Source of the DNA: an uncultured Candidatus Saccharibacteria bacterium
GTDB taxonomy: Bacteria; Patescibacteriota; Minisyncoccia; Phycocordibacterales; UBA2100
Length of the DNA stretch: 56,591 bases
Direction of reading: 5' to 3'
NCBI GenBank assembly: GCA_964633425.1
Contig: CAZWFX010000007.1
Span: forward strand, 1-56,591
A program made the translations under genes and the position numbers. The number at the start of each line of letters is the position of its first letter. Position 1 is the first letter of the stretch. The notes beneath the pieces are model-generated. The model had not been told where the DNA came from. It saw only the letters and a program-made list of their open reading frames with translations, and did no database searches. Below are positions 1 through 56,591 of this stretch, piece by piece.

Positions 1-54
1 TAGAGCACCTCATTTGCAATGAGGGGGTGACCGGTTCGAATCCGGTAAGGTCCA
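1..54 (+). tRNA. tRNA-Ala(UGC), 3' portion only (5' part lies outside the window); CCA not encoded
   Basis: Anticodon stem cctca/tgagg (8-12/20-24) with 7-nt loop tttgcaa gives anticodon TGC. T-arm is accgg-ttcgaat-ccggt (30-46). Acceptor 3' strand aaggtcc plus discriminator A (47-54) has T at position 70, consistent with the G3:U70 Ala identity pair. Closely resembles the E. coli tRNA-Ala 3' half. Confidence 0.85.
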
Positions 55-105
55 CAAAAATAAAAGCCGCCTTCGGGCGGCCTTTTATTTTTGGGACCTT
101 ACCGG
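42..105. repeat. Long imperfect inverted repeat (31 bp, two 1-nt bulges) pairing the tRNA-Ala 3' end with its own trailer
   Basis: Positions 42-71 (ccggtaaggtccacaaaaataaaagccgcc) are complementary to 76-105 (ggcggccttttatttttgggaccttaccgg) around loop ttcg (72-75). Confidence 0.9.
56..92 (+). terminator. Rho-independent terminator after tRNA-Ala
   Basis: GC stem gccgcc/ggcggc (66-71/76-81) with ttcg loop, followed by ttttattttt. Confidence 0.8.
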
Positions 106-252
106 GGAGGGGGTCGGGGAACGGGAGTTCCCCGTGGAGGAGGGCAGTGAGCGAAGCGAGCGTTGGAAAACCGTGGGTTTCCAAGCTGGTATGGTCCGCC
201 GCCAGAATAGTCGAAGACAGGCTCGTGAGTCACGCCGAATCCGGTAACAGTA

Positions 253-277
253 GAGGCGCATCCACCGGATGCGCCTC
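253..277 (-). terminator. Hairpin downstream of the minus-strand gene 291-899 (terminator-like, no clear T-run)
   Basis: 11-bp stem gaggcgcatcc/ggatgcgcctc with a 3-nt loop, 14 nt past the stop codon. Confidence 0.35.
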
Positions 278-290
278 CTATAGAAATGTT

Positions 291-899
291 CTATGCACCA
301 CCGATCCCCGAAAACGACAGGCGCGGCTCTGCGTATCTCACCGCCTGCTCAACCACCTCATCGAGCGAATCGAAGATCGGAAAGCCGGGGACCGCGAGTT
401 CGAAATTGCGCTTGATCACGCGAAGGCCGGGAAAGTTCGGTTCCGCTCCGATCACAATGCGCAGATCGCGGTTGTGCATCAGGTGTGCCCGCCATTCTCC
501 CAGTTCGCCTCTCGTGTCGGTCGCATACGGCTGACCGTCTGTTCGCTCTTGTTTCTGCTCGGCAAGCCAAAACAAAAGACAGCCGCTCTTCCATTGTTCC
601 GCCGCGAGTCGCATGTAGTAGCGCTCCCAGTCGGTCTGTCGCTCGTATACGCGCATCGGTGACCTTCCCTGCACATGCATAGTTTCCGTGACCAGGCGAT
701 CGTGCCAACGGTAGTGCGGGTGAGCGCGGTCGTACCGGCTCGGATTCACTACGATCAGCTCATTCAGTCGCCGCATCAGCATGTCGGCCATCGTGCTGTG
801 CCAATCGCCCGCACCTTGAATGGGGCCGGCGAAGAAATACAGCGGGTGATCCCGAAGTCCCTCAAGAACGGGATCGGCCTTCGGCAGAATCAGGAACAT
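291..899 (-). CDS. Nucleoside 2-deoxyribosyltransferase-like fold protein (putative)
   Basis: 202-aa ORF. LYFFAGPIQGAGDW near the N-terminus and TRGELGEW later resemble motifs of the Nuc_deoxyrib_tr-like family. GAGGAG lies 6 nt upstream of the ATG. Confidence 0.55.
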   Translation of the reverse strand: MFLILPKADPVLEGLRDHPLYFFAGPIQGAGDWHSTMADMLMRRLNELIVVNPSRYDRAHPHYRWHDRLVTETMHVQGRSPMRVYERQTDWERYYMRLAAEQWKSGCLLFWLAEQKQERTDGQPYATDTRGELGEWRAHLMHNRDLRIVIGAEPNFPGLRVIKRNFELAVPGFPIFDSLDEVVEQAVRYAEPRLSFSGIGGA

Positions 900-1041
900 C
901 GTCGTCTCCTCTGTGTACCGCGCTCACTATGTCATGGTGGATTGCGCCGGGCCAGTACATGAAGATTCCGGTTGAGTTCCTCATATTCGTCTCTATACTT
1001 CGAACGTAGGCAGGGTCAACTCCAGTCACAAGGCGTACACG

Positions 1042-1467
1042 ATGCCCAAACTTGTATCCCTCGACGATGTCGAGCGCACGTTCGAATCCGGAGGTCATCC
1101 GTCCGGCTCCGCTGATCGAAAGATTCACGAACGATATCTGCAAGATGTCATCGCAGATCGAATGTCACCGGAGGCACTGCTGTTCTACGGTTCATGTCTT
1201 GAGCCCGGTGATCTGAAGTTCATTGTTCCGTGGATCGAGGCCATGCGTCGGCTTATTGCCCGAGATCCGTCGATCTCGGTACGCATCCGGCTTCGGCATG
1301 ACAGGTCATTCGCGGACATCGTCCATGACTCCCGTAAGACCGGAGTCGGGCTTCACGAGTTCATGCTGATCGTCGGCAAGCGGCTGCGCGACAACATGAA
1401 GCCCGAACATGCACCGAATCCTCGCTTGGAAGCCCTGGTAAAACAGCTCGACTGTTCATGTTCCTGA
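1042..1467 (+). CDS. Hypothetical protein (141 aa)
   Basis: Globular-looking ORF followed immediately by hairpin terminator 1469-1500. Preferred over the overlapping antisense ORF 862-1143. Confidence 0.5.
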   Translation: MPKLVSLDDVERTFESGGHPSGSADRKIHERYLQDVIADRMSPEALLFYGSCLEPGDLKFIVPWIEAMRRLIARDPSISVRIRLRHDRSFADIVHDSRKTGVGLHEFMLIVGKRLRDNMKPEHAPNPRLEALVKQLDCSCS

Positions 1468-1468
1468 T

Positions 1469-1500
1469 AAAAGGTCCGCTCCGGCGGACCTTTCCCTTTG
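1469..1500 (+). terminator. Rho-independent terminator
   Basis: Stem ggtccgc/gcggacc (1473-1479/1484-1490), loop tccg, flanked by A-run and T-rich tail. Confidence 0.75.
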
Positions 1501-1570
1501 CTCGATGGGCACGGGTCGAAGTGTTATAGTTTTCAGACAGGTGTGCGCCCTTGCGGCGCATATCGTTTTC

Positions 1571-2122
1571 ATGGCGAACACCGAAGACATACAAAAGGCG
1601 GGAGGAACAACTGAAGAGGTGTTTCTCGCTGCATACGAAGAGTATGCCGATGCTCTCTTGCGGCACGTGATGCTCCGTGTGCGCGACAGAGAGCTTGCAA
1701 AAGACATCGTACAGGAAGCCTATTCAAAAACGTGGGTCTACATGTCCGAGGGTAAAGAGATCGAATATCTGCGCGCATTCCTGTATCGTGTCTCGAATAA
1801 TCTCGTCATCGATTGGGCGCGCAAAAAGAAGGCTTCGTCTCTCGATTCACTGATGGAGGACGACGGCTTTGAGCCGGCAGATGACAACGTAAAAGATTTC
1901 GCGGATGTGCCTGCCGCACGCGAAGCGATCAAGCTCCTCGGCGAGCTCGATGAGTTGTACAGAACAGCGATCACAATGCGATATCTGGACGAAATGTCCC
2001 CGAGGGAAATCGCAGAGGCGCTTGGAGTGTCGGAAAATGTCGTCTCTGTCCGCATTCACCGAGGTATCGAAAAGCTCTCAAAAATGGCCAAAAAAGAGCC
2101 TCCAAAACACGGTTCGAGCTGA
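1571..2122 (+). CDS. RNA polymerase sigma factor, ECF (sigma-24) family
   Basis: Region 2 (DIVQEAYSKTW...RAFLYRVSNNLVIDWARK) and region 4 HTH (MSPREIAEALGVSENVVSVRIHRGIEKL). The start could instead be GTG 1541, which lies 10 nt after TGtTATAGT (1522-1530). Confidence 0.9.
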   Translation: MANTEDIQKAGGTTEEVFLAAYEEYADALLRHVMLRVRDRELAKDIVQEAYSKTWVYMSEGKEIEYLRAFLYRVSNNLVIDWARKKKASSLDSLMEDDGFEPADDNVKDFADVPAAREAIKLLGELDELYRTAITMRYLDEMSPREIAEALGVSENVVSVRIHRGIEKLSKMAKKEPPKHGSS

Positions 2123-2253
2123 AATATCCGTGGGGTACGACGCTTGCACGGAATACCTCGTCAGCGTATAGTTTTCGCAATGTAAGGTTTTCCATTTGCA
2201 TAGCAAGGGAAAGGTTGGTTTACATTTTTTAAAGGAAGAACAGATATCGCATC

Positions 2254-2595
2254 ATGGCAAAGAAGCTTTATGTCGGAGGTTTGCCCTACGCTACCACCGA
2301 CGAGGAGCTCAAGGACGCATTCTCACAGGCCGGAAACGTTGAATCTGCCGTCATCATCATGGACAAGATGAGCGGCCGATCGAAGGGTTTCGGTTTCGTT
2401 GAGATGGCATCTGATGAGGAAGCCCAGGCAGGTATCGACCTCTGGAACGGAAAGGATTTCGGTGGCCGCAAATTGACGGTCAACGAGGCTCGCCCGATGG
2501 AGGAACGACCTCGCAATAACTTCCGCTCAAACGGCGGAAGCGGCGGCTACGGCGGCGGTTCGCGCGGCGGAAACGGCGGCGGACGAAGCTGGTAA
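2254..2595 (+). CDS. RNA-binding protein with RRM domain and Gly/Arg-rich tail
   Basis: RNP2 LYVGGL, RNP1 KGFGFVEM, C-terminal GGSGGYGGGSRGGNGGGR. Confidence 0.9.
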   Translation: MAKKLYVGGLPYATTDEELKDAFSQAGNVESAVIIMDKMSGRSKGFGFVEMASDEEAQAGIDLWNGKDFGGRKLTVNEARPMEERPRNNFRSNGGSGGYGGGSRGGNGGGRSW

Positions 2596-2617
2596 TTTCT
2601 CATTCGAGAAACTTCGC

Positions 2618-2648
2618 AAAAGGGCTCCGGCAACGGAGTCCTTTTGCT
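2618..2648 (+). terminator. Rho-independent terminator
   Basis: Stem gggctccg/cggagtcc with gcaa loop, followed by ttttgcttt. Confidence 0.8.
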
Positions 2649-2739
2649 TTCCCGCCCTGTAATAGAGCCCCGTTCGGCTCGTCTAAGTGCTGTAGGTGCG
2701 CTACTATTGCCTCCATCGGGAAGCGCACAGCGGCAACGT

Positions 2740-3753
2740 ATGGACGATCACATTAAAAACACATTCAAATTTCTCAAGTCCGAAAAGCTGACGGATAACG
2801 AACGCATTCGCATGAAGAATGTTCTGCTTTCCGTTATGGCTGAACACCCGCTGCAAAGCTCTGCCTCTGTCGTGCCGCGTTACGAGCGATTTCTTTCATA
2901 TTTTGATTCCGCATCACTCCGTCCGGTCGGGTTTGTCTTCGCGCTCGTGCTTGTCGTGGGTATCGGCACATCGTACGCCGCCGAGACCGCACTGCCGGGA
3001 GACCCGCTCTACGCGATAAAAGTCGGCATAACCGAACCGATCCAGGGTGTCCTCGCCGTGTCGCCGGTCGCCAAGGCTGAATGGGACACGGAATTGCTGT
3101 CACGCCGACTTGAAGAAGCGGCAACGCTTGCGGCAAAAGGCAATTTGAGTGACGAGGCGAGATCGAAGATCGAGACGCAGCTTGCGATCAAGGCGCAGGA
3201 TGTGAACAACAGTGTCGACCGTTTGAAATCCCGGGATGACGGAGCGGTCGCCGCGGCATCCGTCGAATCCGACCTCGAGGCTTCGCTTGTCGGCCACGAG
3301 CGTGTCCTGACCGGCATCTCAGTTGACCTCCCGAAACAGGCGTCTTCGATTGCGCCACTGCTGCACAAAGTGCGAGCACAAGCCGAATCAACGAACGTAA
3401 AGCGCAAGGCGAGCGAACAGGATGTTGCGACAAAAAGTGAATCGACGGTCAAAGCGGCAGCGACCAATCAGCAAAAGAATGCGCGCAACAAGATTCGGCA
3501 CGTCCGCACACTTGCGGCGAGTGCACATCTGCAGGCGTCTACGACGGCAGAAGCGAGCTCGAGTGCGCAAGAAATTGAACACGTGATAGAGCAGGCTGAA
3601 CAGAAGCTCAATGAAGGTAAGTATGGGGAAGCGTTGAACGCGTTTCAGGCCACGATCCGCGCGGCAAAAGCAGTCGAGGTTAACCTCGATGCGGAAAGCC
3701 GCCTGAGCGACGACATCGAAGCGAACGACGACCACTCCGGCTCCGGCAAATAG
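2740..3753 (+). CDS. Membrane-anchored coiled-coil protein (DUF5667-like; possible anti-sigma or sigma-associated factor)
   Basis: 337 aa from ATG 2740. Single TM helix VGFVFALVLVVGIGTSYAA, then a long Ala/Glu/Lys-rich helical ectodomain. Lies near the ECF sigma gene. Confidence 0.7.
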   Translation: MDDHIKNTFKFLKSEKLTDNERIRMKNVLLSVMAEHPLQSSASVVPRYERFLSYFDSASLRPVGFVFALVLVVGIGTSYAAETALPGDPLYAIKVGITEPIQGVLAVSPVAKAEWDTELLSRRLEEAATLAAKGNLSDEARSKIETQLAIKAQDVNNSVDRLKSRDDGAVAAASVESDLEASLVGHERVLTGISVDLPKQASSIAPLLHKVRAQAESTNVKRKASEQDVATKSESTVKAAATNQQKNARNKIRHVRTLAASAHLQASTTAEASSSAQEIEHVIEQAEQKLNEGKYGEALNAFQATIRAAKAVEVNLDAESRLSDDIEANDDHSGSGK

Positions 3754-3786
3754 TCATACATATCCACAGAGGCGCCGCGTAATCAG

Positions 3787-4167
3787 ATGCGCGTCACTCA
3801 TAATGAACGCATGCGTCTTCGCGCGCTCTTCGGTTGGGGGATCGTGATCTATGCGGTCTTGAATCTTGTATGGTCCGTCATCGTGGCCAACGGATTTTCC
3901 GATAACCTCATTGCGCGTGTGTGCATGATCATCGCGATTGTCGCGCTCGCGACAATTGCCACTCGCTCCTTGCGTCTACTCAGCGAGCGGGATGCTATTC
4001 CGTTCGCGATCGGATGGGTTTTGATAGCGGCCGGATTTGATGCGCTCCTCACGGTGCCGATTGCAGGGTGGTCGGTTTTTGCAGACCCGAATACGTGGGT
4101 GGGTTACGCGCTGCTGCTTGCGGTACCGCTCGTGGTTGCGGCTGTATCGAAGCGTCCGCTTGATTAA
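3787..4167 (+). CDS. Small integral membrane protein (about 4 TM)
   Basis: 126-aa hydrophobic ORF with four predicted helices. Confidence 0.6.
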   Translation: MRVTHNERMRLRALFGWGIVIYAVLNLVWSVIVANGFSDNLIARVCMIIAIVALATIATRSLRLLSERDAIPFAIGWVLIAAGFDALLTVPIAGWSVFADPNTWVGYALLLAVPLVVAAVSKRPLD

Positions 4168-4169
4168 CT

Positions 4170-5315
4170 ATGGGGCCATTTGCAGCACACCGGTTTCTTA
4201 CGCGCGGGGCACTGTCCGCGGTCAATGTATTTTCGTGGCTGTTTATTTTTCAGTATTTCTTTATCGCCACAGGAGGAGTGCTCTCCGCGCTTGTTACGAC
4301 GGCGTGCTCGTATGCGTTTGCACAAACAGTCGCCATTTTGCTCACACCGTACACCGCGCACCGTTTACGACACGGTATACGGGGAATGCTGGTAAATGCG
4401 CTCATTGCGCTTGCGTCCGCGTACGCAATTCTCGCGCTCGGATTTTCGGGCATCTTAGGTTCTATACCGCTTGCGATCGTTCTCTTTGCTGCCGCTATGG
4501 GACTCTACCGTGCGCTGTACTGGATCCCGTATGAGCTTGCGGCAAAAAAGCATTCCCGCGGCAGAATGATGGACATTGCGCTCGCATGTATTCCTGCAAT
4601 CTCCGGTTACGTCATGACGCTGTCCTCGAGTGCGCCGCTCATTGTGCTTTCAGGCGCTTCACTGGTAGCGCTTTCCGCGATTGTTCCGGTATACATGTTC
4701 CGAAATACGCACGAAGGTTTCAGCTGGTCGTACCGGGCCACGTTCAGGCACTTGTTTACTCACTCACATCGCAGACCGCTAATTCAGGCCATCTGCAACG
4801 GGTTCGAGGGAGCGGCACTCTTGCTGTTGTGGCCGATCGCCGTACTCGTCATGTTGAAGTGGTCGTATGCGGCACTTGGTCTTGTCCTCACAGCGACGTA
4901 TCTGAGCACGATCATTGCCCGGGCTGTACTTGCTCGCTATCACCATCATGCTGAAAAGCGACTCGTTCTGTCTGTGCTTACGATTACCGGCTGGATGTTG
5001 CGCGGTACGGTTGCCGCTCCGCTTTCTATCGTGCTTGTTGATACCTACTACCAGTCAGGCAGCGGTATATCACAGCGCGGCGTTGACCTGCTGACTTCGG
5101 AGCAATCCGCAGATAGTAATTCGTATGTGGACGAGTTCACGGCGCTCAAAGATATGGGGCAGGGGATCGGGCGCGTGCTCTTTTGCCTTATGATTGTATT
5201 TCTCTCGACGATGTTCAGCTTTGCAATGCTTGCGCTTGTGCTGTTCGGCATCACCTCGCTCGTTGCCGTCTATTCCATCGTTATTTCGCGCGCACCCGCT
5301 CGCCACGCGTTCTAA
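4170..5315 (+). CDS. Polytopic membrane protein (transporter-like, unassigned)
   Basis: 381-aa ORF with about 10 hydrophobic helices. Starts 3 nt after the previous stop. Confidence 0.7.
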   Translation: MGPFAAHRFLTRGALSAVNVFSWLFIFQYFFIATGGVLSALVTTACSYAFAQTVAILLTPYTAHRLRHGIRGMLVNALIALASAYAILALGFSGILGSIPLAIVLFAAAMGLYRALYWIPYELAAKKHSRGRMMDIALACIPAISGYVMTLSSSAPLIVLSGASLVALSAIVPVYMFRNTHEGFSWSYRATFRHLFTHSHRRPLIQAICNGFEGAALLLLWPIAVLVMLKWSYAALGLVLTATYLSTIIARAVLARYHHHAEKRLVLSVLTITGWMLRGTVAAPLSIVLVDTYYQSGSGISQRGVDLLTSEQSADSNSYVDEFTALKDMGQGIGRVLFCLMIVFLSTMFSFAMLALVLFGITSLVAVYSIVISRAPARHAF

Positions 5316-5323
5316 AGCGAAAA

Positions 5324-5348
5324 GGGCAGGAACGCATGCGTCCTGCCC
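5324..5348. terminator. Bidirectional hairpin between convergent genes
   Basis: gggcagga...tcctgccc stem between the stop at 5315 (+) and the stop at 5348-5350 (-). Confidence 0.65.
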
Positions 5349-5680
5349 TATACGAATCCGTGCTGTTGCAACCAGTCGCGGTGTCTTTTTTGTGCTTCTG
5401 CGCTCCTCCGTCCGAAGATCTTGCCCAGGCACTTTTTGTAACCTGCGCGCTGCATCGGATTGAGGAATGGTTCAAATCGCTCCTCTGTATCCAACACATG
5501 TTCGAGCAACTCATCGAACTCGGAGAACGGATACATGACGGTCACGTTGGCCATCATGCGCTCCACCGCGTGCAGATCGAGCGAGACGATGACTCCTCGC
5601 TCTCGCATCATTTCCTGTTCGGACTCTTGGATGTCCGAACCGACCTGATCGCAGTCGTGGTAGTAGATGTCGTCGCTCAT
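5348..5680 (-). CDS. Hypothetical acidic protein (110 aa), second gene of a coupled pair
   Basis: Its ATG (5678-5680) overlaps the upstream TGA (5680-5682) as TGATG. Protein-like composition (MSDDIYYHDCDQV...). Confidence 0.55.
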   Translation of the reverse strand: MSDDIYYHDCDQVGSDIQESEQEMMRERGVIVSLDLHAVERMMANVTVMYPFSEFDELLEHVLDTEERFEPFLNPMQRAGYKKCLGKIFGRRSAEAQKRHRDWLQQHGFV

Positions 5681-5919
5681 CACGCGACACGCGAGGAGCT
5701 TTTGCGAACGGCGGCTTCGGCCCTTCGCTTCGCTGCACTGCGCCTCGTCATCTCTGCCTGAATTGCGGCAAACATCTTCTGACGGATGTCGCGACCGCAA
5801 TTGCCGTCGATGACGCGCCAGATGCGATTGGACTTTGCAGCCCATGACTGATCGCTCGACGCATCGTTCAGACCGACGACTTTGTCAGTCAGTTCAGAAA
5901 CACGCTTTTGTGTCATCAT
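5680..5919 (-). CDS. Hypothetical basic protein (79 aa), first gene of a coupled pair
   Basis: GGAGGA SD (5925-5930) lies 5 nt upstream of ATG 5919. C-terminus is Arg/Lys/Ala-rich. Confidence 0.55.
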   Translation of the reverse strand: MMTQKRVSELTDKVVGLNDASSDQSWAAKSNRIWRVIDGNCGRDIRQKMFAAIQAEMTRRSAAKRRAEAAVRKSSSRVA

Positions 5920-6028
5920 CCGGTTCCTCCGGCTTGAGTTCGGGAATACGCTACGCTGCAATCATTATACAACCACCAGACTCCTGTGTCCAGTAAAATG
6001 AGTACAAAATGGCTCAACAGAGCCGAAT

Positions 6029-6481
6029 TTAAGCCAGGAGCTCCGTGACGACAGCCTTTACGTCTGCTCCGTCAGCTGTGCCCGCGAATTCTTTGATGAC
6101 TGCGCCCATGAGTTTGCCCGCTCCGGCAGCATCAGTAATCCCGAGCTCCGCCTTCTTTGCTTCGGCGACTGCCCTGATCGCATCGCGCCCGACTGTTTGC
6201 GGCAAATACACTTCAAGAATGGCCAATTCAGCCGATTCCTTGTCCGCGAGCTCCGGTCGGTTGCCGGCAGTGAACTGCTCAATGGAATCTTTGCGCTGCT
6301 TCGCGAGGCGCTTCAAAACCGTTACCGCCTCCGGGTCTGATAGTTCCTCTGTGGGCTTTTTACCCTTGGCGACCAATTCATTTGTAAACGCGGTCATTGC
6401 GCCGCGGAGTGTGTCGACTTTGATCTGTTCGCGGGCTTTCATCGCGGCGATCATGTCGGTCTTTATCTGGGCTGTAAGCAT
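6029..6481 (-). CDS. GatB/YqeY domain-containing protein
   Basis: Full-length similarity to the YqeY family (IKTDMIAAMKAR...LRGAMTAF...LAILEVYLP...GKLMGAV). Confidence 0.9.
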   Translation of the reverse strand: MLTAQIKTDMIAAMKAREQIKVDTLRGAMTAFTNELVAKGKKPTEELSDPEAVTVLKRLAKQRKDSIEQFTAGNRPELADKESAELAILEVYLPQTVGRDAIRAVAEAKKAELGITDAAGAGKLMGAVIKEFAGTADGADVKAVVTELLA

Positions 6482-6495
6482 GACGGGAGTATAGC

Positions 6496-6528
6496 AAAAG
6501 ACACGACCGCATTCACAGCCGTGTCTTA
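6496..6528 (-). terminator. Rho-independent terminator of the 6526-6711 gene
   Basis: On the minus strand, stem aagacacg/cgtgtctt is followed by ttttgc. The TATACT -10 of yqeY follows directly. Confidence 0.7.
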
Positions 6529-6711
6529 TTTCGTATTGGTCGGTCTTTTTTGAGTCCGACGGAATTTGTTGACGATCGCAGCCCAGATCCGGGATTCCTC
6601 GGAACGGCAGGGGCCGCAGACGAACCGTCCGTCACGCGGTCTGCCCGTGAGCAAGATTCGCTTGTTTCCACAAAGCGGACAGACGCCGTGATGCTTGAGG
6701 GCGACCGCCAT
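6526..6711 (-). CDS. Small zinc-ribbon protein (61 aa)
   Basis: CPLC-x17-CGPC arrangement. Starts 1 nt after the upstream stop. Confidence 0.55.
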   Translation of the reverse strand: MAVALKHHGVCPLCGNKRILLTGRPRDGRFVCGPCRSEESRIWAAIVNKFRRTQKRPTNTK

Positions 6712-6712
6712 C

Positions 6713-6952
6713 CTACACCCGCGTACGCTGTTGGCAGCTGACGTCGATCCGCAGAATGCGCTCGCTATTCGGAGGCGGAGTCAGCTGCTTCTCGTCGTAC
6801 ATCTTTTGCACCTGCTGCGCTGCGAGCATTTTGTTGCGCTCGCAAATATGGCCGAATTGTCGATGGTATTCGCCGCCGGGCGGGTAAATACGGTCGATAG
6901 CTGTGCCGCCGTCTGAGAGCAAGAAGGTGACGATAGCGAGTGTTTCAATCAT
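6713..6952 (-). CDS. Hypothetical protein (79 aa)
   Basis: GAGGGA SD lies 7 nt upstream of ATG 6952. Tightly coupled to the following zinc-ribbon gene. Confidence 0.5.
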   Translation of the reverse strand: MIETLAIVTFLLSDGGTAIDRIYPPGGEYHRQFGHICERNKMLAAQQVQKMYDEKQLTPPPNSERILRIDVSCQQRTRV

Positions 6953-7008
6953 GGGTTCATCCCTCGGTTCTCTCTGTATTTAGCCACAGGGAGCGGGAAT
7001 GTGCACGG

Positions 7009-7017
7009 TGGTACAAT
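7009..7017 (+). promoter_or_regulatory. Extended -10 promoter (TGgTACAAT) for leaderless rmuC
   Basis: TG 7009-7010, TACAAT 7012-7017, ATG 6 nt downstream at 7024. Confidence 0.5.
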
Positions 7018-7023
7018 CCGACC

Positions 7024-8115
7024 ATGGAAATTGTGATTCTTGTCCTCCTAGCGGCTGTGCTCGGTGCGCTGCTGTTCCTCATCGTGCGGAAAGCTCCCGC
7101 GCAAACCGACCTCCAGAGTCTGCACTTGCTGCAAGGCCAGTTGGAGATGCTCCGAACAGCCGTTGATCAAAAACTAGGCGAAGGAACGGACCGCATGTTC
7201 GAAGGTATGCGGGTGCAGTCTGATCAGTCGCAGCGCACGATCTCGCAGATCCAGCAACAGCTTGATGCGATCACGAATCGCGTTTCGCAGCAGCTTATGG
7301 AGGTGGTGAAAGGCGTGACCGAAACAAAAGAATCAACCAAGCAGGTGTTCACGATTGCGGAACAGCTGCAAAACCTCGAAAAGGTTTTAAAGAATCAAAA
7401 ACAGCGAGGCAATCTTGGCGAGGCATCACTTGAGCTTATTCTGTCGAATGTATTGCCCGGACAGTACGAGGCGCAGTACATGTTCAAGGATGGCGAAAAA
7501 GTGGATTTTGCGATTAAGACCCGTGACGGCATTCTTCCGGTTGATGCCAAATTTCCGCTCGAAAACTACATCCGCATCATGGACGAGACTGATGACCAGC
7601 GACGAGAGTTGTATCAGCGGGACTTCAAGAGCGACGTAAAGAAGCGTATCGACGAAACTGCAAAGTATATCCGCGAAGGCGAGGGCACGATGCCGTTTGC
7701 GATCATGTTCATACCGGCAGAGGGTATTTATTACGATCTCCTGAACAGCGACGTGGGGGTGGGCGTGAATTCCCGTGATTTGATCGAGTACGCCTACCAA
7801 AAAAAGAACGTCATCATCGCTTCGCCGACCACATTCCTCGCGTACCTTCAAACGATCCTGTTCGGAAATCAGCGGGCTAAAATCCAAGAAACCGCAAAGG
7901 ACATCATCAAAAACGTTGCGGACCTCGGCAAGCATCTCAATGCATACACTGATTCGCACAACAGTCTCGGCAAATCACTCTCCGCGGCGGTAGGCCATTA
8001 CGAAAAGGCGGGCAAGGCATTCAAGGCTATAAACAAGGATGTGGTGCGTATCACCAACGAGTCGAATGACATAGTCATCGAGTCGGTAGAGAAGCCGACG
8101 CTGCTCGAAGATTAA
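7024..8115 (+). CDS. rmuC: DNA recombination protein RmuC
   Basis: N-terminal TM helix, coiled coil and a C-terminal RmuC nuclease-like domain (DFAIK...LPVDAKFPLE...MFIPAEGIYY). Confidence 0.9.
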   Translation: MEIVILVLLAAVLGALLFLIVRKAPAQTDLQSLHLLQGQLEMLRTAVDQKLGEGTDRMFEGMRVQSDQSQRTISQIQQQLDAITNRVSQQLMEVVKGVTETKESTKQVFTIAEQLQNLEKVLKNQKQRGNLGEASLELILSNVLPGQYEAQYMFKDGEKVDFAIKTRDGILPVDAKFPLENYIRIMDETDDQRRELYQRDFKSDVKKRIDETAKYIREGEGTMPFAIMFIPAEGIYYDLLNSDVGVGVNSRDLIEYAYQKKNVIIASPTTFLAYLQTILFGNQRAKIQETAKDIIKNVADLGKHLNAYTDSHNSLGKSLSAAVGHYEKAGKAFKAINKDVVRITNESNDIVIESVEKPTLLED

Positions 8116-8121
8116 AACGAA

Positions 8122-8145
8122 GAGGCCCGCGTCGACGCGAGCCTC
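8122..8145. terminator. Hairpin between convergent rmuC and the small secreted-protein gene
   Basis: gaggcccgcgtcgacgcgagcctc. The T-rich tail is on the minus strand only. Confidence 0.5.
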
Positions 8146-8160
8146 TGATAGCGAGCCTGC

Positions 8161-8358
8161 TCAGCAGGCCTCAGGACCGTAGCCGACCCCGAAATAGCCG
8201 ACGGCATTGTGGAGCGGCAGGCAACGGCTTTCAGCCTTCACAGCGGCAGGCGACGCTGCCGTACTCTCACGTCCTGGAAGCCCGGCGGAGAGAGAAAGCG
8301 CGAGGGAGACGATCGAAACGGCAAAAGCGACGCTCGAGAGAGCGAATGATAGTTTCAT
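8161..8358 (-). CDS. Small secreted protein (65 aa, signal peptide, two Cys)
   Basis: MKLSFALSSVAFAVSIVSLALSLSAG signal-like N-terminus. GGAG lies 8 nt upstream of the ATG. Confidence 0.5.
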   Translation of the reverse strand: MKLSFALSSVAFAVSIVSLALSLSAGLPGRESTAASPAAVKAESRCLPLHNAVGYFGVGYGPEAC

Positions 8359-8447
8359 GGGGTGCTCCGGGGTTGGGGTCTTCCGCGCAAAAAATGCCAC
8401 GATGTACCATATGTGTCAAGACAATTGAGCGGGAATAGGCTCAAAGG

Positions 8448-8476
8448 TTGCTTTTTTGAGGCTTTTTCGGTATAGT
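8448..8476 (+). promoter_or_regulatory. Sigma-70-type promoter for rplU
   Basis: TTGCTT (8448-8453), 17-nt spacer, TATAGT (8471-8476). Confidence 0.5.
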
Positions 8477-8489
8477 GCCGCGAACGTTT

Positions 8490-8807
8490 ATGGCAAAGAT
8501 TGCAATCATTCAGACAGGCGGCAAACAGTATGTTGTCGCAGAGAACGACATCATCGAGATTGAGCGTGTCGAGGGCGCGGAAAACGCGGGCGACAAAGTC
8601 ACCTTTGATCAGGTTCTCCTCACCGACGACGGTAAGGCAGTTTCCGTTGGCGCACCGCTCGTAAAGGGCGCAAAGGTAACCGGCGAGCTTGTAACGAACA
8701 AGCGAGGTCCGAAGGTCACCATCATCAAGTACAAGCAGAAGTCGCGCTACTACAAAAAGCGCGGACACCGCCAGGATCTTGCGAAGGTAAAGATCACTTC
8801 ACTCTAA
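8490..8807 (+). CDS. rplU: 50S ribosomal protein L21
   Basis: MAKIAIIQTGGKQYVV...KRGHRQ, typical of L21. Confidence 0.95.
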   Translation: MAKIAIIQTGGKQYVVAENDIIEIERVEGAENAGDKVTFDQVLLTDDGKAVSVGAPLVKGAKVTGELVTNKRGPKVTIIKYKQKSRYYKKRGHRQDLAKVKITSL

Positions 8808-8815
8808 AAAAAGAT

Positions 8816-8849
8816 AACGACCGCCATACAGGCGGTCGTTTCTTTTCTC
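8816..8849. terminator. Rho-independent terminator after rplU (may also serve the convergent gene)
   Basis: aacgaccgcc-ataca-ggcggtcgtt followed by tcttttct. Confidence 0.8.
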
Positions 8850-8854
8850 GAGGC

Positions 8855-9076
8855 TCAGCGCATCTGACGCTGTGTCAGGTGAAAGCGGCCCTCGCCCTGT
8901 TGCATCACGTGCGGGCTCGCGGAGACAAGTCCCTTGAAGCCGCCCGATGACATGCACTTATGGAAGTTCATTTTCGCGCCCGCGACCGGAGTCGCGTCCG
9001 GATTACACATCCGAAACATGTGCTTGTTATGCTCGTTCTCGACGACCATGCACTTGAGACAGAGGACACGTGTCAT
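8855..9076 (-). CDS. Small Cys-rich protein (73 aa), unknown function
   Basis: GGAGGT SD lies 6 nt upstream of ATG 9076. Contains CLKC plus two further Cys. Confidence 0.5.
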   Translation of the reverse strand: MTRVLCLKCMVVENEHNKHMFRMCNPDATPVAGAKMNFHKCMSSGGFKGLVSASPHVMQQGEGRFHLTQRQMR

Positions 9077-9140
9077 TGCCACCTCCATTGCTCTGCAAAT
9101 CGTAGCAACTCTTCTCGGAACAGACGGTACGATGCCTGTG

Positions 9141-9168
9141 TATAAAACGGGACCGCCGAAGCGGTCCC
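9141..9168 (-). terminator. Rho-independent terminator (copy 1 of an identical 20-nt hairpin)
   Basis: gggaccgc-cgaa-gcggtccc (9149-9168), followed by a T-run on the minus strand. Confidence 0.75.
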
Positions 9169-9191
9169 AGAGATCTGCATTCGAGTTCTCT

Positions 9192-9500
9192 TCAGGATTG
9201 GTTCGTGCGCGTGTGGCGGACGCCCTTTTCGCGCGCGAGCCATCGTGCAATGTCGGCATACTCGATGCGCGACCACGCGGAATCTCCCGATCCGAATGCG
9301 CCGTTTTTGATGCGGCGGCCGGCGTTCCAATGGAAACCCCAGAGGAGCGATACGACAAGTCCGAACAGGGACGCCGACGCCCATGTTTCCTGGTTCAATA
9401 GAACAACCAGCGAATATACGGCGAGTCCGACGGTCACGAATATGTAGCGTGTCCGACAGTCCCTGTGGTAGCGCGCGAGTACGGCATCAAAGTCATCCAT
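9192..9500 (-). CDS. Small two-TM membrane protein (102 aa), paralog of 9611-9886
   Basis: GGAGGTGCT SD. Two hydrophobic helices, then the RRIKNGAFGS motif shared with the neighbouring gene. Confidence 0.65.
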   Translation of the reverse strand: MDDFDAVLARYHRDCRTRYIFVTVGLAVYSLVVLLNQETWASASLFGLVVSLLWGFHWNAGRRIKNGAFGSGDSAWSRIEYADIARWLAREKGVRHTRTNQS

Positions 9501-9563
9501 GTGAGCACCTCCGCGTCGCAGCATGGCAACCGCCGGCTCTCGTGTCAACGATGTTCCGTTCGA

Positions 9564-9592
9564 CAAAAAAGAGGGACCGCCGAAGCGGTCCC
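9564..9592 (-). terminator. Rho-independent terminator (copy 2 of an identical 20-nt hairpin)
   Basis: gggaccgc-cgaa-gcggtccc (9573-9592), followed by tctttttt on the minus strand. Confidence 0.8.
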
Positions 9593-9610
9593 TATAGTTC
9601 TGAGCACTTC

Positions 9611-9886
9611 TCATCCGGCCTTCGAACCGTCACGCGCGTGCTTCCATCGCATGAAATTCTCGGTCTCACGAGGACTACCGAAGGTTCCGCTTCGAATCCG
9701 CGCCGCAATACGGCGATAGTACAGCCATACAGCCACGACCAGGGCAACGCAGAGGCCTTGTCCTACAAAGCCGCGCTCGATCGTGTGCAGCACTCCTGCC
9801 GCGATTGTCGCTGCGAGAGAGAGCAGTCGATACATGCTGCGCTTGGTACTCAGATACGCTTCGAACGTTTCAATCCTATCTTTCAT
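9611..9886 (-). CDS. Small two-TM membrane protein (91 aa), paralog of 9192-9500
   Basis: GGAGGTGCT SD. Two hydrophobic helices, then the ARIRSGTFGS motif. Confidence 0.65.
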   Translation of the reverse strand: MKDRIETFEAYLSTKRSMYRLLSLAATIAAGVLHTIERGFVGQGLCVALVVAVWLYYRRIAARIRSGTFGSPRETENFMRWKHARDGSKAG

Positions 9887-9929
9887 TCAGCACCTCCGGC
9901 GGATAGCATGCGCCCTGAGGCAGCCGTGG

Positions 9930-10535
9930 TCAACGTCGTGATGCCATCGCGCTTTTGATGGTTTCAGGATCCGCATACTCAAGCTCGGAACCCGTTGAAA
10001 GTCCGCGGCCGAGCGATGTAATGGTGAGGGCGGGGAATTGCTCGGTGATATCTTCCCGCAAACGTACGGCTGTCGCGTCGCCTTCGGGATTAGCAGGGAA
10101 CGCGAGAATGACTTCGTTAAGTTCAAACCTGTCTGTAAGTGTCCGCATCAGTTCCTTTACGCGCAGGCCCGTCATTTGCTCCGATGCAAGGGAGATCGTG
10201 CCTCCGATCACAAAGTAGCGCCCCCGGTACGTGCCGCTTCGCTCGATTGCGAGAAGATCAGCATCAGATGCGATAACCGACAATAACGTGTCGTCGCGCT
10301 CAGGATTCGAGCAGATGCTGCATATGTCTGATTTCACGGCCCGTGTCGTGCCAAAGTAGCGCATACAGCTTTTGCACTGGGACACGCTGCCACCAAGTTC
10401 CTGCACGGATTCTATGAACTCCCGACGCAGCGACGGCGAAGAGCGTAGTAGATACTGCACGAATCGCTGTGCCTGACGAGGCCCGATACCGGGAAATTTT
10501 TCAAATAAATTCGAGAGTCGCTCAATGGGATCCAT
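9930..10535 (-). CDS. recR: Recombination protein RecR
   Basis: HhH motif (FPGIGPRQAQR), C4 zinc finger (CKSC...CSIC) and Toprim domain. Confidence 0.95.
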   Translation of the reverse strand: MDPIERLSNLFEKFPGIGPRQAQRFVQYLLRSSPSLRREFIESVQELGGSVSQCKSCMRYFGTTRAVKSDICSICSNPERDDTLLSVIASDADLLAIERSGTYRGRYFVIGGTISLASEQMTGLRVKELMRTLTDRFELNEVILAFPANPEGDATAVRLREDITEQFPALTITSLGRGLSTGSELEYADPETIKSAMASRR

Positions 10536-10542
10536 GGAGCCG

Positions 10543-10551
10543 AGTATACCA
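10543..10551 (-). promoter_or_regulatory. Extended -10 promoter (TGgTATACT) for leaderless recR
   Basis: On the minus strand, TGgTATACT is followed by 7 nt and then ATG 10535. Lies directly after the dnaB stop. Confidence 0.45.
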
Positions 10552-10553
10552 AT

Positions 10554-12023
10554 TTAGAAGGGAGCGCTTTCGCCACCACCTTCAATAGTGGCTTCAGTAA
10601 CAAAATCTCCGAAATCACTCTTATCGATGGACAAGAACGTGGCCTTCTCCTCATCGAACCGCAGCGAAACTTTGCCGATCGGACCGTTTCGGTGTTTTTC
10701 CACCAGGACCTCCGCAATACCATTCTTGTCGTTCTCGGCACGGTTGCCCTGCATGTCTTCGCGGTGGATGAACATAACAATGTCCGCGTCTTGTTCGATG
10801 GATCCGGAGTCTCGAAGGTCTGAAAGTCGGGGGCGCCCGCCACGCTGCTCCACGGCTCGGGAGAGCTGAGAAAGTGCAATCACAGGCACGTCCAGTTCGC
10901 GTGCCATACCTTTAAGAGAGCGCGAGATCTCGGTAACCTGCTGCACCAAATTGTCTTTTGCTCGATTGTCAGACGGCACGATGAGCTGAAGGTAGTCAAC
11001 GATGATGAGTCCCAGATCCTTTTCAGCCTTGAGGCGTCGAGCAACGGATCGCATCGAAAGAATTGTTGCGCCAGGCGCGTCGTCAATATATATAGGCGCT
11101 TCGGAAAGCGTTGCGATCCCGTGCTGCAGACGTTCAAAGTCATCGTCCTTACGGATCTTGCCGGTACGCAGCTGCCATGAATTCACTTTCGCCTCAGCCG
11201 CAAGCATGCGGTCCACGAGTTGCTGCGAAGACATTTCGAGCGAAAAGATACCGACGGGTGTTTTGTGTTTGACCGCGGTCTGGCGAGCGATGTCGAGCGC
11301 GAGCGATGTTTTTCCCATCGACGGACGGGCCGCAAGGATAATGAGGTCCGACTTTTGAAAGCCCGACAACATGTTGTCGAGGGCGGGGAAGCCCGACGGG
11401 ACGCCTCGCATGGCGCCGTCGTCTTTCTGAAGTTTCTCCAGGCGCTCCCATGCTTCGGCGAGTTCATCCTTGAGTTGCGAGAACTTTCGAACGCTGGAAC
11501 CTTGCGTGATCGCGAATATTGAACGCTCCGCTTCGTCGAGCACTGATTCTACCTCTCGCTCCTCCTGAAATCCGAGTTCAGAAATATTGATACCGGCATC
11601 AATCAGCTTACGAAGGTTAGATTTCGTCTGTACGATCTCTGCGTAGTGCTTCGCGACTCCGGGTGAGACCGACAGGTTCGAGAGTTCAGCGAGTGCCGAC
11701 AGACCGCCCACATCTTCCAGTTGTTTGCGGTCCTTTAACAGACCTGCAACAGTCTGCACATCGACCGGCGTTCCTTTTCCGTACAGCGAGAGCATCGCGT
11801 CAAAGATAGTGCGATGCATTCCCGAGTAAAATGAATCAACTTGTACAACGTCCACGACGTCGTACATGGCACCGGAATTCAAAAGGAGGGTTCCCAAGAG
11901 CGCTCGCTCAGCATCAAGGTTCTGCGGGGGGATACGTACGCTGGGGTACGCGGGACTGGTCACGCGGCGACCGGTTTCAGGAATGTCCCGTTTTTGTCGT
12001 GATCTGTTACGGTCGGCGTCCAT
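10554..12023 (-). CDS. dnaB: Replicative DNA helicase DnaB
   Basis: DnaB N-domain (PPQNLDAERALLG), Walker A (GARPSMGKTS) and later DnaB motifs. ATG 12023 is preferred because TACTAT lies 6 nt upstream; GTG 12041 is the alternative start. Confidence 0.93.
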   Translation of the reverse strand: MDADRNRSRQKRDIPETGRRVTSPAYPSVRIPPQNLDAERALLGTLLLNSGAMYDVVDVVQVDSFYSGMHRTIFDAMLSLYGKGTPVDVQTVAGLLKDRKQLEDVGGLSALAELSNLSVSPGVAKHYAEIVQTKSNLRKLIDAGINISELGFQEEREVESVLDEAERSIFAITQGSSVRKFSQLKDELAEAWERLEKLQKDDGAMRGVPSGFPALDNMLSGFQKSDLIILAARPSMGKTSLALDIARQTAVKHKTPVGIFSLEMSSQQLVDRMLAAEAKVNSWQLRTGKIRKDDDFERLQHGIATLSEAPIYIDDAPGATILSMRSVARRLKAEKDLGLIIVDYLQLIVPSDNRAKDNLVQQVTEISRSLKGMARELDVPVIALSQLSRAVEQRGGRPRLSDLRDSGSIEQDADIVMFIHREDMQGNRAENDKNGIAEVLVEKHRNGPIGKVSLRFDEEKATFLSIDKSDFGDFVTEATIEGGGESAPF

Positions 12024-12131
12024 ACGGGCATAGTAACCCACCTGTGTGGGCTTCCGGTGTGCGCGGTTCCCGGCTATCCGAGGATATGGTGTGGATAGCC
12101 GGGCCCGCCTTTTAGGGCCTCAGCGGGCCCC

Positions 12132-12160
12132 TTGACGGCCCCGTGGGGATTTGATACAAC
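12132..12160 (+). promoter_or_regulatory. Sigma-70-type promoter for the 12229 gene
   Basis: TTGACG (12132-12137), 17-nt spacer, TACAAC (12155-12160) preceded by TGa. Confidence 0.5.
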
Positions 12161-12228
12161 CTAAACCACAGGTGTAAAAATAGTCAAATTTAGCCCCGCA
12201 AACACACTTTAGATAATCACTTTTAACC

Positions 12229-13251
12229 ATGCTTTCATTCTCACCGAAGATCGTGACGAAGGAGCTTTTGCTCGAATTGCCGGACCGCTCGCGCCGCGTG
12301 CTTGTTGACCGATTCGGTCTTTCGCAAAAAGGAGAGCAGCGCACGCTCGATGCAATCGGTCAGGAATACGGCATCACACGAGAACGCATCCGTCAGATCG
12401 AAAATCACGGCATTGCCGCTGTTCGCGACTCGGATTCATACACGACGCACGAGCCGACGCTCGAAGACCTCAAAAAGGCGCTCATCACGCTTGGTTCCGT
12501 GCTTGCCGAGGAAACAGTCCTTGAGCATGTTGCAAAGCAGGAAGCAGACCACAATCACATTGTGTTTTTGCTTACCGTCGGTCATCCGTTTCAGTTCGCA
12601 CGTGAGAACAATGACTTCAAGGCCCGCTGGCACGTCGACGAACAGCTCTCGGAGCAGGTAGAGAACGCGCTTCAGAACCTGTACGAGTCACTCGAGCCGA
12701 ATCGACTCACGCCTGAAGATGAGTTTTTGCAGCTTTTTTCAAAATACCTCAAGCAGGAAGGTGTAAAGACCCGTCCGGATGAAGTGCTTTCACGATGGCT
12801 CATGATATCGAAGCGCATCGGCCGTAATCCGCTCGGTGAGTGGGGCCGCACCGAATCGCCGCACGTTCGCATCAAGAACACGCGTGACTTCGCGTATCTC
12901 ACGCTCAAGCGCCACGGCTCTCCGATGCACTTCACAGAGGTTGCGCAGGGGATCGAAAAATTGTTCGGTCGCGAAACTCATCCGGCAACTACGCACAACG
13001 AACTCATCAAGGACGGACGATTCGTTCTTGTAGGCCGGGGTCTCTACGCGCTCAAGGAGTGGGGATACGAGCCGGGAGTCGTCCGCGACGTTATCCGCGG
13101 TATCCTCGAGCGAGAAGGTCCGCTTTCTCGCGAAGACATCATCGACCGCGTGAAGCGGGAACGATATGTCAAAGACGCGACCATCGCGGTCAATCTTCAG
13201 AACGGCATGTTCGTTCGACAGAATGACGGACGATACGCACTGACTAAATAA
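12229..13251 (+). CDS. Sigma-70 region 4-like HTH plus HARE-HTH-like DNA-binding protein
   Basis: N-terminal TLDAIGQEYGITRERIRQIENHG (region 4.2-like). C-terminal MHFTEVAQGIEKLF...GRFVLVGRGLYALKEW (HARE-HTH-like). Confidence 0.8.
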   Translation: MLSFSPKIVTKELLLELPDRSRRVLVDRFGLSQKGEQRTLDAIGQEYGITRERIRQIENHGIAAVRDSDSYTTHEPTLEDLKKALITLGSVLAEETVLEHVAKQEADHNHIVFLLTVGHPFQFARENNDFKARWHVDEQLSEQVENALQNLYESLEPNRLTPEDEFLQLFSKYLKQEGVKTRPDEVLSRWLMISKRIGRNPLGEWGRTESPHVRIKNTRDFAYLTLKRHGSPMHFTEVAQGIEKLFGRETHPATTHNELIKDGRFVLVGRGLYALKEWGYEPGVVRDVIRGILEREGPLSREDIIDRVKRERYVKDATIAVNLQNGMFVRQNDGRYALTK

Positions 13252-13260
13252 CGAACGTAA

Positions 13261-13292
13261 AGCAAAAGACCGCCACAAGGCGGTCTTTTGCT
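13261..13292 (+). terminator. Rho-independent terminator
   Basis: caaaagaccgcc-acaa-ggcggtcttttg. Confidence 0.85.
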
Positions 13293-13335
13293 ATTCATGA
13301 GGAAATGTCTCCGCGTCGCGTGATATTATTTTTGT

Positions 13336-14784
13336 ATGTCTGGAGGTCATAAAGAACTTGGCGACGGGCACACACCGTTGGACTTTGTCGTCTGGTTCAT
13401 AAAACTGGTTTTCAATCTTGAAGATCAGGTCAAATATGTCGGCAATTGGGGTGTCTCGCGCGCGTTGTATTTGTCATCGGCCTACATCGGTCTGTTCGTG
13501 ATCCTCGGACACCTGATTCCGAACCTCCCCGGCTTTACGTTTCGCTGGATGATCGGGACCGCTCCAATCTGGCTGCCTGCTGCGCTCTGGGTCATGTGCT
13601 GGAACGCGTGGATTTGGTATATACAGGCCCTTTTTCTTTCGGGACGAAACCCCGTCCTTTTGGAAATGCGCATGCCGCGCGAAATATCGAAGTCACCGCG
13701 CGCAATGGAGCTCGCGATATCGAATCTTTCAACATCATCCGGCGAAACCACATTCGTTCATCGTGCCTGGAAGGGGCAGATTCGTACCTATTTCTCGTTC
13801 GAGATCGCAAGTTTCGGTGGGGAAGTGCACTTCTATATATGGTGTTGGAAAAACTACCGAGCTGCTGTTGAGGCGGGACTGTACGCGCACTATCCGGAGA
13901 TCGAGCTTGTGGAAGTTGAGGACTACGCGTCGAAGTTCCGATACGATCCCTCGGTTCATGCTGCATTCTGTACCGACTGGCGTCGCGAGACGTACGTGCC
14001 CGGACCGAAAACTGGTTCGCGCAATGTTGATGCCTATCCGATCAAGACATACATCGACTTTGAGCTCGACAAAGACCCGAAAGAGGAACATAAGGTTGAG
14101 CCGCTCGCGCAGGTCATCGAATATTTTTCTTCTCTCAAGCCGAATGAGCAGGCGTGGGCGCAGATTGTCGTGCGAAAGGCGGGCAACTACGACGGCGTTT
14201 TGTTTCCGGCCGACATGGATCACGAGTGGCAAGATGCGGTGCGGGCCGAGATCAACCGTGTACAGTTCGTAGCAACCAGTCGCCCGAAGGATCCGGACGG
14301 TCACGGGGACCCTCATACTGATGACGACCGCTCTCAGTTCCCACGCCCCAGCGAATCTCAAAGAGAGCAGTTGGTCGCTATGGAACGCAATTTCGGTAAA
14401 TTTGCATTCGAGGTCGGTATGCGCGGTTGCTATATCTCAACCGGAGATCTGCACGGTCCTACCTACGGCGGCATGCGCTACCTGTGGCGTCCGTTCAATA
14501 ATGCTCAGTACCGCTCCTCGTTGAAACCGAAGCGCTGGACCAATGACTTTGACTATCCGTGGCAGGACATCAACGGCATCCGCAACGTCAATCAGACGCG
14601 TCGTTTCCTCGATGCATATCGCCGTCGCAGCTTCTATACGTCTCCGTGGAAAACACCGACGTTTATCATGACAAATGAGGAGCTTGCAAGCATTTGGCAC
14701 CCGCCGAGCGCAACGGTGCAGGCGCCGGGCCTTGCACGCATACCGGCGACAAAGGCATCTGCTCCGGCCAACTTGCCGCGATGA
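13336..14784 (+). CDS. Large conserved-looking membrane protein of unknown function (482 aa)
   Basis: Three or four N-terminal TM helices, then a soluble domain beginning LEMRMPREISKSPRAMELAISNL. Leaderless-type start: TGaTATTAT, then 6 nt, then ATG. Confidence 0.8.
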   Translation: MSGGHKELGDGHTPLDFVVWFIKLVFNLEDQVKYVGNWGVSRALYLSSAYIGLFVILGHLIPNLPGFTFRWMIGTAPIWLPAALWVMCWNAWIWYIQALFLSGRNPVLLEMRMPREISKSPRAMELAISNLSTSSGETTFVHRAWKGQIRTYFSFEIASFGGEVHFYIWCWKNYRAAVEAGLYAHYPEIELVEVEDYASKFRYDPSVHAAFCTDWRRETYVPGPKTGSRNVDAYPIKTYIDFELDKDPKEEHKVEPLAQVIEYFSSLKPNEQAWAQIVVRKAGNYDGVLFPADMDHEWQDAVRAEINRVQFVATSRPKDPDGHGDPHTDDDRSQFPRPSESQREQLVAMERNFGKFAFEVGMRGCYISTGDLHGPTYGGMRYLWRPFNNAQYRSSLKPKRWTNDFDYPWQDINGIRNVNQTRRFLDAYRRRSFYTSPWKTPTFIMTNEELASIWHPPSATVQAPGLARIPATKASAPANLPR

Positions 14785-15857
14785 CAACTATGAAAAAAAT
14801 TATCGCGGTCGTTCGTGAGTTCTGTTCTGATGTCGTGCAGTTTGTCGTGCAGTTCTTTGCGACGAGCGACGAAATTCAGGAAGATCTTTCGGAAAAGTGG
14901 CGGCTCCACGCGAACCGCCGTACGCTTATTATTCTTGCGGTCAGCGGCACGCTTGCGCTCGCCTTGTACGTGTATGTCATCGAGCCGCCGGTGAACTTTC
15001 CGCTTCAGCAGCTGGTTACGGTGCGTGAAGGCGCATCGCTTGATGAGATCGCGTTCGATCTTGAGGCGCAGGGGGTCGTGAGCTCGGCGTTCGCTTTTAA
15101 AGCGCTGGCGGTCGCGACCGGTCATGCCAGAGCGCTCCATGCCGGTGATTACATTTTTAAAGAGCCGAAGGACATTTTCAGCGTCGTGCGAGCGATATCA
15201 CTCGGCGCATTCGGCCTCGAGCCCGAGAAGATTCGCATTCCGGAGGGCGCAACGACACGTTCCATGGCTATTATTTACAAGAGTCGCCTGCTTCGATTCG
15301 ATGCGGATAAATTCCTTGCAAAAGCGCAGCCGCTCGAAGGTTATTTGTTTCCGGATACGTATTTCTTTTTGCCGAACGCCGACGAGGATACGGTCATTAA
15401 CGCAATGCGCGCCGATTTTGATGAGCACATGAAGCCGTACGAGAGCGAGATTGCATCATCGTCCAGAACACTTTCGGAAATCATTACGCTGGCATCCATT
15501 ATTGAACGCGAGGCGTCGCGCTCGGATGACAGGCACATGATCTCAGGCGTTCTCTATAACCGACTTGCAAAGAACATGCCGCTGCAGGTAGATGTGACGT
15601 TTTTGTACACGATGGGAAAGAACACCTTTCAGCTCACCCTCGCAGATCTTCGTAGCGACAACCCGTACAACACGTATGTACACAAGGGCTTGCCGCCAGG
15701 CCCGATCGGGTCGCCGTCGCTCGACTCGATCGACGCAGCCGTGCATCCCGAAAAGCACGGGTATATTTTCTATCTGGCAGATAATACGGGGGTTACTCAT
15801 TACAGTAAGACGTACGAGGAACACCTGGCGAAGAAACGCCTGTATCTCGGTCGATAG
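14781..15857 (+). CDS. mltG: Endolytic murein transglycosylase MltG (YceG-like)
   Basis: N-terminal TM helix and YceG domain (ITLASIIEREA...VLYNRL...LQVDVT...YNTYVHKGLPPGPIGSP). ATGA overlap with the upstream gene. Confidence 0.92.
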   Translation: MTTMKKIIAVVREFCSDVVQFVVQFFATSDEIQEDLSEKWRLHANRRTLIILAVSGTLALALYVYVIEPPVNFPLQQLVTVREGASLDEIAFDLEAQGVVSSAFAFKALAVATGHARALHAGDYIFKEPKDIFSVVRAISLGAFGLEPEKIRIPEGATTRSMAIIYKSRLLRFDADKFLAKAQPLEGYLFPDTYFFLPNADEDTVINAMRADFDEHMKPYESEIASSSRTLSEIITLASIIEREASRSDDRHMISGVLYNRLAKNMPLQVDVTFLYTMGKNTFQLTLADLRSDNPYNTYVHKGLPPGPIGSPSLDSIDAAVHPEKHGYIFYLADNTGVTHYSKTYEEHLAKKRLYLGR

Positions 15858-15865
15858 CGGACACT

Positions 15866-15895
15866 TTGACAATTGGGGTACGAAGTGAGAATAAT
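15866..15895 (+). promoter_or_regulatory. Promoter for the structured RNA element upstream of mnmA
   Basis: TTGACA (15866-15871), 18-nt spacer, AATAAT (15890-15895). Confidence 0.5.
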
Positions 15896-15901
15896 GGAAA
15901 C

Positions 15902-16135
15902 GGTTGGCACTCCACTCCGGTGTCGAAAGCCGCGATGTGTGCCGCACCCGTGTCGGTAGCCAGAATACCCCTTGCCCCCTGAAGCGGCCGCTTCTCCGGC
16001 AACCCTTCTGTAGTCCGCACGTATCGTTCCCCGGATCGTTCCTCAGCTCTGTTGTGGAGGATCGAAAGCGTTGTGCTTTCGGCGACGGGAAGTGCGGGTC
16101 GGCAAGTTTTGCTTGTCGACCCGTTTACCTTTTTT
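15902..16135 (+). ncRNA. Candidate structured RNA: a rod-like sRNA or a cis-acting attenuator/leader of mnmA
   Basis: Nested long-range helices 15902-15908:16115-16121 and 15913-15930:16075-16094. Apical stem 15961-15965:16006-16010, 15972-15976:15998-16002 and 15981-15985:15990-15994. Has its own promoter and a terminal hairpin with T-run. No convincing ORF. Confidence 0.4.
16096..16135 (+). terminator. Terminator hairpin ending the structured element, T-run abutting the mnmA ATG
   Basis: gggtcggcaag / cttgtcgaccc (11 bp, one G-U), then gtttacc and tttttt (16130-16135). Confidence 0.6.
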
Positions 16136-17209
16136 ATGCAAGACCAAAAACTTAGTGTATTCGTCGGACTCTCCGGTGGGGTCGATTCGGCTGTCTCTGC
16201 CGCGCTGTTGCAGCGAGAAGGCTACGACGTGACCGGCGTTTTCATTAAGATATGGCAGCCTGAGTTTACCGAATGCACGTGGCGCGAAGACAGGCTTGAC
16301 GCAATGCGTGTCGCAGCGTACCTGAAAATCCCATTTCGAGAGATCGATCTCTCCGATCAATACAAGGACGAGGTTGTGCGCGACATGATCACTGCCTACG
16401 AATCGGGCGTTACGCCTAATCCTGATGTTCTCTGCAACGAGCGGATTAAGTTCGGTCACTTTTTGAAGTACGCGCTTTCGGAGGGCGCAGATCACGTGGC
16501 AACGGGTCACTACGCACAGAACAGCTTCTCGGAAGCGACAGGCAGGTATTCGTTGCTGCGAAGTGCGGACGAGCAGAAAGACCAGTCGTATTTCTTGTAT
16601 CGGCTCGGTCAGCAGGAGCTGTCGCGTGCGTTGTTTCCGGTGGGAGGTCTGACGAAGTCTCGGGTACGGGAGCTTGCCGAGGAGTTCGGGCTGCCGGTAG
16701 CGCGGAAGCACGATTCACAGGGCCTGTGCTTCGTCGGCCCCGTAACGATCCCCGAGTTTCTCTCAAAATATATTTCCCTGAAGGGTGGCGCTGTCCTTGA
16801 TCGCACAGGTGCTGTAGTCGGCGAACACGACGGAGCTGCGCTCTATACGATCGGTCAGCGTCACGGTTTTCGACTTCATAATGCTCCTCCAGCCCCGATG
16901 TACGTGACCGGCATACATATTACGAATAATACGATCGAAGTAGCGCCGGACCCCTCGGAGGCCGCCGTTCTGCATGTTGAGCTTGATCAGTTACATTGGA
17001 TCAATGAGGAACACGTTGGCGAGTCGGTTCGAGTGCAGACTAGATATCGCGAACAACCGGTGACCGCCACCATAACCGGGTCAACGCTCGTGTTCGAGCA
17101 GCCGCATGTGGTCTCGCCGGGGCAGTCCATTGTTTTGTACAAAGGCACAAAGGATCGGGATGAGTGTTACGGCGGTGGCATTGCACGCAGTATCAACACG
17201 CGTGCGTAG
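16136..17209 (+). CDS. mnmA: tRNA-specific 2-thiouridylase MnmA
   Basis: PP-loop SGGVDSAV, catalytic Cys region, full-length MnmA similarity. Confidence 0.95.
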   Translation: MQDQKLSVFVGLSGGVDSAVSAALLQREGYDVTGVFIKIWQPEFTECTWREDRLDAMRVAAYLKIPFREIDLSDQYKDEVVRDMITAYESGVTPNPDVLCNERIKFGHFLKYALSEGADHVATGHYAQNSFSEATGRYSLLRSADEQKDQSYFLYRLGQQELSRALFPVGGLTKSRVRELAEEFGLPVARKHDSQGLCFVGPVTIPEFLSKYISLKGGAVLDRTGAVVGEHDGAALYTIGQRHGFRLHNAPPAPMYVTGIHITNNTIEVAPDPSEAAVLHVELDQLHWINEEHVGESVRVQTRYREQPVTATITGSTLVFEQPHVVSPGQSIVLYKGTKDRDECYGGGIARSINTRA

Positions 17210-17241
17210 GTTTGACTCGTGCTACCCGTTACACTACGGAC

Positions 17242-17643
17242 ATGGGCGAAGTAGTGCGGCGCATGTTCAGCTTTGCGATTGCCGCATGCGCGATTGCCTA
17301 TCTCGTCTATTTTCTTGCCGGTGCATCCATATACGCGCAGGCGCAGGCAAAAACAAAGACGGTCTGGATACGAGACCAGATCAGTCCGAGCGCACACCAC
17401 ATCTCCGGCCTCGTAACGGTAAAGAATTCGTGCACGGAACTGACTGAAAAAGTGGAGCAGTTGAGCCCCTTGCTCTTTAAATTGAAATTTACGACCTGGG
17501 AGCATCCAAACACCGAGTGCACCGACTATCCCGTGCAGAAACAGTTCTACGAGATTGTCTTTGCGCCGGCGGTCGGAGTTCACTTCATCGCAACGCTCGA
17601 CGGAGCGTCGCTGCCGCTTATCGTTGTTCCGTACATTCCTTGA
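17242..17643 (+). CDS. Small membrane-anchored protein (133 aa)
   Basis: N-terminal TM helix FSFAIAACAIAYLVYFLAGA. TACACT lies 6 nt upstream of the ATG. Confidence 0.6.
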   Translation: MGEVVRRMFSFAIAACAIAYLVYFLAGASIYAQAQAKTKTVWIRDQISPSAHHISGLVTVKNSCTELTEKVEQLSPLLFKLKFTTWEHPNTECTDYPVQKQFYEIVFAPAVGVHFIATLDGASLPLIVVPYIP

Positions 17644-17644
17644 T

Positions 17645-18469
17645 ATGGCACATACACTCATCACAAAGGCAGACGGCCAACTGGAGCCGTTCGATCCCGC
17701 AAAACTGGAGTCGTCTTTGCAGCGCGCCGGCGCGACGTCGGTCGCGCGCGCGAGGGTACTTGCACGCATCTTGCATGATCTCAAGCCGCTCACGACGAGC
17801 GAAGAAATATACCGCCGCGCGTACGAGATGCTCCGGGAAGAGGAGGTCGCGCCCGTCGCGGCGCGTTATTCAATGAAGCGGGCGCTCTTTGCGCTCGGCC
17901 CTTCGGGTTTTCCGTTCGAGCAGTTCCTTGCCGAAGTCCTGCGCGGTCACGGCTGGAAAACGCAGACCGATATCATGATGACAGGACGGTGCGCGCCGCA
18001 CGAAGTTGATGTGCTTGCCGAAAAAAACGGTACACGAGTCGGTATTGAGGTTAAATTTCACAATGAGCAGGGCGGGAAGACTGACATCAAGGATGCCCTC
18101 TATGTGCATGCGCGGTATGAGGATCTCAAGCAGGCGCCGATGCTTTCATCGCGTGTCGACGAGGGCTGGCTGGTAACCAATACCGTGTTCACTCGCAACG
18201 CGATCCGGTACGCACGCTGTGCGAACCTCACGATCATTGGATGGGACTATCCGAGAACGCGGGGATTGTCAGCCATGATCGATGAGGCTCAAGTGCACCC
18301 GGTGACTGCACTCACCACATTGTCAGATGCCGAAAAACGCCGACTCCTTGATCAAAAGATTGTGCTTTGCAAATCCGTGGCCACCGCACATTTGCTTGAA
18401 GAGAATGGTATTGCGCCGGGAAAGATCCAGCATGTGCGCGAAGAAGCAAAACGTCTGTGCGGCATCTGA
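17645..18469 (+). CDS. ATP-cone domain fused to a restriction endonuclease-like (Mrr/PD-(D/E)xK) domain
   Basis: N-terminal ATP-cone (ITKADGQLEPFDPAKLESSLQRAG). Nuclease core FEQFLAEVL...HEVDVLAE...VGIEVKF. Confidence 0.8.
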   Translation: MAHTLITKADGQLEPFDPAKLESSLQRAGATSVARARVLARILHDLKPLTTSEEIYRRAYEMLREEEVAPVAARYSMKRALFALGPSGFPFEQFLAEVLRGHGWKTQTDIMMTGRCAPHEVDVLAEKNGTRVGIEVKFHNEQGGKTDIKDALYVHARYEDLKQAPMLSSRVDEGWLVTNTVFTRNAIRYARCANLTIIGWDYPRTRGLSAMIDEAQVHPVTALTTLSDAEKRRLLDQKIVLCKSVATAHLLEENGIAPGKIQHVREEAKRLCGI

Positions 18470-18538
18470 TGCAATACACAGCGCGATGCGCTCCTGTCGG
18501 TATCTCGCGATACAATGAAGCGGTAGTTAATTTTTTCC

Positions 18539-19030
18539 ATGAGAAACCCTGCGATCTTTTTTGACCCGACGAACATAATGTTCCTGAAGCTCCTGCTCGC
18601 CATGCTGCTTGGAGGGTTGATCGGTACCGAGCGTGCGATCCTTGCTCGGCAGTCCGCAGGCACGCGAACGTTCGGCCTCGTTGCACTCGGGGCGTGCCTG
18701 TTCGTCATCGTTTCCAACTATGTGGCAAGCGCATACGCGGGTGTTTTAGATATTCAGCCGCTCTATGTGCCGGGCGCGATCGTCACGGGCATAGGCTTTT
18801 TGGGCGGAGGTCTCATTATTTTCCGTGGGGACGCGCTTCACGGGGTCACGACTGCCGCAGGCATGTGGATCACCGCTGCGATCGGCATGGCGATCGGGTT
18901 CGGTATGTATTCGATCGGTATATTTTCGACGATACTTGTTCTGATCATGTTTACCGGTATGTACTGGCTGGAGTCGATGTTTAAAAACTGGTTCGACGCC
19001 CACAATCACGACGGATCACGCCACGGATAG
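18539..19030 (+). CDS. MgtC/SapB family membrane protein
   Basis: LLLAMLLGGLIGTERA...RTFGLVALGAC...TAAGMWITAAIGMAIG, typical of the MgtC family. Confidence 0.88.
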   Translation: MRNPAIFFDPTNIMFLKLLLAMLLGGLIGTERAILARQSAGTRTFGLVALGACLFVIVSNYVASAYAGVLDIQPLYVPGAIVTGIGFLGGGLIIFRGDALHGVTTAAGMWITAAIGMAIGFGMYSIGIFSTILVLIMFTGMYWLESMFKNWFDAHNHDGSRHG

Positions 19031-19049
19031 GCAGTGTTATACTCCGGCG

Positions 19050-19841
19050 ATGTCGGGATTCTACAAACCAAAACGTGATCCGCGCTGGAATTACGGAGGG
19101 CCGAACTGGACCCTTTCACGCTCAAAGATCGATCTTTTTTTGAACTGCGCGCGGTGTTTTTATATAGACAACAGGCTCGGTACTGCACGTCCGCCGGGAT
19201 TTCCGTTCAATCTCAACTCCGCGGTTGACGAGCTGCTAAAGAAAGAGCTCGATACACACCGCGCACAGGGTTCGCAGCATCCGCTCGCAAAGGCATACGG
19301 AGTCGACGCCGTTCCGTTCGCGCATCCCAAAATGGATGATTGGCGGAACGCCCTTTCCGAGGGAGTAAAGTTTCGTCACCCGGCCACCGGACTATTGGTT
19401 CGTGGCGGCGTGGACGATATTTGGATGGGAAGCGACGGGAAGCTTATCGTTGTTGACTACAAGGCGACAAGTAAAGACGGCTCCATCGAATCGCTCGATG
19501 AGGACTGGCACATCGGCTATAAACGGCAAATCGAAGTGTATCAATGGCTTCTCCGGCAGAACGGGTTTGCTGTCTCGGACATCGGCTACTGGTTTTATGC
19601 GAACGCCACTAAGGATAGGGAGGCGTTCGATGCGCGGCTCGATTTCGAACTGACGCTCGTTCCGTATACGGGCGACACGTCGTGGATCGAAGAAACTCTC
19701 ATGAACATCAAGGAGTGCCTTGATTCAGACGACATTCCGCCTTCATCGCACGACTGCGATTATTGCAGGTACCGCGAGGCGGCAGGGAATGCAATGCGAG
19801 ATCACATGCAAAAGACGGGAGGTAAAAATCTTAAACAATAA
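19050..19841 (+). CDS. PD-(D/E)XK nuclease, Cas4/RecB-like with four-Cys cluster
   Basis: CARC (aa 33-36) plus C-terminal CDYC. Nuclease motifs GGVDDIW, VVDYKA and QIEVYQWL. No CRISPR or cas genes nearby. Confidence 0.8.
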   Translation: MSGFYKPKRDPRWNYGGPNWTLSRSKIDLFLNCARCFYIDNRLGTARPPGFPFNLNSAVDELLKKELDTHRAQGSQHPLAKAYGVDAVPFAHPKMDDWRNALSEGVKFRHPATGLLVRGGVDDIWMGSDGKLIVVDYKATSKDGSIESLDEDWHIGYKRQIEVYQWLLRQNGFAVSDIGYWFYANATKDREAFDARLDFELTLVPYTGDTSWIEETLMNIKECLDSDDIPPSSHDCDYCRYREAAGNAMRDHMQKTGGKNLKQ

Positions 19842-19843
19842 GT

Positions 19844-20101
19844 ATGAAAACATTCAGGGATAAAGTACGGGCCATCGTTGCAGGGATCCCGGAAGGGAAG
19901 ACGATGACGTACAAGCAGGTGGCAACGCAGGCGGGAAGCCCGAACGCAGCACGTGCGGTCGGCGCGATTATGCGAGCTAATTACGATACGAATATTCCGT
20001 GTCATCGCGTGATCGGCTCCGACGGCAGCTTGCGCGGGTATAACCGGGGCGGGACCGAACAAAAGCGCGCAATCCTTAGGAAAGAAAAGGCACTCATATA
20101 G
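19844..20101 (+). CDS. MGMT-family (methylated-DNA-protein-cysteine methyltransferase DNA-binding domain) protein, short form
   Basis: 85 aa with the PCHRVIGSDGSLRGY active-site motif. The N-terminal domain is absent. Confidence 0.85.
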   Translation: MKTFRDKVRAIVAGIPEGKTMTYKQVATQAGSPNAARAVGAIMRANYDTNIPCHRVIGSDGSLRGYNRGGTEQKRAILRKEKALI

Positions 20102-20104
20102 CGT

Positions 20105-21148
20105 ATGAAAATGACCACGTTGCCGGGGACTGACGTCTCGGTATCAGTAATTTGTGCGGGAACGATGAACTGGGGTACGTTCAACACAGAACCCGAAGCT
20201 CATGAGCAGTTGGACTACGCGATTTCGCACGGCGTCAATTTCATCGATACGGCAGAAATGTATCCGATTCCGCCGAAGAAAGAGTTGCAGGGGTTGACCG
20301 AGACGTATGTCGGCGCGTGGCTCGCCAAGCAGAAGCGTGACTCGCTTATCGTGGCAAGTAAGATCGCTGCATCTCCGCTCATTCAGACTCGCGAGGTGCC
20401 GGATGGCGGTCGCACGGTGTACGATCGCAAAAATATTCATGCGGCTATCGACGGCACACTGACGCGCCTTCAGACCGACTATGTCGACCTGTATCAGATC
20501 CACTGGCCGGAGCGCGAAACGAACTTTTTTGGAATACGCGGCTTTGAAAAGATGGGCTCCCTCGGAACTCCCATCGAGGAAACGCTTGAGGCGCTTTCGG
20601 AAATCGTCCGGGCGGGGAAGGTTCGATATATCGGTATTTCGAACGAAACGCCGTGGGGGCTTACTGAATACCTGCGGCTCGCAAAGGAAAAGAACCTGCC
20701 GCGAGTCGTTACGATCCAGAATCAGTACTCCCTGCTGAATCGGACCTTTGAGATCGGTCTTTCGGAAATCTGTATGCGTGAAGGGGTCGGCCTGCTTCCG
20801 TATTCGCCGCTTTCCAAAGGGGTGCTCTCGGGGAAATATCTCGGCGGTGTGATACCCGAAAATTCGCGATTCGCGTATTCGTTGCGGGATATCAATCGCT
20901 ATAACCCGCCGCAAGCACAGGAGCCTATCCGCAAGTACGCGGAACTGGCCCGATCTATCGGTATCAGCACCGCAGAACTTGCGCTTGCGTGGGTGAATTC
21001 GCGCCCATTCGTCACCTCGAACATCATCGGCACCAGGTCCATGGAGCAAATGCAGGCCGACGTCGGTTCTGCCGATATTGTTTTGTCGGCAGATGTTCTC
21101 GAAGAGATCCAGAAAATCCATATAACCCTTCCCGATCCGCACCACTAG
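20105..21148 (+). CDS. Aldo/keto reductase (Tas/YghZ-like NADP-dependent oxidoreductase)
   Basis: GTMNWG, IDTAEMY, LYQIHWP, IGISNETPWG, QNQYSLLNR, LPYSPLSKGVLSGKY. Confidence 0.92.
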   Translation: MKMTTLPGTDVSVSVICAGTMNWGTFNTEPEAHEQLDYAISHGVNFIDTAEMYPIPPKKELQGLTETYVGAWLAKQKRDSLIVASKIAASPLIQTREVPDGGRTVYDRKNIHAAIDGTLTRLQTDYVDLYQIHWPERETNFFGIRGFEKMGSLGTPIEETLEALSEIVRAGKVRYIGISNETPWGLTEYLRLAKEKNLPRVVTIQNQYSLLNRTFEIGLSEICMREGVGLLPYSPLSKGVLSGKYLGGVIPENSRFAYSLRDINRYNPPQAQEPIRKYAELARSIGISTAELALAWVNSRPFVTSNIIGTRSMEQMQADVGSADIVLSADVLEEIQKIHITLPDPHH

Positions 21149-21209
21149 GCCTCCGGTGCAGAATCTCCCGCCTCATAGTCGAACGGGGCGATTATGGTAC
21201 AGTACCGCG

Positions 21210-23240
21210 ATGCAAAAGCTGCCCCAGCCACCAAAAGCACCAAAAAAGCCAGTAAATACGCCATTTCATGGCGATTCTCGGGTGGATGAATACAGCTGGT
21301 TGAGGAATGCCGAGAGCGCCTCGGTCAAGAACTACATCAGGGCGGAGAACGAATACGCTGACGCCTTTATGGCGCCGACGCAGAAGCTCCAGAAAGAGCT
21401 CTACAGCGAGATCCGTAAGCGGATGAAGGAGAACGACATGTCGGTACCCGTCAAAGAGGGTCCGTACGAATACTATTCCCGCTCGAAAAAGGGAAAGCAG
21501 TACATGATCCACTGCCGTAAGCGCATCACCGGCGGAAAGGAACAGGTTGTACTCGACGAAAACAAATTAGCAGCGGGCGAAAAATACTTTAGCCTCGGCC
21601 TGTTTGAAACATCTCCCGATCATCGCCTGCTTGCGTATGCCACGAACACCTCCGGTGACGAGAAATACACACTTCGGATAAAGGATTTGCGCACCGGCAA
21701 GCTGCTCGCCGAAAAGATCGAGTCCATCGCGGATTTCGAATGGGCCGAAAACGGAGAACACTTTTTCTACACCGTGGAAGAGCACCCACATCCGCCCCGC
21801 AAAATCTATTTGCACCGACTTGGTGAAGACACCAAGGAGGATGTGCTCGTATACGAGGAGAAAGATCCGCAGTGGTACGTCGGCCTGGATAAAAGCCGCT
21901 CGCGCAAATACATCTTCTTCATTGCCGCCAATTTCGATTCAACTGAGGTCCGGGTTATGCCGGCGCATCATCCGTTCTCGCCGGTTCATGTGCTCGCCCC
22001 GCGAAAAAAGGATGTGAAGTATTACGTCGATCACCACGACGGCTATTTCTATATCATGACCAACGAGCGCGCGGTCAATTTTAAGATCATGCGAACGAAT
22101 ACCGAAATGCCCACGAAACAGTACTGGCGCGAATGGATGCCGCACGATATCGACCGTCCGATCAGCGGCATGCTGATGTTCGAAAACTTCTTTGCGATCA
22201 CGGTGCGTGAGAAGGGTTCAGAGGAAATCTTTATTCACGAACCCGGTAACCCGAAGGGAAAGAAAGTGCAGCTTCCGGAGAACGAACACTCCATCGGCAT
22301 TAACGATGATCTTGAGTATTTCTCCAAATTCATCCGTATTTCGTACCAGTCGCTGGTTACCCCGCGCGTTGTTTTTGACTACTACGTGGAGGAAGAGAAG
22401 TTCAAAGTTCGTAAAAAGCAGGATGTTCCCGGATGGAACAAGAAGGGCTACGTATCGGAGCGCGTCTGGGTTAAGTCCGGCGACGTGAAAGTGCCGGTGA
22501 TCCTCGTTCGCGCAAAAAAGGTGAAGCTCGACGGCACGGCCCCGATGCTGCTCGAGGCCTATGGTTCATACGGCATCTCATCTGATCCGTATTTTTCGAT
22601 CTCTAAGCTATCTCTTTTGAAGCGGGGATGGATTATCGCGGTTGCGCATCCGCGCGGCGGAGGCGAAATGGGATGGCATTGGCACAAGCAAGCAAAGTTA
22701 CTCACGAAGCACCGCACCTACGAGGACATGGTCGCCGTTGCAGAATATCTGGCAAAGCACAAATACTCGTCGAGTGATCGGATTGCACTCATGGGCGGGA
22801 GCGCGGGCGGTATGCTTGTCGGGACAGTCATGAATATGCGTCCGGACCTCTTTGGGGCAGGAATCGCCCTTGTGCCCGCAGCAGATATCATCACCTCGAT
22901 GTTTGACGAGTCTCTCGGCGGCACACGTTTGCACTACGACGAGGTGGGAGACCCAAGGATCAAAAAGTTCTACGACTACTTCAAAAAGTACTCACCGTAC
23001 GAGGGTGTGAAGCAGCAGGAGTATCCGGCGATGCTCGTCCGGGTGAACATGAATGACATCAGAACGCCGTACTGGGAAGGTGCCAAATGGGTAGCACGCC
23101 TGCGGGCCAAAAAAACAGACTCGAATCCTATCTTGCTCAAGACGGAAATGGTTGCCGGTCACTTCGGTAAATCCGGTCGCTACGAATGGATCAAAGACCG
23201 CGCGTTCGACTTTGCGTTCCTGCTTCAATTGTTCAAATAG
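21210..23240 (+). CDS. ptrB: S9A serine peptidase, oligopeptidase B-like
   Basis: N-terminal HGDSRVDEYSWLRN, beta-propeller region, catalytic GGSAGG, C-terminal Asp/His region (GHFG). ATG 21210 is preferred: TGgTACAGT, then 6 nt, then ATG. Confidence 0.88.
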   Translation: MQKLPQPPKAPKKPVNTPFHGDSRVDEYSWLRNAESASVKNYIRAENEYADAFMAPTQKLQKELYSEIRKRMKENDMSVPVKEGPYEYYSRSKKGKQYMIHCRKRITGGKEQVVLDENKLAAGEKYFSLGLFETSPDHRLLAYATNTSGDEKYTLRIKDLRTGKLLAEKIESIADFEWAENGEHFFYTVEEHPHPPRKIYLHRLGEDTKEDVLVYEEKDPQWYVGLDKSRSRKYIFFIAANFDSTEVRVMPAHHPFSPVHVLAPRKKDVKYYVDHHDGYFYIMTNERAVNFKIMRTNTEMPTKQYWREWMPHDIDRPISGMLMFENFFAITVREKGSEEIFIHEPGNPKGKKVQLPENEHSIGINDDLEYFSKFIRISYQSLVTPRVVFDYYVEEEKFKVRKKQDVPGWNKKGYVSERVWVKSGDVKVPVILVRAKKVKLDGTAPMLLEAYGSYGISSDPYFSISKLSLLKRGWIIAVAHPRGGGEMGWHWHKQAKLLTKHRTYEDMVAVAEYLAKHKYSSSDRIALMGGSAGGMLVGTVMNMRPDLFGAGIALVPAADIITSMFDESLGGTRLHYDEVGDPRIKKFYDYFKKYSPYEGVKQQEYPAMLVRVNMNDIRTPYWEGAKWVARLRAKKTDSNPILLKTEMVAGHFGKSGRYEWIKDRAFDFAFLLQLFK

Positions 23241-23343
23241 CGCTCAACTCAGCCAATTGACACGACCCTGAAATCGGGGCACAGTAGAGGCCGACTTTTA
23301 CGGTGGTATATCCCACATTGACCTTTGACAGGGAGAGTAATCA

Positions 23344-24120
23344 ATGGCTTTTCGGCCAATTCATGGGACGTTCGAGGAGTGTCTCAGTCACTACAGAAAA
23401 AACGGCGGTGATCATTCGTTCAAACGGATGCTGGATTTCAGCGTATCCAAGAACGAGGGCACGCTTCGCCGGTGGTTTGTGGATTCCGCACCGAACGGTG
23501 TGTACCGCATCCGCTTGCAGCAATATCTCTCGGACATCGGCTACAAGATTAAGGAGCTGCAGGGCGCCTCGGAGGAGATCCGGCTCGCGTGTCAGCTTCT
23601 TTCGTACGACCTGGCGACGGAAGATGAGATCGCATCCGGGTTCGGCATTCCCGAACATCGGTGGTCTCGGCTTCCGCATATGCTGGTGCGCGGAACGATG
23701 GCAGACGACCGCCTCGCAAAGGGGCGGTTGTATCTCGCGCCGCTCAAAACGCTGCTTGCGGAGGTGCATGAGGGGCGCATTCTTGCGCTCAGCAACACCG
23801 TGCCGTCTACGGCGCAGAAACCGGATGCGACCAAGGCCGCACCCGCTGCCCCTTCAGTCCCCGCGGTGCCGAGTTCATCTGCTCCGCCGGCGCACGTCAT
23901 TAAGGATCACGACGCCGTGATTCAGGCGACGGCAGCGATGCTGACGTCGGTGTATCCGCTTCTGCAGTTGGTGAATTCCGACCAATACACGGCGGAAGAG
24001 CGAAAAGCGCTGCGCGAGAAACTCGGCTTTTTCGGCGCAATGCAAATCTCAACTGAACTGAACCGCCTGTGCTCGGAGCGAGCGCGGGAGCAATTCAAAT
24101 CTGAAGGGAACGGGAAATGA
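23344..24120 (+). CDS. Hypothetical protein with two HTH-like segments, first gene of the GHKL/ParB-like cassette
   Basis: 258 aa, with GGGAGAG SD upstream. Segments SFKRMLDFSVSKNEGTLRRWF and ATEDEIASGFGIPEHRWSRL, a Pro/Ala-rich linker and a helical C-terminal domain. No family recognised. Confidence 0.7.
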   Translation: MAFRPIHGTFEECLSHYRKNGGDHSFKRMLDFSVSKNEGTLRRWFVDSAPNGVYRIRLQQYLSDIGYKIKELQGASEEIRLACQLLSYDLATEDEIASGFGIPEHRWSRLPHMLVRGTMADDRLAKGRLYLAPLKTLLAEVHEGRILALSNTVPSTAQKPDATKAAPAAPSVPAVPSSSAPPAHVIKDHDAVIQATAAMLTSVYPLLQLVNSDQYTAEERKALREKLGFFGAMQISTELNRLCSERAREQFKSEGNGK

Positions 24121-25880
24121 ACGCACAGACTCCTCCGACCGAGGGTGGTGACGGGACGCGTATTGAATACATGCCGCTGGGACTCTTCGTTGGCTCCGCA
24201 TTGTTCGTCGTCGCGGGACGCTACGAAACGCTGAAGGAAGCAATTCTGGAAGCGGTGCAGAATGCACTCGACAAGAAAGCGCGGAACATCAATATCGCGC
24301 TCAATCACAAGACCAACTATGTCGCGATCCGCGACAACGGTAACGGTGTCGGGCCTGCAGAATTCAAGGAGAAGCTGGCGACCGTGTGTCGCAGTCTCAA
24401 GTTGAACGATAAGGGCAGCCTCGGCCGGTTCGGCATGGGATTGATTGCGCCGCTTGGCAAATGTCGCGAGTTTACCTTCACGTCGTGCGAGAAGGGGGCG
24501 AGCGAATATCTGCAGTGGACGTTCAATTCAGCCGAGATCGAGAAAAGTCAGGAAGAGCCCTCGATCCCGTGCGTTGTGCAGTCGGACCTCGTCTTCAGGC
24601 CGCAGGGCGCCGGGTCCATCAAGGGCAAGGTGAAGAAGGCGACGTGGTGGCGAAGCCAGCTTGTGATCCACGATTACAAGAAGGACAAGCTGCTTTCGCG
24701 CATCGATTCCGCACAGTCCTTGGTCGACGAGATCAAGCGGCGCTATCGCCTGAAGATGCTCGAGAACGATACCGTGCTCACCGTGAAGTTCACCAACAGT
24801 GACGGCACCGAGGATCGCGTCGACGACGCGGTTGCGGAGCGCTACTCCGGCAAGGAGTTGCCGCCGTATGTGGTTCGTTCTCGCGGAAGCTCGGCAAGTC
24901 GCACGGATTTCGAGCTCTATCTCGCAATTCGTACGAAAGAAGGACAGGGCGGGCAGGTCGAGGTCGGCGTGATCGGAGATCCGTTCGCGTTCGAATTCGA
25001 AACGTTCGTTGATTCCGTGCCGGGCGTGCTGCCCAAGGAAGTCGTCGACGCACTCACGTCGGGGATCTTCGAAGGCGTCATCCGCGGCGACAAGGTCGAG
25101 CTCGAATCGTCACGCAAGAGCTTTAAGCGCAGCGATGCGGTTGAAGAGTTCTGCAAGGCGATCGTCGAATGGTACGAGAAGGTGGGAAAGGCGCACGTTA
25201 CGGAGATCTCCGAAGCGCGGCGCGAAGAGCGGTGGCAGAACATCATGCGCAAGGCGCTTGGTAATCTGCAGGAACTGCTCAAGGATAATCCGTCTTTCGC
25301 GTATCTTCGCGGCGCGTTCGATAATCTCAGCCGCGGTCGCGGTTCGAGGTCATCGACCGGAACCGTCCAGGGCGGTGAAGGTGAGAACGTGCAGGGTGTC
25401 GGCGGGGCACCGGAATCGGCCACGCCGTTTCCGGACCTTCCGCCCGCTAGCGGCGGGGGATCGGGCGGTGGCGATTCGGATCGTGATCCGAAAGCCGTCG
25501 ACGAGTCCTCCATCGGTGCCTCAGGTCCCGACGGCAAGCCGCGACGCTCCGTGAAGCACGGTGCGTTTGGTCTGCAGCTTTCGACCACACCGACCGAGGC
25601 GATGCTGCGTTCGAATGTGCTGTTCATGCTTGACGTTCCGTCGGCAACACTGCACTTCAACACGCGTCATCCCACGTGGGAGGCATGCGATACGACGCCG
25701 ATGAAACTGCAGCAGATGCAGGAAACGGCGATCATCTTCGCGCTCACCTCCAACGCGATGCCCGAAAGCCAGCAGGCTGCAGCGATGCTCGCCTTTGAGA
25801 CTGCGATCACTCCGCTTGTTGCGGGTGTGTATCACAACTCTGACGCGTTCGTGCTTTCAAAGCGACGTCGCGAAAGCTGA
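24117..25880 (+). CDS. GHKL-superfamily ATPase (HATPase_c_3 / MORC-Hsp90-MutL-like Bergerat fold)
   Basis: N box EAILEAVQNALD (aa 41-52), G1 IRDNGNGVG (71-79), G2 GRFGMGLIAPLG (103-114). Gly/Ser/Pro-rich linker at aa 405-478 and a C-terminal domain of about 110 aa. ATGA overlap with the upstream gene. Confidence 0.85.
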   Translation: MNAQTPPTEGGDGTRIEYMPLGLFVGSALFVVAGRYETLKEAILEAVQNALDKKARNINIALNHKTNYVAIRDNGNGVGPAEFKEKLATVCRSLKLNDKGSLGRFGMGLIAPLGKCREFTFTSCEKGASEYLQWTFNSAEIEKSQEEPSIPCVVQSDLVFRPQGAGSIKGKVKKATWWRSQLVIHDYKKDKLLSRIDSAQSLVDEIKRRYRLKMLENDTVLTVKFTNSDGTEDRVDDAVAERYSGKELPPYVVRSRGSSASRTDFELYLAIRTKEGQGGQVEVGVIGDPFAFEFETFVDSVPGVLPKEVVDALTSGIFEGVIRGDKVELESSRKSFKRSDAVEEFCKAIVEWYEKVGKAHVTEISEARREERWQNIMRKALGNLQELLKDNPSFAYLRGAFDNLSRGRGSRSSTGTVQGGEGENVQGVGGAPESATPFPDLPPASGGGSGGGDSDRDPKAVDESSIGASGPDGKPRRSVKHGAFGLQLSTTPTEAMLRSNVLFMLDVPSATLHFNTRHPTWEACDTTPMKLQQMQETAIIFALTSNAMPESQQAAAMLAFETAITPLVAGVYHNSDAFVLSKRRRES

Positions 25881-25900
25881 TGCTTCTCCCAAAAAACACG

Positions 25901-25930
25901 GGGCCCCGGAAGGATTTCCGGGGCCCTTTT
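25901..25930 (+). terminator. Rho-independent terminator after the GHKL ATPase gene
   Basis: 10-bp GC-rich stem gggccccgga/tccggggccc, 6-nt loop, then tttt. Confidence 0.8.
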
Positions 25931-25937
25931 CGTTATA

Positions 25938-25963
25938 TTGACACGGTCAGCTGTTTGTATAAT
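25938..25963 (+). promoter_or_regulatory. Promoter-like element for the ParB-like gene
   Basis: TTGACA (25938-25943) and perfect TATAAT (25958-25963) preceded by TG. The spacer is only 14 nt, so the -35 assignment is doubtful. Confidence 0.45.
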
Positions 25964-26042
25964 AGTCAGAAACGGAGGCAGTCATGCAGACTGTACGTTG
26001 ATTACCCTCATACTGAAACGCAAACACTCAAGGAGAACTGTA

Positions 26043-26981
26043 ATGGCTGAACAGGCCGAGAAATTCACCATCCGCCTCGGAGACATCGTTCGCGGCCCGC
26101 GTGTCCGCACGCAGCTCAGTGAACCTCGTATCGAGATGTTCATGCAGCTCTATGCCTCCGGCGCTGACGTCGAGCGGATCGAGCTGTACCGCGGCACGAA
26201 CGAGCTGTTCGCCGGTGATCACCGGACGACTGCGATGGAGCGTCTCGGCTGGCACAACCGTCAGATCGAGTACAAGCCCGTCGCAAAGCCGCGCGATCAG
26301 ATCACGATGCTCGTGGACAAGTACGCAGACAACGTGGGCGGCTCGCAGCCGCCGACGTTTGCCGATGCGGTCTTTGTCGCAAAGAAGCTCATGGAGGGCG
26401 GTGCTTCGCCGGCGAAGATCTCGCGCGGCTTCACGAAGCGCATGGGCGACACCTATCCTCCGTCATTCGTGCGCAAGCTCATGTCGCGAGCGCGGAATGA
26501 GTTCGTCTCGGAGCAGACGCAGTGCGCCCTCGCTGCCATGGCGGCGAAAGGGCTCACGATCGACCAGGCCGAAAAGGAGTTCAAGCTCGAAGCCGGGTCC
26601 TTGAAGAAGGTCATCACGAAGCGTTCCAAGGATAAGCCGGATATCGAGGCCGTGAAGGCTGCGATGTCGGGCCGCTCCAAGGGCTTCAGCCGCAAGAACG
26701 GCAGCGCACTTTCCGACTTGCTCGATCGCTTCGCCGAAAAGGGAGTCTCGGCGAAGGATGTCACCGACGTGTTCAAGCATGTCGAGTACCTGCTTGATCG
26801 ACAGGTCAGTGCACTGTCGAAGTTGCGTAAGCGCTTTGCGGCGCTCGGCGGCCCGAAGATCGGCAAGACGAAGAAGCGTCGCCGCTCTGCGGTTCGCACG
26901 ACCAAGCGCGCCAAGAGCTCGCGGCGCGCGAAGACGCGCAAGCCCAATCTCAACGGATCGGGTGCACACGCTTCCGCGTGA
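26043..26981 (+). CDS. ParB/sulfiredoxin-like N-terminal domain protein with highly basic C-terminal tail
   Basis: AAGGAG SD lies 7 nt upstream. ParB-N-like core IRLGDIV...ELFAGDHRTTAMERLGW. Tail KTKKRRRSAVRTTKRAKSSRRAKTRK. Confidence 0.8.
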   Translation: MAEQAEKFTIRLGDIVRGPRVRTQLSEPRIEMFMQLYASGADVERIELYRGTNELFAGDHRTTAMERLGWHNRQIEYKPVAKPRDQITMLVDKYADNVGGSQPPTFADAVFVAKKLMEGGASPAKISRGFTKRMGDTYPPSFVRKLMSRARNEFVSEQTQCALAAMAAKGLTIDQAEKEFKLEAGSLKKVITKRSKDKPDIEAVKAAMSGRSKGFSRKNGSALSDLLDRFAEKGVSAKDVTDVFKHVEYLLDRQVSALSKLRKRFAALGGPKIGKTKKRRRSAVRTTKRAKSSRRAKTRKPNLNGSGAHASA

Positions 26982-27004
26982 TCAGTAACGGGTAGTGGAC
27001 CCAC

Positions 27005-27039
27005 GAGGCCGTCGTTCGCGACGGCCTCTTTGCTTTTTT
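27005..27039 (+). terminator. Rho-independent terminator after the ParB-like gene
   Basis: gaggccgtcg-ttcg-cgacggcctc followed by tttgctttttt. Confidence 0.85.
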
Positions 27040-27070
27040 ACACTCTCGCGATACGCTCATTTGAATACAT

Positions 27071-28993
27071 ATGAAAGTAAACGACGTACGTACCAAGTTT
27101 TTTGACTTTTATAAGGCTCGCGGTCACGAGATCGTGCCGTCGGCACCCATCGTTCCCTTGAATGATCCGACAACGCTGTTCACCGGGTCCGGTATGCAGC
27201 CGATCCTCCCGTATCTACTCGGGGAACCGCATCCGAAAGGAAAGCGCATTGCGGACTCTCAAAAAAGTTTTCGAGCCGAAGATATCGAAGAAATCGGCGA
27301 CAACCGCCATACGACTTTTTTTGAAATGCTCGGTAATTGGTCGTTCGGCGACTACTTTAAGGAGGAGCAATTGTCGTGGGTCTTTGAGTTTCTGACACAG
27401 GAAATTGGTTTGGATCCGCAGCGTATGTATGTAACCGCTTTTATCGGCGACGAAAAAAACAACCTGCCGAAAGATGATGAGGCTGCCGCCATATGGACGC
27501 GCCTGTTTGCCGAAAAGGGCATCGACGCGTCGGCGGTCGATATCGGCAGTGAAGCGGACGGCTATGTGAAGGGAATGCAGGGCGGGCGCATTTTTTACTA
27601 CGAGGCAAAGAAGAATTGGTGGTCACGCGCGGGCGTCCCGGAAAAAATGCCTGTAGGAGAGCCCGGAGGACCCGATTCCGAAATATTTTACGACTTCGGG
27701 ACGATGCATGATCCGAAATTCGGTGACGAATGTCACCCGAACTGTGATTGCGGACGTTTCGTAGAGATCTGCAACTCGGTGTTCATGCAGTACATAAAAC
27801 AGCCCGACGGTTCATTTGCCCTGCTTCCGCAGAGAAATGTGGATTTCGGAGGCGGACTCGAGCGAATAGCCGCTGCGTCCAATGACAACCCTGACGTGTT
27901 CAGTATAGATACTCTGGCTGACATCATCACGTTCCTCGAAAAAATGTCCGGCAAGACGTATGACGATGAGTCTGCGCGACGATCCTTCCGTATCGTCTCG
28001 GATCATATGCGCGCCGCAACGTTCATGCTTGCAGACGGCGTGCGTCCGGCTAACTCGGACCGGGGATATGTGCTTCGGCGGTTGCTTCGACGTGCATCAC
28101 AGCATGCGCAAAAGCTCGGCATCACCTCGCAAAGCCTCGACGACAGTGCTCTGGTGCGTGCGGCAGTTGCCATCATCGAGAAATACAAGGGTGCGTATCC
28201 GGAGCTCGCGAGCGACGAGGCGTATCAGATGATCCGCGCAGAGATATGGAAGGAGGAGTTGCAGTTCGGGCACACCCTCGTGCAAGGGCTCAAAGAGTTT
28301 GAACGCATAGCAACGGGAGATATCTCGGCAGAACAGGCGTACACGCTCTTTACCACCTACGGATTCCCGTTTGAAATGACACAGGAGCTGGCAGCGGAGC
28401 GAAAGCTCTCGGTGGACGAGGTCGGATACAAGGAGCTCATGGTAAAGCACGCCGATCTGTCACGAGCAGGATCGGAGCAGAAATTCAAGGGGGGATTGGC
28501 GGATGCATCGCTCGAAACCACACGCCTACACACAGCTCACCATCTGCTTCTGAAAGCGCTCCAGATTGTACTCGGAGATCATGTTAAGCAGCGCGGCAGT
28601 AACATTACTGCGGAGCGACTCCGCATCGACTTTTCTCATGGCGAGAAAATGACCCCTGAGCAGAAAGCAGAAGTGGAGAGGATCGTTAACGAACAGATCA
28701 AGATGCATCTCCCTATGGTGCGTTCCACACTCCCGAAAGAAGAAGCAGAAAAGCTCGGAGCTGAGCACGAATTCGGCGCAAAGTATCCCGACATCGTATC
28801 GGTGTATTCCCTCGGACCGGTCGGAGCGGATGTTGAGAATCCGCAGTTCGATAAAGCATTTTCGATAGAATTCTGCGGAGGACCGCATGTCTCGAATACG
28901 CGTGAGATTGAAGAAGGAGGTATCTTCAAGATTCAAAAAGAAGAGGCCGTTGCGGCAGGAATCCGCAGAATCAAAGCGGTACTCACAAAATAA
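27071..28993 (+). CDS. alaS: Alanine--tRNA ligase, short form (640 aa, no C-Ala domain)
   Basis: Catalytic core (FTGSGMQP...FFEMLGNWSFGDYFK). Editing domain with HTAHHLL and CGGPHV. Ends directly after the editing domain. Confidence 0.93.
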   Translation: MKVNDVRTKFFDFYKARGHEIVPSAPIVPLNDPTTLFTGSGMQPILPYLLGEPHPKGKRIADSQKSFRAEDIEEIGDNRHTTFFEMLGNWSFGDYFKEEQLSWVFEFLTQEIGLDPQRMYVTAFIGDEKNNLPKDDEAAAIWTRLFAEKGIDASAVDIGSEADGYVKGMQGGRIFYYEAKKNWWSRAGVPEKMPVGEPGGPDSEIFYDFGTMHDPKFGDECHPNCDCGRFVEICNSVFMQYIKQPDGSFALLPQRNVDFGGGLERIAAASNDNPDVFSIDTLADIITFLEKMSGKTYDDESARRSFRIVSDHMRAATFMLADGVRPANSDRGYVLRRLLRRASQHAQKLGITSQSLDDSALVRAAVAIIEKYKGAYPELASDEAYQMIRAEIWKEELQFGHTLVQGLKEFERIATGDISAEQAYTLFTTYGFPFEMTQELAAERKLSVDEVGYKELMVKHADLSRAGSEQKFKGGLADASLETTRLHTAHHLLLKALQIVLGDHVKQRGSNITAERLRIDFSHGEKMTPEQKAEVERIVNEQIKMHLPMVRSTLPKEEAEKLGAEHEFGAKYPDIVSVYSLGPVGADVENPQFDKAFSIEFCGGPHVSNTREIEEGGIFKIQKEEAVAAGIRRIKAVLTK

Positions 28994-29040
28994 CCCACAC
29001 ACGACAGAAAGCGCGCTTGGTGCGCGTTATACTTGAGTGA

Positions 29041-30186
29041 ATGTTGAATATCCGTCTTCCGTTTCGCGAAGATGTTTTCGCGATAGTCGATATCGGTCCC
29101 GGCGGCGCGCGAGCTGCGCTTGCTTCGCATGTGAACGGCACGGTGCACGTGCATGCTCAAACCCATACGCTCATAAGTATCGAAAGCGAAACTCCCGAGC
29201 ATTCCATTGCTGCGATCGGTGAACGGTTAGACGATGTTTGCAAGCGCCTTACAGAGAAGGGGGTTCAAAAGGGGTTGAATGCCCGTGTTTCCCGTGTCTA
29301 TTGCATCGTTCACCAGCCCTGGACGCACTCTTTGACCGTCCGAAAGCGGGTTGATTACAAAGAGGAGAAGAAAATTTACGAAGCCGACATTAGTGCGCTT
29401 GCAAAAGAGATGCTGGGCGAGATCAAAGGAATCGATATGAGCGCCATGATGGAGGCGGCGGTGATCCGTACGTGGCTCAATGGCTATCCGGTAGTAAAGC
29501 CTGAAAACAGGACCGCTCACGCACTCGTTGTGTGCGCGATTGTGAGCGACATCGATCAGACCGTCAAAAAGAATGCCGAGGCGGCCATTCTGCGTGCATT
29601 TCCCACAGCAGCGGTTGAATGGCGCTCGGCAGCACGCGCCATGCAGACCGTACTTGGCAGTGTATTGCGCGACGACGAAAATTATCTTGCGGTCGACATG
29701 GGACTTGATGTTTCGCACTTGATCTCGGTGCGCGACGGGTTTCCGATGGGTGAACGCGTTGTGCCACAAGGGTTGCGCACTATTCTCACCCGCATCGACC
29801 CGAAACGTGTTGCCGAAGAAACGCTCGGGTTCATTCGTATGCTCAGTCGCGATGCCTGCGAGGGCGCGGCGTGCGAGGCAATATCGTCCGCTATGGCCTC
29901 CGCAGAGCCGGAGTTCGCAAAGATTTTTGGTGAAGCATTCGGCGGACTTGCTGCAGACCGACGGCTTGCCAACACGTTAGTGCTGCTTGCGAACCCGGAT
30001 ATCGTCGATTGGATGCGGCAATTTTTCTCTCGACTGGATTTTACGCAGTTCACCGCGACAACACTGCCGTTCAATGTGACCGTACTGGATGTGACCGACC
30101 CGCGCCTGAAGATCTCGACCGACGAGGAGTTGCATGCGCCGATCATATTTGCGGCAGCACTTGTTAACAGAGAATTGAGCGAGTGA
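29041..30186 (+). CDS. Hypothetical protein, possibly a divergent actin-like (ASKHA, FtsA/PilM-like) fold
   Basis: AIVDIGPGGARAAL (phosphate-1-like) and YLAVDMGLDVSHLISVRDG (phosphate-2-like). Similarity is weak and judged by eye only. Confidence 0.7.
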   Translation: MLNIRLPFREDVFAIVDIGPGGARAALASHVNGTVHVHAQTHTLISIESETPEHSIAAIGERLDDVCKRLTEKGVQKGLNARVSRVYCIVHQPWTHSLTVRKRVDYKEEKKIYEADISALAKEMLGEIKGIDMSAMMEAAVIRTWLNGYPVVKPENRTAHALVVCAIVSDIDQTVKKNAEAAILRAFPTAAVEWRSAARAMQTVLGSVLRDDENYLAVDMGLDVSHLISVRDGFPMGERVVPQGLRTILTRIDPKRVAEETLGFIRMLSRDACEGAACEAISSAMASAEPEFAKIFGEAFGGLAADRRLANTLVLLANPDIVDWMRQFFSRLDFTQFTATTLPFNVTVLDVTDPRLKISTDEELHAPIIFAAALVNRELSE

Positions 30187-30223
30187 ATTGCGGTAAGCCC
30201 TACCGTGATATACTTCCATTTCA

Positions 30224-31666
30224 ATGGCAAAGGATTATTTTCAGGATATCCTGCCCCCGCAAAACGGCGGTCGTAAGGCATCGGGTCGTTCGACCAAGCT
30301 TGCACGCGACCCCGATGTTCGTCCCGCCACCACTGTAGAAGAAGACGTTGCGGTTCCTGCAATGGATAGCGACGAAGACGAGGTAGCGATCCCGACTGAA
30401 GCCGAAGACGCAGGGCCGGCGCAAGAACCTGCCCCTGAGCGATCAATTCGCAACATTTCGGCGCCGCGAAGGCGCGATGACTTACAGGACGCACCGCGGT
30501 ATTCTCCACCTATGCAGACTACAAAAAAGTCGCGACGCATATGGCTATGGCTCGTCGTTTTTGTACTTGTGGCGGTTCTGGGTATTTTGGCGATGATTGC
30601 GCTGCGCGGTACCTCTGTGTCTGTCATTCCTCGCTCACACACAGTCATTTTTGACGAAACGTCACGCTTTACTGCGTATCCCAAAGATGCGGCGGCAACC
30701 GGTTCACTTACCTACACGACCCAGGTCGTAGAAATAGAGGACTCTGAGCCGGTAGAAAGCACCGGTACCGTCCATGCAGAGGAAAAAGCGAGCGGCTCCA
30801 TCACTGTTTTCAATAACTACCAAACATCACCGGTCAAACTTGTTAAAAACACTCGTTTCGAGGCGCCGAGAGGTCTCATTTTCCGAGCCCCTGCTGATAT
30901 CGTAGTGCCCGGTAAATCGGGGAGTACCGCGGGTCAGGTAACGGTCACGGTCGTCGCAGACGCGGCGGGAGATCAGTACAATATCGCGCCAGCAAAACTG
31001 ACGGTTCCGGGACTGAAAGGCAGTGCGGAGTTTGATCAGGTCTACGCGCAGTCATCGACGGCATTTACAGGAGGTTTCAGCGGCGATAGACCGGGTGTTT
31101 CGGAGGGTGCGCTTGCCGGAGCGCGGTCTGCTGTCCGGGCTCGTCTGGAGCAAAAAGTGCGCGAGGCTATTACCGCACTTTCTAACGATTCAATCGCTAC
31201 ATTCCCGGAGCTGGCACAGGTTTCGTACGTTGATCTTCCGACGACTCAGGAAACTGCCGGAGCTCGTATCCATGAAAAGGTGACCGCTTCTGTTCCGCTC
31301 ATGTCGGCTCCCGATTTTGCGCTCGCAGTGGCGCGAACAGTCTCGGCTGAAACGGATAATGCTCAGATCAAGATGGTCGGGATGAAAGACTTCGGCGGGC
31401 TATTGGTATCGGCCTCGACAACACCGGGGGTTGATCCCGTGCAGTTTCAACTGACGGGGCAAGCCATGCTTGTGTGGCAGGTTAACGGTGATGAGCTCGC
31501 CCAGGCGCTCGCAGGACGTGACCAGAGCGCCTTCCAGACCATTGTGACGGGCTTCCCGGGTATTCAGTCGGCTACGGCGCGTATTGAACCGTTTTGGTCG
31601 AGTACCTTCCCTGGGGATGCCTCCCGAATACGTATTAAAATAGCCGACCCAGCAGCATCAAATTAG
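30224..31666 (+). CDS. Single-pass membrane protein with large extracytoplasmic domain (480 aa), unknown function
   Basis: Charged, disordered N-terminus, TM helix [22 protein letters not shown], then a beta-rich-looking ectodomain. Confidence 0.8.
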
Positions 31667-31727
31667 GGTACATCAGGCCAAAAGCTTGACTCCAAGCCAC
31701 CTAATTGATACTCTACTCCACGCAGAT

Positions 31728-31934
31728 ATGGCTGAAGCAGAAGTTGTGGAAGGGACCGTCGAAGAGGCGCTTCCGAACACGCTATTTCGCGTAAAGCTCG
31801 ACAAAGGCGAAACGGTACTTTCGTACCTTGCCGGGAAAATGCGTCTGCACAGAATTAAAGTGCTCGTCGGCGATCGTGTGCAAGTGCAACTCGATCCGTA
31901 CGGCGGCAGGGCAAGGATCGTCCGCCGTTCCTAA
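31728..31934 (+). CDS. infA: Translation initiation factor IF-1
   Basis: [33 protein letters not shown]...[11 protein letters not shown]. Confidence 0.95.
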
Positions 31935-32003
31935 ACCCGTCTCTATAGTCCCGCCCGCCTGAGAATGTCTTGGGAGGTAGGGATAACGGTGGTATTCAAA
32001 AAC

Positions 32004-32117
32004 ATGAAAGTTAAAGCATCCGTCAAAAAAATTTGTATGCATTGCCGACACGTCAAGCGACGCGGTCGACTTTGGGTTATTTGCAGCAATCCGCGCCATA
32101 AACAGCGACAGGGTTAA
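32004..32117 (+). CDS. rpmJ: 50S ribosomal protein L36
   Basis: 37-aa ORF, absent from the ORF track because of its size: [37 protein letters not shown]. Confidence 0.93.
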
Positions 32118-32140
32118 TTAGTAGGCTTCATCATTATTTC

Positions 32141-32521
32141 ATGCGTGTAGCAGGCATAACAATTCCGGACGATAAGCGACTTGAGGTTTCCCTCACGGCT
32201 ATCTACGGCGTCGGACGACCGCGTGCAAAGGCAACGCTCGATGCGCTCGGCATTGACTGGGGATTGACCGCAAAGGAGCTCTCGGCCGCCCAGGAGTCTT
32301 CGCTTCGCGAAGCGCTTGAGAAGTTCACGGTAGAAGGCGAGTTGCGCCGACAGATCAGCGCAAATGTTCGCCGACTCAAGGACATCAAGTCGTACCGCGG
32401 TTCGCGACATCAGAAAAAGCTGCCGGCTCGCGGTCAGCGCACCAAAACAAACAATCGTACGATTCGCGGTAACAAGCGAACAACGATGACATCAGGCCGA
32501 CGTAAGCTCGAAAAGACATGA
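32141..32521 (+). CDS. rpsM: 30S ribosomal protein S13
   Basis: MRVAGITIP...LTAIYGVG...SYRGSRHQKKLPARGQRTKTN. Confidence 0.95.
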   Translation: MRVAGITIPDDKRLEVSLTAIYGVGRPRAKATLDALGIDWGLTAKELSAAQESSLREALEKFTVEGELRRQISANVRRLKDIKSYRGSRHQKKLPARGQRTKTNNRTIRGNKRTTMTSGRRKLEKT

Positions 32522-32556
32522 TCCGCGGCTAGCGAATTGTGTATTGAACTAAATCT

Positions 32557-32991
32557 ATGGGAAAGAAACGAATCATTCGAAAATCAGGCGGAAGCGTTGA
32601 CGCGGGACTCAAGTCGCGAGCTTTGGCACGTGTCGCAAAAAAGAACATCGTACAGGGTACGCTTCATATTCATGCGACGTACAACAACACGAAAGTGTTG
32701 CTCGCAGATAAGAACGGGAACGCGATCGCATGGTCGTCATCCGGTAGCCTGGGCTTTTCCGGTGCAAAGAAGGGTACGCCGTTCGCAGCGGCAAAAGTCG
32801 GCGAGATCGTCGGCGACAAGGCTGTGATCATCGGCGTCAAAGAAGTTGATGTGATCATCCGCGGTGTCGGTTCAGGCCGTGAGTCTGCACTCCGAGCATT
32901 CGCCGGAAAGGGAGTTGATGTTACCCGAATCTCGGACGATACGCCGGTGCCGCATAACGGTCCGCGACCGCCGAAGCCTCGACGCGTCTAA
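32557..32991 (+). CDS. rpsK: 30S ribosomal protein S11
   Basis: GTLHIHATYNNT...GFSGAKKGTPFAA...DDTPVPHNGPRPPKPRRV. Confidence 0.95.
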   Translation: MGKKRIIRKSGGSVDAGLKSRALARVAKKNIVQGTLHIHATYNNTKVLLADKNGNAIAWSSSGSLGFSGAKKGTPFAAAKVGEIVGDKAVIIGVKEVDVIIRGVGSGRESALRAFAGKGVDVTRISDDTPVPHNGPRPPKPRRV

Positions 32992-33006
32992 TTTTAATTG
33001 CCATTT

Positions 33007-33618
33007 ATGTTGCCTGTTAAATCAAAGTACAAGATCGCGAAGCGCCTGGGAGCGGGTGTATTCGAGCAGACGCAGACACAGAAGTTTGCGCTTTCTGAGC
33101 AGCGTTCCGCTGCAACGAAGAAGAAGCCGCGCGGACGCGGAGGTTCAGACTACGGCCGACAGTTGCTCGAAAAGCAGCGAGTTCGATACACGTACGGTCT
33201 CAATGAACGCCAGCTTTCAAACTACGCTGAAAAGGCGATGAAGGAGGCAGATCCGTCAACCGCACTGCACCGCATGCTCGAACAGCGTGCTGATAGCGTT
33301 GTCTATCGAGCAGGCCTCGCCGGTACCCGCCGCATGGCACGACAGCTCGTCTCTCACGGACACATTATGGTTAACGGCCGCCGCACAACGACGCCGTCCC
33401 ATCACCTCAAAAAGGGTGATGTAATCACCGTACGAGAGGGCAGCCGCCAGAGCCCGCTTTTTGCCGGCCTTTCTGAGAAGGAGAACAACCGTTCCATTCC
33501 GCAGTGGGTTGCAGTCGATCTTGGCCTCTTGAAGGCAGAGGTCTCTGGTGAACCGGCGTACACCACGGTTGAGACAGGCTTGGATTATGCGACTGTGTTT
33601 GAGTTCTACAGCAGATAG
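33007..33618 (+). CDS. rpsD: 30S ribosomal protein S4
   Basis: S4 N-terminal region and S4 RNA-binding domain (RADSVVYRAGLAGTRRMARQLVSHGHIMVNG). TTG 32998 is an alternative start. Confidence 0.92.
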   Translation: MLPVKSKYKIAKRLGAGVFEQTQTQKFALSEQRSAATKKKPRGRGGSDYGRQLLEKQRVRYTYGLNERQLSNYAEKAMKEADPSTALHRMLEQRADSVVYRAGLAGTRRMARQLVSHGHIMVNGRRTTTPSHHLKKGDVITVREGSRQSPLFAGLSEKENNRSIPQWVAVDLGLLKAEVSGEPAYTTVETGLDYATVFEFYSR

Positions 33619-33689
33619 TGTTATAATCCGCCGAAATTTTGCCACTTACTTTTATTTATTAGTCAAGTCACTAATTTTCAAACAACAAT

Positions 33690-34664
33690 ATGTCTGACTA
33701 TCACATCGCACTTCCGTCTAAGCCTCGCGTCGTAAGCGAGAGCGAGCGCAGCGGTACATACGAGATCGACGGTCTTTACCCGGGATATGGCTACACGCTC
33801 GGCAACTCACTCCGACGCATCATTCTCTCCTCGCTTCCTGGAGCAGCGGTAACGCACGTCAAGATGCCGGGTGTTGCTCACGAGTTCTCCACCATCGAAG
33901 GCGTAAAGGAGGACGTCGTAACCATCCTGCTCAACATCCGAAAGATTCGCTTGAAGCTCACAACCGATGAGCCTCAGACAATCACCTTGAACGTTAAGGG
34001 CCCGAAGACTGTAACGGCTGAAGATTTGAATCTTCCCGGTCAGGTAGAGATCCTCAACCCGGACCAGATCATCGCGGAAGTCACCGGCAAAGGAACATTT
34101 GAACTTGAGCTTCGCGCAGAACGCGGGCTCGGCTACATTCCGAAGGAGGAACACCAGAAGGAGCGTGTCGATATCGGCTCTATCGCTCTCGATGCGATCT
34201 TCAGCCCGATTCGCCGTGCGAACTACGAAGTTGAAAACATGCGCGTCGGCGACCGAACGGATTTCAATCGACTTCGCATCCTTATCGAAACCGATGGAAC
34301 ACTCGCTCCGCGCGAAGCGCTCGAGACGTCCATCACCACTATGATTCACCAGCTGAAGGCTGTTGTCGGTTTCAAGGAGGAAGAGGCTCCGGAGCTCGCT
34401 CCGGCAGCAATTACCGACGTGCGCATGGGCTTGCCTGAGAAGGTCCAGCCGATGGATGCAGAGATTCTCAAGACCCGCATCACCGAACTGAGCATGCCTC
34501 AGCGAGTCGAACAGGCCCTTGATAATGCTTCGATCCGAACAGTGGGTGGCCTCGTGCGCAAGCGAGAGGATGACCTCTTGGCAATCGAGGGACTCGGACA
34601 GAAGGGTTTGCAGGATATTAAGCGAGCGCTTTCGAATCTCGGACTCACGCTCCGCAGCCAGTAA
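33690..34664 (+). CDS. rpoA: DNA-directed RNA polymerase alpha subunit
   Basis: N-terminal dimerisation domain (GNSLRRILLSSLPGAA) and C-terminal domain (LSMPQRVEQALDNASIRTVGGL). Confidence 0.95.
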   Translation: MSDYHIALPSKPRVVSESERSGTYEIDGLYPGYGYTLGNSLRRIILSSLPGAAVTHVKMPGVAHEFSTIEGVKEDVVTILLNIRKIRLKLTTDEPQTITLNVKGPKTVTAEDLNLPGQVEILNPDQIIAEVTGKGTFELELRAERGLGYIPKEEHQKERVDIGSIALDAIFSPIRRANYEVENMRVGDRTDFNRLRILIETDGTLAPREALETSITTMIHQLKAVVGFKEEEAPELAPAAITDVRMGLPEKVQPMDAEILKTRITELSMPQRVEQALDNASIRTVGGLVRKREDDLLAIEGLGQKGLQDIKRALSNLGLTLRSQ

Positions 34665-34674
34665 TTGAATACGT

Positions 34675-35028
34675 ATGCGACATCACGTTAAAAACCGAAC
34701 ATTGGGACGAGACAAGCGACAGCGCACTGCGCTTTTGCGATCTCTCGCACGATCAATCATCCTTCAGGAGGGTATCGTTACGACGATTGCGAAGGCGAAG
34801 GAAGTGCGCCCGTTCGTTGAGCGTTTGGTCACGACCTCGAAGCAGAACAGCGTTGCCTCACGTCGTGATGTGATGGCTCGCCTGAATTCCGCGACAGCAA
34901 CCAAGAAGCTGCACGACACCATCGCACCCCGCTACGCAGAGCGTGCCGGCGGATACACCCGCATCGTACGTCTCGGCCGCATCGGTACCCGTGTTGTTGA
35001 TTCCGCCCGAATCGAATTTGTAAAATAG
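34675..35028 (+). CDS. rplQ: 50S ribosomal protein L17
   Basis: MRHHVKNRTLGRDKRQRTALLRSLA...GGYTRIVRLG. Confidence 0.95.
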   Translation: MRHHVKNRTLGRDKRQRTALLRSLARSIILQEGIVTTIAKAKEVRPFVERLVTTSKQNSVASRRDVMARLNSATATKKLHDTIAPRYAERAGGYTRIVRLGRIGTRVVDSARIEFVK

Positions 35029-35030
35029 TT

Positions 35031-35384
35031 ATGGCAACAAAAACCTATACAATCGACGCAGCAGGAAAGACCATCGGACGCATCGCATCCGAGGCTGCAA
35101 AAGCACTCATGGGAAAGACCTCGGCTGACTACACGCCGAATGTTCGATCGGACGTGAAGGTTACGGTCAATAACTGCTCCAAGATCTATACGCGCGACCG
35201 AAAGCGACAGCAGAAGGTGTACACCAACTATTCCGGTCACCCGGGAGGTCTCAAGAAGGAGACATTGGCGAACTTGAATGCCCGCAAGGGACACGGTGAG
35301 GCTGTCCGCGTTGCCGTTTCGCGCATGATCCCGCGCAACACGATGCACACTGCACGCATGAAGAATCTTACCGTTAACGCATAA
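35031..35384 (+). CDS. rplM: 50S ribosomal protein L13
   Basis: TIGRIASEAAKALMGK...YSGHPGGLK...VSRMIPRN. Confidence 0.93.
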   Translation: MATKTYTIDAAGKTIGRIASEAAKALMGKTSADYTPNVRSDVKVTVNNCSKIYTRDRKRQQKVYTNYSGHPGGLKKETLANLNARKGHGEAVRVAVSRMIPRNTMHTARMKNLTVNA

Positions 35385-35388
35385 GTCT

Positions 35389-35781
35389 ATGGCAACCAAG
35401 GAATACACAGAGGCAGTCGGACGACGAAAGACCGCAAGCGCGCGAGTGCGACTCACGGCTGCAAAGACGTCGTCGATGATCGTCAACGACAAGACTGCAG
35501 AGGAATACTTTCCGCTCGCGCAGATGGTAAAGACCGCATTCTCTCCGCTCTCCGCACTCGGAGCAACATTTGCGGTCACCGTAAAGGTCCACGGCGGCGG
35601 CCACAAGGCCCAGGCAGACGCGATCCGACACGGTATCTCTCGTGCAATGATCGCCATCGAGCCGACCCAGCGAAAAGACCTCAAGGTCCGAGGATTCCTC
35701 AAACGAGATCCCCGCGCCAAGGAACGAAAGAAGTTCGGTCTCAAGGGAGCACGACGATCCCCACAGTGGTCCAAACGATAA
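35389..35781 (+). CDS. rpsI: 30S ribosomal protein S9
   Basis: GRRKTASARVRL...VHGGGHKAQADAIRHGISRA...RDPRAKERKKFGLKGARRSPQWSKR. Confidence 0.95.
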   Translation: MATKEYTEAVGRRKTASARVRLTAAKTSSMIVNDKTAEEYFPLAQMVKTAFSPLSALGATFAVTVKVHGGGHKAQADAIRHGISRAMIAIEPTQRKDLKVRGFLKRDPRAKERKKFGLKGARRSPQWSKR

Positions 35782-35785
35782 AAGC

Positions 35786-35814
35786 AAAAGACTCTCCGAA
35801 AGGAGAGTCTTTTC
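35786..35814 (+). terminator. Rho-independent terminator of the ribosomal protein operon
   Basis: aaaagactctcc-gaaa-ggagagtctttt. Confidence 0.85.
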
Positions 35815-35900
35815 GTTAACATCTTCGGATCGAGAATTTCCGTTTTGACAGTGAGGCAATGCGTGGGCACACTTGCGCAAGAAACGATAGGAGGAGTGCC

Positions 35901-36500
35901 TTGAAAGAAATTTCAGTTCGGATCAGACTGACCGGCGAGGTGCCGACGCCTGCGGGCCCGCGCCCGGTAACGGACCCCGTCCATATCAGCTGCATAAGCG
36001 TTGACGGACAGGACTGGACGTGGAGCGGTCGCAATATCGGTCTCGCACGCTCAACCAGTGCAAAGACTGTCCGGGAAACGATGGACGCCCTCAAAGCTAG
36101 CTGGAGTGACGGCGGGCTCCGCCCCTTGCGCGCCGACGAATTCGCCCAACTCTATGAGTTCGCCGAGAATTGGCCGCAGGACTGGAAAGACCTGCCCGTT
36201 GGATCGCGAATCTTCATACCGGGTACTGAGTACAACCTCAGGTACGCTGACGAATCGTTTCAGCGCGTCTTTGCGACTCGCTACGACCACGAAGTGCAAG
36301 ACTGGATCATCGAATGCGAAGACACATTCATGCTGCTTAACCCGGGCGACCGATTTGCCTGCGTGCACGATGGAGACGTCGGCACCTTTGATTCGCTGCT
36401 ATTCAGGGGAATGCGGTCGTACGACAGGAGACGACTCTTCGTTGCGCATGACAGACCGCCGGCAATCAGGAATCGCTATTACCCCGGTATTGAGGTTTGA
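35901..36500 (+). CDS. Hypothetical protein (199 aa from TTG)
   Basis: AGGAGG lies 6 nt upstream of TTG 35901. Bracketed by terminators. No family recognised. Confidence 0.55.
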   Translation: MKEISVRIRLTGEVPTPAGPRPVTDPVHISCISVDGQDWTWSGRNIGLARSTSAKTVRETMDALKASWSDGGLRPLRADEFAQLYEFAENWPQDWKDLPVGSRIFIPGTEYNLRYADESFQRVFATRYDHEVQDWIIECEDTFMLLNPGDRFACVHDGDVGTFDSLLFRGMRSYDRRRLFVAHDRPPAIRNRYYPGIEV

Positions 36501-36516
36501 TTTTCGTTCGCTATGA

Positions 36517-36548
36517 AAGGCGCCGCTTCGTGAAGCGGCGCTTTTTTT
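36517..36548 (+). terminator. Rho-independent terminator
   Basis: gcgccgctt-cgtg-aagcggcgc followed by ttttttt. Confidence 0.85.
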
Positions 36549-36575
36549 GCACTGCAAATCCCACTTTGATATACT
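36547..36575 (+). promoter_or_regulatory. Sigma-70-type promoter for grpE
   Basis: TTGCAC (36547-36552), 17-nt spacer, TGaTATACT (-10 at 36570-36575), ATG 9 nt downstream. Confidence 0.6.
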
Positions 36576-36584
36576 CGCTCGGTC

Positions 36585-37154
36585 ATGAAGGAGCACGATG
36601 AATCAAACGACGCTCCCAGAGAGGAGTTCGTCGACGAAATGGATTTTGAACCCGAGGAAGAACTCGGCTCGATCGGCGCTGCCCAGGCAAAAATCAAAAA
36701 GCTTCGTACAGAGCTGAAGGCTGCACAACAAAAACGCGACGAATACTTAGCAGGATGGCAGCGTGAGAAAGCCGATGCAATCAATCTGAAGAAAGAACTC
36801 GCTCATGACGGTATACGCATGGCCGCACGAGTAAAGGAAGGAATGATCGAGGATATTCTCCCCGCGCTCGATAGCTTCGACATGGCGTATGCTTCGTCGT
36901 CTTGGGAAACAGTGGACCCGACGTGGCGCGGAGGTGTCGAAGGAATCAGAAATCAGCTACTCGACATGCTGTCGCGAAACGGCGTAGAGCGTTTCGGCAA
37001 GGCAGGAGACGTATACAGTCCGTTTTTGCACGAGGCGGTCCAAGAAGTGGACGATGTGCCGGGCGAGAGCGGGAGTATCGTTCGAGTTCTGCGCTCAGGC
37101 TACAAGGCGGGAGAAAAAGTCATACGGCCTGCGCAAGTGATCGTAAAACAATAG
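36585..37154 (+). CDS. grpE: Nucleotide exchange factor GrpE
   Basis: Coiled-coil N-terminus and GrpE core (DEYLAGWQREKADAINLKKE...ILPALDSFD...RVLRSGYK...RPAQV). Confidence 0.93.
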   Translation: MKEHDESNDAPREEFVDEMDFEPEEELGSIGAAQAKIKKLRTELKAAQQKRDEYLAGWQREKADAINLKKELAHDGIRMAARVKEGMIEDILPALDSFDMAYASSSWETVDPTWRGGVEGIRNQLLDMLSRNGVERFGKAGDVYSPFLHEAVQEVDDVPGESGSIVRVLRSGYKAGEKVIRPAQVIVKQ

Positions 37155-37165
37155 CATCAATAAAT

Positions 37166-37193
37166 TTGACCGAGTGAAAAAACATCGTATAAT
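37166..37193 (+). promoter_or_regulatory. Sigma-70-type promoter for dnaK
   Basis: TTGACC (37166-37171), 16-nt spacer, TATAAT (37188-37193). No CIRCE element seen. Confidence 0.6.
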
Positions 37194-37227
37194 ATAGGAA
37201 TCATTAGATCTTTAATCATCTACGGCT

Positions 37228-39084
37228 ATGGCAAAAATTCTAGGTATTGATTTGGGAACAACAAATTCGGCGATCGCCTATGTGAGCGGCGGCGAGCCGA
37301 AGATCATAGAAAACTCCGAGGGGGCGCGCACGACACCGTCGATAGTGGCCCTTTCAAAGACCGGCGAGCGCATCGTTGGCCAGATCGCAAAACGACAAGC
37401 AGTAACGAACCCCAAGAACACGATCTACCAGATCAAGCGATTCATCGGTCACACGTACGACGAAGCGGCAGTCCAGAAGGATAAGGGGGCTGTTCCGTTT
37501 GAGATCCGTAAATCAGACAACGGCGGTATCGAAGTACAGATGGGTGATAAATGGTATCGACCGGAGGAAATTTCGGCGATGATCCTCCAAAAGCTGAAGG
37601 CAGACGCAGAGGCGCGCCTCGGAGAGACGATCACCGAAGCGGTTATCACGGTTCCCGCGTACTTCAACGATACGCAGCGCGCCGCTACGCGCGATGCGGG
37701 AAAGATTGCCGGTCTCGATGTAAAGCGAATCATTAATGAGCCGACCGCGGCAGCGCTCGCATACGGATTCAACAAGAAAAAGGATGAAAAAATCGTCGTG
37801 TTCGACTTTGGCGGCGGCACATTCGACATCTCAGTTTTGGAAGTCGGTGACGACGTCATCGAAGTCCGATCAACAGACGGCGACGCACACTTGGGAGGCA
37901 AAGATATCGACCAGAAGATCATGCATTGGATCGCCGATGAGTTCAAAAAAGACTCAGGCGTTGACGTGATCAAGGATCCGCTTGCGCGTCAGCGACTCGA
38001 CGAAGCGGCAGAAAAGGCAAAGATCGAGCTTTCGACAGCGATGGAAACCGAGATCAATATCCCGTTCATCACATCGACGGACGCAGGCCCGCAACACCTC
38101 CTCATCAAGATGAGCCGCGCCAAGCTCGAGGAGCTTACGCAGGAATACATTGACCGCGCGCTTTCTATTACGAAGCGTGCCGTGGAAGCATCACCGTTTA
38201 AGGTCGCCGACATCAACGAGGTTGTGCTTGTAGGCGGACAGACCCGCATGCCCGCAATGCAGAAGGCCGTCGAAGAGTTCTTCGGTAAAAAGCCCCACAT
38301 GGGAGTGAATCCCGACGAAGTCGTTGCGCTCGGAGCCGCGCTTCAGGGCGGCATTATGCAGGGTGACGTAAAAGACGTCCTGCTGCTCGATGTGATTCCG
38401 CTTTCACTCGGTATCGAGACCATGGGCGGCATCGCGACCAAGCTCATCGAACGCAACACTACTATTCCGACATCGCGATCCCAAGTGTTTTCGACTGCTT
38501 CCGACAATCAGCCGTCGGTGGAGATTCACGTGGTGCAGGGTGAGCGATCTATGGCGGCTGACAACAAATCTCTCGGCAAGTTCAATCTCGACGGGATACC
38601 GCCGGCACCTCGCGGCATGCCGCAGGTGGAGGTTACATTCGACATCGATGCAAACGGCATACTTTCGGTTAAGGCAAAGGACAAAACGACCGGTAAAGAG
38701 CAGTCCATCCGTATCGAAGCCGCGTCCGGTCTTACCGATGCAGAGATCGAAAAGATGCGATCTGAGGCTGATGCCAATGCCTCGGCCGACGCCGAGAAGC
38801 GTGCTGTTGTTGAGGCGCAGAATATCGCAGATCAAACGGTATACGCTGCCGAAAAAGCGCTCCGGGAACACGGAGACAAGGCGGGTGACGCAGTGAAGAA
38901 GGATATTCAGGAAAAGATCGATGCACTAAAGGCTGCCCGCAACGGATCCGACAAGGAGGCGATAGCAAGCGCGACTCAGGCACTCAATCAGGCGATGAGT
39001 GCTATAGGCGAAGCAATGCAAAAAGCCCAGGAATCGGCGTCGAAGCCCGAGGGCGACACACCTGCGGACGGTGAGACAAAGTAA
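37228..39084 (+). CDS. dnaK: Molecular chaperone DnaK (Hsp70)
   Basis: [28 protein letters not shown] and a full-length Hsp70 signature. Confidence 0.98.
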
Positions 39085-39087
39085 ACA

Positions 39088-40155
39088 ATGAAGGATTATT
39101 ACGAAATTCTCGGCGTCAGCCGCACAGCGAGCGACGACGAGATCAAATCGGCATTCCGTAAACTTGCGCAAAAATACCATCCTGACAAAAAAGGTGGTGA
39201 CGAAGCAAAGTTTAAGGAGGCGAGCGAAGCGTACGGCGTACTCGGCGACAAAAAGAAGCGCGCCGAGTACGACACGTACGGGAAAACGTTTGCCGGCGGC
39301 CAGGGTGGCGGCTTCGGCGGTTTTGATTTCTCGAACTTTCAGGGCTTTCAAGGAGGATTCAACGGCCAGAATGTCGAATTCGATCTTGGTGATATCTTCG
39401 GCGAGTTCTTCGGGGGAGGCGGTGCCCGACAGACGCGGGGGCGCGATATCTCAATCGACATCGAGCTCTCATTCCACGAATCAATCTTCGGTACTGACCG
39501 TCGCGTCCTTATCTCGAAGACCGGCGTGTGCGAAACGTGCACCGGCACAGGCGCGGAAAAGGGAAGCGCGATGGTCTCGTGCAGTGCCTGTAACGGAAAG
39601 GGCGAAATCCGCGAGACACGTAATTCGTTCTTCGGCACGTTTACCTCGTCCCGCACGTGTCCCAAGTGTCACGGCAAGGGCCAGATCCCTGAGAAGCAGT
39701 GCAAAACATGTCAGGGTGCCGGCGTTGCGAAGAAGCAGGAGGAAATCCATATAGTCGTACCTGCCGGCGTTTCCGACGGAGAAATGATACGCATGCCGGG
39801 TCGCGGCGAGGTCGCGATCGGTGGCGGTGCCGGAGATCTGTACGTCAAACTGCACGTAAAGTCCGATGCCGCATTCACTCGCGAAGGTAATAACCTTGTA
39901 CGAACACTACAGGTGAAACTCACCGATGCGCTCTTGGGAGCCACGTATCATGTGCGTGGTGTTGAGGGCGATCTTCCTCTTGAAGTTCCGGCAGGGGTTG
40001 TGCACGGCGACATGCTGAAAATTAAAGGACAGGGCGTGCCGTACGGACGAAACAACCGCGGCGATCTTTTGGTCAAGGTTGATATTCAGTTCCCGAAGAA
40101 ACTGTCGAAGGAACAACGCGCGCTGATCGACAAGTTGCGCACAGAGGGTCTCTAA
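39088..40155 (+). CDS. dnaJ: Molecular chaperone DnaJ
   Basis: J domain with HPD (KYHPDK), G/F region and four CxxCxG zinc motifs. Confidence 0.97.
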   Translation: MKDYYEILGVSRTASDDEIKSAFRKLAQKYHPDKKGGDEAKFKEASEAYGVLGDKKKRAEYDTYGKTFAGGQGGGFGGFDFSNFQGFQGGFNGQNVEFDLGDIFGEFFGGGGARQTRGRDISIDIELSFHESIFGTDRRVLISKTGVCETCTGTGAEKGSAMVSCSACNGKGEIRETRNSFFGTFTSSRTCPKCHGKGQIPEKQCKTCQGAGVAKKQEEIHIVVPAGVSDGEMIRMPGRGEVAIGGGAGDLYVKLHVKSDAAFTREGNNLVRTLQVKLTDALLGATYHVRGVEGDLPLEVPAGVVHGDMLKIKGQGVPYGRNNRGDLLVKVDIQFPKKLSKEQRALIDKLRTEGL

Positions 40156-40185
40156 AACTGATTCACCGCACCGTATAATACGGCG

Positions 40186-40671
40186 ATGGATATTGGTGCC
40201 GTTCAAAGCATTTTCACAACGCTCCCCGTTGATCTTGTGGCATCGGTTTTGTTTGCGACGTTCATCACGATCGCGACATTGCGACTTGGCGCGAGTTTTG
40301 CGATTGCGTTATCGCTTTCACTTATCATTTCGGGAACGCTCTTTGCAGCTCTGCCGGGCACCTTTATGATCGGGCCCGCACTCTCCGGCATCGGCCCAAT
40401 GGCCGCCGCAGGAATCTACAGCGCGATCGTCGTTCTACTTACATTCATCCTGTATCGGGCAACATCAACGCTTTCGGATGATTCGGCGCGACCCATGTTT
40501 GCAATAGCCACAGGTTTGGCGACGACCATTATCGTGCTTGTCATGTGGCACGCTACTCCGCTTGCAAGCTTTTGGACATTCAATCCGCTCATCCAAAGCG
40601 TTTTCGGTGATCCGTATCGCTTGTTCTGGCTACTGCTCGCGTTTATATCCTTTGCGTTCGTTAAAAGCTGA
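40186..40671 (+). CDS. Integral membrane protein (161 aa, about 5 TM)
   Basis: Hydrophobic ORF. TATAAT lies 6 nt upstream of the ATG and a terminator follows. Confidence 0.65.
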   Translation: MDIGAVQSIFTTLPVDLVASVLFATFITIATLRLGASFAIALSLSLIISGTLFAALPGTFMIGPALSGIGPMAAAGIYSAIVVLLTFILYRATSTLSDDSARPMFAIATGLATTIIVLVMWHATPLASFWTFNPLIQSVFGDPYRLFWLLLAFISFAFVKS

Positions 40672-40680
40672 TACATAACG

Positions 40681-40706
40681 AAAGACCCGTCGCAACGGGT
40701 CTTTTT
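40681..40706. terminator. Rho-independent terminator
   Basis: aaagacccgt-cgca-acgggtcttttt. Confidence 0.8.
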
Positions 40707-40813
40707 CACCATTTCGTATCATCCGGTATGTTCATGTAGCGCTTGAGTATCGCTCTCCGTAGACGCCACATCAGGCGATCAACCATCATCCGTAGGGCAT
40801 TGTAGTGAGTCAT
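40706..40813 (-). CDS. Possible small basic protein (35 aa)
   Basis: GGAGGT SD lies 5 nt upstream of ATG 40813. Sequence MTHYNALRMMVDRLMWRLRRAILKRYMNIPDDTKW. No other support. Confidence 0.3.
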   Translation of the reverse strand: MTHYNALRMMVDRLMWRLRRAILKRYMNIPDDTKW

Positions 40814-40923
40814 GGCTACCTCCAAGGACATAGTAGCCGAAAAGGTACCAAGAAACCCATACGGGACGGCTGAGGGCCGGTTATCCACAGATTGTCTTGA
40901 CAGTTCCCATTTTTGTATTGCTG

Positions 40924-40932
40924 TGCTAGTAT
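40924..40932 (+). promoter_or_regulatory. Extended -10 promoter (TGcTAGTAT) for the micropeptide / KAS III-like operon
   Basis: TG 40924-40925, TAGTAT 40927-40932, about 35 nt upstream of the SD-equipped small ORF. Confidence 0.45.
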
Positions 40933-40967
40933 CAGCCTAGGCTCATTGTCAGTAAGGAGGAATACCC

Positions 40968-41075
40968 ATGGCTTCAATGATGCCGAAAGGCGTCCTGATG
41001 TCGCTGTTTGTCATTGCGATGATGGGCGCTCTCAACGTTCACTACCGCGTCAAAGCGGCTTTCAAGCCGCGATAG
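40968..41075 (+). CDS. Hydrophobic micropeptide (35 aa, one TM helix)
   Basis: Perfect AAGGAGG lies 7 nt upstream of the ATG. Sequence MASMMPKGVLMSLFVIAMMGALNVHYRVKAAFKPR. Absent from the ORF track because of its size. Confidence 0.5.
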   Translation: MASMMPKGVLMSLFVIAMMGALNVHYRVKAAFKPR

Positions 41076-41113
41076 TGCGGCACAACTGATCAAGTACAGT
41101 ACAGGAGGTTCAT

Positions 41114-42145
41114 ATGGCTGCACGGATCGGAATCGCAGGTACCGGCAGTCACATGCCGTCCACTGTTATTTCCAACGACGAACTCGCGAAGCTGATCGGT
41201 AAGGGAGAACGCGGACCCGACTGGGCTCTGAACAAGCTGGGAATCAGGGAGCGACGCTTCATGACCCGTCTTGACGAGCACGGCCGGCCCGTAGCCCACG
41301 CCGATGAGCTCGACATGGCCGAATCTGCCGCACGGGAAGCCATCACCAACGCCGGTCTTGTGCCGCGCGATGTCGATGGCATCTATCTCGTGTCGTGCAC
41401 GCAGTTCGGTCACGACCGCCATCACTTCTCGAAGAGCGTGCTCGAGCTTCACAAGCGTCTCAATCTCCGGAGCGATGTTCTCGCAATGGAAATGGACGCA
41501 GGGTGCGGCGGTGCGCTTCACGCGATGGTTCTCGGCACTAAGATGATCGCCGGCAACGGAATGGACAACATGGTCGTTGTCGCATCGAACGCCCCGTCCC
41601 GCTACTACGGCGACTGGGAGTCCTATGTGGTCAGCAATCAATGGTTGCCCATGTATATCTTCGGCGACGGAGCAGGCGCTGCGGTTCTCCGCAAAAGCGG
41701 CAACATCTTCTCGGGCTCCGAGTTGATCGCGTCGTACATCGCCAACGATCCGACGAACCCGCTGATGTACTTCGAGCCCCGTGGCAACCGCCCGGAGCCC
41801 CTGTATGTCATCGACGGACGTGGCGTTGCGGTGGGCTTCAGCAAGTACGCCAAGGCTGCGCTCGATGGCCTGAAATCCAAACACTCTTTCGAGTGGTCGG
41901 ATATCAGCCGTTTCTACTTTCACCAGGTGAACGGCAAGGTTCTCGAGAAGTTCGTTGACAGTCAGGGGATTCCCCGAGACAAGGTTGCAATGCATGTCGA
42001 CCGATACGGCAACATCGCCGCCGCTGCAACGCTCGTTTTGATGGATGAAGACCGCAAAAGCGGCGATCTGTCGGAAGGCGACCTGTGTGTGTTCTGCACC
42101 GTCGGTGCAGGCGCACAGTACGGTGCAGCGCTCGTTCGCATGTAA
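41114..42145 (+). CDS. 3-oxoacyl-ACP synthase III (FabH/KAS III)-like condensing enzyme
   Basis: AGGAGG SD. Cys-His-Asn triad context: MDAGCGGALHA (Cys131), FYFHQVNG, DRYGNIAAAA. Confidence 0.85.
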   Translation: MAARIGIAGTGSHMPSTVISNDELAKLIGKGERGPDWALNKLGIRERRFMTRLDEHGRPVAHADELDMAESAAREAITNAGLVPRDVDGIYLVSCTQFGHDRHHFSKSVLELHKRLNLRSDVLAMEMDAGCGGALHAMVLGTKMIAGNGMDNMVVVASNAPSRYYGDWESYVVSNQWLPMYIFGDGAGAAVLRKSGNIFSGSELIASYIANDPTNPLMYFEPRGNRPEPLYVIDGRGVAVGFSKYAKAALDGLKSKHSFEWSDISRFYFHQVNGKVLEKFVDSQGIPRDKVAMHVDRYGNIAAAATLVLMDEDRKSGDLSEGDLCVFCTVGAGAQYGAALVRM

Positions 42146-42168
42146 GCTGGTTCGTTCAGCACAACTAC

Positions 42169-42213
42169 AGACCCTCCGTGACTGCTATAATGCAGGCACG
42201 GGGGTCTTTTTTT
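42169..42213 (+). terminator. Terminator-like hairpin after the KAS III-like gene
   Basis: agaccctccgtg / cacgggggtct stem with a 16-nt loop, followed by ttttttt. Confidence 0.55.
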
Positions 42214-42215
42214 AT

Positions 42216-43787
42216 ATGTTTTTTCAAATACCCGACGTTCTCTTGATGGTTACGGCCGTGGTCAACATCGGTTTGACTTGGTTCATTTATAATCGCAACA
42301 CCGCGACGACAGCGAATAAGATTTTCTCCGCATTTGTCGCGTTTATCGCTTTTTGGGCCATCGATATTCTTCTGTTCCGACTTATCTCGGGTGATACGGC
42401 TTCGTATTATCTTATGAAGCTGTCATATATTTCAGCGCTGTTGCTCGCATATTTTTACTACCGCTTTTCGCTCCTGTTCCCGAGGGAAGAGAAGCTCGGT
42501 TCTATTCACTATTCACTAGTGACCGGCTTCACCGTTGTGCTCGCTCTATACCTATTGGTGCCGGGGGTGCTTACCACCGGTATCGTTACCCATGAGTGGG
42601 GAAAAGAAATATTGCTGGAGCCCGTCGCATACTGGATTTTCGCGGCCACATTCGCAACATTCTTTCTGGGCGGAACGCTGCGGTTGTTTCTCAAAATCCC
42701 GTACGCAGTCGGAAAAGAACGCATGCAACTTTGGATCATCAGCAGTTCCGTTATTGCAGCGGGCAGCTTTGGCATGTATTTCAATCTAGTGCTGCCGTCG
42801 CCGATATTTCACAACTTCCAATATATCTGGAGCGGTCCGGTGTTTACGTTCTTTTTTGCGATCGTTATCACGTACTCAATATTCCGCTTCAGTCTGTTCA
42901 ATCCGAGAGCAATCTTAGCTGAAGCGCTTGTATATCTGCTCCTTACGTTCTTGTTCGTACGGCTCGTGCTGACGGGTAATTACACGGACCTCGCGATCAA
43001 CGGGACGCTCTTAATTGTGGTCGCGATCATCGGGAGTCTACTCATCCGTAGCGTAACGAAAGAGGTCGAGCAGCGCGAAGAAATCGAGCGACTTTCGCAG
43101 GAAAAGTCGGAATTCATGACGTTTGCTTCGCACGAGATCAGAAACCCGATCACGGCTATGCGCGGGCTCGCATCACTTATCGTGGACGGTACGACAGGTC
43201 CGGTTCCTCCCGATACGCGGGATGCTGCCCAAAAGATCCTCGTTGCGGGCCACGATGTGCTCAACATCATTGCCACGTATCTCAGTAAGTCAAAAATGGA
43301 GCTCGGACAGATTTCGTACGACAAAGCAGTGTTCGATCTCGGCGAAGCCACCGCATCCATTGCAGACGGCTACGTTCCTCATGCCGAAGTGAAGGGCCTC
43401 ACGTTTTCCATCGTGATCGACCGCTCGCATAAATACTCGGTACTCGGCGATCAGGGAAAGATCAAAGAGGTAATTGGAAACATGATCGACAATTCATTGA
43501 AATATACGAAGCAGGGAGGGATCACGGTTGCTGTGGAACGACATGGACCGTTCGTCCGGTCAGTCATAACCGATACGGGCGTCGGCATCCCAAAAGAAAC
43601 CATACCGCAGCTGTTCAAGAAGTTTTCGCGAGCCGATGCGCAAAAAGTGAACCTGCTCGGTACCGGCATCGGTTTGTACCTGGCAAAGACGTTCATCGAA
43701 GCACAGGGCGGACGAATTTGGGCCGAGTCTGACGGAGAAAACAAGGGATCGCGATTCATTATCGAGTTTCCGGCGGCCCAGCCCTAG
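42216..43787 (+). CDS. Sensor histidine kinase with polytopic (about 7 TM) N-terminal domain; no adjacent response regulator
   Basis: H box FMTFASHEIRNPITAMRG, N box NMIDNSLKYT, G1 DTGVGIP, G2 GTGIGLYLAK. Confidence 0.9.
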   Translation: MFFQIPDVLLMVTAVVNIGLTWFIYNRNTATTANKIFSAFVAFIAFWAIDILLFRLISGDTASYYLMKLSYISALLLAYFYYRFSLLFPREEKLGSIHYSLVTGFTVVLALYLLVPGVLTTGIVTHEWGKEILLEPVAYWIFAATFATFFLGGTLRLFLKIPYAVGKERMQLWIISSSVIAAGSFGMYFNLVLPSPIFHNFQYIWSGPVFTFFFAIVITYSIFRFSLFNPRAILAEALVYLLLTFLFVRLVLTGNYTDLAINGTLLIVVAIIGSLLIRSVTKEVEQREEIERLSQEKSEFMTFASHEIRNPITAMRGLASLIVDGTTGPVPPDTRDAAQKILVAGHDVLNIIATYLSKSKMELGQISYDKAVFDLGEATASIADGYVPHAEVKGLTFSIVIDRSHKYSVLGDQGKIKEVIGNMIDNSLKYTKQGGITVAVERHGPFVRSVITDTGVGIPKETIPQLFKKFSRADAQKVNLLGTGIGLYLAKTFIEAQGGRIWAESDGENKGSRFIIEFPAAQP

Positions 43788-43836
43788 AATCGGATATTGG
43801 CTTAATACAAGCCGTTTTTCTGCTATATTTGTGTCT

Positions 43837-44814
43837 ATGGCGCGACTTTTGACGGGGCTTCAGCCCTCAGGAAACCTGCATATTGGCAATTATCTCGGTG
43901 CGCTTCGCCCGATGGTAGAGCTGTCCAGAAGCGGGGAATACGAACACATTTTCCTTATGGTGGTCGACTACCATGCGCTTACCACGCTCAAAAATCCCAA
44001 GGAACTGAAGCAAAACATCATAGACGTCGTTGCAGACTACGTCGCTGCGGGCATAGACCCGAACAAGGTCATTATTTTCAAACAGTCAGATGTGCCGCAG
44101 CATACTGAACTCGCGTGGATTTTCAGCTGCCAGATGAACATGTCGTTTCTTGAGCTTGGACACGCATACAAAGACAAGGTCGCAAAGGGACTCGATGCAA
44201 ACGTCGGTCTGTTCACGTATCCGCTCCTGATGGCGGCCGACATTCTTCTCTACGATGCAACCGACATTCCTGTCGGCGAGGATCAGCGGCAGCATATTGA
44301 ATACACCCGTGAGATCGCGGCGAAATTCAACATTAATTACCCGGGTCGGTCCCGCATATTCAACGAGGCCGTCAAAGAGCGTATTTTTGAGGGGACCGGG
44401 ATTGTTCCCGGTGTCGATGGTGCAAAAATGAGCAAGAGCTACGGCAATACGATCCCGCTCTTTGCGAGTGACGCAGAGATTAAGCAGGCCGCCATGACCA
44501 TCAAGACGGGGTCTGAGCCGCTGGGCTCGCCGCTGCCTGTCGACGATACGGTGCTGAAACTGATGGCGTTCTTCGACAAAACAGGTGCAGATTCGCTGGC
44601 GGCGCGCTACCGTGCCGGAACTGTCGGGTACAAAGAGGCAAAAGAGCTCCTCGCGCACGCGATTATAAATGGCACGCACGATATGCGTGTCAGGCGTCGC
44701 GACATCACGACCGAGCAGGTAGAGGCGATACTTATGGACGGAAAAACGAAGGCTCGCGCGTTTGCCCGAAAGAAGATGGAGCTTGTGCGTCGCCGAATAG
44801 GTGTAGAAGTATAA
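43837..44814 (+). CDS. trpS: Tryptophan--tRNA ligase
   Basis: HIGH-type GNLHIGNYLG, KMSKS (AKMSKS), TrpRS-length protein. Confidence 0.93.
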   Translation: MARLLTGLQPSGNLHIGNYLGALRPMVELSRSGEYEHIFLMVVDYHALTTLKNPKELKQNIIDVVADYVAAGIDPNKVIIFKQSDVPQHTELAWIFSCQMNMSFLELGHAYKDKVAKGLDANVGLFTYPLLMAADILLYDATDIPVGEDQRQHIEYTREIAAKFNINYPGRSRIFNEAVKERIFEGTGIVPGVDGAKMSKSYGNTIPLFASDAEIKQAAMTIKTGSEPLGSPLPVDDTVLKLMAFFDKTGADSLAARYRAGTVGYKEAKELLAHAIINGTHDMRVRRRDITTEQVEAILMDGKTKARAFARKKMELVRRRIGVEV

Positions 44815-44824
44815 ATAATCATAT

Positions 44825-46180
44825 ATGGAACGAACATTGATTACGGATCTTAGTGCACGAACCGGAGAAACCGTACGTATTAAAGGCCGGGTATCCGTCA
44901 GGCGCGACCAGGGCAAGATGGTCTTTTTTGATTTCCGCGACCGTTCAGGAACCGTTCAGGGAGTGGTGTTGCCCAACTCCGGCGCAATCGATACGGCAAA
45001 AGACGTCCGTGTAGAGTATGTGGTCGCCGTCGAAGGGAAAGTGAATCAGCGACCGGAAAGAAATCGCAACGCGAAAGTTCAGAATGGCGACATCGAGCTT
45101 GAGGTACTGGCACTCACCGTGCTCGCCGAAGCGCAACCGCTGCCGTTCGACATGTCTGACACGGGATACAATGTCGACCTGACGACAGAGCTCGATCACC
45201 GTGCGCTTACTATGCGCCACCCGAAACTGCAGGCGATTTTCAAGGTCCAGGCCGTCATCATCGATTCGTTCCGAGAATACATGAAGCAGCAGGATTTCTT
45301 TGAATTCCAGGCGCCGTCGATTGTACCGGCAACTGCGGAAGGCGGTGCGGAAGTGTTTCAAGTGCAGTATTTTGATAAACAGGCATATCTGTCGCAGTCG
45401 CCGCAGCTCTATAAGCAGATCGTCATGACCGCATTCGAGCGCGTATTCTCCGTAAACAAAATATTCCGGGCCGAGCCGTCGTCGACAACCCGCCACTTAA
45501 CCGAAGTCGTCTCGCTCGACGCAGAAATGGGATTCATTGATTCGTGGAGGGATGTCCGCGATATGTCGGAGGGAACTGTCCGCTTCATCCTGCAGCAGGT
45601 CGGTGAGAGATGTGCGCGCGAGCTCGAATATCTTGGTGCAACACTGCCTGTCATGCTCGATGCAACGCCAACGCTCACACTTAAGGAGGCGCAGGAAAAG
45701 ATCCACGCTAAGACAGGTCGTGATGTTCGCGGCGAAAAGGACCTCAACCCCGAGGATGAGCGACAACTCTGCGAGATGATCAAAGAGGAAACGGGCTCGG
45801 ACTTTGTGTATGTATACGGGTACCCGACGCGCCAGCGTCCGTTCTACGTCTTTCCCAGCGAGGCTGACCCGGAAGTGAACGAGGGCATGGATCTCTTGTG
45901 TCGCGGTGTCGAGTGGCTCTCCGGCGGGCGACGCATCCACGACTTTAAGCAGTTGATGGAGCATGTTGCCGTCTGGGGTATGGACGAAAAGAAGATCGAA
46001 ATGTTCTTAGAGGCGTTTCGCTACGGAGTTCCTCCGGAAGGAGGCTTTGCGTTCGGCGCTGAGCGCATGACGATGCAGATATTGGGGCTGAAAAACATCC
46101 GCGAAGCCACAATGTTCCCGCGCGATATGAATCGTATCGACGGCAGACTAAACGAGGAGAACCACACCGACGCATCATGA
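44825..46180 (+). CDS. aspS: Aspartate--tRNA ligase, archaeal/eukaryotic-type class IIb (possibly non-discriminating)
   Basis: OB-fold N-domain, motif 2 FRAEPSSTTRHLTE, motif 3 GGFAFGAERMTM, 451 aa. Confidence 0.9.
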   Translation: MERTLITDLSARTGETVRIKGRVSVRRDQGKMVFFDFRDRSGTVQGVVLPNSGAIDTAKDVRVEYVVAVEGKVNQRPERNRNAKVQNGDIELEVLALTVLAEAQPLPFDMSDTGYNVDLTTELDHRALTMRHPKLQAIFKVQAVIIDSFREYMKQQDFFEFQAPSIVPATAEGGAEVFQVQYFDKQAYLSQSPQLYKQIVMTAFERVFSVNKIFRAEPSSTTRHLTEVVSLDAEMGFIDSWRDVRDMSEGTVRFILQQVGERCARELEYLGATLPVMLDATPTLTLKEAQEKIHAKTGRDVRGEKDLNPEDERQLCEMIKEETGSDFVYVYGYPTRQRPFYVFPSEADPEVNEGMDLLCRGVEWLSGGRRIHDFKQLMEHVAVWGMDEKKIEMFLEAFRYGVPPEGGFAFGAERMTMQILGLKNIREATMFPRDMNRIDGRLNEENHTDAS

Positions 46181-46929
46181 GTGAAAGTGAGCAGGTCGTG
46201 CACGCAGACCGCTTCAGTCTTGCGACTGAAGCGTTTCAGGGACCGCTCGAAGCTTTGTTGGATCTCATCGAAGCCCGCAAACTTTCGATATCCGAAGTGT
46301 CTCTCGCCGATGTAACCGACGCATATCTTGCGTACGTGGAGCGGCTGCCTGAACTCCCGCTCGGAGAAACCGCACAATTCATTCTCGTGGCATCAACGCT
46401 GCTGCTTATCAAGTCTCGATCCCTATTACCGACACTATCCCTGACCGAAGAAGAGCGGGAGTCCGTCGACGAACTGGAGCGGCGACTCGCGCGCTACGCG
46501 ATCATCCGTAAGGCAGCGCGGGCACTCCGCAAGCAGTGGGGAGTACGACCGTATCGATTCGTAAAGCGTGCACCGCTTAGACCGCCTGTATTCAATCCCG
46601 CCGAGGCGTCCGTTCCGGCTGCGGCATCTGTACTCTCACGACTCATCTCTTTGTTTCCGAAGCCCGAAGCACTTACTGAGGCAGCTGTCGCCCCGGTCCT
46701 CGCTCTCGAAGATGTGATCGTCAGTCTCAAGAAACGACTCACACACGCATTCAAAGCACGCTTTTCGGAGCTGACCAAAGAGAAGGACCGGCACGAAGTC
46801 GTTGTCTATTTTTTGGCAATGCTTGAACTTGTACGACACGGCAACGCATCCGTGACGCAAGATAAATTGTTCGGAGATATCATGATCGAGTCAGAGGATG
46901 TCGGAGGCGCGCCGCGATACGGCGTATAA
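46177..46929 (+). CDS. scpA: Segregation and condensation protein A
   Basis: FQGPLEALLDLIEARKLSISEVSLADVTDAYLAYV. ATGA overlap with aspS. Confidence 0.9.
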   Translation: MSESEQVVHADRFSLATEAFQGPLEALLDLIEARKLSISEVSLADVTDAYLAYVERLPELPLGETAQFILVASTLLLIKSRSLLPTLSLTEEERESVDELERRLARYAIIRKAARALRKQWGVRPYRFVKRAPLRPPVFNPAEASVPAAASVLSRLISLFPKPEALTEAAVAPVLALEDVIVSLKKRLTHAFKARFSELTKEKDRHEVVVYFLAMLELVRHGNASVTQDKLFGDIMIESEDVGGAPRYGV

Positions 46930-46936
46930 TAGATCT

Positions 46937-47527
46937 ATGTCGGACACACTGCCGCTTTCAGATCGCGTAGAAGCACTCCTGTTTACCGAGGGAGGTTCGC
47001 TATCGTTTAAAAAGCTTGTGCAGCAACTCAATTGCACCGAGGATGAGCTCGCAGCGGCCGTCTCGGAGCTTACGCATAAGCGCGCATCGAGCGGCATCGC
47101 AGTTGTCCGCACGGATACCGAAGTTGCGCTTACGATTGCTCCGGCCGCAGCAGAGACCATCGAGAAAGCGTTTGAACGCGAAATAGGGAAGGAGGTAGGC
47201 GATGCAGGGCTTGAGGTAATCGCAATCGTACTCTACCGGGGTCCCTCGACACGTTCGCAAATCGATTACATCCGCGGCGTAAACACGTCGTCGACGATCA
47301 GAAATTTGGCTGCGCGCGGCCTCTTGGAACGTATACCAAACCCTACCGACGCACGAGAATACCTGTATCGGCCGACGACAGAACTTATCGCATACCTGGG
47401 AGTCACGGAGGCGACAAACCTCCCGGATTATGTTAAAATAACGAACGAATTAGCCGCTTTTGAGGCCCAGCAACGCAGCCCGTTTGATACACCAGATGCC
47501 GAACCAGGAGACGCCCAGCCGGAATGA
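46937..47527 (+). CDS. scpB: Segregation and condensation protein B
   Basis: VEALLFTEGGSLSFKKL...LEVIAIVLYRGPSTRSQIDYIRGVN. Confidence 0.9.
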   Translation: MSDTLPLSDRVEALLFTEGGSLSFKKLVQQLNCTEDELAAAVSELTHKRASSGIAVVRTDTEVALTIAPAAAETIEKAFEREIGKEVGDAGLEVIAIVLYRGPSTRSQIDYIRGVNTSSTIRNLAARGLLERIPNPTDAREYLYRPTTELIAYLGVTEATNLPDYVKITNELAAFEAQQRSPFDTPDAEPGDAQPE

Positions 47528-48464
47528 GCCTTCCGCACACACGCTGACCCGTTACGGTCTGACCCTCCTCTGCCTCCTCGCAGCGGCCGCTTTTTTTATT
47601 GTGTACGGGTATCTCGACGCGATGCAGCAGCAACCGGTTGAGCAACAGGCGGCGGCGGTCGTAAAAGCGGACCTGTTCCAGGGAGTATCTATTGCCGCGA
47701 AATCAGCGGTCGTCATCGACCTCACAACGGGCGAGACGTTGTATGAAAAGAACGCCGACGCACAGCTGCCGCTCGCGTCGCTTACCAAAGTGCCACTTGC
47801 TGTTGTGGTTGCGGAATCGATGTCTAAAGACGAGCGCGTAACAATCCCGTTCGACACGAATTGGAATTCAAAGGCACAGCAATTGCATCAGGGCGAAGTA
47901 CTCAGGCTTCAGGATCTCATCGATTACACACTGATCGCATCGTCCAACGACGGCGCCGAAATGCTTGGCGCGGTGGCAGAGCCGGCGGTCAACCAGAAAT
48001 ACCCGCAAGCCCCGATGGGCGGCGCAACGCTCTGGCGTATGAACAACCTCGTTTCTGAGCTCGGACTTTCCCATACGTATTTCTTGAATGTAAGCGGTCT
48101 TGACGAGAGCACGACTCAATCAGGCGCATATGGAAGTGCGCGTGATGTCGCCAAGATCTTTGCGTACGCCGCATCGTCGTATCCAGATACGTTTGCAGGA
48201 ACTACGCACGACGGAGCACTGGTGTATGCGAGCGACGGAACAGCGGCGTCGGTTACGAATACCAACGAGCTGCTCGGGCAGTTGCCGGGACTGATTCTCG
48301 GAAAGACCGGGTTCACTGATCTTGCCGGAGGGAATCTCGCAGTTGTATTTGATGTCGGGCTCGCTCATCCGGTCGCAGCAGTCGTTATGGGCTCTACCGA
48401 GCACGCTCGATTTTCTGATATGAAGATTCTCGTCGACCGCGCGCGAGCGTCGGTCATGCAGTAA
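47496..48464 (+). CDS. D-alanyl-D-alanine carboxypeptidase (serine-type, S11/PBP5-like)
   Basis: SxxK (ASLTK), SxN (SSND), KTG (GKTGFT), N-terminal TM anchor. Start is uncertain (ATG 47496 or TTG 47460) and overlaps the scpB 3' end. Confidence 0.88.
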   Translation: MPNQETPSRNEPSAHTLTRYGLTLLCLLAAAAFFIVYGYLDAMQQQPVEQQAAAVVKADLFQGVSIAAKSAVVIDLTTGETLYEKNADAQLPLASLTKVPLAVVVAESMSKDERVTIPFDTNWNSKAQQLHQGEVLRLQDLIDYTLIASSNDGAEMLGAVAEPAVNQKYPQAPMGGATLWRMNNLVSELGLSHTYFLNVSGLDESTTQSGAYGSARDVAKIFAYAASSYPDTFAGTTHDGALVYASDGTAASVTNTNELLGQLPGLILGKTGFTDLAGGNLAVVFDVGLAHPVAAVVMGSTEHARFSDMKILVDRARASVMQ

Positions 48465-48468
48465 CTCT

Positions 48469-49548
48469 ATGGCCGCATCTCTCACCGACATGATCCGAGT
48501 GCTCGTGCCTGCGGCCGTCGCATTCTCGATCGGCATCCTTTGCACGCCGGTTCTGACGCACTATTTATACGAATACAAGGCGTGGAAGAAAAAGCCGGGG
48601 AAGCTGTCACTCGACGGCACTAAAGCTGAAGAGTTCAACAGATTGCACGAGAAGCACGAGGTTCGAGCCCCGCGAATGGGAGGAATCGTTATTTGGGGCA
48701 GTGTGGTTATAACGGCGGTGACAATCTCGATCGCAGCGCACATCGTGCCTGATGCCGGCGTGCTCAAGCTTGATTTCTTGAGCCGCAGCCAAACATGGAT
48801 CCCGCTCGCCGTTCTCGTGATCGGTTCACTCGTCGGCCTGCTCGACGACTTGTTGGTCATTCAGCCGGAAGGGCAGGGACTGCCGCTGCGTGCGCGACTG
48901 ATCGTCGTAATTTTGCTTTCTGCATTCATCGGGTGGTGGTTCTGGGCAAAGCTCGACATAACCATGATCAACATTCCGTTTTCCGACCCGCTTACGATCG
49001 GATGGCTGATTGTGCCGTTCTTTGTCCTGATGTCGCTTGCCCTGTATGCCTCGGGGGTCATCGACGGTATAGACGGCTTGTCCGGAGGGGTATTTGCATC
49101 AATTTTTGCGTCCTACACGATCATTGCCTTCGCGCAGAGTCAGATCAATCTTGCAGCGTTCTCCGCAGCAATCATGGGAGGGCTGCTTGCTTTCTTGTGG
49201 TACAACATTCCTCCCGCGCGTTTTTATATGTCGGATACCGGCACGATGGGGCTCACGCTGACGATCGGCACACTCGCGTTCATGACCGACAGTCTCGGCG
49301 GAGGTGTAGGGATTTCAGTGCTTCCGATCATCGGTATGCTGCTTGTGCTTACGGTCATGTCCGATATTTTGCAGGTTCTCTCGAAGCGATTTTTCGGACG
49401 TAAGCTGTTCCGTGTAGCCCCGCTTCATCATCATTTTGAAGCGATCGGCTGGCCGGGATACAAGGTTGTTATGCGGTACTGGGTTCTGTCCGTTGTGTTC
49501 GCGGTTGCAGGCGTGATCATCGCGCTTGCCTCTATTTCGGTTCTGTAG
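48469..49548 (+). CDS. mraY: Phospho-N-acetylmuramoyl-pentapeptide transferase
   Basis: Polytopic membrane protein with DDLLVI, IDGIDGL, FYMSDTG and APLHHHFE motifs. Confidence 0.95.
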   Translation: MAASLTDMIRVLVPAAVAFSIGILCTPVLTHYLYEYKAWKKKPGKLSLDGTKAEEFNRLHEKHEVRAPRMGGIVIWGSVVITAVTISIAAHIVPDAGVLKLDFLSRSQTWIPLAVLVIGSLVGLLDDLLVIQPEGQGLPLRARLIVVILLSAFIGWWFWAKLDITMINIPFSDPLTIGWLIVPFFVLMSLALYASGVIDGIDGLSGGVFASIFASYTIIAFAQSQINLAAFSAAIMGGLLAFLWYNIPPARFYMSDTGTMGLTLTIGTLAFMTDSLGGGVGISVLPIIGMLLVLTVMSDILQVLSKRFFGRKLFRVAPLHHHFEAIGWPGYKVVMRYWVLSVVFAVAGVIIALASISVL

Positions 49549-49615
49549 CGGCCCGACAGAACCGCACAGAATCGCGCCGCAGCACGGCAGGGGTGCGATG
49601 GTACAATTTGTATTC

Positions 49616-50725
49616 ATGTCGCGCAGTTCCTCCCGCATAGATCGGCCGTTGATCATCATCCTCGCCATCCTTATTTTCGGTGGCTGTCTGATTTTTGCTT
49701 CTGCAGCATTCGGTCTGTTGGCTCGCGGTGCCACACACACGTCCTCGGTTGTTTTCAATCATCTTGCCCTCGGCGTCGGACTCGGCCTCGTCGCCCTGGT
49801 CGCGTGCACGGTCATTGATGTCCGCCTGTGGCGACGATACGCTCCATATATTTTCGGACTCGCGCTCCTTGCGACCACTCTGGTGTTCATACCGGGCCTC
49901 GGGGCAGAGCACGGCGGTGGAAAGCGCTGGATCATACTGTTCGGCACCTCTTTTCAACCGTCTGAACTCTTAAAAGTCGCGACCGTCATTATTGCCGCTG
50001 CATACTTTGCGACCATACGATTCAAAGTATCGACTATTACGTACGGTCTCGGGGGTTTTCTCGCTATCATTGCCGCCCCTGCACTTCTTTTGTTGCTGCA
50101 GCCCGACATGGGAACACTCGGCATTATTGTGATCGGAGCGTTCTCTGTATATGTGGCTGCGGGCGCCACGTGGCGCGATATCGCACTCGTGATCCTGATC
50201 GGACTGCTGTCGCTTTCGGTTCTTGCAATCGCGCGTCCGTACGTGCGAGAGCGTGTCATGACCTTTTTTGACCCGTCGCAGGGTCAGCACGACCAGGCAT
50301 ACCAGATTAAGCAGTCATTGATAGCTGTGGGCTCCGGCGGTTTTCGCGGACGCGGGTTCGGACAGGGTATCCAAAAGTTCACGTATCTCCCTGAGCCTAT
50401 GGGTGATTCCATATTTGCGGTGGCTGCCGAGGAACTCGGATTCATCGGCTCAGTTGTTATCGTCGTATTGTTTGTATCGTTTGCCCTACGCGGTCTTATT
50501 GTCTCGGCTCGCGCATCTGACCCGTTCACCGCATATTTAGGTATCGGGCTTGTTTCGTATCTTGCAGCTGAGGCATTTATCAATATCGCCTCAATGCTGG
50601 GTATGGCACCGCTTACCGGCGTTCCGCTCACATTCGTAAGCCAGGGCGGATCGGCCATGCTCGTCTCGCTTGCGAGCGCCGGCATCCTGCTTGCGGTTTC
50701 TAGGCAGAAAGGTCGCATCCAATAG
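49616..50725 (+). CDS. ftsW: FtsW/RodA/SpoVE-family peptidoglycan glycosyltransferase
   Basis: SEDS family signature (QPSELLK...LLQPDMGT...PEPMGDSIFA...FVSQGGSAM). Start chosen 8 nt after TGgTACAAT. Confidence 0.9.
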   Translation: MSRSSSRIDRPLIIILAILIFGGCLIFASAAFGLLARGATHTSSVVFNHLALGVGLGLVALVACTVIDVRLWRRYAPYIFGLALLATTLVFIPGLGAEHGGGKRWIILFGTSFQPSELLKVATVIIAAAYFATIRFKVSTITYGLGGFLAIIAAPALLLLLQPDMGTLGIIVIGAFSVYVAAGATWRDIALVILIGLLSLSVLAIARPYVRERVMTFFDPSQGQHDQAYQIKQSLIAVGSGGFRGRGFGQGIQKFTYLPEPMGDSIFAVAAEELGFIGSVVIVVLFVSFALRGLIVSARASDPFTAYLGIGLVSYLAAEAFINIASMLGMAPLTGVPLTFVSQGGSAMLVSLASAGILLAVSRQKGRIQ

Positions 50726-50786
50726 CTTCAACCGCGGTCCCCATAGGGCTCTAAAGAGCCATAAAACGTGGTAAAATCACGCCAAT

Positions 50787-51923
50787 ATGCGCATTGTGCT
50801 GGTCGGCGGGGGGACAGGCGGGCATTTTTACCCGCTCATCGCGATTTCGCAGGGGATCGAAGAGATCTGCCGTGAAAGAACACTCCTTGAACCGGAGCTC
50901 TATTACCTGGGTCCTGCACCGTTCGATGCGCAGGCGCTCCTCGAGCGCGACATCATTCACGTACCATCGCCCGCGGGAAAAATGCACCGGCACAAGCTGA
51001 ACATTTTCGGTTTCGTGAGCACGTTCATCGGCATCATTAAATCGATGTTCCTGTTGTACGATCTGTACCCGGACGTGATCTTTTCGACCGGCGGATACGC
51101 AGCGTTTCCGACTCTGTACGCGGCTCGACTGCTCGCAATCCCGGTTGTCATATATGACGCCGACGCAACACCCGGCCGCGTCACACTGTGGTCTGCAAAG
51201 TTTGCGCGATGGATCGGTACCGCGCACCCGGAAGCCGCGACACATTTCCCGGAGAAAGTGCGGCACAAAATTGCACGCGTCGGTCATCCCATCCGACTCG
51301 AGATCGAGCATCCTGCAAAAGAGGGCGGGTACGAGTTCTTACACCTGGACCCCGGGGCGCCCGCATTATTCGTAATGGGCGGCTCTCAGGGTGCGCAGGC
51401 GATCAACAACGTGGTACTCGACGCGGCCAAGGACCTTGTGACGCGCTACAACGTCATTCATCAGGCGGGCACAGCAAACGTAAAAGAAGTCGACGGTGTT
51501 TCGAGGCTCATACTCAAGGGATCAGCGAACGAGGAGCGCTATCGCGCATTTGGGCTCTTGAACACGCTTGCAATCCGCATGGCGGCCGGTATTTCGTCGC
51601 TGATCATCTCGCGCGCCGGCTCCGGCACGATTTTCGAGATCGCTTCGTGGGGAATCCCGGCAATCCTCATCCCGATTCCCGAGGACGTTTCGCACGATCA
51701 AACCGAAAACGCATTTTCGTATGCACGTGCGGGTGCGGCAGTCGTTATTGAACAGCGCAATTTAACTCAGCATGTGCTCATTTCCGAGATCGACCGCCTT
51801 ATGAGCGACCCTGAGCAACGCGCGCGAATGTCGGAAGCTGCGAAGGAGTATTCTCGCCCGCAGGCAGCAAAAAAGATCGCCAACATATTACTGGAGACCG
51901 CACTTGAACACGAATCACTATGA
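50787..51923 (+). CDS. murG: UDP-N-acetylglucosamine--LPS/lipid I N-acetylglucosamine transferase MurG
   Basis: GGGTGGHFYPLIAI, GGSQGA, RAGSGTIFE. Confidence 0.93.
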   Translation: MRIVLVGGGTGGHFYPLIAISQGIEEICRERTLLEPELYYLGPAPFDAQALLERDIIHVPSPAGKMHRHKLNIFGFVSTFIGIIKSMFLLYDLYPDVIFSTGGYAAFPTLYAARLLAIPVVIYDADATPGRVTLWSAKFARWIGTAHPEAATHFPEKVRHKIARVGHPIRLEIEHPAKEGGYEFLHLDPGAPALFVMGGSQGAQAINNVVLDAAKDLVTRYNVIHQAGTANVKEVDGVSRLILKGSANEERYRAFGLLNTLAIRMAAGISSLIISRAGSGTIFEIASWGIPAILIPIPEDVSHDQTENAFSYARAGAAVVIEQRNLTQHVLISEIDRLMSDPEQRARMSEAAKEYSRPQAAKKIANILLETALEHESL

Positions 51924-53275
51924 CCGATACCCAGAACTGCAAAGTACGTTTTCCCCCGAGCCCGACAGGCTTTTGCCATGTAGGTACTGCCCGAATGGCG
52001 GTATTAAATTTTATGTTTGCCCGCAAGAACGGGGGCACGATCGTTTTTCGCAGTGAGGATACCGATCGAGAGCGGTCGAAAGACGAGTTCGAGGAGGACA
52101 TCAAGGAGCAACTGACGTGGCTTGGTCTCGGCTGGGATGAATTCGAGCGACAGTCGGCTCGTGTGGAGATTCACACCGAAGCGCTGAAACGACTGGTCGC
52201 AGAGGATAAAGCGTATGTGTCCGAAGAGCCGAGCAAGAATGATCCGAATGTCACGGTACGAGTGATCCGGCTTCGAAATCCGGGAAAGTCGATCACATTC
52301 ACCGATATGATCCGAGGGGACATCACATTTGATACGACGGAACTGAAAGACTTCGTTATCGCTCGCTCCGAGACCGATCCCTTGTACCACTTTGCGGTCG
52401 TTATGGATGACCATGACATGGGCGTGACGCACGTTATCCGCGGCGAAGACCATATTTCAAACACACCGCGACAGATCCTGATTCAAGAGGCACTTGGATT
52501 CAGCCGACCGTTTTACGCACACTATCCGCTTCACCTCGGGGCAGATAAGTCGAAATTATCGAAGCGCACCGGCGACGTCGCGGTAAAAAGCTACCGTGAG
52601 AAAGGCTATTTGCCGGAAGCACTACTGAACTACATCGCCCACTTAGGGTGGACTCCGCCGAGCGGCCGCGAGATTATGTCGCTCGATGAGATGATCGCGG
52701 AGTTCGATATCGGCGACCTCCATAAGAGCGGTGCCGTCTTTGATATGGAGAAGTTACGCTGGTACAACCGCGAATATTTGTTGAGACTCAGCGACGAAGC
52801 CTTTAAGGACGGTGCGTTCGAGACACTTAAGAGCGCACTGTATCTCCGCACTATCGCGTGGGACGAGGAAATAGGGAACAGGGTCCTCCCAATTCTGAAA
52901 GAGCGCATTTCGGTGTGGTCTGACATCGTCGACCAGGTGAACGAGGGTGAGTACGACTACTTTTTTGCAGACCCCGAACCGCACGCAGACTCGATCCCGC
53001 AAAAAGGCGACGACGCCGGGACGGCGCTCAGACACCTGAACTGGGCATATGAAGCACTTCACGCAGCGCCTTCAGAAAGTTTTAACGACGTTTCGCGTCT
53101 AAAGGATGTTATGTGGGACTATGCAACCGCTGAAGGCCGCGGATCCGTATTGTGGCCGCTCCGATTTTCGCTATCCGGTCGTGCAAAATCCCCCGATCCC
53201 TTTACCATCGCGTCACTCATCGGCAAGGATGCAACATTGCGACGCATAGAGCGCGCCCGCGCGCTATTGTCATGA
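51920..53275 (+). CDS. gltX: Glutamate--tRNA ligase
   Basis: RFPPSPTGFCHVGTAR (HIGH), KLSKR (KMSKS). ATGA overlap with murG. Confidence 0.93.
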   Translation: MTDTQNCKVRFPPSPTGFCHVGTARMAVLNFMFARKNGGTIVFRSEDTDRERSKDEFEEDIKEQLTWLGLGWDEFERQSARVEIHTEALKRLVAEDKAYVSEEPSKNDPNVTVRVIRLRNPGKSITFTDMIRGDITFDTTELKDFVIARSETDPLYHFAVVMDDHDMGVTHVIRGEDHISNTPRQILIQEALGFSRPFYAHYPLHLGADKSKLSKRTGDVAVKSYREKGYLPEALLNYIAHLGWTPPSGREIMSLDEMIAEFDIGDLHKSGAVFDMEKLRWYNREYLLRLSDEAFKDGAFETLKSALYLRTIAWDEEIGNRVLPILKERISVWSDIVDQVNEGEYDYFFADPEPHADSIPQKGDDAGTALRHLNWAYEALHAAPSESFNDVSRLKDVMWDYATAEGRGSVLWPLRFSLSGRAKSPDPFTIASLIGKDATLRRIERARALLS

Positions 53276-54549
53276 CGCTGAGGCGGGCGGCTGCCCTGAT
53301 CACACTTGTGAGTCTTTTGCCGTTCCCGCTTTTTGCACAGACGGCAAGTGAACTACAGGCACAGATCGATGATCAAAATGCCCAGATCGCGGCATTGAAC
53401 AAAGAGATCGATCAGTACACAAAAGATCTCGCCAACACGACAAAGCAAAAAAACACGCTGCAGAACAAGGTTGCGCAACTCGACCTGCAGCGCAAGAAGC
53501 TGACCTCGCAGATCAGCGTCACGCAAAAGCAGATCAATACAACCCAGCTGCAGATTCAGCAGTTGGCCTCCGGGATTGAGACCAAAGAGGGTTCAATCGA
53601 AGTAAACCGTGCGGGACTCGCGCAATCAATTCGCCGCCTTTCACAGGCTGAGGATGCACCACTCTCGCTTGCGGTACTTTCGTCGGAGTCACTTACCGAC
53701 ACCTGGCGAGATATAGATGCGCACGCGGTACTCGAAGACGCCGTTCAGAACGACATCAAAACACTGTCGTCGGAAAAGAAACTACTGAGTAACTCAAAGG
53801 CGACGGCCGAGGATAAGAAAAAGGAACTCGACAGTCAGAAGCGCACACTTACTACCCAGCAGGGCTCACTCGACGCGACACGCAAAGCGCAGGCGGAACT
53901 GCTTGCAGAAACGAAGAATCAGGAGTCCAGCTATCAGGCACTCATCGCAAAAAAACGCGCACAGGAGGCATCGTTCGAAGCGTCGCTCCAGGATCTTCAG
54001 GCCAAACTGAACTACACCATCAATCCCGACCAGATTACGCCTGCTGGCAAAGGCGTCTTGCGGTGGCCGGTAGACCAAGTGCGTGTCACACAGACATTTG
54101 GCGATACCGCGTTTGCACGAGGTGGCGCCTACAACGGCAAGGGTCACAATGGCATCGACTTGGCGGCTTCTATTGGTACTCCGCTGAAAGCTGCGCTCTC
54201 TGGTGTCGTTGTCGGCACCGGCAACACCGATACAGTGCGGGGATGCTACTCATTCGGTAAATGGGTGATGGTTAAACACGGCAACGGACTTTCCACCATG
54301 TACGCGCACTTGTCGCAGATCGGTGTAACGACCGGGCAATCTGTTGCCACCGGACAGGTCTTGGGCTATTCCGGCGAGACCGGCTATGCCACCGGTCCGC
54401 ACCTGCATTTTGGCGTCTATGTGTCATCTGCTACGCAAATCATTAACCTCGGCAGCGCAACAAAATCCAAAACAGCGTGCTCGAACGCGATCATGCCCGT
54501 GGTACCTATCTCGGGTTACCTCAACCCGATGGCATATTTGCCGGGGTGA
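53272..54549 (+). CDS. M23 family metallopeptidase with N-terminal coiled coil (EnvC-like)
   Basis: Signal/TM region, long Gln/Lys-rich coiled coil, HNGIDLAA and GPHLHFGVY. ATGA overlap with gltX. Confidence 0.92.
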   Translation: MTLRRAAALITLVSLLPFPLFAQTASELQAQIDDQNAQIAALNKEIDQYTKDLANTTKQKNTLQNKVAQLDLQRKKLTSQISVTQKQINTTQLQIQQLASGIETKEGSIEVNRAGLAQSIRRLSQAEDAPLSLAVLSSESLTDTWRDIDAHAVLEDAVQNDIKTLSSEKKLLSNSKATAEDKKKELDSQKRTLTTQQGSLDATRKAQAELLAETKNQESSYQALIAKKRAQEASFEASLQDLQAKLNYTINPDQITPAGKGVLRWPVDQVRVTQTFGDTAFARGGAYNGKGHNGIDLAASIGTPLKAALSGVVVGTGNTDTVRGCYSFGKWVMVKHGNGLSTMYAHLSQIGVTTGQSVATGQVLGYSGETGYATGPHLHFGVYVSSATQIINLGSATKSKTACSNAIMPVVPISGYLNPMAYLPG

Positions 54550-54553
54550 TAGC

Positions 54554-54590
54554 AAAAAAAATAACCCCGCGACTGAGCACGGGGCTTTGC
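54554..54590. terminator. Hairpin between convergent genes
   Basis: A-run, ccccg...cgggg stem, then T-containing tail. Weak. Confidence 0.45.
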
Positions 54591-54622
54591 CCAGGTCATC
54601 TGGTTCGGGCAGTCATTGCATT

Positions 54623-55258
54623 CTATCGCTTTTTGAACCACTCGACGTGGTCGGCCATTTTGATCTCAATAGCATCGGCTTTTCGAAGCGTACGTATTTG
54701 AGCCGGGGTAACAATGCGGTGATGCGGCGAATCTTCGAGCTCATTTACAAGATCAATGAGATCTTCGGACCCTATAAGCCAGTCCGTACTTTTTTGTTTC
54801 GACAGGTCAAACGGATCAGAATACGCTCGGAGCGTTTTTTTACCGTTCTTCTGCAAAAAATACTCGTGGAAGTAGGAGAGTGCTAATTCCCGAACGGAGC
54901 CATAAATCGGCTCTCGGTAGCGCAAAACTCCGTGATTCGTTTTGGATAGAGCACCCCAGAATTTCCCGGACCTAAACAGAGTGACGACATGATCCTGATC
55001 GGACTTGTCGGCTTGCAGATCTAACAGGAGCGGCCTCTGGCCGTTATACATGAGTGCTGCTGCAGCGAACAAAGCACCTTCAAAGCAATGCGCTGTCTTA
55101 GATTCAATTACGCGACGCACTGACATGTATGTCTCGCCGTCGTATTCGTGATTGAAGGGGAGTGAGTTCAAAAAATCCTGAATTTTTGTAGGGGAGTTGA
55201 GCCGCGTGAAAAGTCGCGACTCCCCTTTGGTGAGCACTTTTTTAAGAGCGAAGCTCAT
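54623..55258 (-). CDS. Transglutaminase-like / papain-fold Cys-His protein (putative)
   Basis: TAHCFEGALFAAAAL (candidate nucleophile Cys), DHVVTLF (His) and WGALSKTN arranged as in transglutaminase-like cores. TACACT lies 6 nt upstream of ATG 55258. Confidence 0.6.
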   Translation of the reverse strand: MSFALKKVLTKGESRLFTRLNSPTKIQDFLNSLPFNHEYDGETYMSVRRVIESKTAHCFEGALFAAAALMYNGQRPLLLDLQADKSDQDHVVTLFRSGKFWGALSKTNHGVLRYREPIYGSVRELALSYFHEYFLQKNGKKTLRAYSDPFDLSKQKSTDWLIGSEDLIDLVNELEDSPHHRIVTPAQIRTLRKADAIEIKMADHVEWFKKR

Positions 55259-55274
55259 ACCGCCAGTGTACGTC

Positions 55275-55311
55275 AAATCAATGACCCCGGCAGCAGGTGC
55301 AAGCCGGGGTC
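55275..55311 (-). terminator. Terminator hairpin after 55315-55764
   Basis: On the minus strand, gaccccggc...gccggggtc is followed by attgattt. Confidence 0.6.
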
Positions 55312-55314
55312 GTG

Positions 55315-55764
55315 TCACTCGGTTTTCTTGAGTGGCTTTGAAAGATCAGGAATTGTCGGACTTCCGCACGCTTTGCCGGGCTTCACGATGACCTGCGGCG
55401 CCACCAACACCAGACGCTTCTGCTCGAAAGGCTGATTGCAGCGTTGCAGCTGATACTCGATCGCAGTGTAGGTCGTTTGCAGCCAGATCAGTGCATCGAT
55501 GGGTTTCTGCCTCGAGAGGTACTCTGCAAGCTGCTCGCGTGTCATGTACTCGGTCTCGATCCTGTTGAGCAGCAAGTGATTGTCTGCGATCGCGCGTATC
55601 GCGACCTCCAGCGACCCGTCTTCCGCAGAGAACGACTGACTCGACAGGATATCGTAGCCGGCTTTGAACTGCGCGCACGTAACCGGTTCCAGATCGACCG
55701 TATCCGCACGCGCAGTGCACATGAAGAGGAGGACCATGAGTCCTCCGAACAGGAAGACTCGCAT
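55315..55764 (-). CDS. Secreted protein (149 aa, signal peptide)
   Basis: MRVFLFGGLMVLLFMCTARA signal-like N-terminus. No family recognised. Confidence 0.6.
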   Translation of the reverse strand: MRVFLFGGLMVLLFMCTARADTVDLEPVTCAQFKAGYDILSSQSFSAEDGSLEVAIRAIADNHLLLNRIETEYMTREQLAEYLSRQKPIDALIWLQTTYTAIEYQLQRCNQPFEQKRLVLVAPQVIVKPGKACGSPTIPDLSKPLKKTE

Positions 55765-55781
55765 GTCATTTCCCCAAAGGG

Positions 55782-56144
55782 TCAAAACGATACGTGTTTC
55801 GGCTTGGTCTTTTGCATGTGCTCGTAGACGGAGTCGAACGACCCGTAGTCATCAGGCTTAACCGCGGCAACCAGCGACTTGAGTGCGTCGTACCATTTGT
55901 GGCCGGTAACGTGAGACTCGTACTTCAATTTCTGAATATGAGCCTCAAGATCCGCGCGAAGAAACGCAACGTATCGCACGTTCCCGCGAATGGTCCATCC
56001 GCGGATCATACGGAGTCGGTTGTCGCAGATTCGAACACACGACACCTTGGCCGGCTCGTGCGGCAAAACCCACGAGCTTGTCGAGAGGCGCAATTCCGGC
56101 CGCGGCGATCCGCCGCGTTTGGGCTTAGAACCGGCATATACCAT
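55782..56144 (-). CDS. Hypothetical protein (120 aa) with basic AT-hook-like N-terminus
   Basis: GAGGAA lies 7 nt upstream of ATG 56144. N-terminal GSKPKRGGSPRP. Confidence 0.5.
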   Translation of the reverse strand: MVYAGSKPKRGGSPRPELRLSTSSWVLPHEPAKVSCVRICDNRLRMIRGWTIRGNVRYVAFLRADLEAHIQKLKYESHVTGHKWYDALKSLVAAVKPDDYGSFDSVYEHMQKTKPKHVSF

Positions 56145-56218
56145 GGCTGTATTCCTCGTATTCGCCTCCAATGAGGCACTGAAGCCAATATAGCCAGCCT
56201 CCAAAAAAACGCGAGCGG

Positions 56219-56269
56219 CAATCCGAGATTCCGCTCAACAAAGCCACATCTCGGGTCAATCTCGGATTG
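56219..56269. promoter_or_regulatory. Operator-like 11-bp perfect inverted repeat upstream of the minus-strand block
   Basis: caatccgagat (56219-56229) and atctcggattg (56259-56269). A third partial copy, atctcgg, lies at 56247-56253. Confidence 0.3.
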
Positions 56270-56591
56270 AGCAGGGAAGCGACTCCCCCCAATTTTAGGG
56301 AATTCAGGGGACTGCCGAGGCGACCGTTATACGACAGCTCAAATACATGCAGGAAGAAAGCCGGACGCGCTCGGGGGAAGCAACAAACCCGATTACACAT
56401 GGGGAAATAGATAGACAAACATATTGAAATATTCGTGAGGCTTCGGTTGGAGGATGCATGATCCGGCGGGCGGCTTGAGCCGGCTTTGTCGGCACATTAC
56501 AGAGCCTAAGCGTCGCAAAAGATATATTGTGCGACATATGACAAGTACGCATTACGCCACTCGCCTTCATAAACATCTCGGCACCACGGGA

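What the first reader, a model, noticed from the sequence alone, without database searches (positions are those of the whole stretch)
23241..27040. HTH-like protein + GHKL (MORC/Hsp90-like) ATPase + ParB/Srx-like protein: candidate uncharacterised DNA-directed system between ptrB and alaS
Between the peptidase stop (23240) and alaS (27071) lies a 3.8-kb block with no housekeeping logic.

(1) 23344-24120 encodes 258 aa from no family I recognise. It has two HTH-like segments (SFKRMLDFSVSKNEGTLRRWF; ATEDEIASGFGIPEHRWSRL), a Pro/Ala-rich linker and a helical C-terminal domain.

(2) 24117-25880 encodes 587 aa, and its ATG overlaps the upstream TGA (ATGA). It carries all three Bergerat-fold motifs in the spacing of HATPase_c_3-type GHKL ATPases: N box EAILEAVQNALD (aa 41-52), G1 IRDNGNGVG (71-79) and G2 GRFGMGLIAPLG (103-114). 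These are followed by a middle region of about 290 aa, a Gly/Ser/Pro low-complexity linker (aa 405-478) and a C-terminal domain of about 110 aa.

(3) 26043-26981 encodes 312 aa with an N-terminal ParB/sulfiredoxin-like core. ELFAGDHRTTAMERLGW sits where ParB has its Arg motif. The tail is extremely basic (KTKKRRRSAVRTTKRAKSSRRAKTRK).

GHKL ATPases of this type and ParB-like domains each recur in prokaryotic conflict, defence and partition systems. I know of no named system with this three-part composition. Both enzyme families act as NTP-gated dimerising DNA clamps, which suggests a DNA-sensing, compacting or silencing module; this is inference.

The block uses Shine-Dalgarno sites (GGGAGAG, AAGGAG), unlike the surrounding SD-less core genes. 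By eye it also looks more GC-rich, with long antisense ORFs. Both points fit horizontal acquisition. No integrase, methyltransferase, obvious nuclease partner or flanking direct repeats were seen.
Basis: partly seen in the sequence, partly recalled or inferred. Interest (0 to 1): 0.82.

Follow-up and report, generated by a model that had tools for sequence, protein, structure and literature searches.

The report
Hsp90-like ATPase cassette in CPR bacteria
The block is real: its conserved core is a fast-evolving, movable gene pair (a DNA-binding HTH protein plus an Hsp90-like GHKL ATPase) found only in ultra-small Patescibacteria, with the ParB-like gene an occasional add-on, and it matches no described system, so it is a good candidate for a new DNA-directed conflict or defence module.

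Summary
All three ORFs exist as described. The GHKL call is solid: Pfam HATPase_c_3 E=1.2e-17, and the AF2 model matches Hsp90 N+middle domains at E~1e-12. P1 has an XRE-type HTH, seen only at family-profile level. P3 is a ParB/Srx-fold protein, but only a 108-sequence profile shows it (Noc, Spo0J, ParB, sulfiredoxin, E 1e-5 to 1e-4).

The "three-part system" is only partly right. Across about 45 Patescibacteria lineages the constant unit is P1+GHKL, adjacent in every sufficiently complete locus and often start/stop-overlapping. The pair survives a gene-order inversion. About half the loci add a small ~90-110 aa protein, UP2, which the window lacks.

P3 flanks the pair in only about 5 lineages, in two layouts. 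In the window it has its own terminator, promoter and SD. Other loci carry different basic DNA-binding proteins in that slot.

The cassette behaves as an accessory element:
- The site is empty in close relatives and the cassette sits elsewhere in other genomes.
- Module genes are 43-72% identical where flanks are 81-90%.
- GC3 is z +1.9 to +3.6 above the window's other genes.
- It uses SD sites in a largely SD-less genome.

No nuclease, helicase, methylase or integrase partner recurs, and PADLOC and NCBIfam name no system. Function is inferred, not shown.

The parts
23257..23285 (+). Promoter-like element upstream of P1 (TTGACA, 17 nt, CACAGT)
   Evidence: Read from the sequence. The block ATTGACA...GAAATCG..GCA.AGT..AGGCCGA is conserved with L001, although the P1 proteins are only 43% identical. 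The consensus scan did not call it, so function is inferred.
23331..23337 (+). Shine-Dalgarno GGGAGAG, 6 nt before the P1 ATG
   Evidence: GGAGA is conserved in L007 and L001. SD-like cores are found before only about 7% of the window's ORFs.
23344..24120 (+). P1: 258-aa protein with an N-terminal XRE/Cro-type HTH, a variable Pro/Ala linker and a conserved C-terminal helical motif (SDxFTxxER...LCSERAR). It is the obligate partner of the GHKL ATPase.
   Evidence: ORF. No Pfam, PADLOC, NCBIfam or PHROG hit on its own. The family sits immediately upstream of the GHKL gene in loci L001-L039 and L044. The 33-sequence profile hits the XRE-family structure 3op9 at E=0.0016. Members hit Pfam HTH_23 (6), HTH_3 (5) and HTH_17 (3), best E=1e-6.
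24117..25880 (+). GHKL (Bergerat-fold) ATPase, 587 aa: ATPase core, beta-rich middle domain with invariant R333, a ~65-residue helix (340-405), a disordered Gly/Ser/Pro linker (406-484) and an unassigned C-terminal domain with an invariant N515-x-x-H518-P519 motif.
   Evidence: Pfam HATPase_c_3 E=1.2e-17. Catalytic motifs are invariant. AF2 mean pLDDT 75. Foldseek top 50 are all Hsp90-family chains, E~1e-12 over ~400 columns. The C-terminal profile has no significant Pfam or PDB match. ATGA overlap with P1.
25900..25937 (+). Intrinsic-terminator-like hairpin (12 bp, 9 G-C) plus T-tract, 20 nt after the GHKL stop codon
   Evidence: sequence.
25938..25966 (+). Promoter-like site for P3 (TTGACA at 25938-25943; extended -10 TGTATAAT at 25956-25963)
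   Evidence: The scan gives 10 of 12 matches; sequence. Function is inferred.
26030..26035 (+). Shine-Dalgarno AAGGAG, 7 nt before the P3 ATG at 26043
   Evidence: This supports ATG 26043 as the start rather than TTG 25938, which lies inside the promoter-like site.
26043..26981 (+). P3: 312-aa ParB/Srx-fold N-terminal domain (motif G58-D-H60-R61...A64..R67-L-G69), a psq-type HTH, a helical C-terminal region and a very basic tail. It is a facultative accessory of the cassette.
   Evidence: ORF. No ParB hit on its own. The 108-sequence family profile hits Noc 7nfu 1.1e-5, Spo0J 1vz0 4.5e-5, ParB 7bnr 1.2e-4 and sulfiredoxin 6ky4 1.5e-4. Of 108 relatives, 8 hit Pfam ParB_N and 32 hit HTH_psq. The family HMM hits genuine CPR ParBs. 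P3 lies next to the module in the window, L007, L001, L031, L049 and L099.
27005..27038 (+). Terminator-like hairpin (10 bp, 8 G-C) plus T-tract after P3, before alaS

Best explanation
The block is a compact, horizontally mobile accessory cassette restricted to Patescibacteria (CPR).

Composition. The invariant core is a translationally coupled pair: P1 (XRE-type HTH plus a family-specific C-terminal domain) and a catalytically intact Hsp90-like GHKL ATPase. Optional parts are a small protein (UP2, absent here) and one of several interchangeable basic DNA-binding proteins. In this window that protein is the ParB/Srx-HTH protein P3, on its own promoter.

Most likely function (inferred). It is a DNA-directed conflict module: anti-phage or anti-plasmid defence, or a mobile element's own maintenance or exclusion function.

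Proposed mechanism (inferred).
1. P1 binds DNA through its HTH and docks on or gates the ATPase through its conserved C-terminus.
2. The GHKL protein is held as a dimer by its long helix and/or C-terminal domain.
3. It closes its N-terminal gate on ATP binding, as Hsp90, MutL and MORC do. R333 would act as the gamma-phosphate sensor.
4. This remodels or clamps a DNA-protein target.
5. The unassigned C-terminal domain (N-x-x-H-P) is the dimerisation or effector part.
6. P3 and its substitutes supply additional DNA targeting.

Shown: gene composition, homology, linkage, mobility and fast divergence. Inferred: every biochemical step and the biological role.
For: Linkage:
- P1 is immediately upstream of the GHKL gene in all family loci from species-representative genomes (L007-L039, L044).
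- The UP2-anchored scan adds further loci with the same arrangement.
- 4-nt or 1-nt overlaps recur.
- The pair stays together when the order is inverted, in L047.

Intact enzyme:
- All Bergerat motifs and R333 are invariant.
- The fold is Hsp90-like over the N and M domains.

Accessory and mobile behaviour:
- Found in only 39 loci among 185,579 species genomes, almost all Patescibacteria.
- Neighbours are unrelated housekeeping genes that differ from locus to locus.
- 0 of 80 other Patescibacteria alaS loci carry the module.
- Syntenic relatives L100 and L101 lack it at this site.
- One genome has the module about 360 kb from its alaS (L016 versus L106).
- In L002 it lies beside a large serine recombinase and a KAP NTPase, and it occurs on two viral-classified contigs.

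Fast evolution:
- Against L001, flanks are 81-90% identical but P1 is 43%, GHKL 60% and P3 72%.
- Against L004 and L014, flanks are 57-77% but P1 is 24-27% and GHKL 36-37%.

Foreign composition:
- GC3 z-scores are +1.9, +2.8 and +3.6.
- P1 and P3 use SD sites, against about 7% of ORFs in the window.

DNA-binding partners:
- P1 HTH.
- P3 ParB/Srx plus HTH_psq.
- Basic wHTH-like proteins in the same slot in L003, L014 and L027.
- UP2 precedes P1, P3 or another basic protein in every layout.

Precedent: GHKL/paraMORC ATPases are recurrent components of prokaryotic conflict systems (PMC2292703, PMC3710099, PMC12137116).
Against: - No recognisable effector (nuclease, TIR, HEPN, protease, pore) was found in any component.
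- The GHKL C-terminal domain has no significant match.
- No nuclease, helicase, methylase or integrase family recurs among 140 neighbours.
- No PADLOC model matches beyond weak hits: the window GHKL's are N-terminal only, and in the pooled 113-member scan the recurrent hits (TmtA, MzaB) fit the GHKL members in number.
- Most loci lie among core genes, not in defence islands.
- No experimental data exist, and P1-GHKL contact is inferred from gene coupling only.
- The P3 N-terminal domain could not be modelled confidently.
- The window's P3 has Asp at a position that is Arg in over 90% of the family.
- A regulatory or chaperone role cannot be excluded.
Confidence: 0.5

Rival explanations
1. It is a maintenance module (partition, segregation or copy control) of a CPR mobile element or prophage remnant. 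The ParB-like or other basic proteins would be centromere or operator binders, P1 the regulator, and the GHKL ATPase the motor in place of ParA.
For: - P3 has a ParB-fold N-terminal domain plus an HTH.
- DNA-binding proteins are interchangeable in one slot, as centromere-binding proteins are in partition loci.
- The module occurs next to a serine recombinase and on viral-classified contigs full of ORFans.
- It sits next to chromosomal parA-parB in L028, L029 and L032.
Against: - No partition system with a GHKL motor is known (my own knowledge).
- P3 is absent from about 90% of loci.
- Most copies are isolated 2-3 gene cassettes among housekeeping genes, with no other element genes.
- No repeat arrays resembling a centromere were seen in the window.
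Confidence: 0.12
2. It is a regulatory switch or toxin-antitoxin-like addiction pair. P1 would be an XRE-type repressor or antitoxin controlling its own operon, and the GHKL protein a growth-arresting or remodelling factor that P1 holds in check. There would be no direct role against foreign DNA.
For: - The layout is upstream XRE-HTH gene, overlapping stop/start, then a larger enzyme gene. This is typical of type II TA and of regulator-controlled defence operons (general knowledge); the facts are.
- P1 is the fastest-evolving component.
- The alaS-upstream site also hosts a ParE/YafQ toxin pair in L050.
- Two pooled members weakly resemble the accessory regulator mad1.
Against: - No GHKL-type toxin is known (my own knowledge).
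- At about 250 aa with a conserved C-terminal domain, P1 is large for an antitoxin.
- The recurrent extra DNA-binding partners (UP2, P3, c13) are not explained by a simple two-part addiction module.
Confidence: 0.15
3. It has a lineage-specific housekeeping role: a nucleoid-organising or protein-folding Hsp90 paralogue with a DNA-binding co-factor, inherited vertically at the peptidase-alaS site.
For: - The position upstream of alaS is kept in the window, L007, L001, L003/L004 and L014, down to 36% GHKL identity.
- The fold is closest to Hsp90.
- Neighbours are housekeeping genes.
Against: - The module is rare and patchy.
- It is absent from syntenic relatives L100 and L101 and from 80 other alaS loci.
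- It sits at unrelated sites in most genomes.
- It diverges far faster than its flanks.
- Scores against the HtpG equivalog models are 14-23 bits, against cut-offs of 371-455.
Confidence: 0.08
4. P3 is unrelated to the P1-GHKL pair and is adjacent in this window only by chance.
For: - P3 has its own terminator-bounded unit with its own promoter and SD.
- The P3 family (389 clusters) is far larger than the GHKL family.
- P3 occurs without the pair nearby in L050 and L091.
Against: - P3-family genes flank the pair in at least five lineages and in two different layouts: tandem in the window/L007 and L001, divergent in L031/L054, L049 and L099.
- P3 shares the small partner UP2 with P1-GHKL.
- P3 shares the cassette's elevated GC3 and SD use.
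- Both families are rare, so repeated adjacency by chance is very unlikely.
Confidence: 0.1

Closest known systems
paraMORC / prokaryotic MORC GHKL ATPases of restriction-modification and conflict operons (Iyer, Abhiman & Aravind 2008, PMC2292703)
   Same: - HATPase_c_3-type Bergerat ATPase with intact motifs, followed by a transducer-like middle domain and a family-specific C-terminal extension.
- Patchy, laterally mobile distribution.
- Encoded in small operons with DNA-binding partners.
   Different: - No SFII helicase, nuclease or methylase partner.
- The structural best matches are Hsp90, not MORC or MutL.
- The partners (XRE-HTH protein with a unique C-terminus, UP2, ParB/Srx-HTH) are not among those described.
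- Restricted to Patescibacteria.
Hsp90 / HtpG chaperones
   Same: - The N-terminal ATPase plus middle domain superpose at Foldseek E~1e-12 over ~400 columns.
- An invariant Arg in the middle domain is a candidate for the role of Hsp90's catalytic-loop Arg, by analogy only.
   Different: - NCBIfam HtpG models score 14-23 bits, against cut-offs of 371-455.
- The C-terminal part differs: a long helix, a disordered linker and an unassigned N-x-x-H-P domain.
- It has an obligate HTH partner gene, and it is rare and mobile.
MzaB of the MZA system and TmtA (PADLOC models)
   Same: Weak N-terminal GHKL similarity (MzaB E=3.5e-7, TmtA E=4e-7).
   Different: - Only about 100 residues match.
- The NCBIfam MzaB model scores 36 bits, against a cut-off of 850.
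- No recurrent extra partner genes accompany the cassette, and the window's P1 and P3 hit no PADLOC model.
Chromosomal ParB / Noc / Spo0J and sulfiredoxin (ParB/Srx fold), for P3
   Same: - The family profile aligns the N-terminal domain, including the G-x-x-R...A...L-G box, to Noc, Spo0J, ParB and Srx.
- An HTH follows the N-terminal domain, as in ParB.
   Different: - The motif is G-[RD]-H-R (Srx or ParB-nuclease-like), not GERRxR.
- The window copy has Asp where the family has Arg.
- There is no adjacent ParA.
- The HTH is psq-type.
- The protein has a long basic tail.
- The protein alone gives no significant ParB hit.
GHKL-fused Shedu (VcSduA, type I-D) of Vibrio cholerae (PMC12137116)
   Same: A defence protein in which a dimeric GHKL ATPase with a clamp-like middle domain is proposed to control a C-terminal effector.
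   Different: VcSduA carries a DUF4263 PD-(D/E)xK nuclease and is a single-gene system. Here no nuclease motif or Pfam match is present in the C-terminal domain, and a partner gene is obligatory.

Membership tests
GHKL / Bergerat-fold ATPases (Pfam HATPase_c_3, PF13589) | Profile match above the curated cut-off | tested here: met
   64.6 bits against a cut-off of 25, E=1.2e-17, residues 38-145.
GHKL / Bergerat-fold ATPases (Pfam HATPase_c_3, PF13589) | Motif I (E-x-x-x-N-x-x-D), motif II (D-x-G-x-G) and motif III (G-x-x-G-x-G) present and conserved | tested here: met
   E45, N49, D52, D73, G75, G77, G103, G106 and G108 are invariant in 17 family members.
MORC / paraMORC (PMC2292703) | GHKL domain followed by an S5-fold domain forming one ATPase module | tested here: inconclusive
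   A confident beta-rich middle domain follows the ATPase core. Foldseek aligns N+M to Hsp90, whose middle domain plays the same role. The S5 fold as such was not tested, and MORC2 is only a weak sequence hit (E=2.7e-3, N-terminus only).
MORC / paraMORC (PMC2292703) | Operon context with SFII helicase, nuclease and/or DNA methylase | tested here: not met
   No such family recurs among 140 neighbours of about 24 loci, and none is in the window block.
Hsp90 / HtpG | Match to the equivalog models above their cut-offs | tested here: not met
   NF010683 scores 23.5 bits against 455; NF003555 scores 14.3 against 371.
Hsp90 / HtpG | N-terminal ATPase plus middle-domain architecture | tested here: met
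   The Foldseek top 50 are all Hsp90, TRAP1, GRP94 or HtpG chains, E 8e-13 to 6e-11, about 400 aligned columns.
MutL | Equivalog model match | tested here: not met
   TIGR00585 scores 23 bits against a cut-off of 180. The C-terminal profile hits no MutL in PDB or Pfam.
MZA defence system (MzaB) | MzaB equivalog match and the other Mza genes nearby | tested here: not met
   36 bits against a cut-off of 850. Neighbours have no PADLOC hits.
ParB/Srx superfamily (P3 N-terminal domain) | Significant profile similarity to ParB_N or Srx domains | tested here: met
   Not met by the single protein or the 5-sequence profile. Met by the 108-sequence family profile: Noc 1.1e-5, Spo0J 4.5e-5, ParB 1.2e-4, Srx 1.5e-4. 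8 of 108 relatives hit PF02195. The family HMM hits CPR ParBs at 4.5e-6.
Canonical partition ParB (CTP-dependent clamp) | GERRxR CTP-binding box | tested here: not met
   The family has G-R-H-R and the window has G58-D59-H60-R61.
Canonical partition ParB (CTP-dependent clamp) | Adjacent ParA ATPase | tested here: not met
   No ParA lies next to P3 in the window or in L001, L031, L049, L050 or L091.
Canonical partition ParB (CTP-dependent clamp) | CTP binding and hydrolysis, and sliding-clamp formation | not testable with these tools
   This needs biochemistry. The AF2 model of the N-terminal domain was unreliable (pLDDT below 50).
XRE / Cro-C1 HTH family (P1 N-terminus) | Profile similarity to HTH_3-type domains | tested here: met
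   The window protein alone has no hit. The family profile hits the XRE-family structure 3op9 at E=0.0016, and P22 C2 weakly. Of 33 members, 5 hit HTH_3, 6 hit HTH_23 and 3 hit HTH_17 (best E=1e-6). Support is family-level and modest.
Any described anti-phage system (PADLOC-DB v2.0.0) | Component models matching the proteins of the block | tested here: not met
   The window's P1 and P3 have no hits, and its GHKL only N-terminal hits. In the pooled 113-member scan of all five families, the only recurrent hits are weak TmtA/MzaB hits, whose counts fit the GHKL members; a few isolated weak hits (2 to mad1, 1-2 to REase_II, Zor and Effector models) are not attributed to members.

The most novel reading that the evidence does not exclude
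This is a CPR-restricted, modular DNA-surveillance or silencing system. An Hsp90-like GHKL ATPase clamp would be directed to DNA by interchangeable adaptor proteins: the XRE-HTH protein P1, the ParB/Srx-HTH protein P3, or basic wHTH proteins. Each would be coupled through the small protein UP2. The system would act without a conventional nuclease, for example by compacting, silencing or evicting foreign DNA. That would make it a prokaryotic functional analogue of eukaryotic MORC silencing, built on an Hsp90-like scaffold.
Probability: 0.2. Interest if true: 0.85.

Novelty: new variant of a known kind. Interest (0 to 1): 0.6.

Why it matters
Patescibacteria (CPR) are a large share of bacterial diversity. 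They have tiny genomes and, to my knowledge, few recognised defence systems, and little is known about how they deal with phages and mobile DNA.

This cassette is a clean, 2-4 gene, experimentally tractable candidate that current defence catalogues (PADLOC v2, NCBIfam) do not recognise. If it is a defence or exclusion system it would add a new GHKL-based type with no obvious nuclease. It would also link Hsp90-like ATPases, ParB/Srx domains and XRE regulators in one functional unit.

If it is not defence, it is still a rapidly evolving mobile module whose function would inform GHKL-clamp biology. The work also defines three previously unnamed protein families (P1, UP2 and the P3 ParB/Srx-HTH family of about 390 clusters).

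Tried and rejected
1. ParB by single-sequence or shallow-profile methods failed: Pfam, a 5-sequence profile against PDB, and hhalign against three CPR ParBs (E=0.17, although it aligned the right motif).
2. The AF2 model of P3 from 5 sequences had pLDDT below 50 over residues 15-61. Its Foldseek search gave nothing at E<=1e-3.
3. Structure jobs refuse sequences taken from fetched loci. P1 and UP2 therefore could not be modelled with their deep alignments, and both job slots went to P3 and GHKL.
4. The k-mer-limited homologue search found only 3 clusters for P1. The family was recovered instead from neighbourhoods with HMMs.
5. The search for related loci rejected the P3 and UP2 alignments as too divergent. 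A fixed-gap UP2 pattern worked.
6. GHKL C-terminal domain: the profile against PDB gave only an insignificant AfPiwi hit (E=0.17) over the N-x-x-H-P motif, and Pfam gave nothing. I looked by eye for HNH (beta-beta-alpha-Me) and HEPN (R-x4-6-H) readings and rejected both, because the required conserved His or Arg spacing is absent.
7. The BFVD fold search returned only generic GHKL proteins: topoisomerase II ATPase, RIIA and Hsp90.
8. UP2 has no Pfam or PDB match.
9. Flanking att-like repeats and tRNA genes: none convincing.
10. The viral contigs L046 and L047 have no phage hallmark genes among the 10 neighbours tested, so phage carriage is unproven.
11. MADS membership through the mad1 hits is rejected. 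That paper describes mad1 as an accessory widespread regulator.

Full report
**1. Observation**

They lie between an S9 peptidase gene (ends 23240) and alaS (starts 27071).
- P1's TGA and the GHKL ATG overlap as ATGA.
- The quoted Bergerat motifs sit at the stated residues. They are invariant in 17 homologues: E45, N49, D52, D73, G75, G77, G103, G106, G108.
- The block is compositionally unusual. Per-kb GC is 57-61% against about 54.5%. Gene GC3 is 0.691, 0.728 and 0.761 against 0.615 +/- 0.041 for 54 other ORFs (z = +1.9, +2.8, +3.6). P3 is the highest in the window.
- P1 and P3 are preceded by GGGAGAG and AAGGAG. Only about 7% of all ORFs in the window have any SD-like core.
- There is no tRNA gene, integrase or convincing flanking repeat.

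**2. What the proteins are**

*GHKL*
- Pfam HATPase_c_3 E=1.2e-17. Other libraries give only weak N-terminal hits, all far below curated cut-offs: MzaB 36 bits against 850, HtpG 23 against 455, MutL 23 against 180.
- An AF2 model from 17 sequences has mean pLDDT 75. It shows the ATPase core, a beta-rich middle domain, a helix of about 65 residues (340-405), a disordered linker (406-484) and a well-folded C-terminal domain.
- Foldseek's top 50 PDB hits are all Hsp90-family chains, aligned over N+M at E~1e-12.
- The C-terminal domain carries an invariant N-x-x-H-P motif and matches nothing significantly.

*P1*
- No hit on its own.
- A 33-sequence family profile hits an XRE-family structure, 3op9, at E=0.0016. 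Several members hit HTH_3, HTH_17 or HTH_23.
- A conserved C-terminal motif (SDxFTxxER...LCSERAR) is family-specific.

*P3*
- All shallow tests for ParB failed. The AF2 model was unreliable exactly at the N-terminus.
- An exhaustive profile search found 389 related clusters.
- A 108-sequence profile then hit Noc, Spo0J, ParB and sulfiredoxin at E 1e-5 to 1e-4, across the G-x-H-R...A...L-G box.
- 8 relatives hit Pfam ParB_N and 32 hit HTH_psq. The family HMM also hits genuine CPR ParBs.
- So P3 is a ParB/Srx-fold domain plus a psq-type HTH plus a basic tail. The window copy has Asp59 where over 90% of the family has Arg.

**3. Is it a three-gene system?**

Contexts came from three sources: homologues, a scan of species-representative genomes (39 loci, nearly all Patescibacteria) and HMM-based neighbour calling. 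They show the following.
- P1 is directly upstream of the GHKL gene in every true family member, often with overlapping stop and start.
- On the viral-classified contig L047 the order is inverted, yet the two genes still overlap.
- A third family, UP2 (about 90-110 aa, motif ITFSL..W.G..P..GQVV.L....LF..GWRA), precedes P1 in about half of the loci. It is absent from the window.
- P3 is adjacent only in the window/L007, L001, L031 (=L055/L080, plus L054), L049 and L099. It is tandem in the first two lineages and divergent in the others. In L031/L054 and L099 the divergent P3 is co-oriented with, and overlaps, a UP2 gene; in L049 UP2 precedes P1-GHKL instead.
- A UP2-anchored scan gave 28 true loci: 19 are UP2-P1-GHKL and 5 are UP2-P3. 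Extra UP2 copies are followed by other Arg/Lys-rich proteins.
- In L003, L014 and L027 the slot after the GHKL gene holds an unrelated basic wHTH-like protein, c13.
- In the window, a 12-bp GC-rich hairpin with a T-tract follows the GHKL stop. A TTGACA/TGTATAAT promoter-like site and an SD then precede P3.

The conserved unit is therefore P1+GHKL. UP2 and a variable basic DNA-binding protein (here P3) are facultative partners.

**4. Accessory, mobile and fast-evolving**
- Neighbours differ from locus to locus and are mostly housekeeping genes. No nuclease, helicase, methylase or integrase recurs.
- Against L001, flanking genes are 81-90% identical but P1 is 43%, GHKL 60% and P3 72%. Against L004 and L014, flanks are 57-77% but P1 is 24-27% and GHKL 36-37%.
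- Of 80 other Patescibacteria alaS loci, none has a module gene. The syntenic relatives L100 and L101 (MgtC-PDDEXK-MGMT...alaS-orf381-orf480) have unrelated ORFs at the site.
- One genome carries the module about 360 kb from its alaS (L016 versus L106).
- L002 has a large serine recombinase and a KAP NTPase beside the module.
- The region upstream of alaS looks like a variable spot. It holds module variants in several lineages, and UP2-P3 plus a ParE/YafQ pair in L050.

**5. Mechanism**

The ATPase is intact, and gene coupling with P1 implies a complex. Every partner is a DNA binder.

By analogy with Hsp90, MutL and MORC (established knowledge; PMC2292703), I infer an ATP-gated dimeric clamp or remodeller that P1 brings to DNA. 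The C-terminal domain would be the dimerisation or effector part, and P3 or c13 would add targeting.

The biological role is most likely conflict-related: defence, exclusion or element maintenance. The supporting features are patchiness, mobility, fast divergence and foreign composition. No effector was identified and nothing has been tested experimentally, so confidence is about 0.5. Rivals are listed separately.

**6. Comparison with known systems and novelty**
- It works like a paraMORC-type module but fails the context criterion (no helicase, nuclease or methylase).
- It fails the HtpG, MutL and MzaB membership cut-offs.
- PADLOC v2 has no matching system: P1 and P3 of the window have no hits, and the pooled scan of 113 members of all five families adds only weak, mostly GHKL-type hits.
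- The mad1 hits are to what the MADS paper calls an accessory widespread regulator.
- Literature searches found no description of it.
- I classify it as a new variant of a known kind (GHKL-based conflict modules) with new partner families, restricted to CPR.

**7. Verdict**

The trio should be recast as a P1-GHKL core with facultative UP2 and P3. Interest is 0.6.

Noticed in passing
window, many gene starts (e.g. 6481, 10535, 19050, 29041, 30224, 36585, 40186): Many core genes have a TATACT or TATAAT-like box 6-12 nt upstream of the start codon and no SD. This suggests widespread leaderless or very short-leader mRNAs in this CPR genome. Only about 7% of ORFs have an SD-like core.
   Followed up: partly
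L050 2368-2849 and L051 (upstream of alaS): A ParE/YafQ-type toxin gene with a small upstream gene sits between a UP2-P3 pair and alaS. The alaS-upstream spot may be a hotspot for accessory cassettes in this clade.
   Followed up: no
L002 8200-13680 and 3139-3930: Next to the module in a 460-kb contig lie a SHOCT-domain protein, a 614-aa large serine recombinase, a KAP-family NTPase (935 aa) and a DUF4145 protein. This looks like a mobile-element or defence island.
   Followed up: no
L027 9688-10447; L062 2518-3420; L083 1014-1978: A second UP2 copy is followed by a 190-220 aa Arg/Lys-rich protein (c13 wHTH-like in L027; a different family with an RRRRRR stretch in L062 and L083). 'UP2 plus a basic DNA-binding protein' is a recurring pair.
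   Followed up: partly
L088 6311-6601 (-) and L091 7016-7393 (+): P3-family genes are followed by a conserved small protein of about 96-125 aa (motif LTxEQFVLLAIE...IHTVYSGFN.AFR.YF), not seen in the window. It may be a further partner of the ParB-like family.
   Followed up: no
L028, L029, L032 (downstream of the GHKL gene): In these genomes the P1-GHKL pair sits immediately upstream of the chromosomal parA-parB (soj-spo0J) operon.
   Followed up: no
L040, L041, L042 (and weakly L043): A more distant GHKL clade (E~1e-49 to the family HMM) lacks P1 in L040-L042 (L043 has only a marginal P1 hit, E=6e-4). In L040, L041 and L043 a different upstream gene family (cluster c20, 122-273 aa) takes the place of P1. 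It may be a sister system.
   Followed up: no
window 24917-25663 (-), 26453-27004 (-), 26463-26969 (-): Long antisense ORFs (168-248 aa) lie inside the GHKL and P3 genes. They fit the raised GC of the block. No evidence that they are genes was sought or seen.
   Followed up: no
window 27071-28993: AlaS is only 640 aa. The related loci show similarly short AlaS (599-665 aa), well short of the ~870 aa I recall for typical bacterial AlaS, as if the usual C-terminal region is missing in this lineage.
   Followed up: no
L049 4078-4521 (-): In this locus P1 is only 147 aa, apparently truncated, while UP2, GHKL and a divergent P3 are intact.
   Followed up: no
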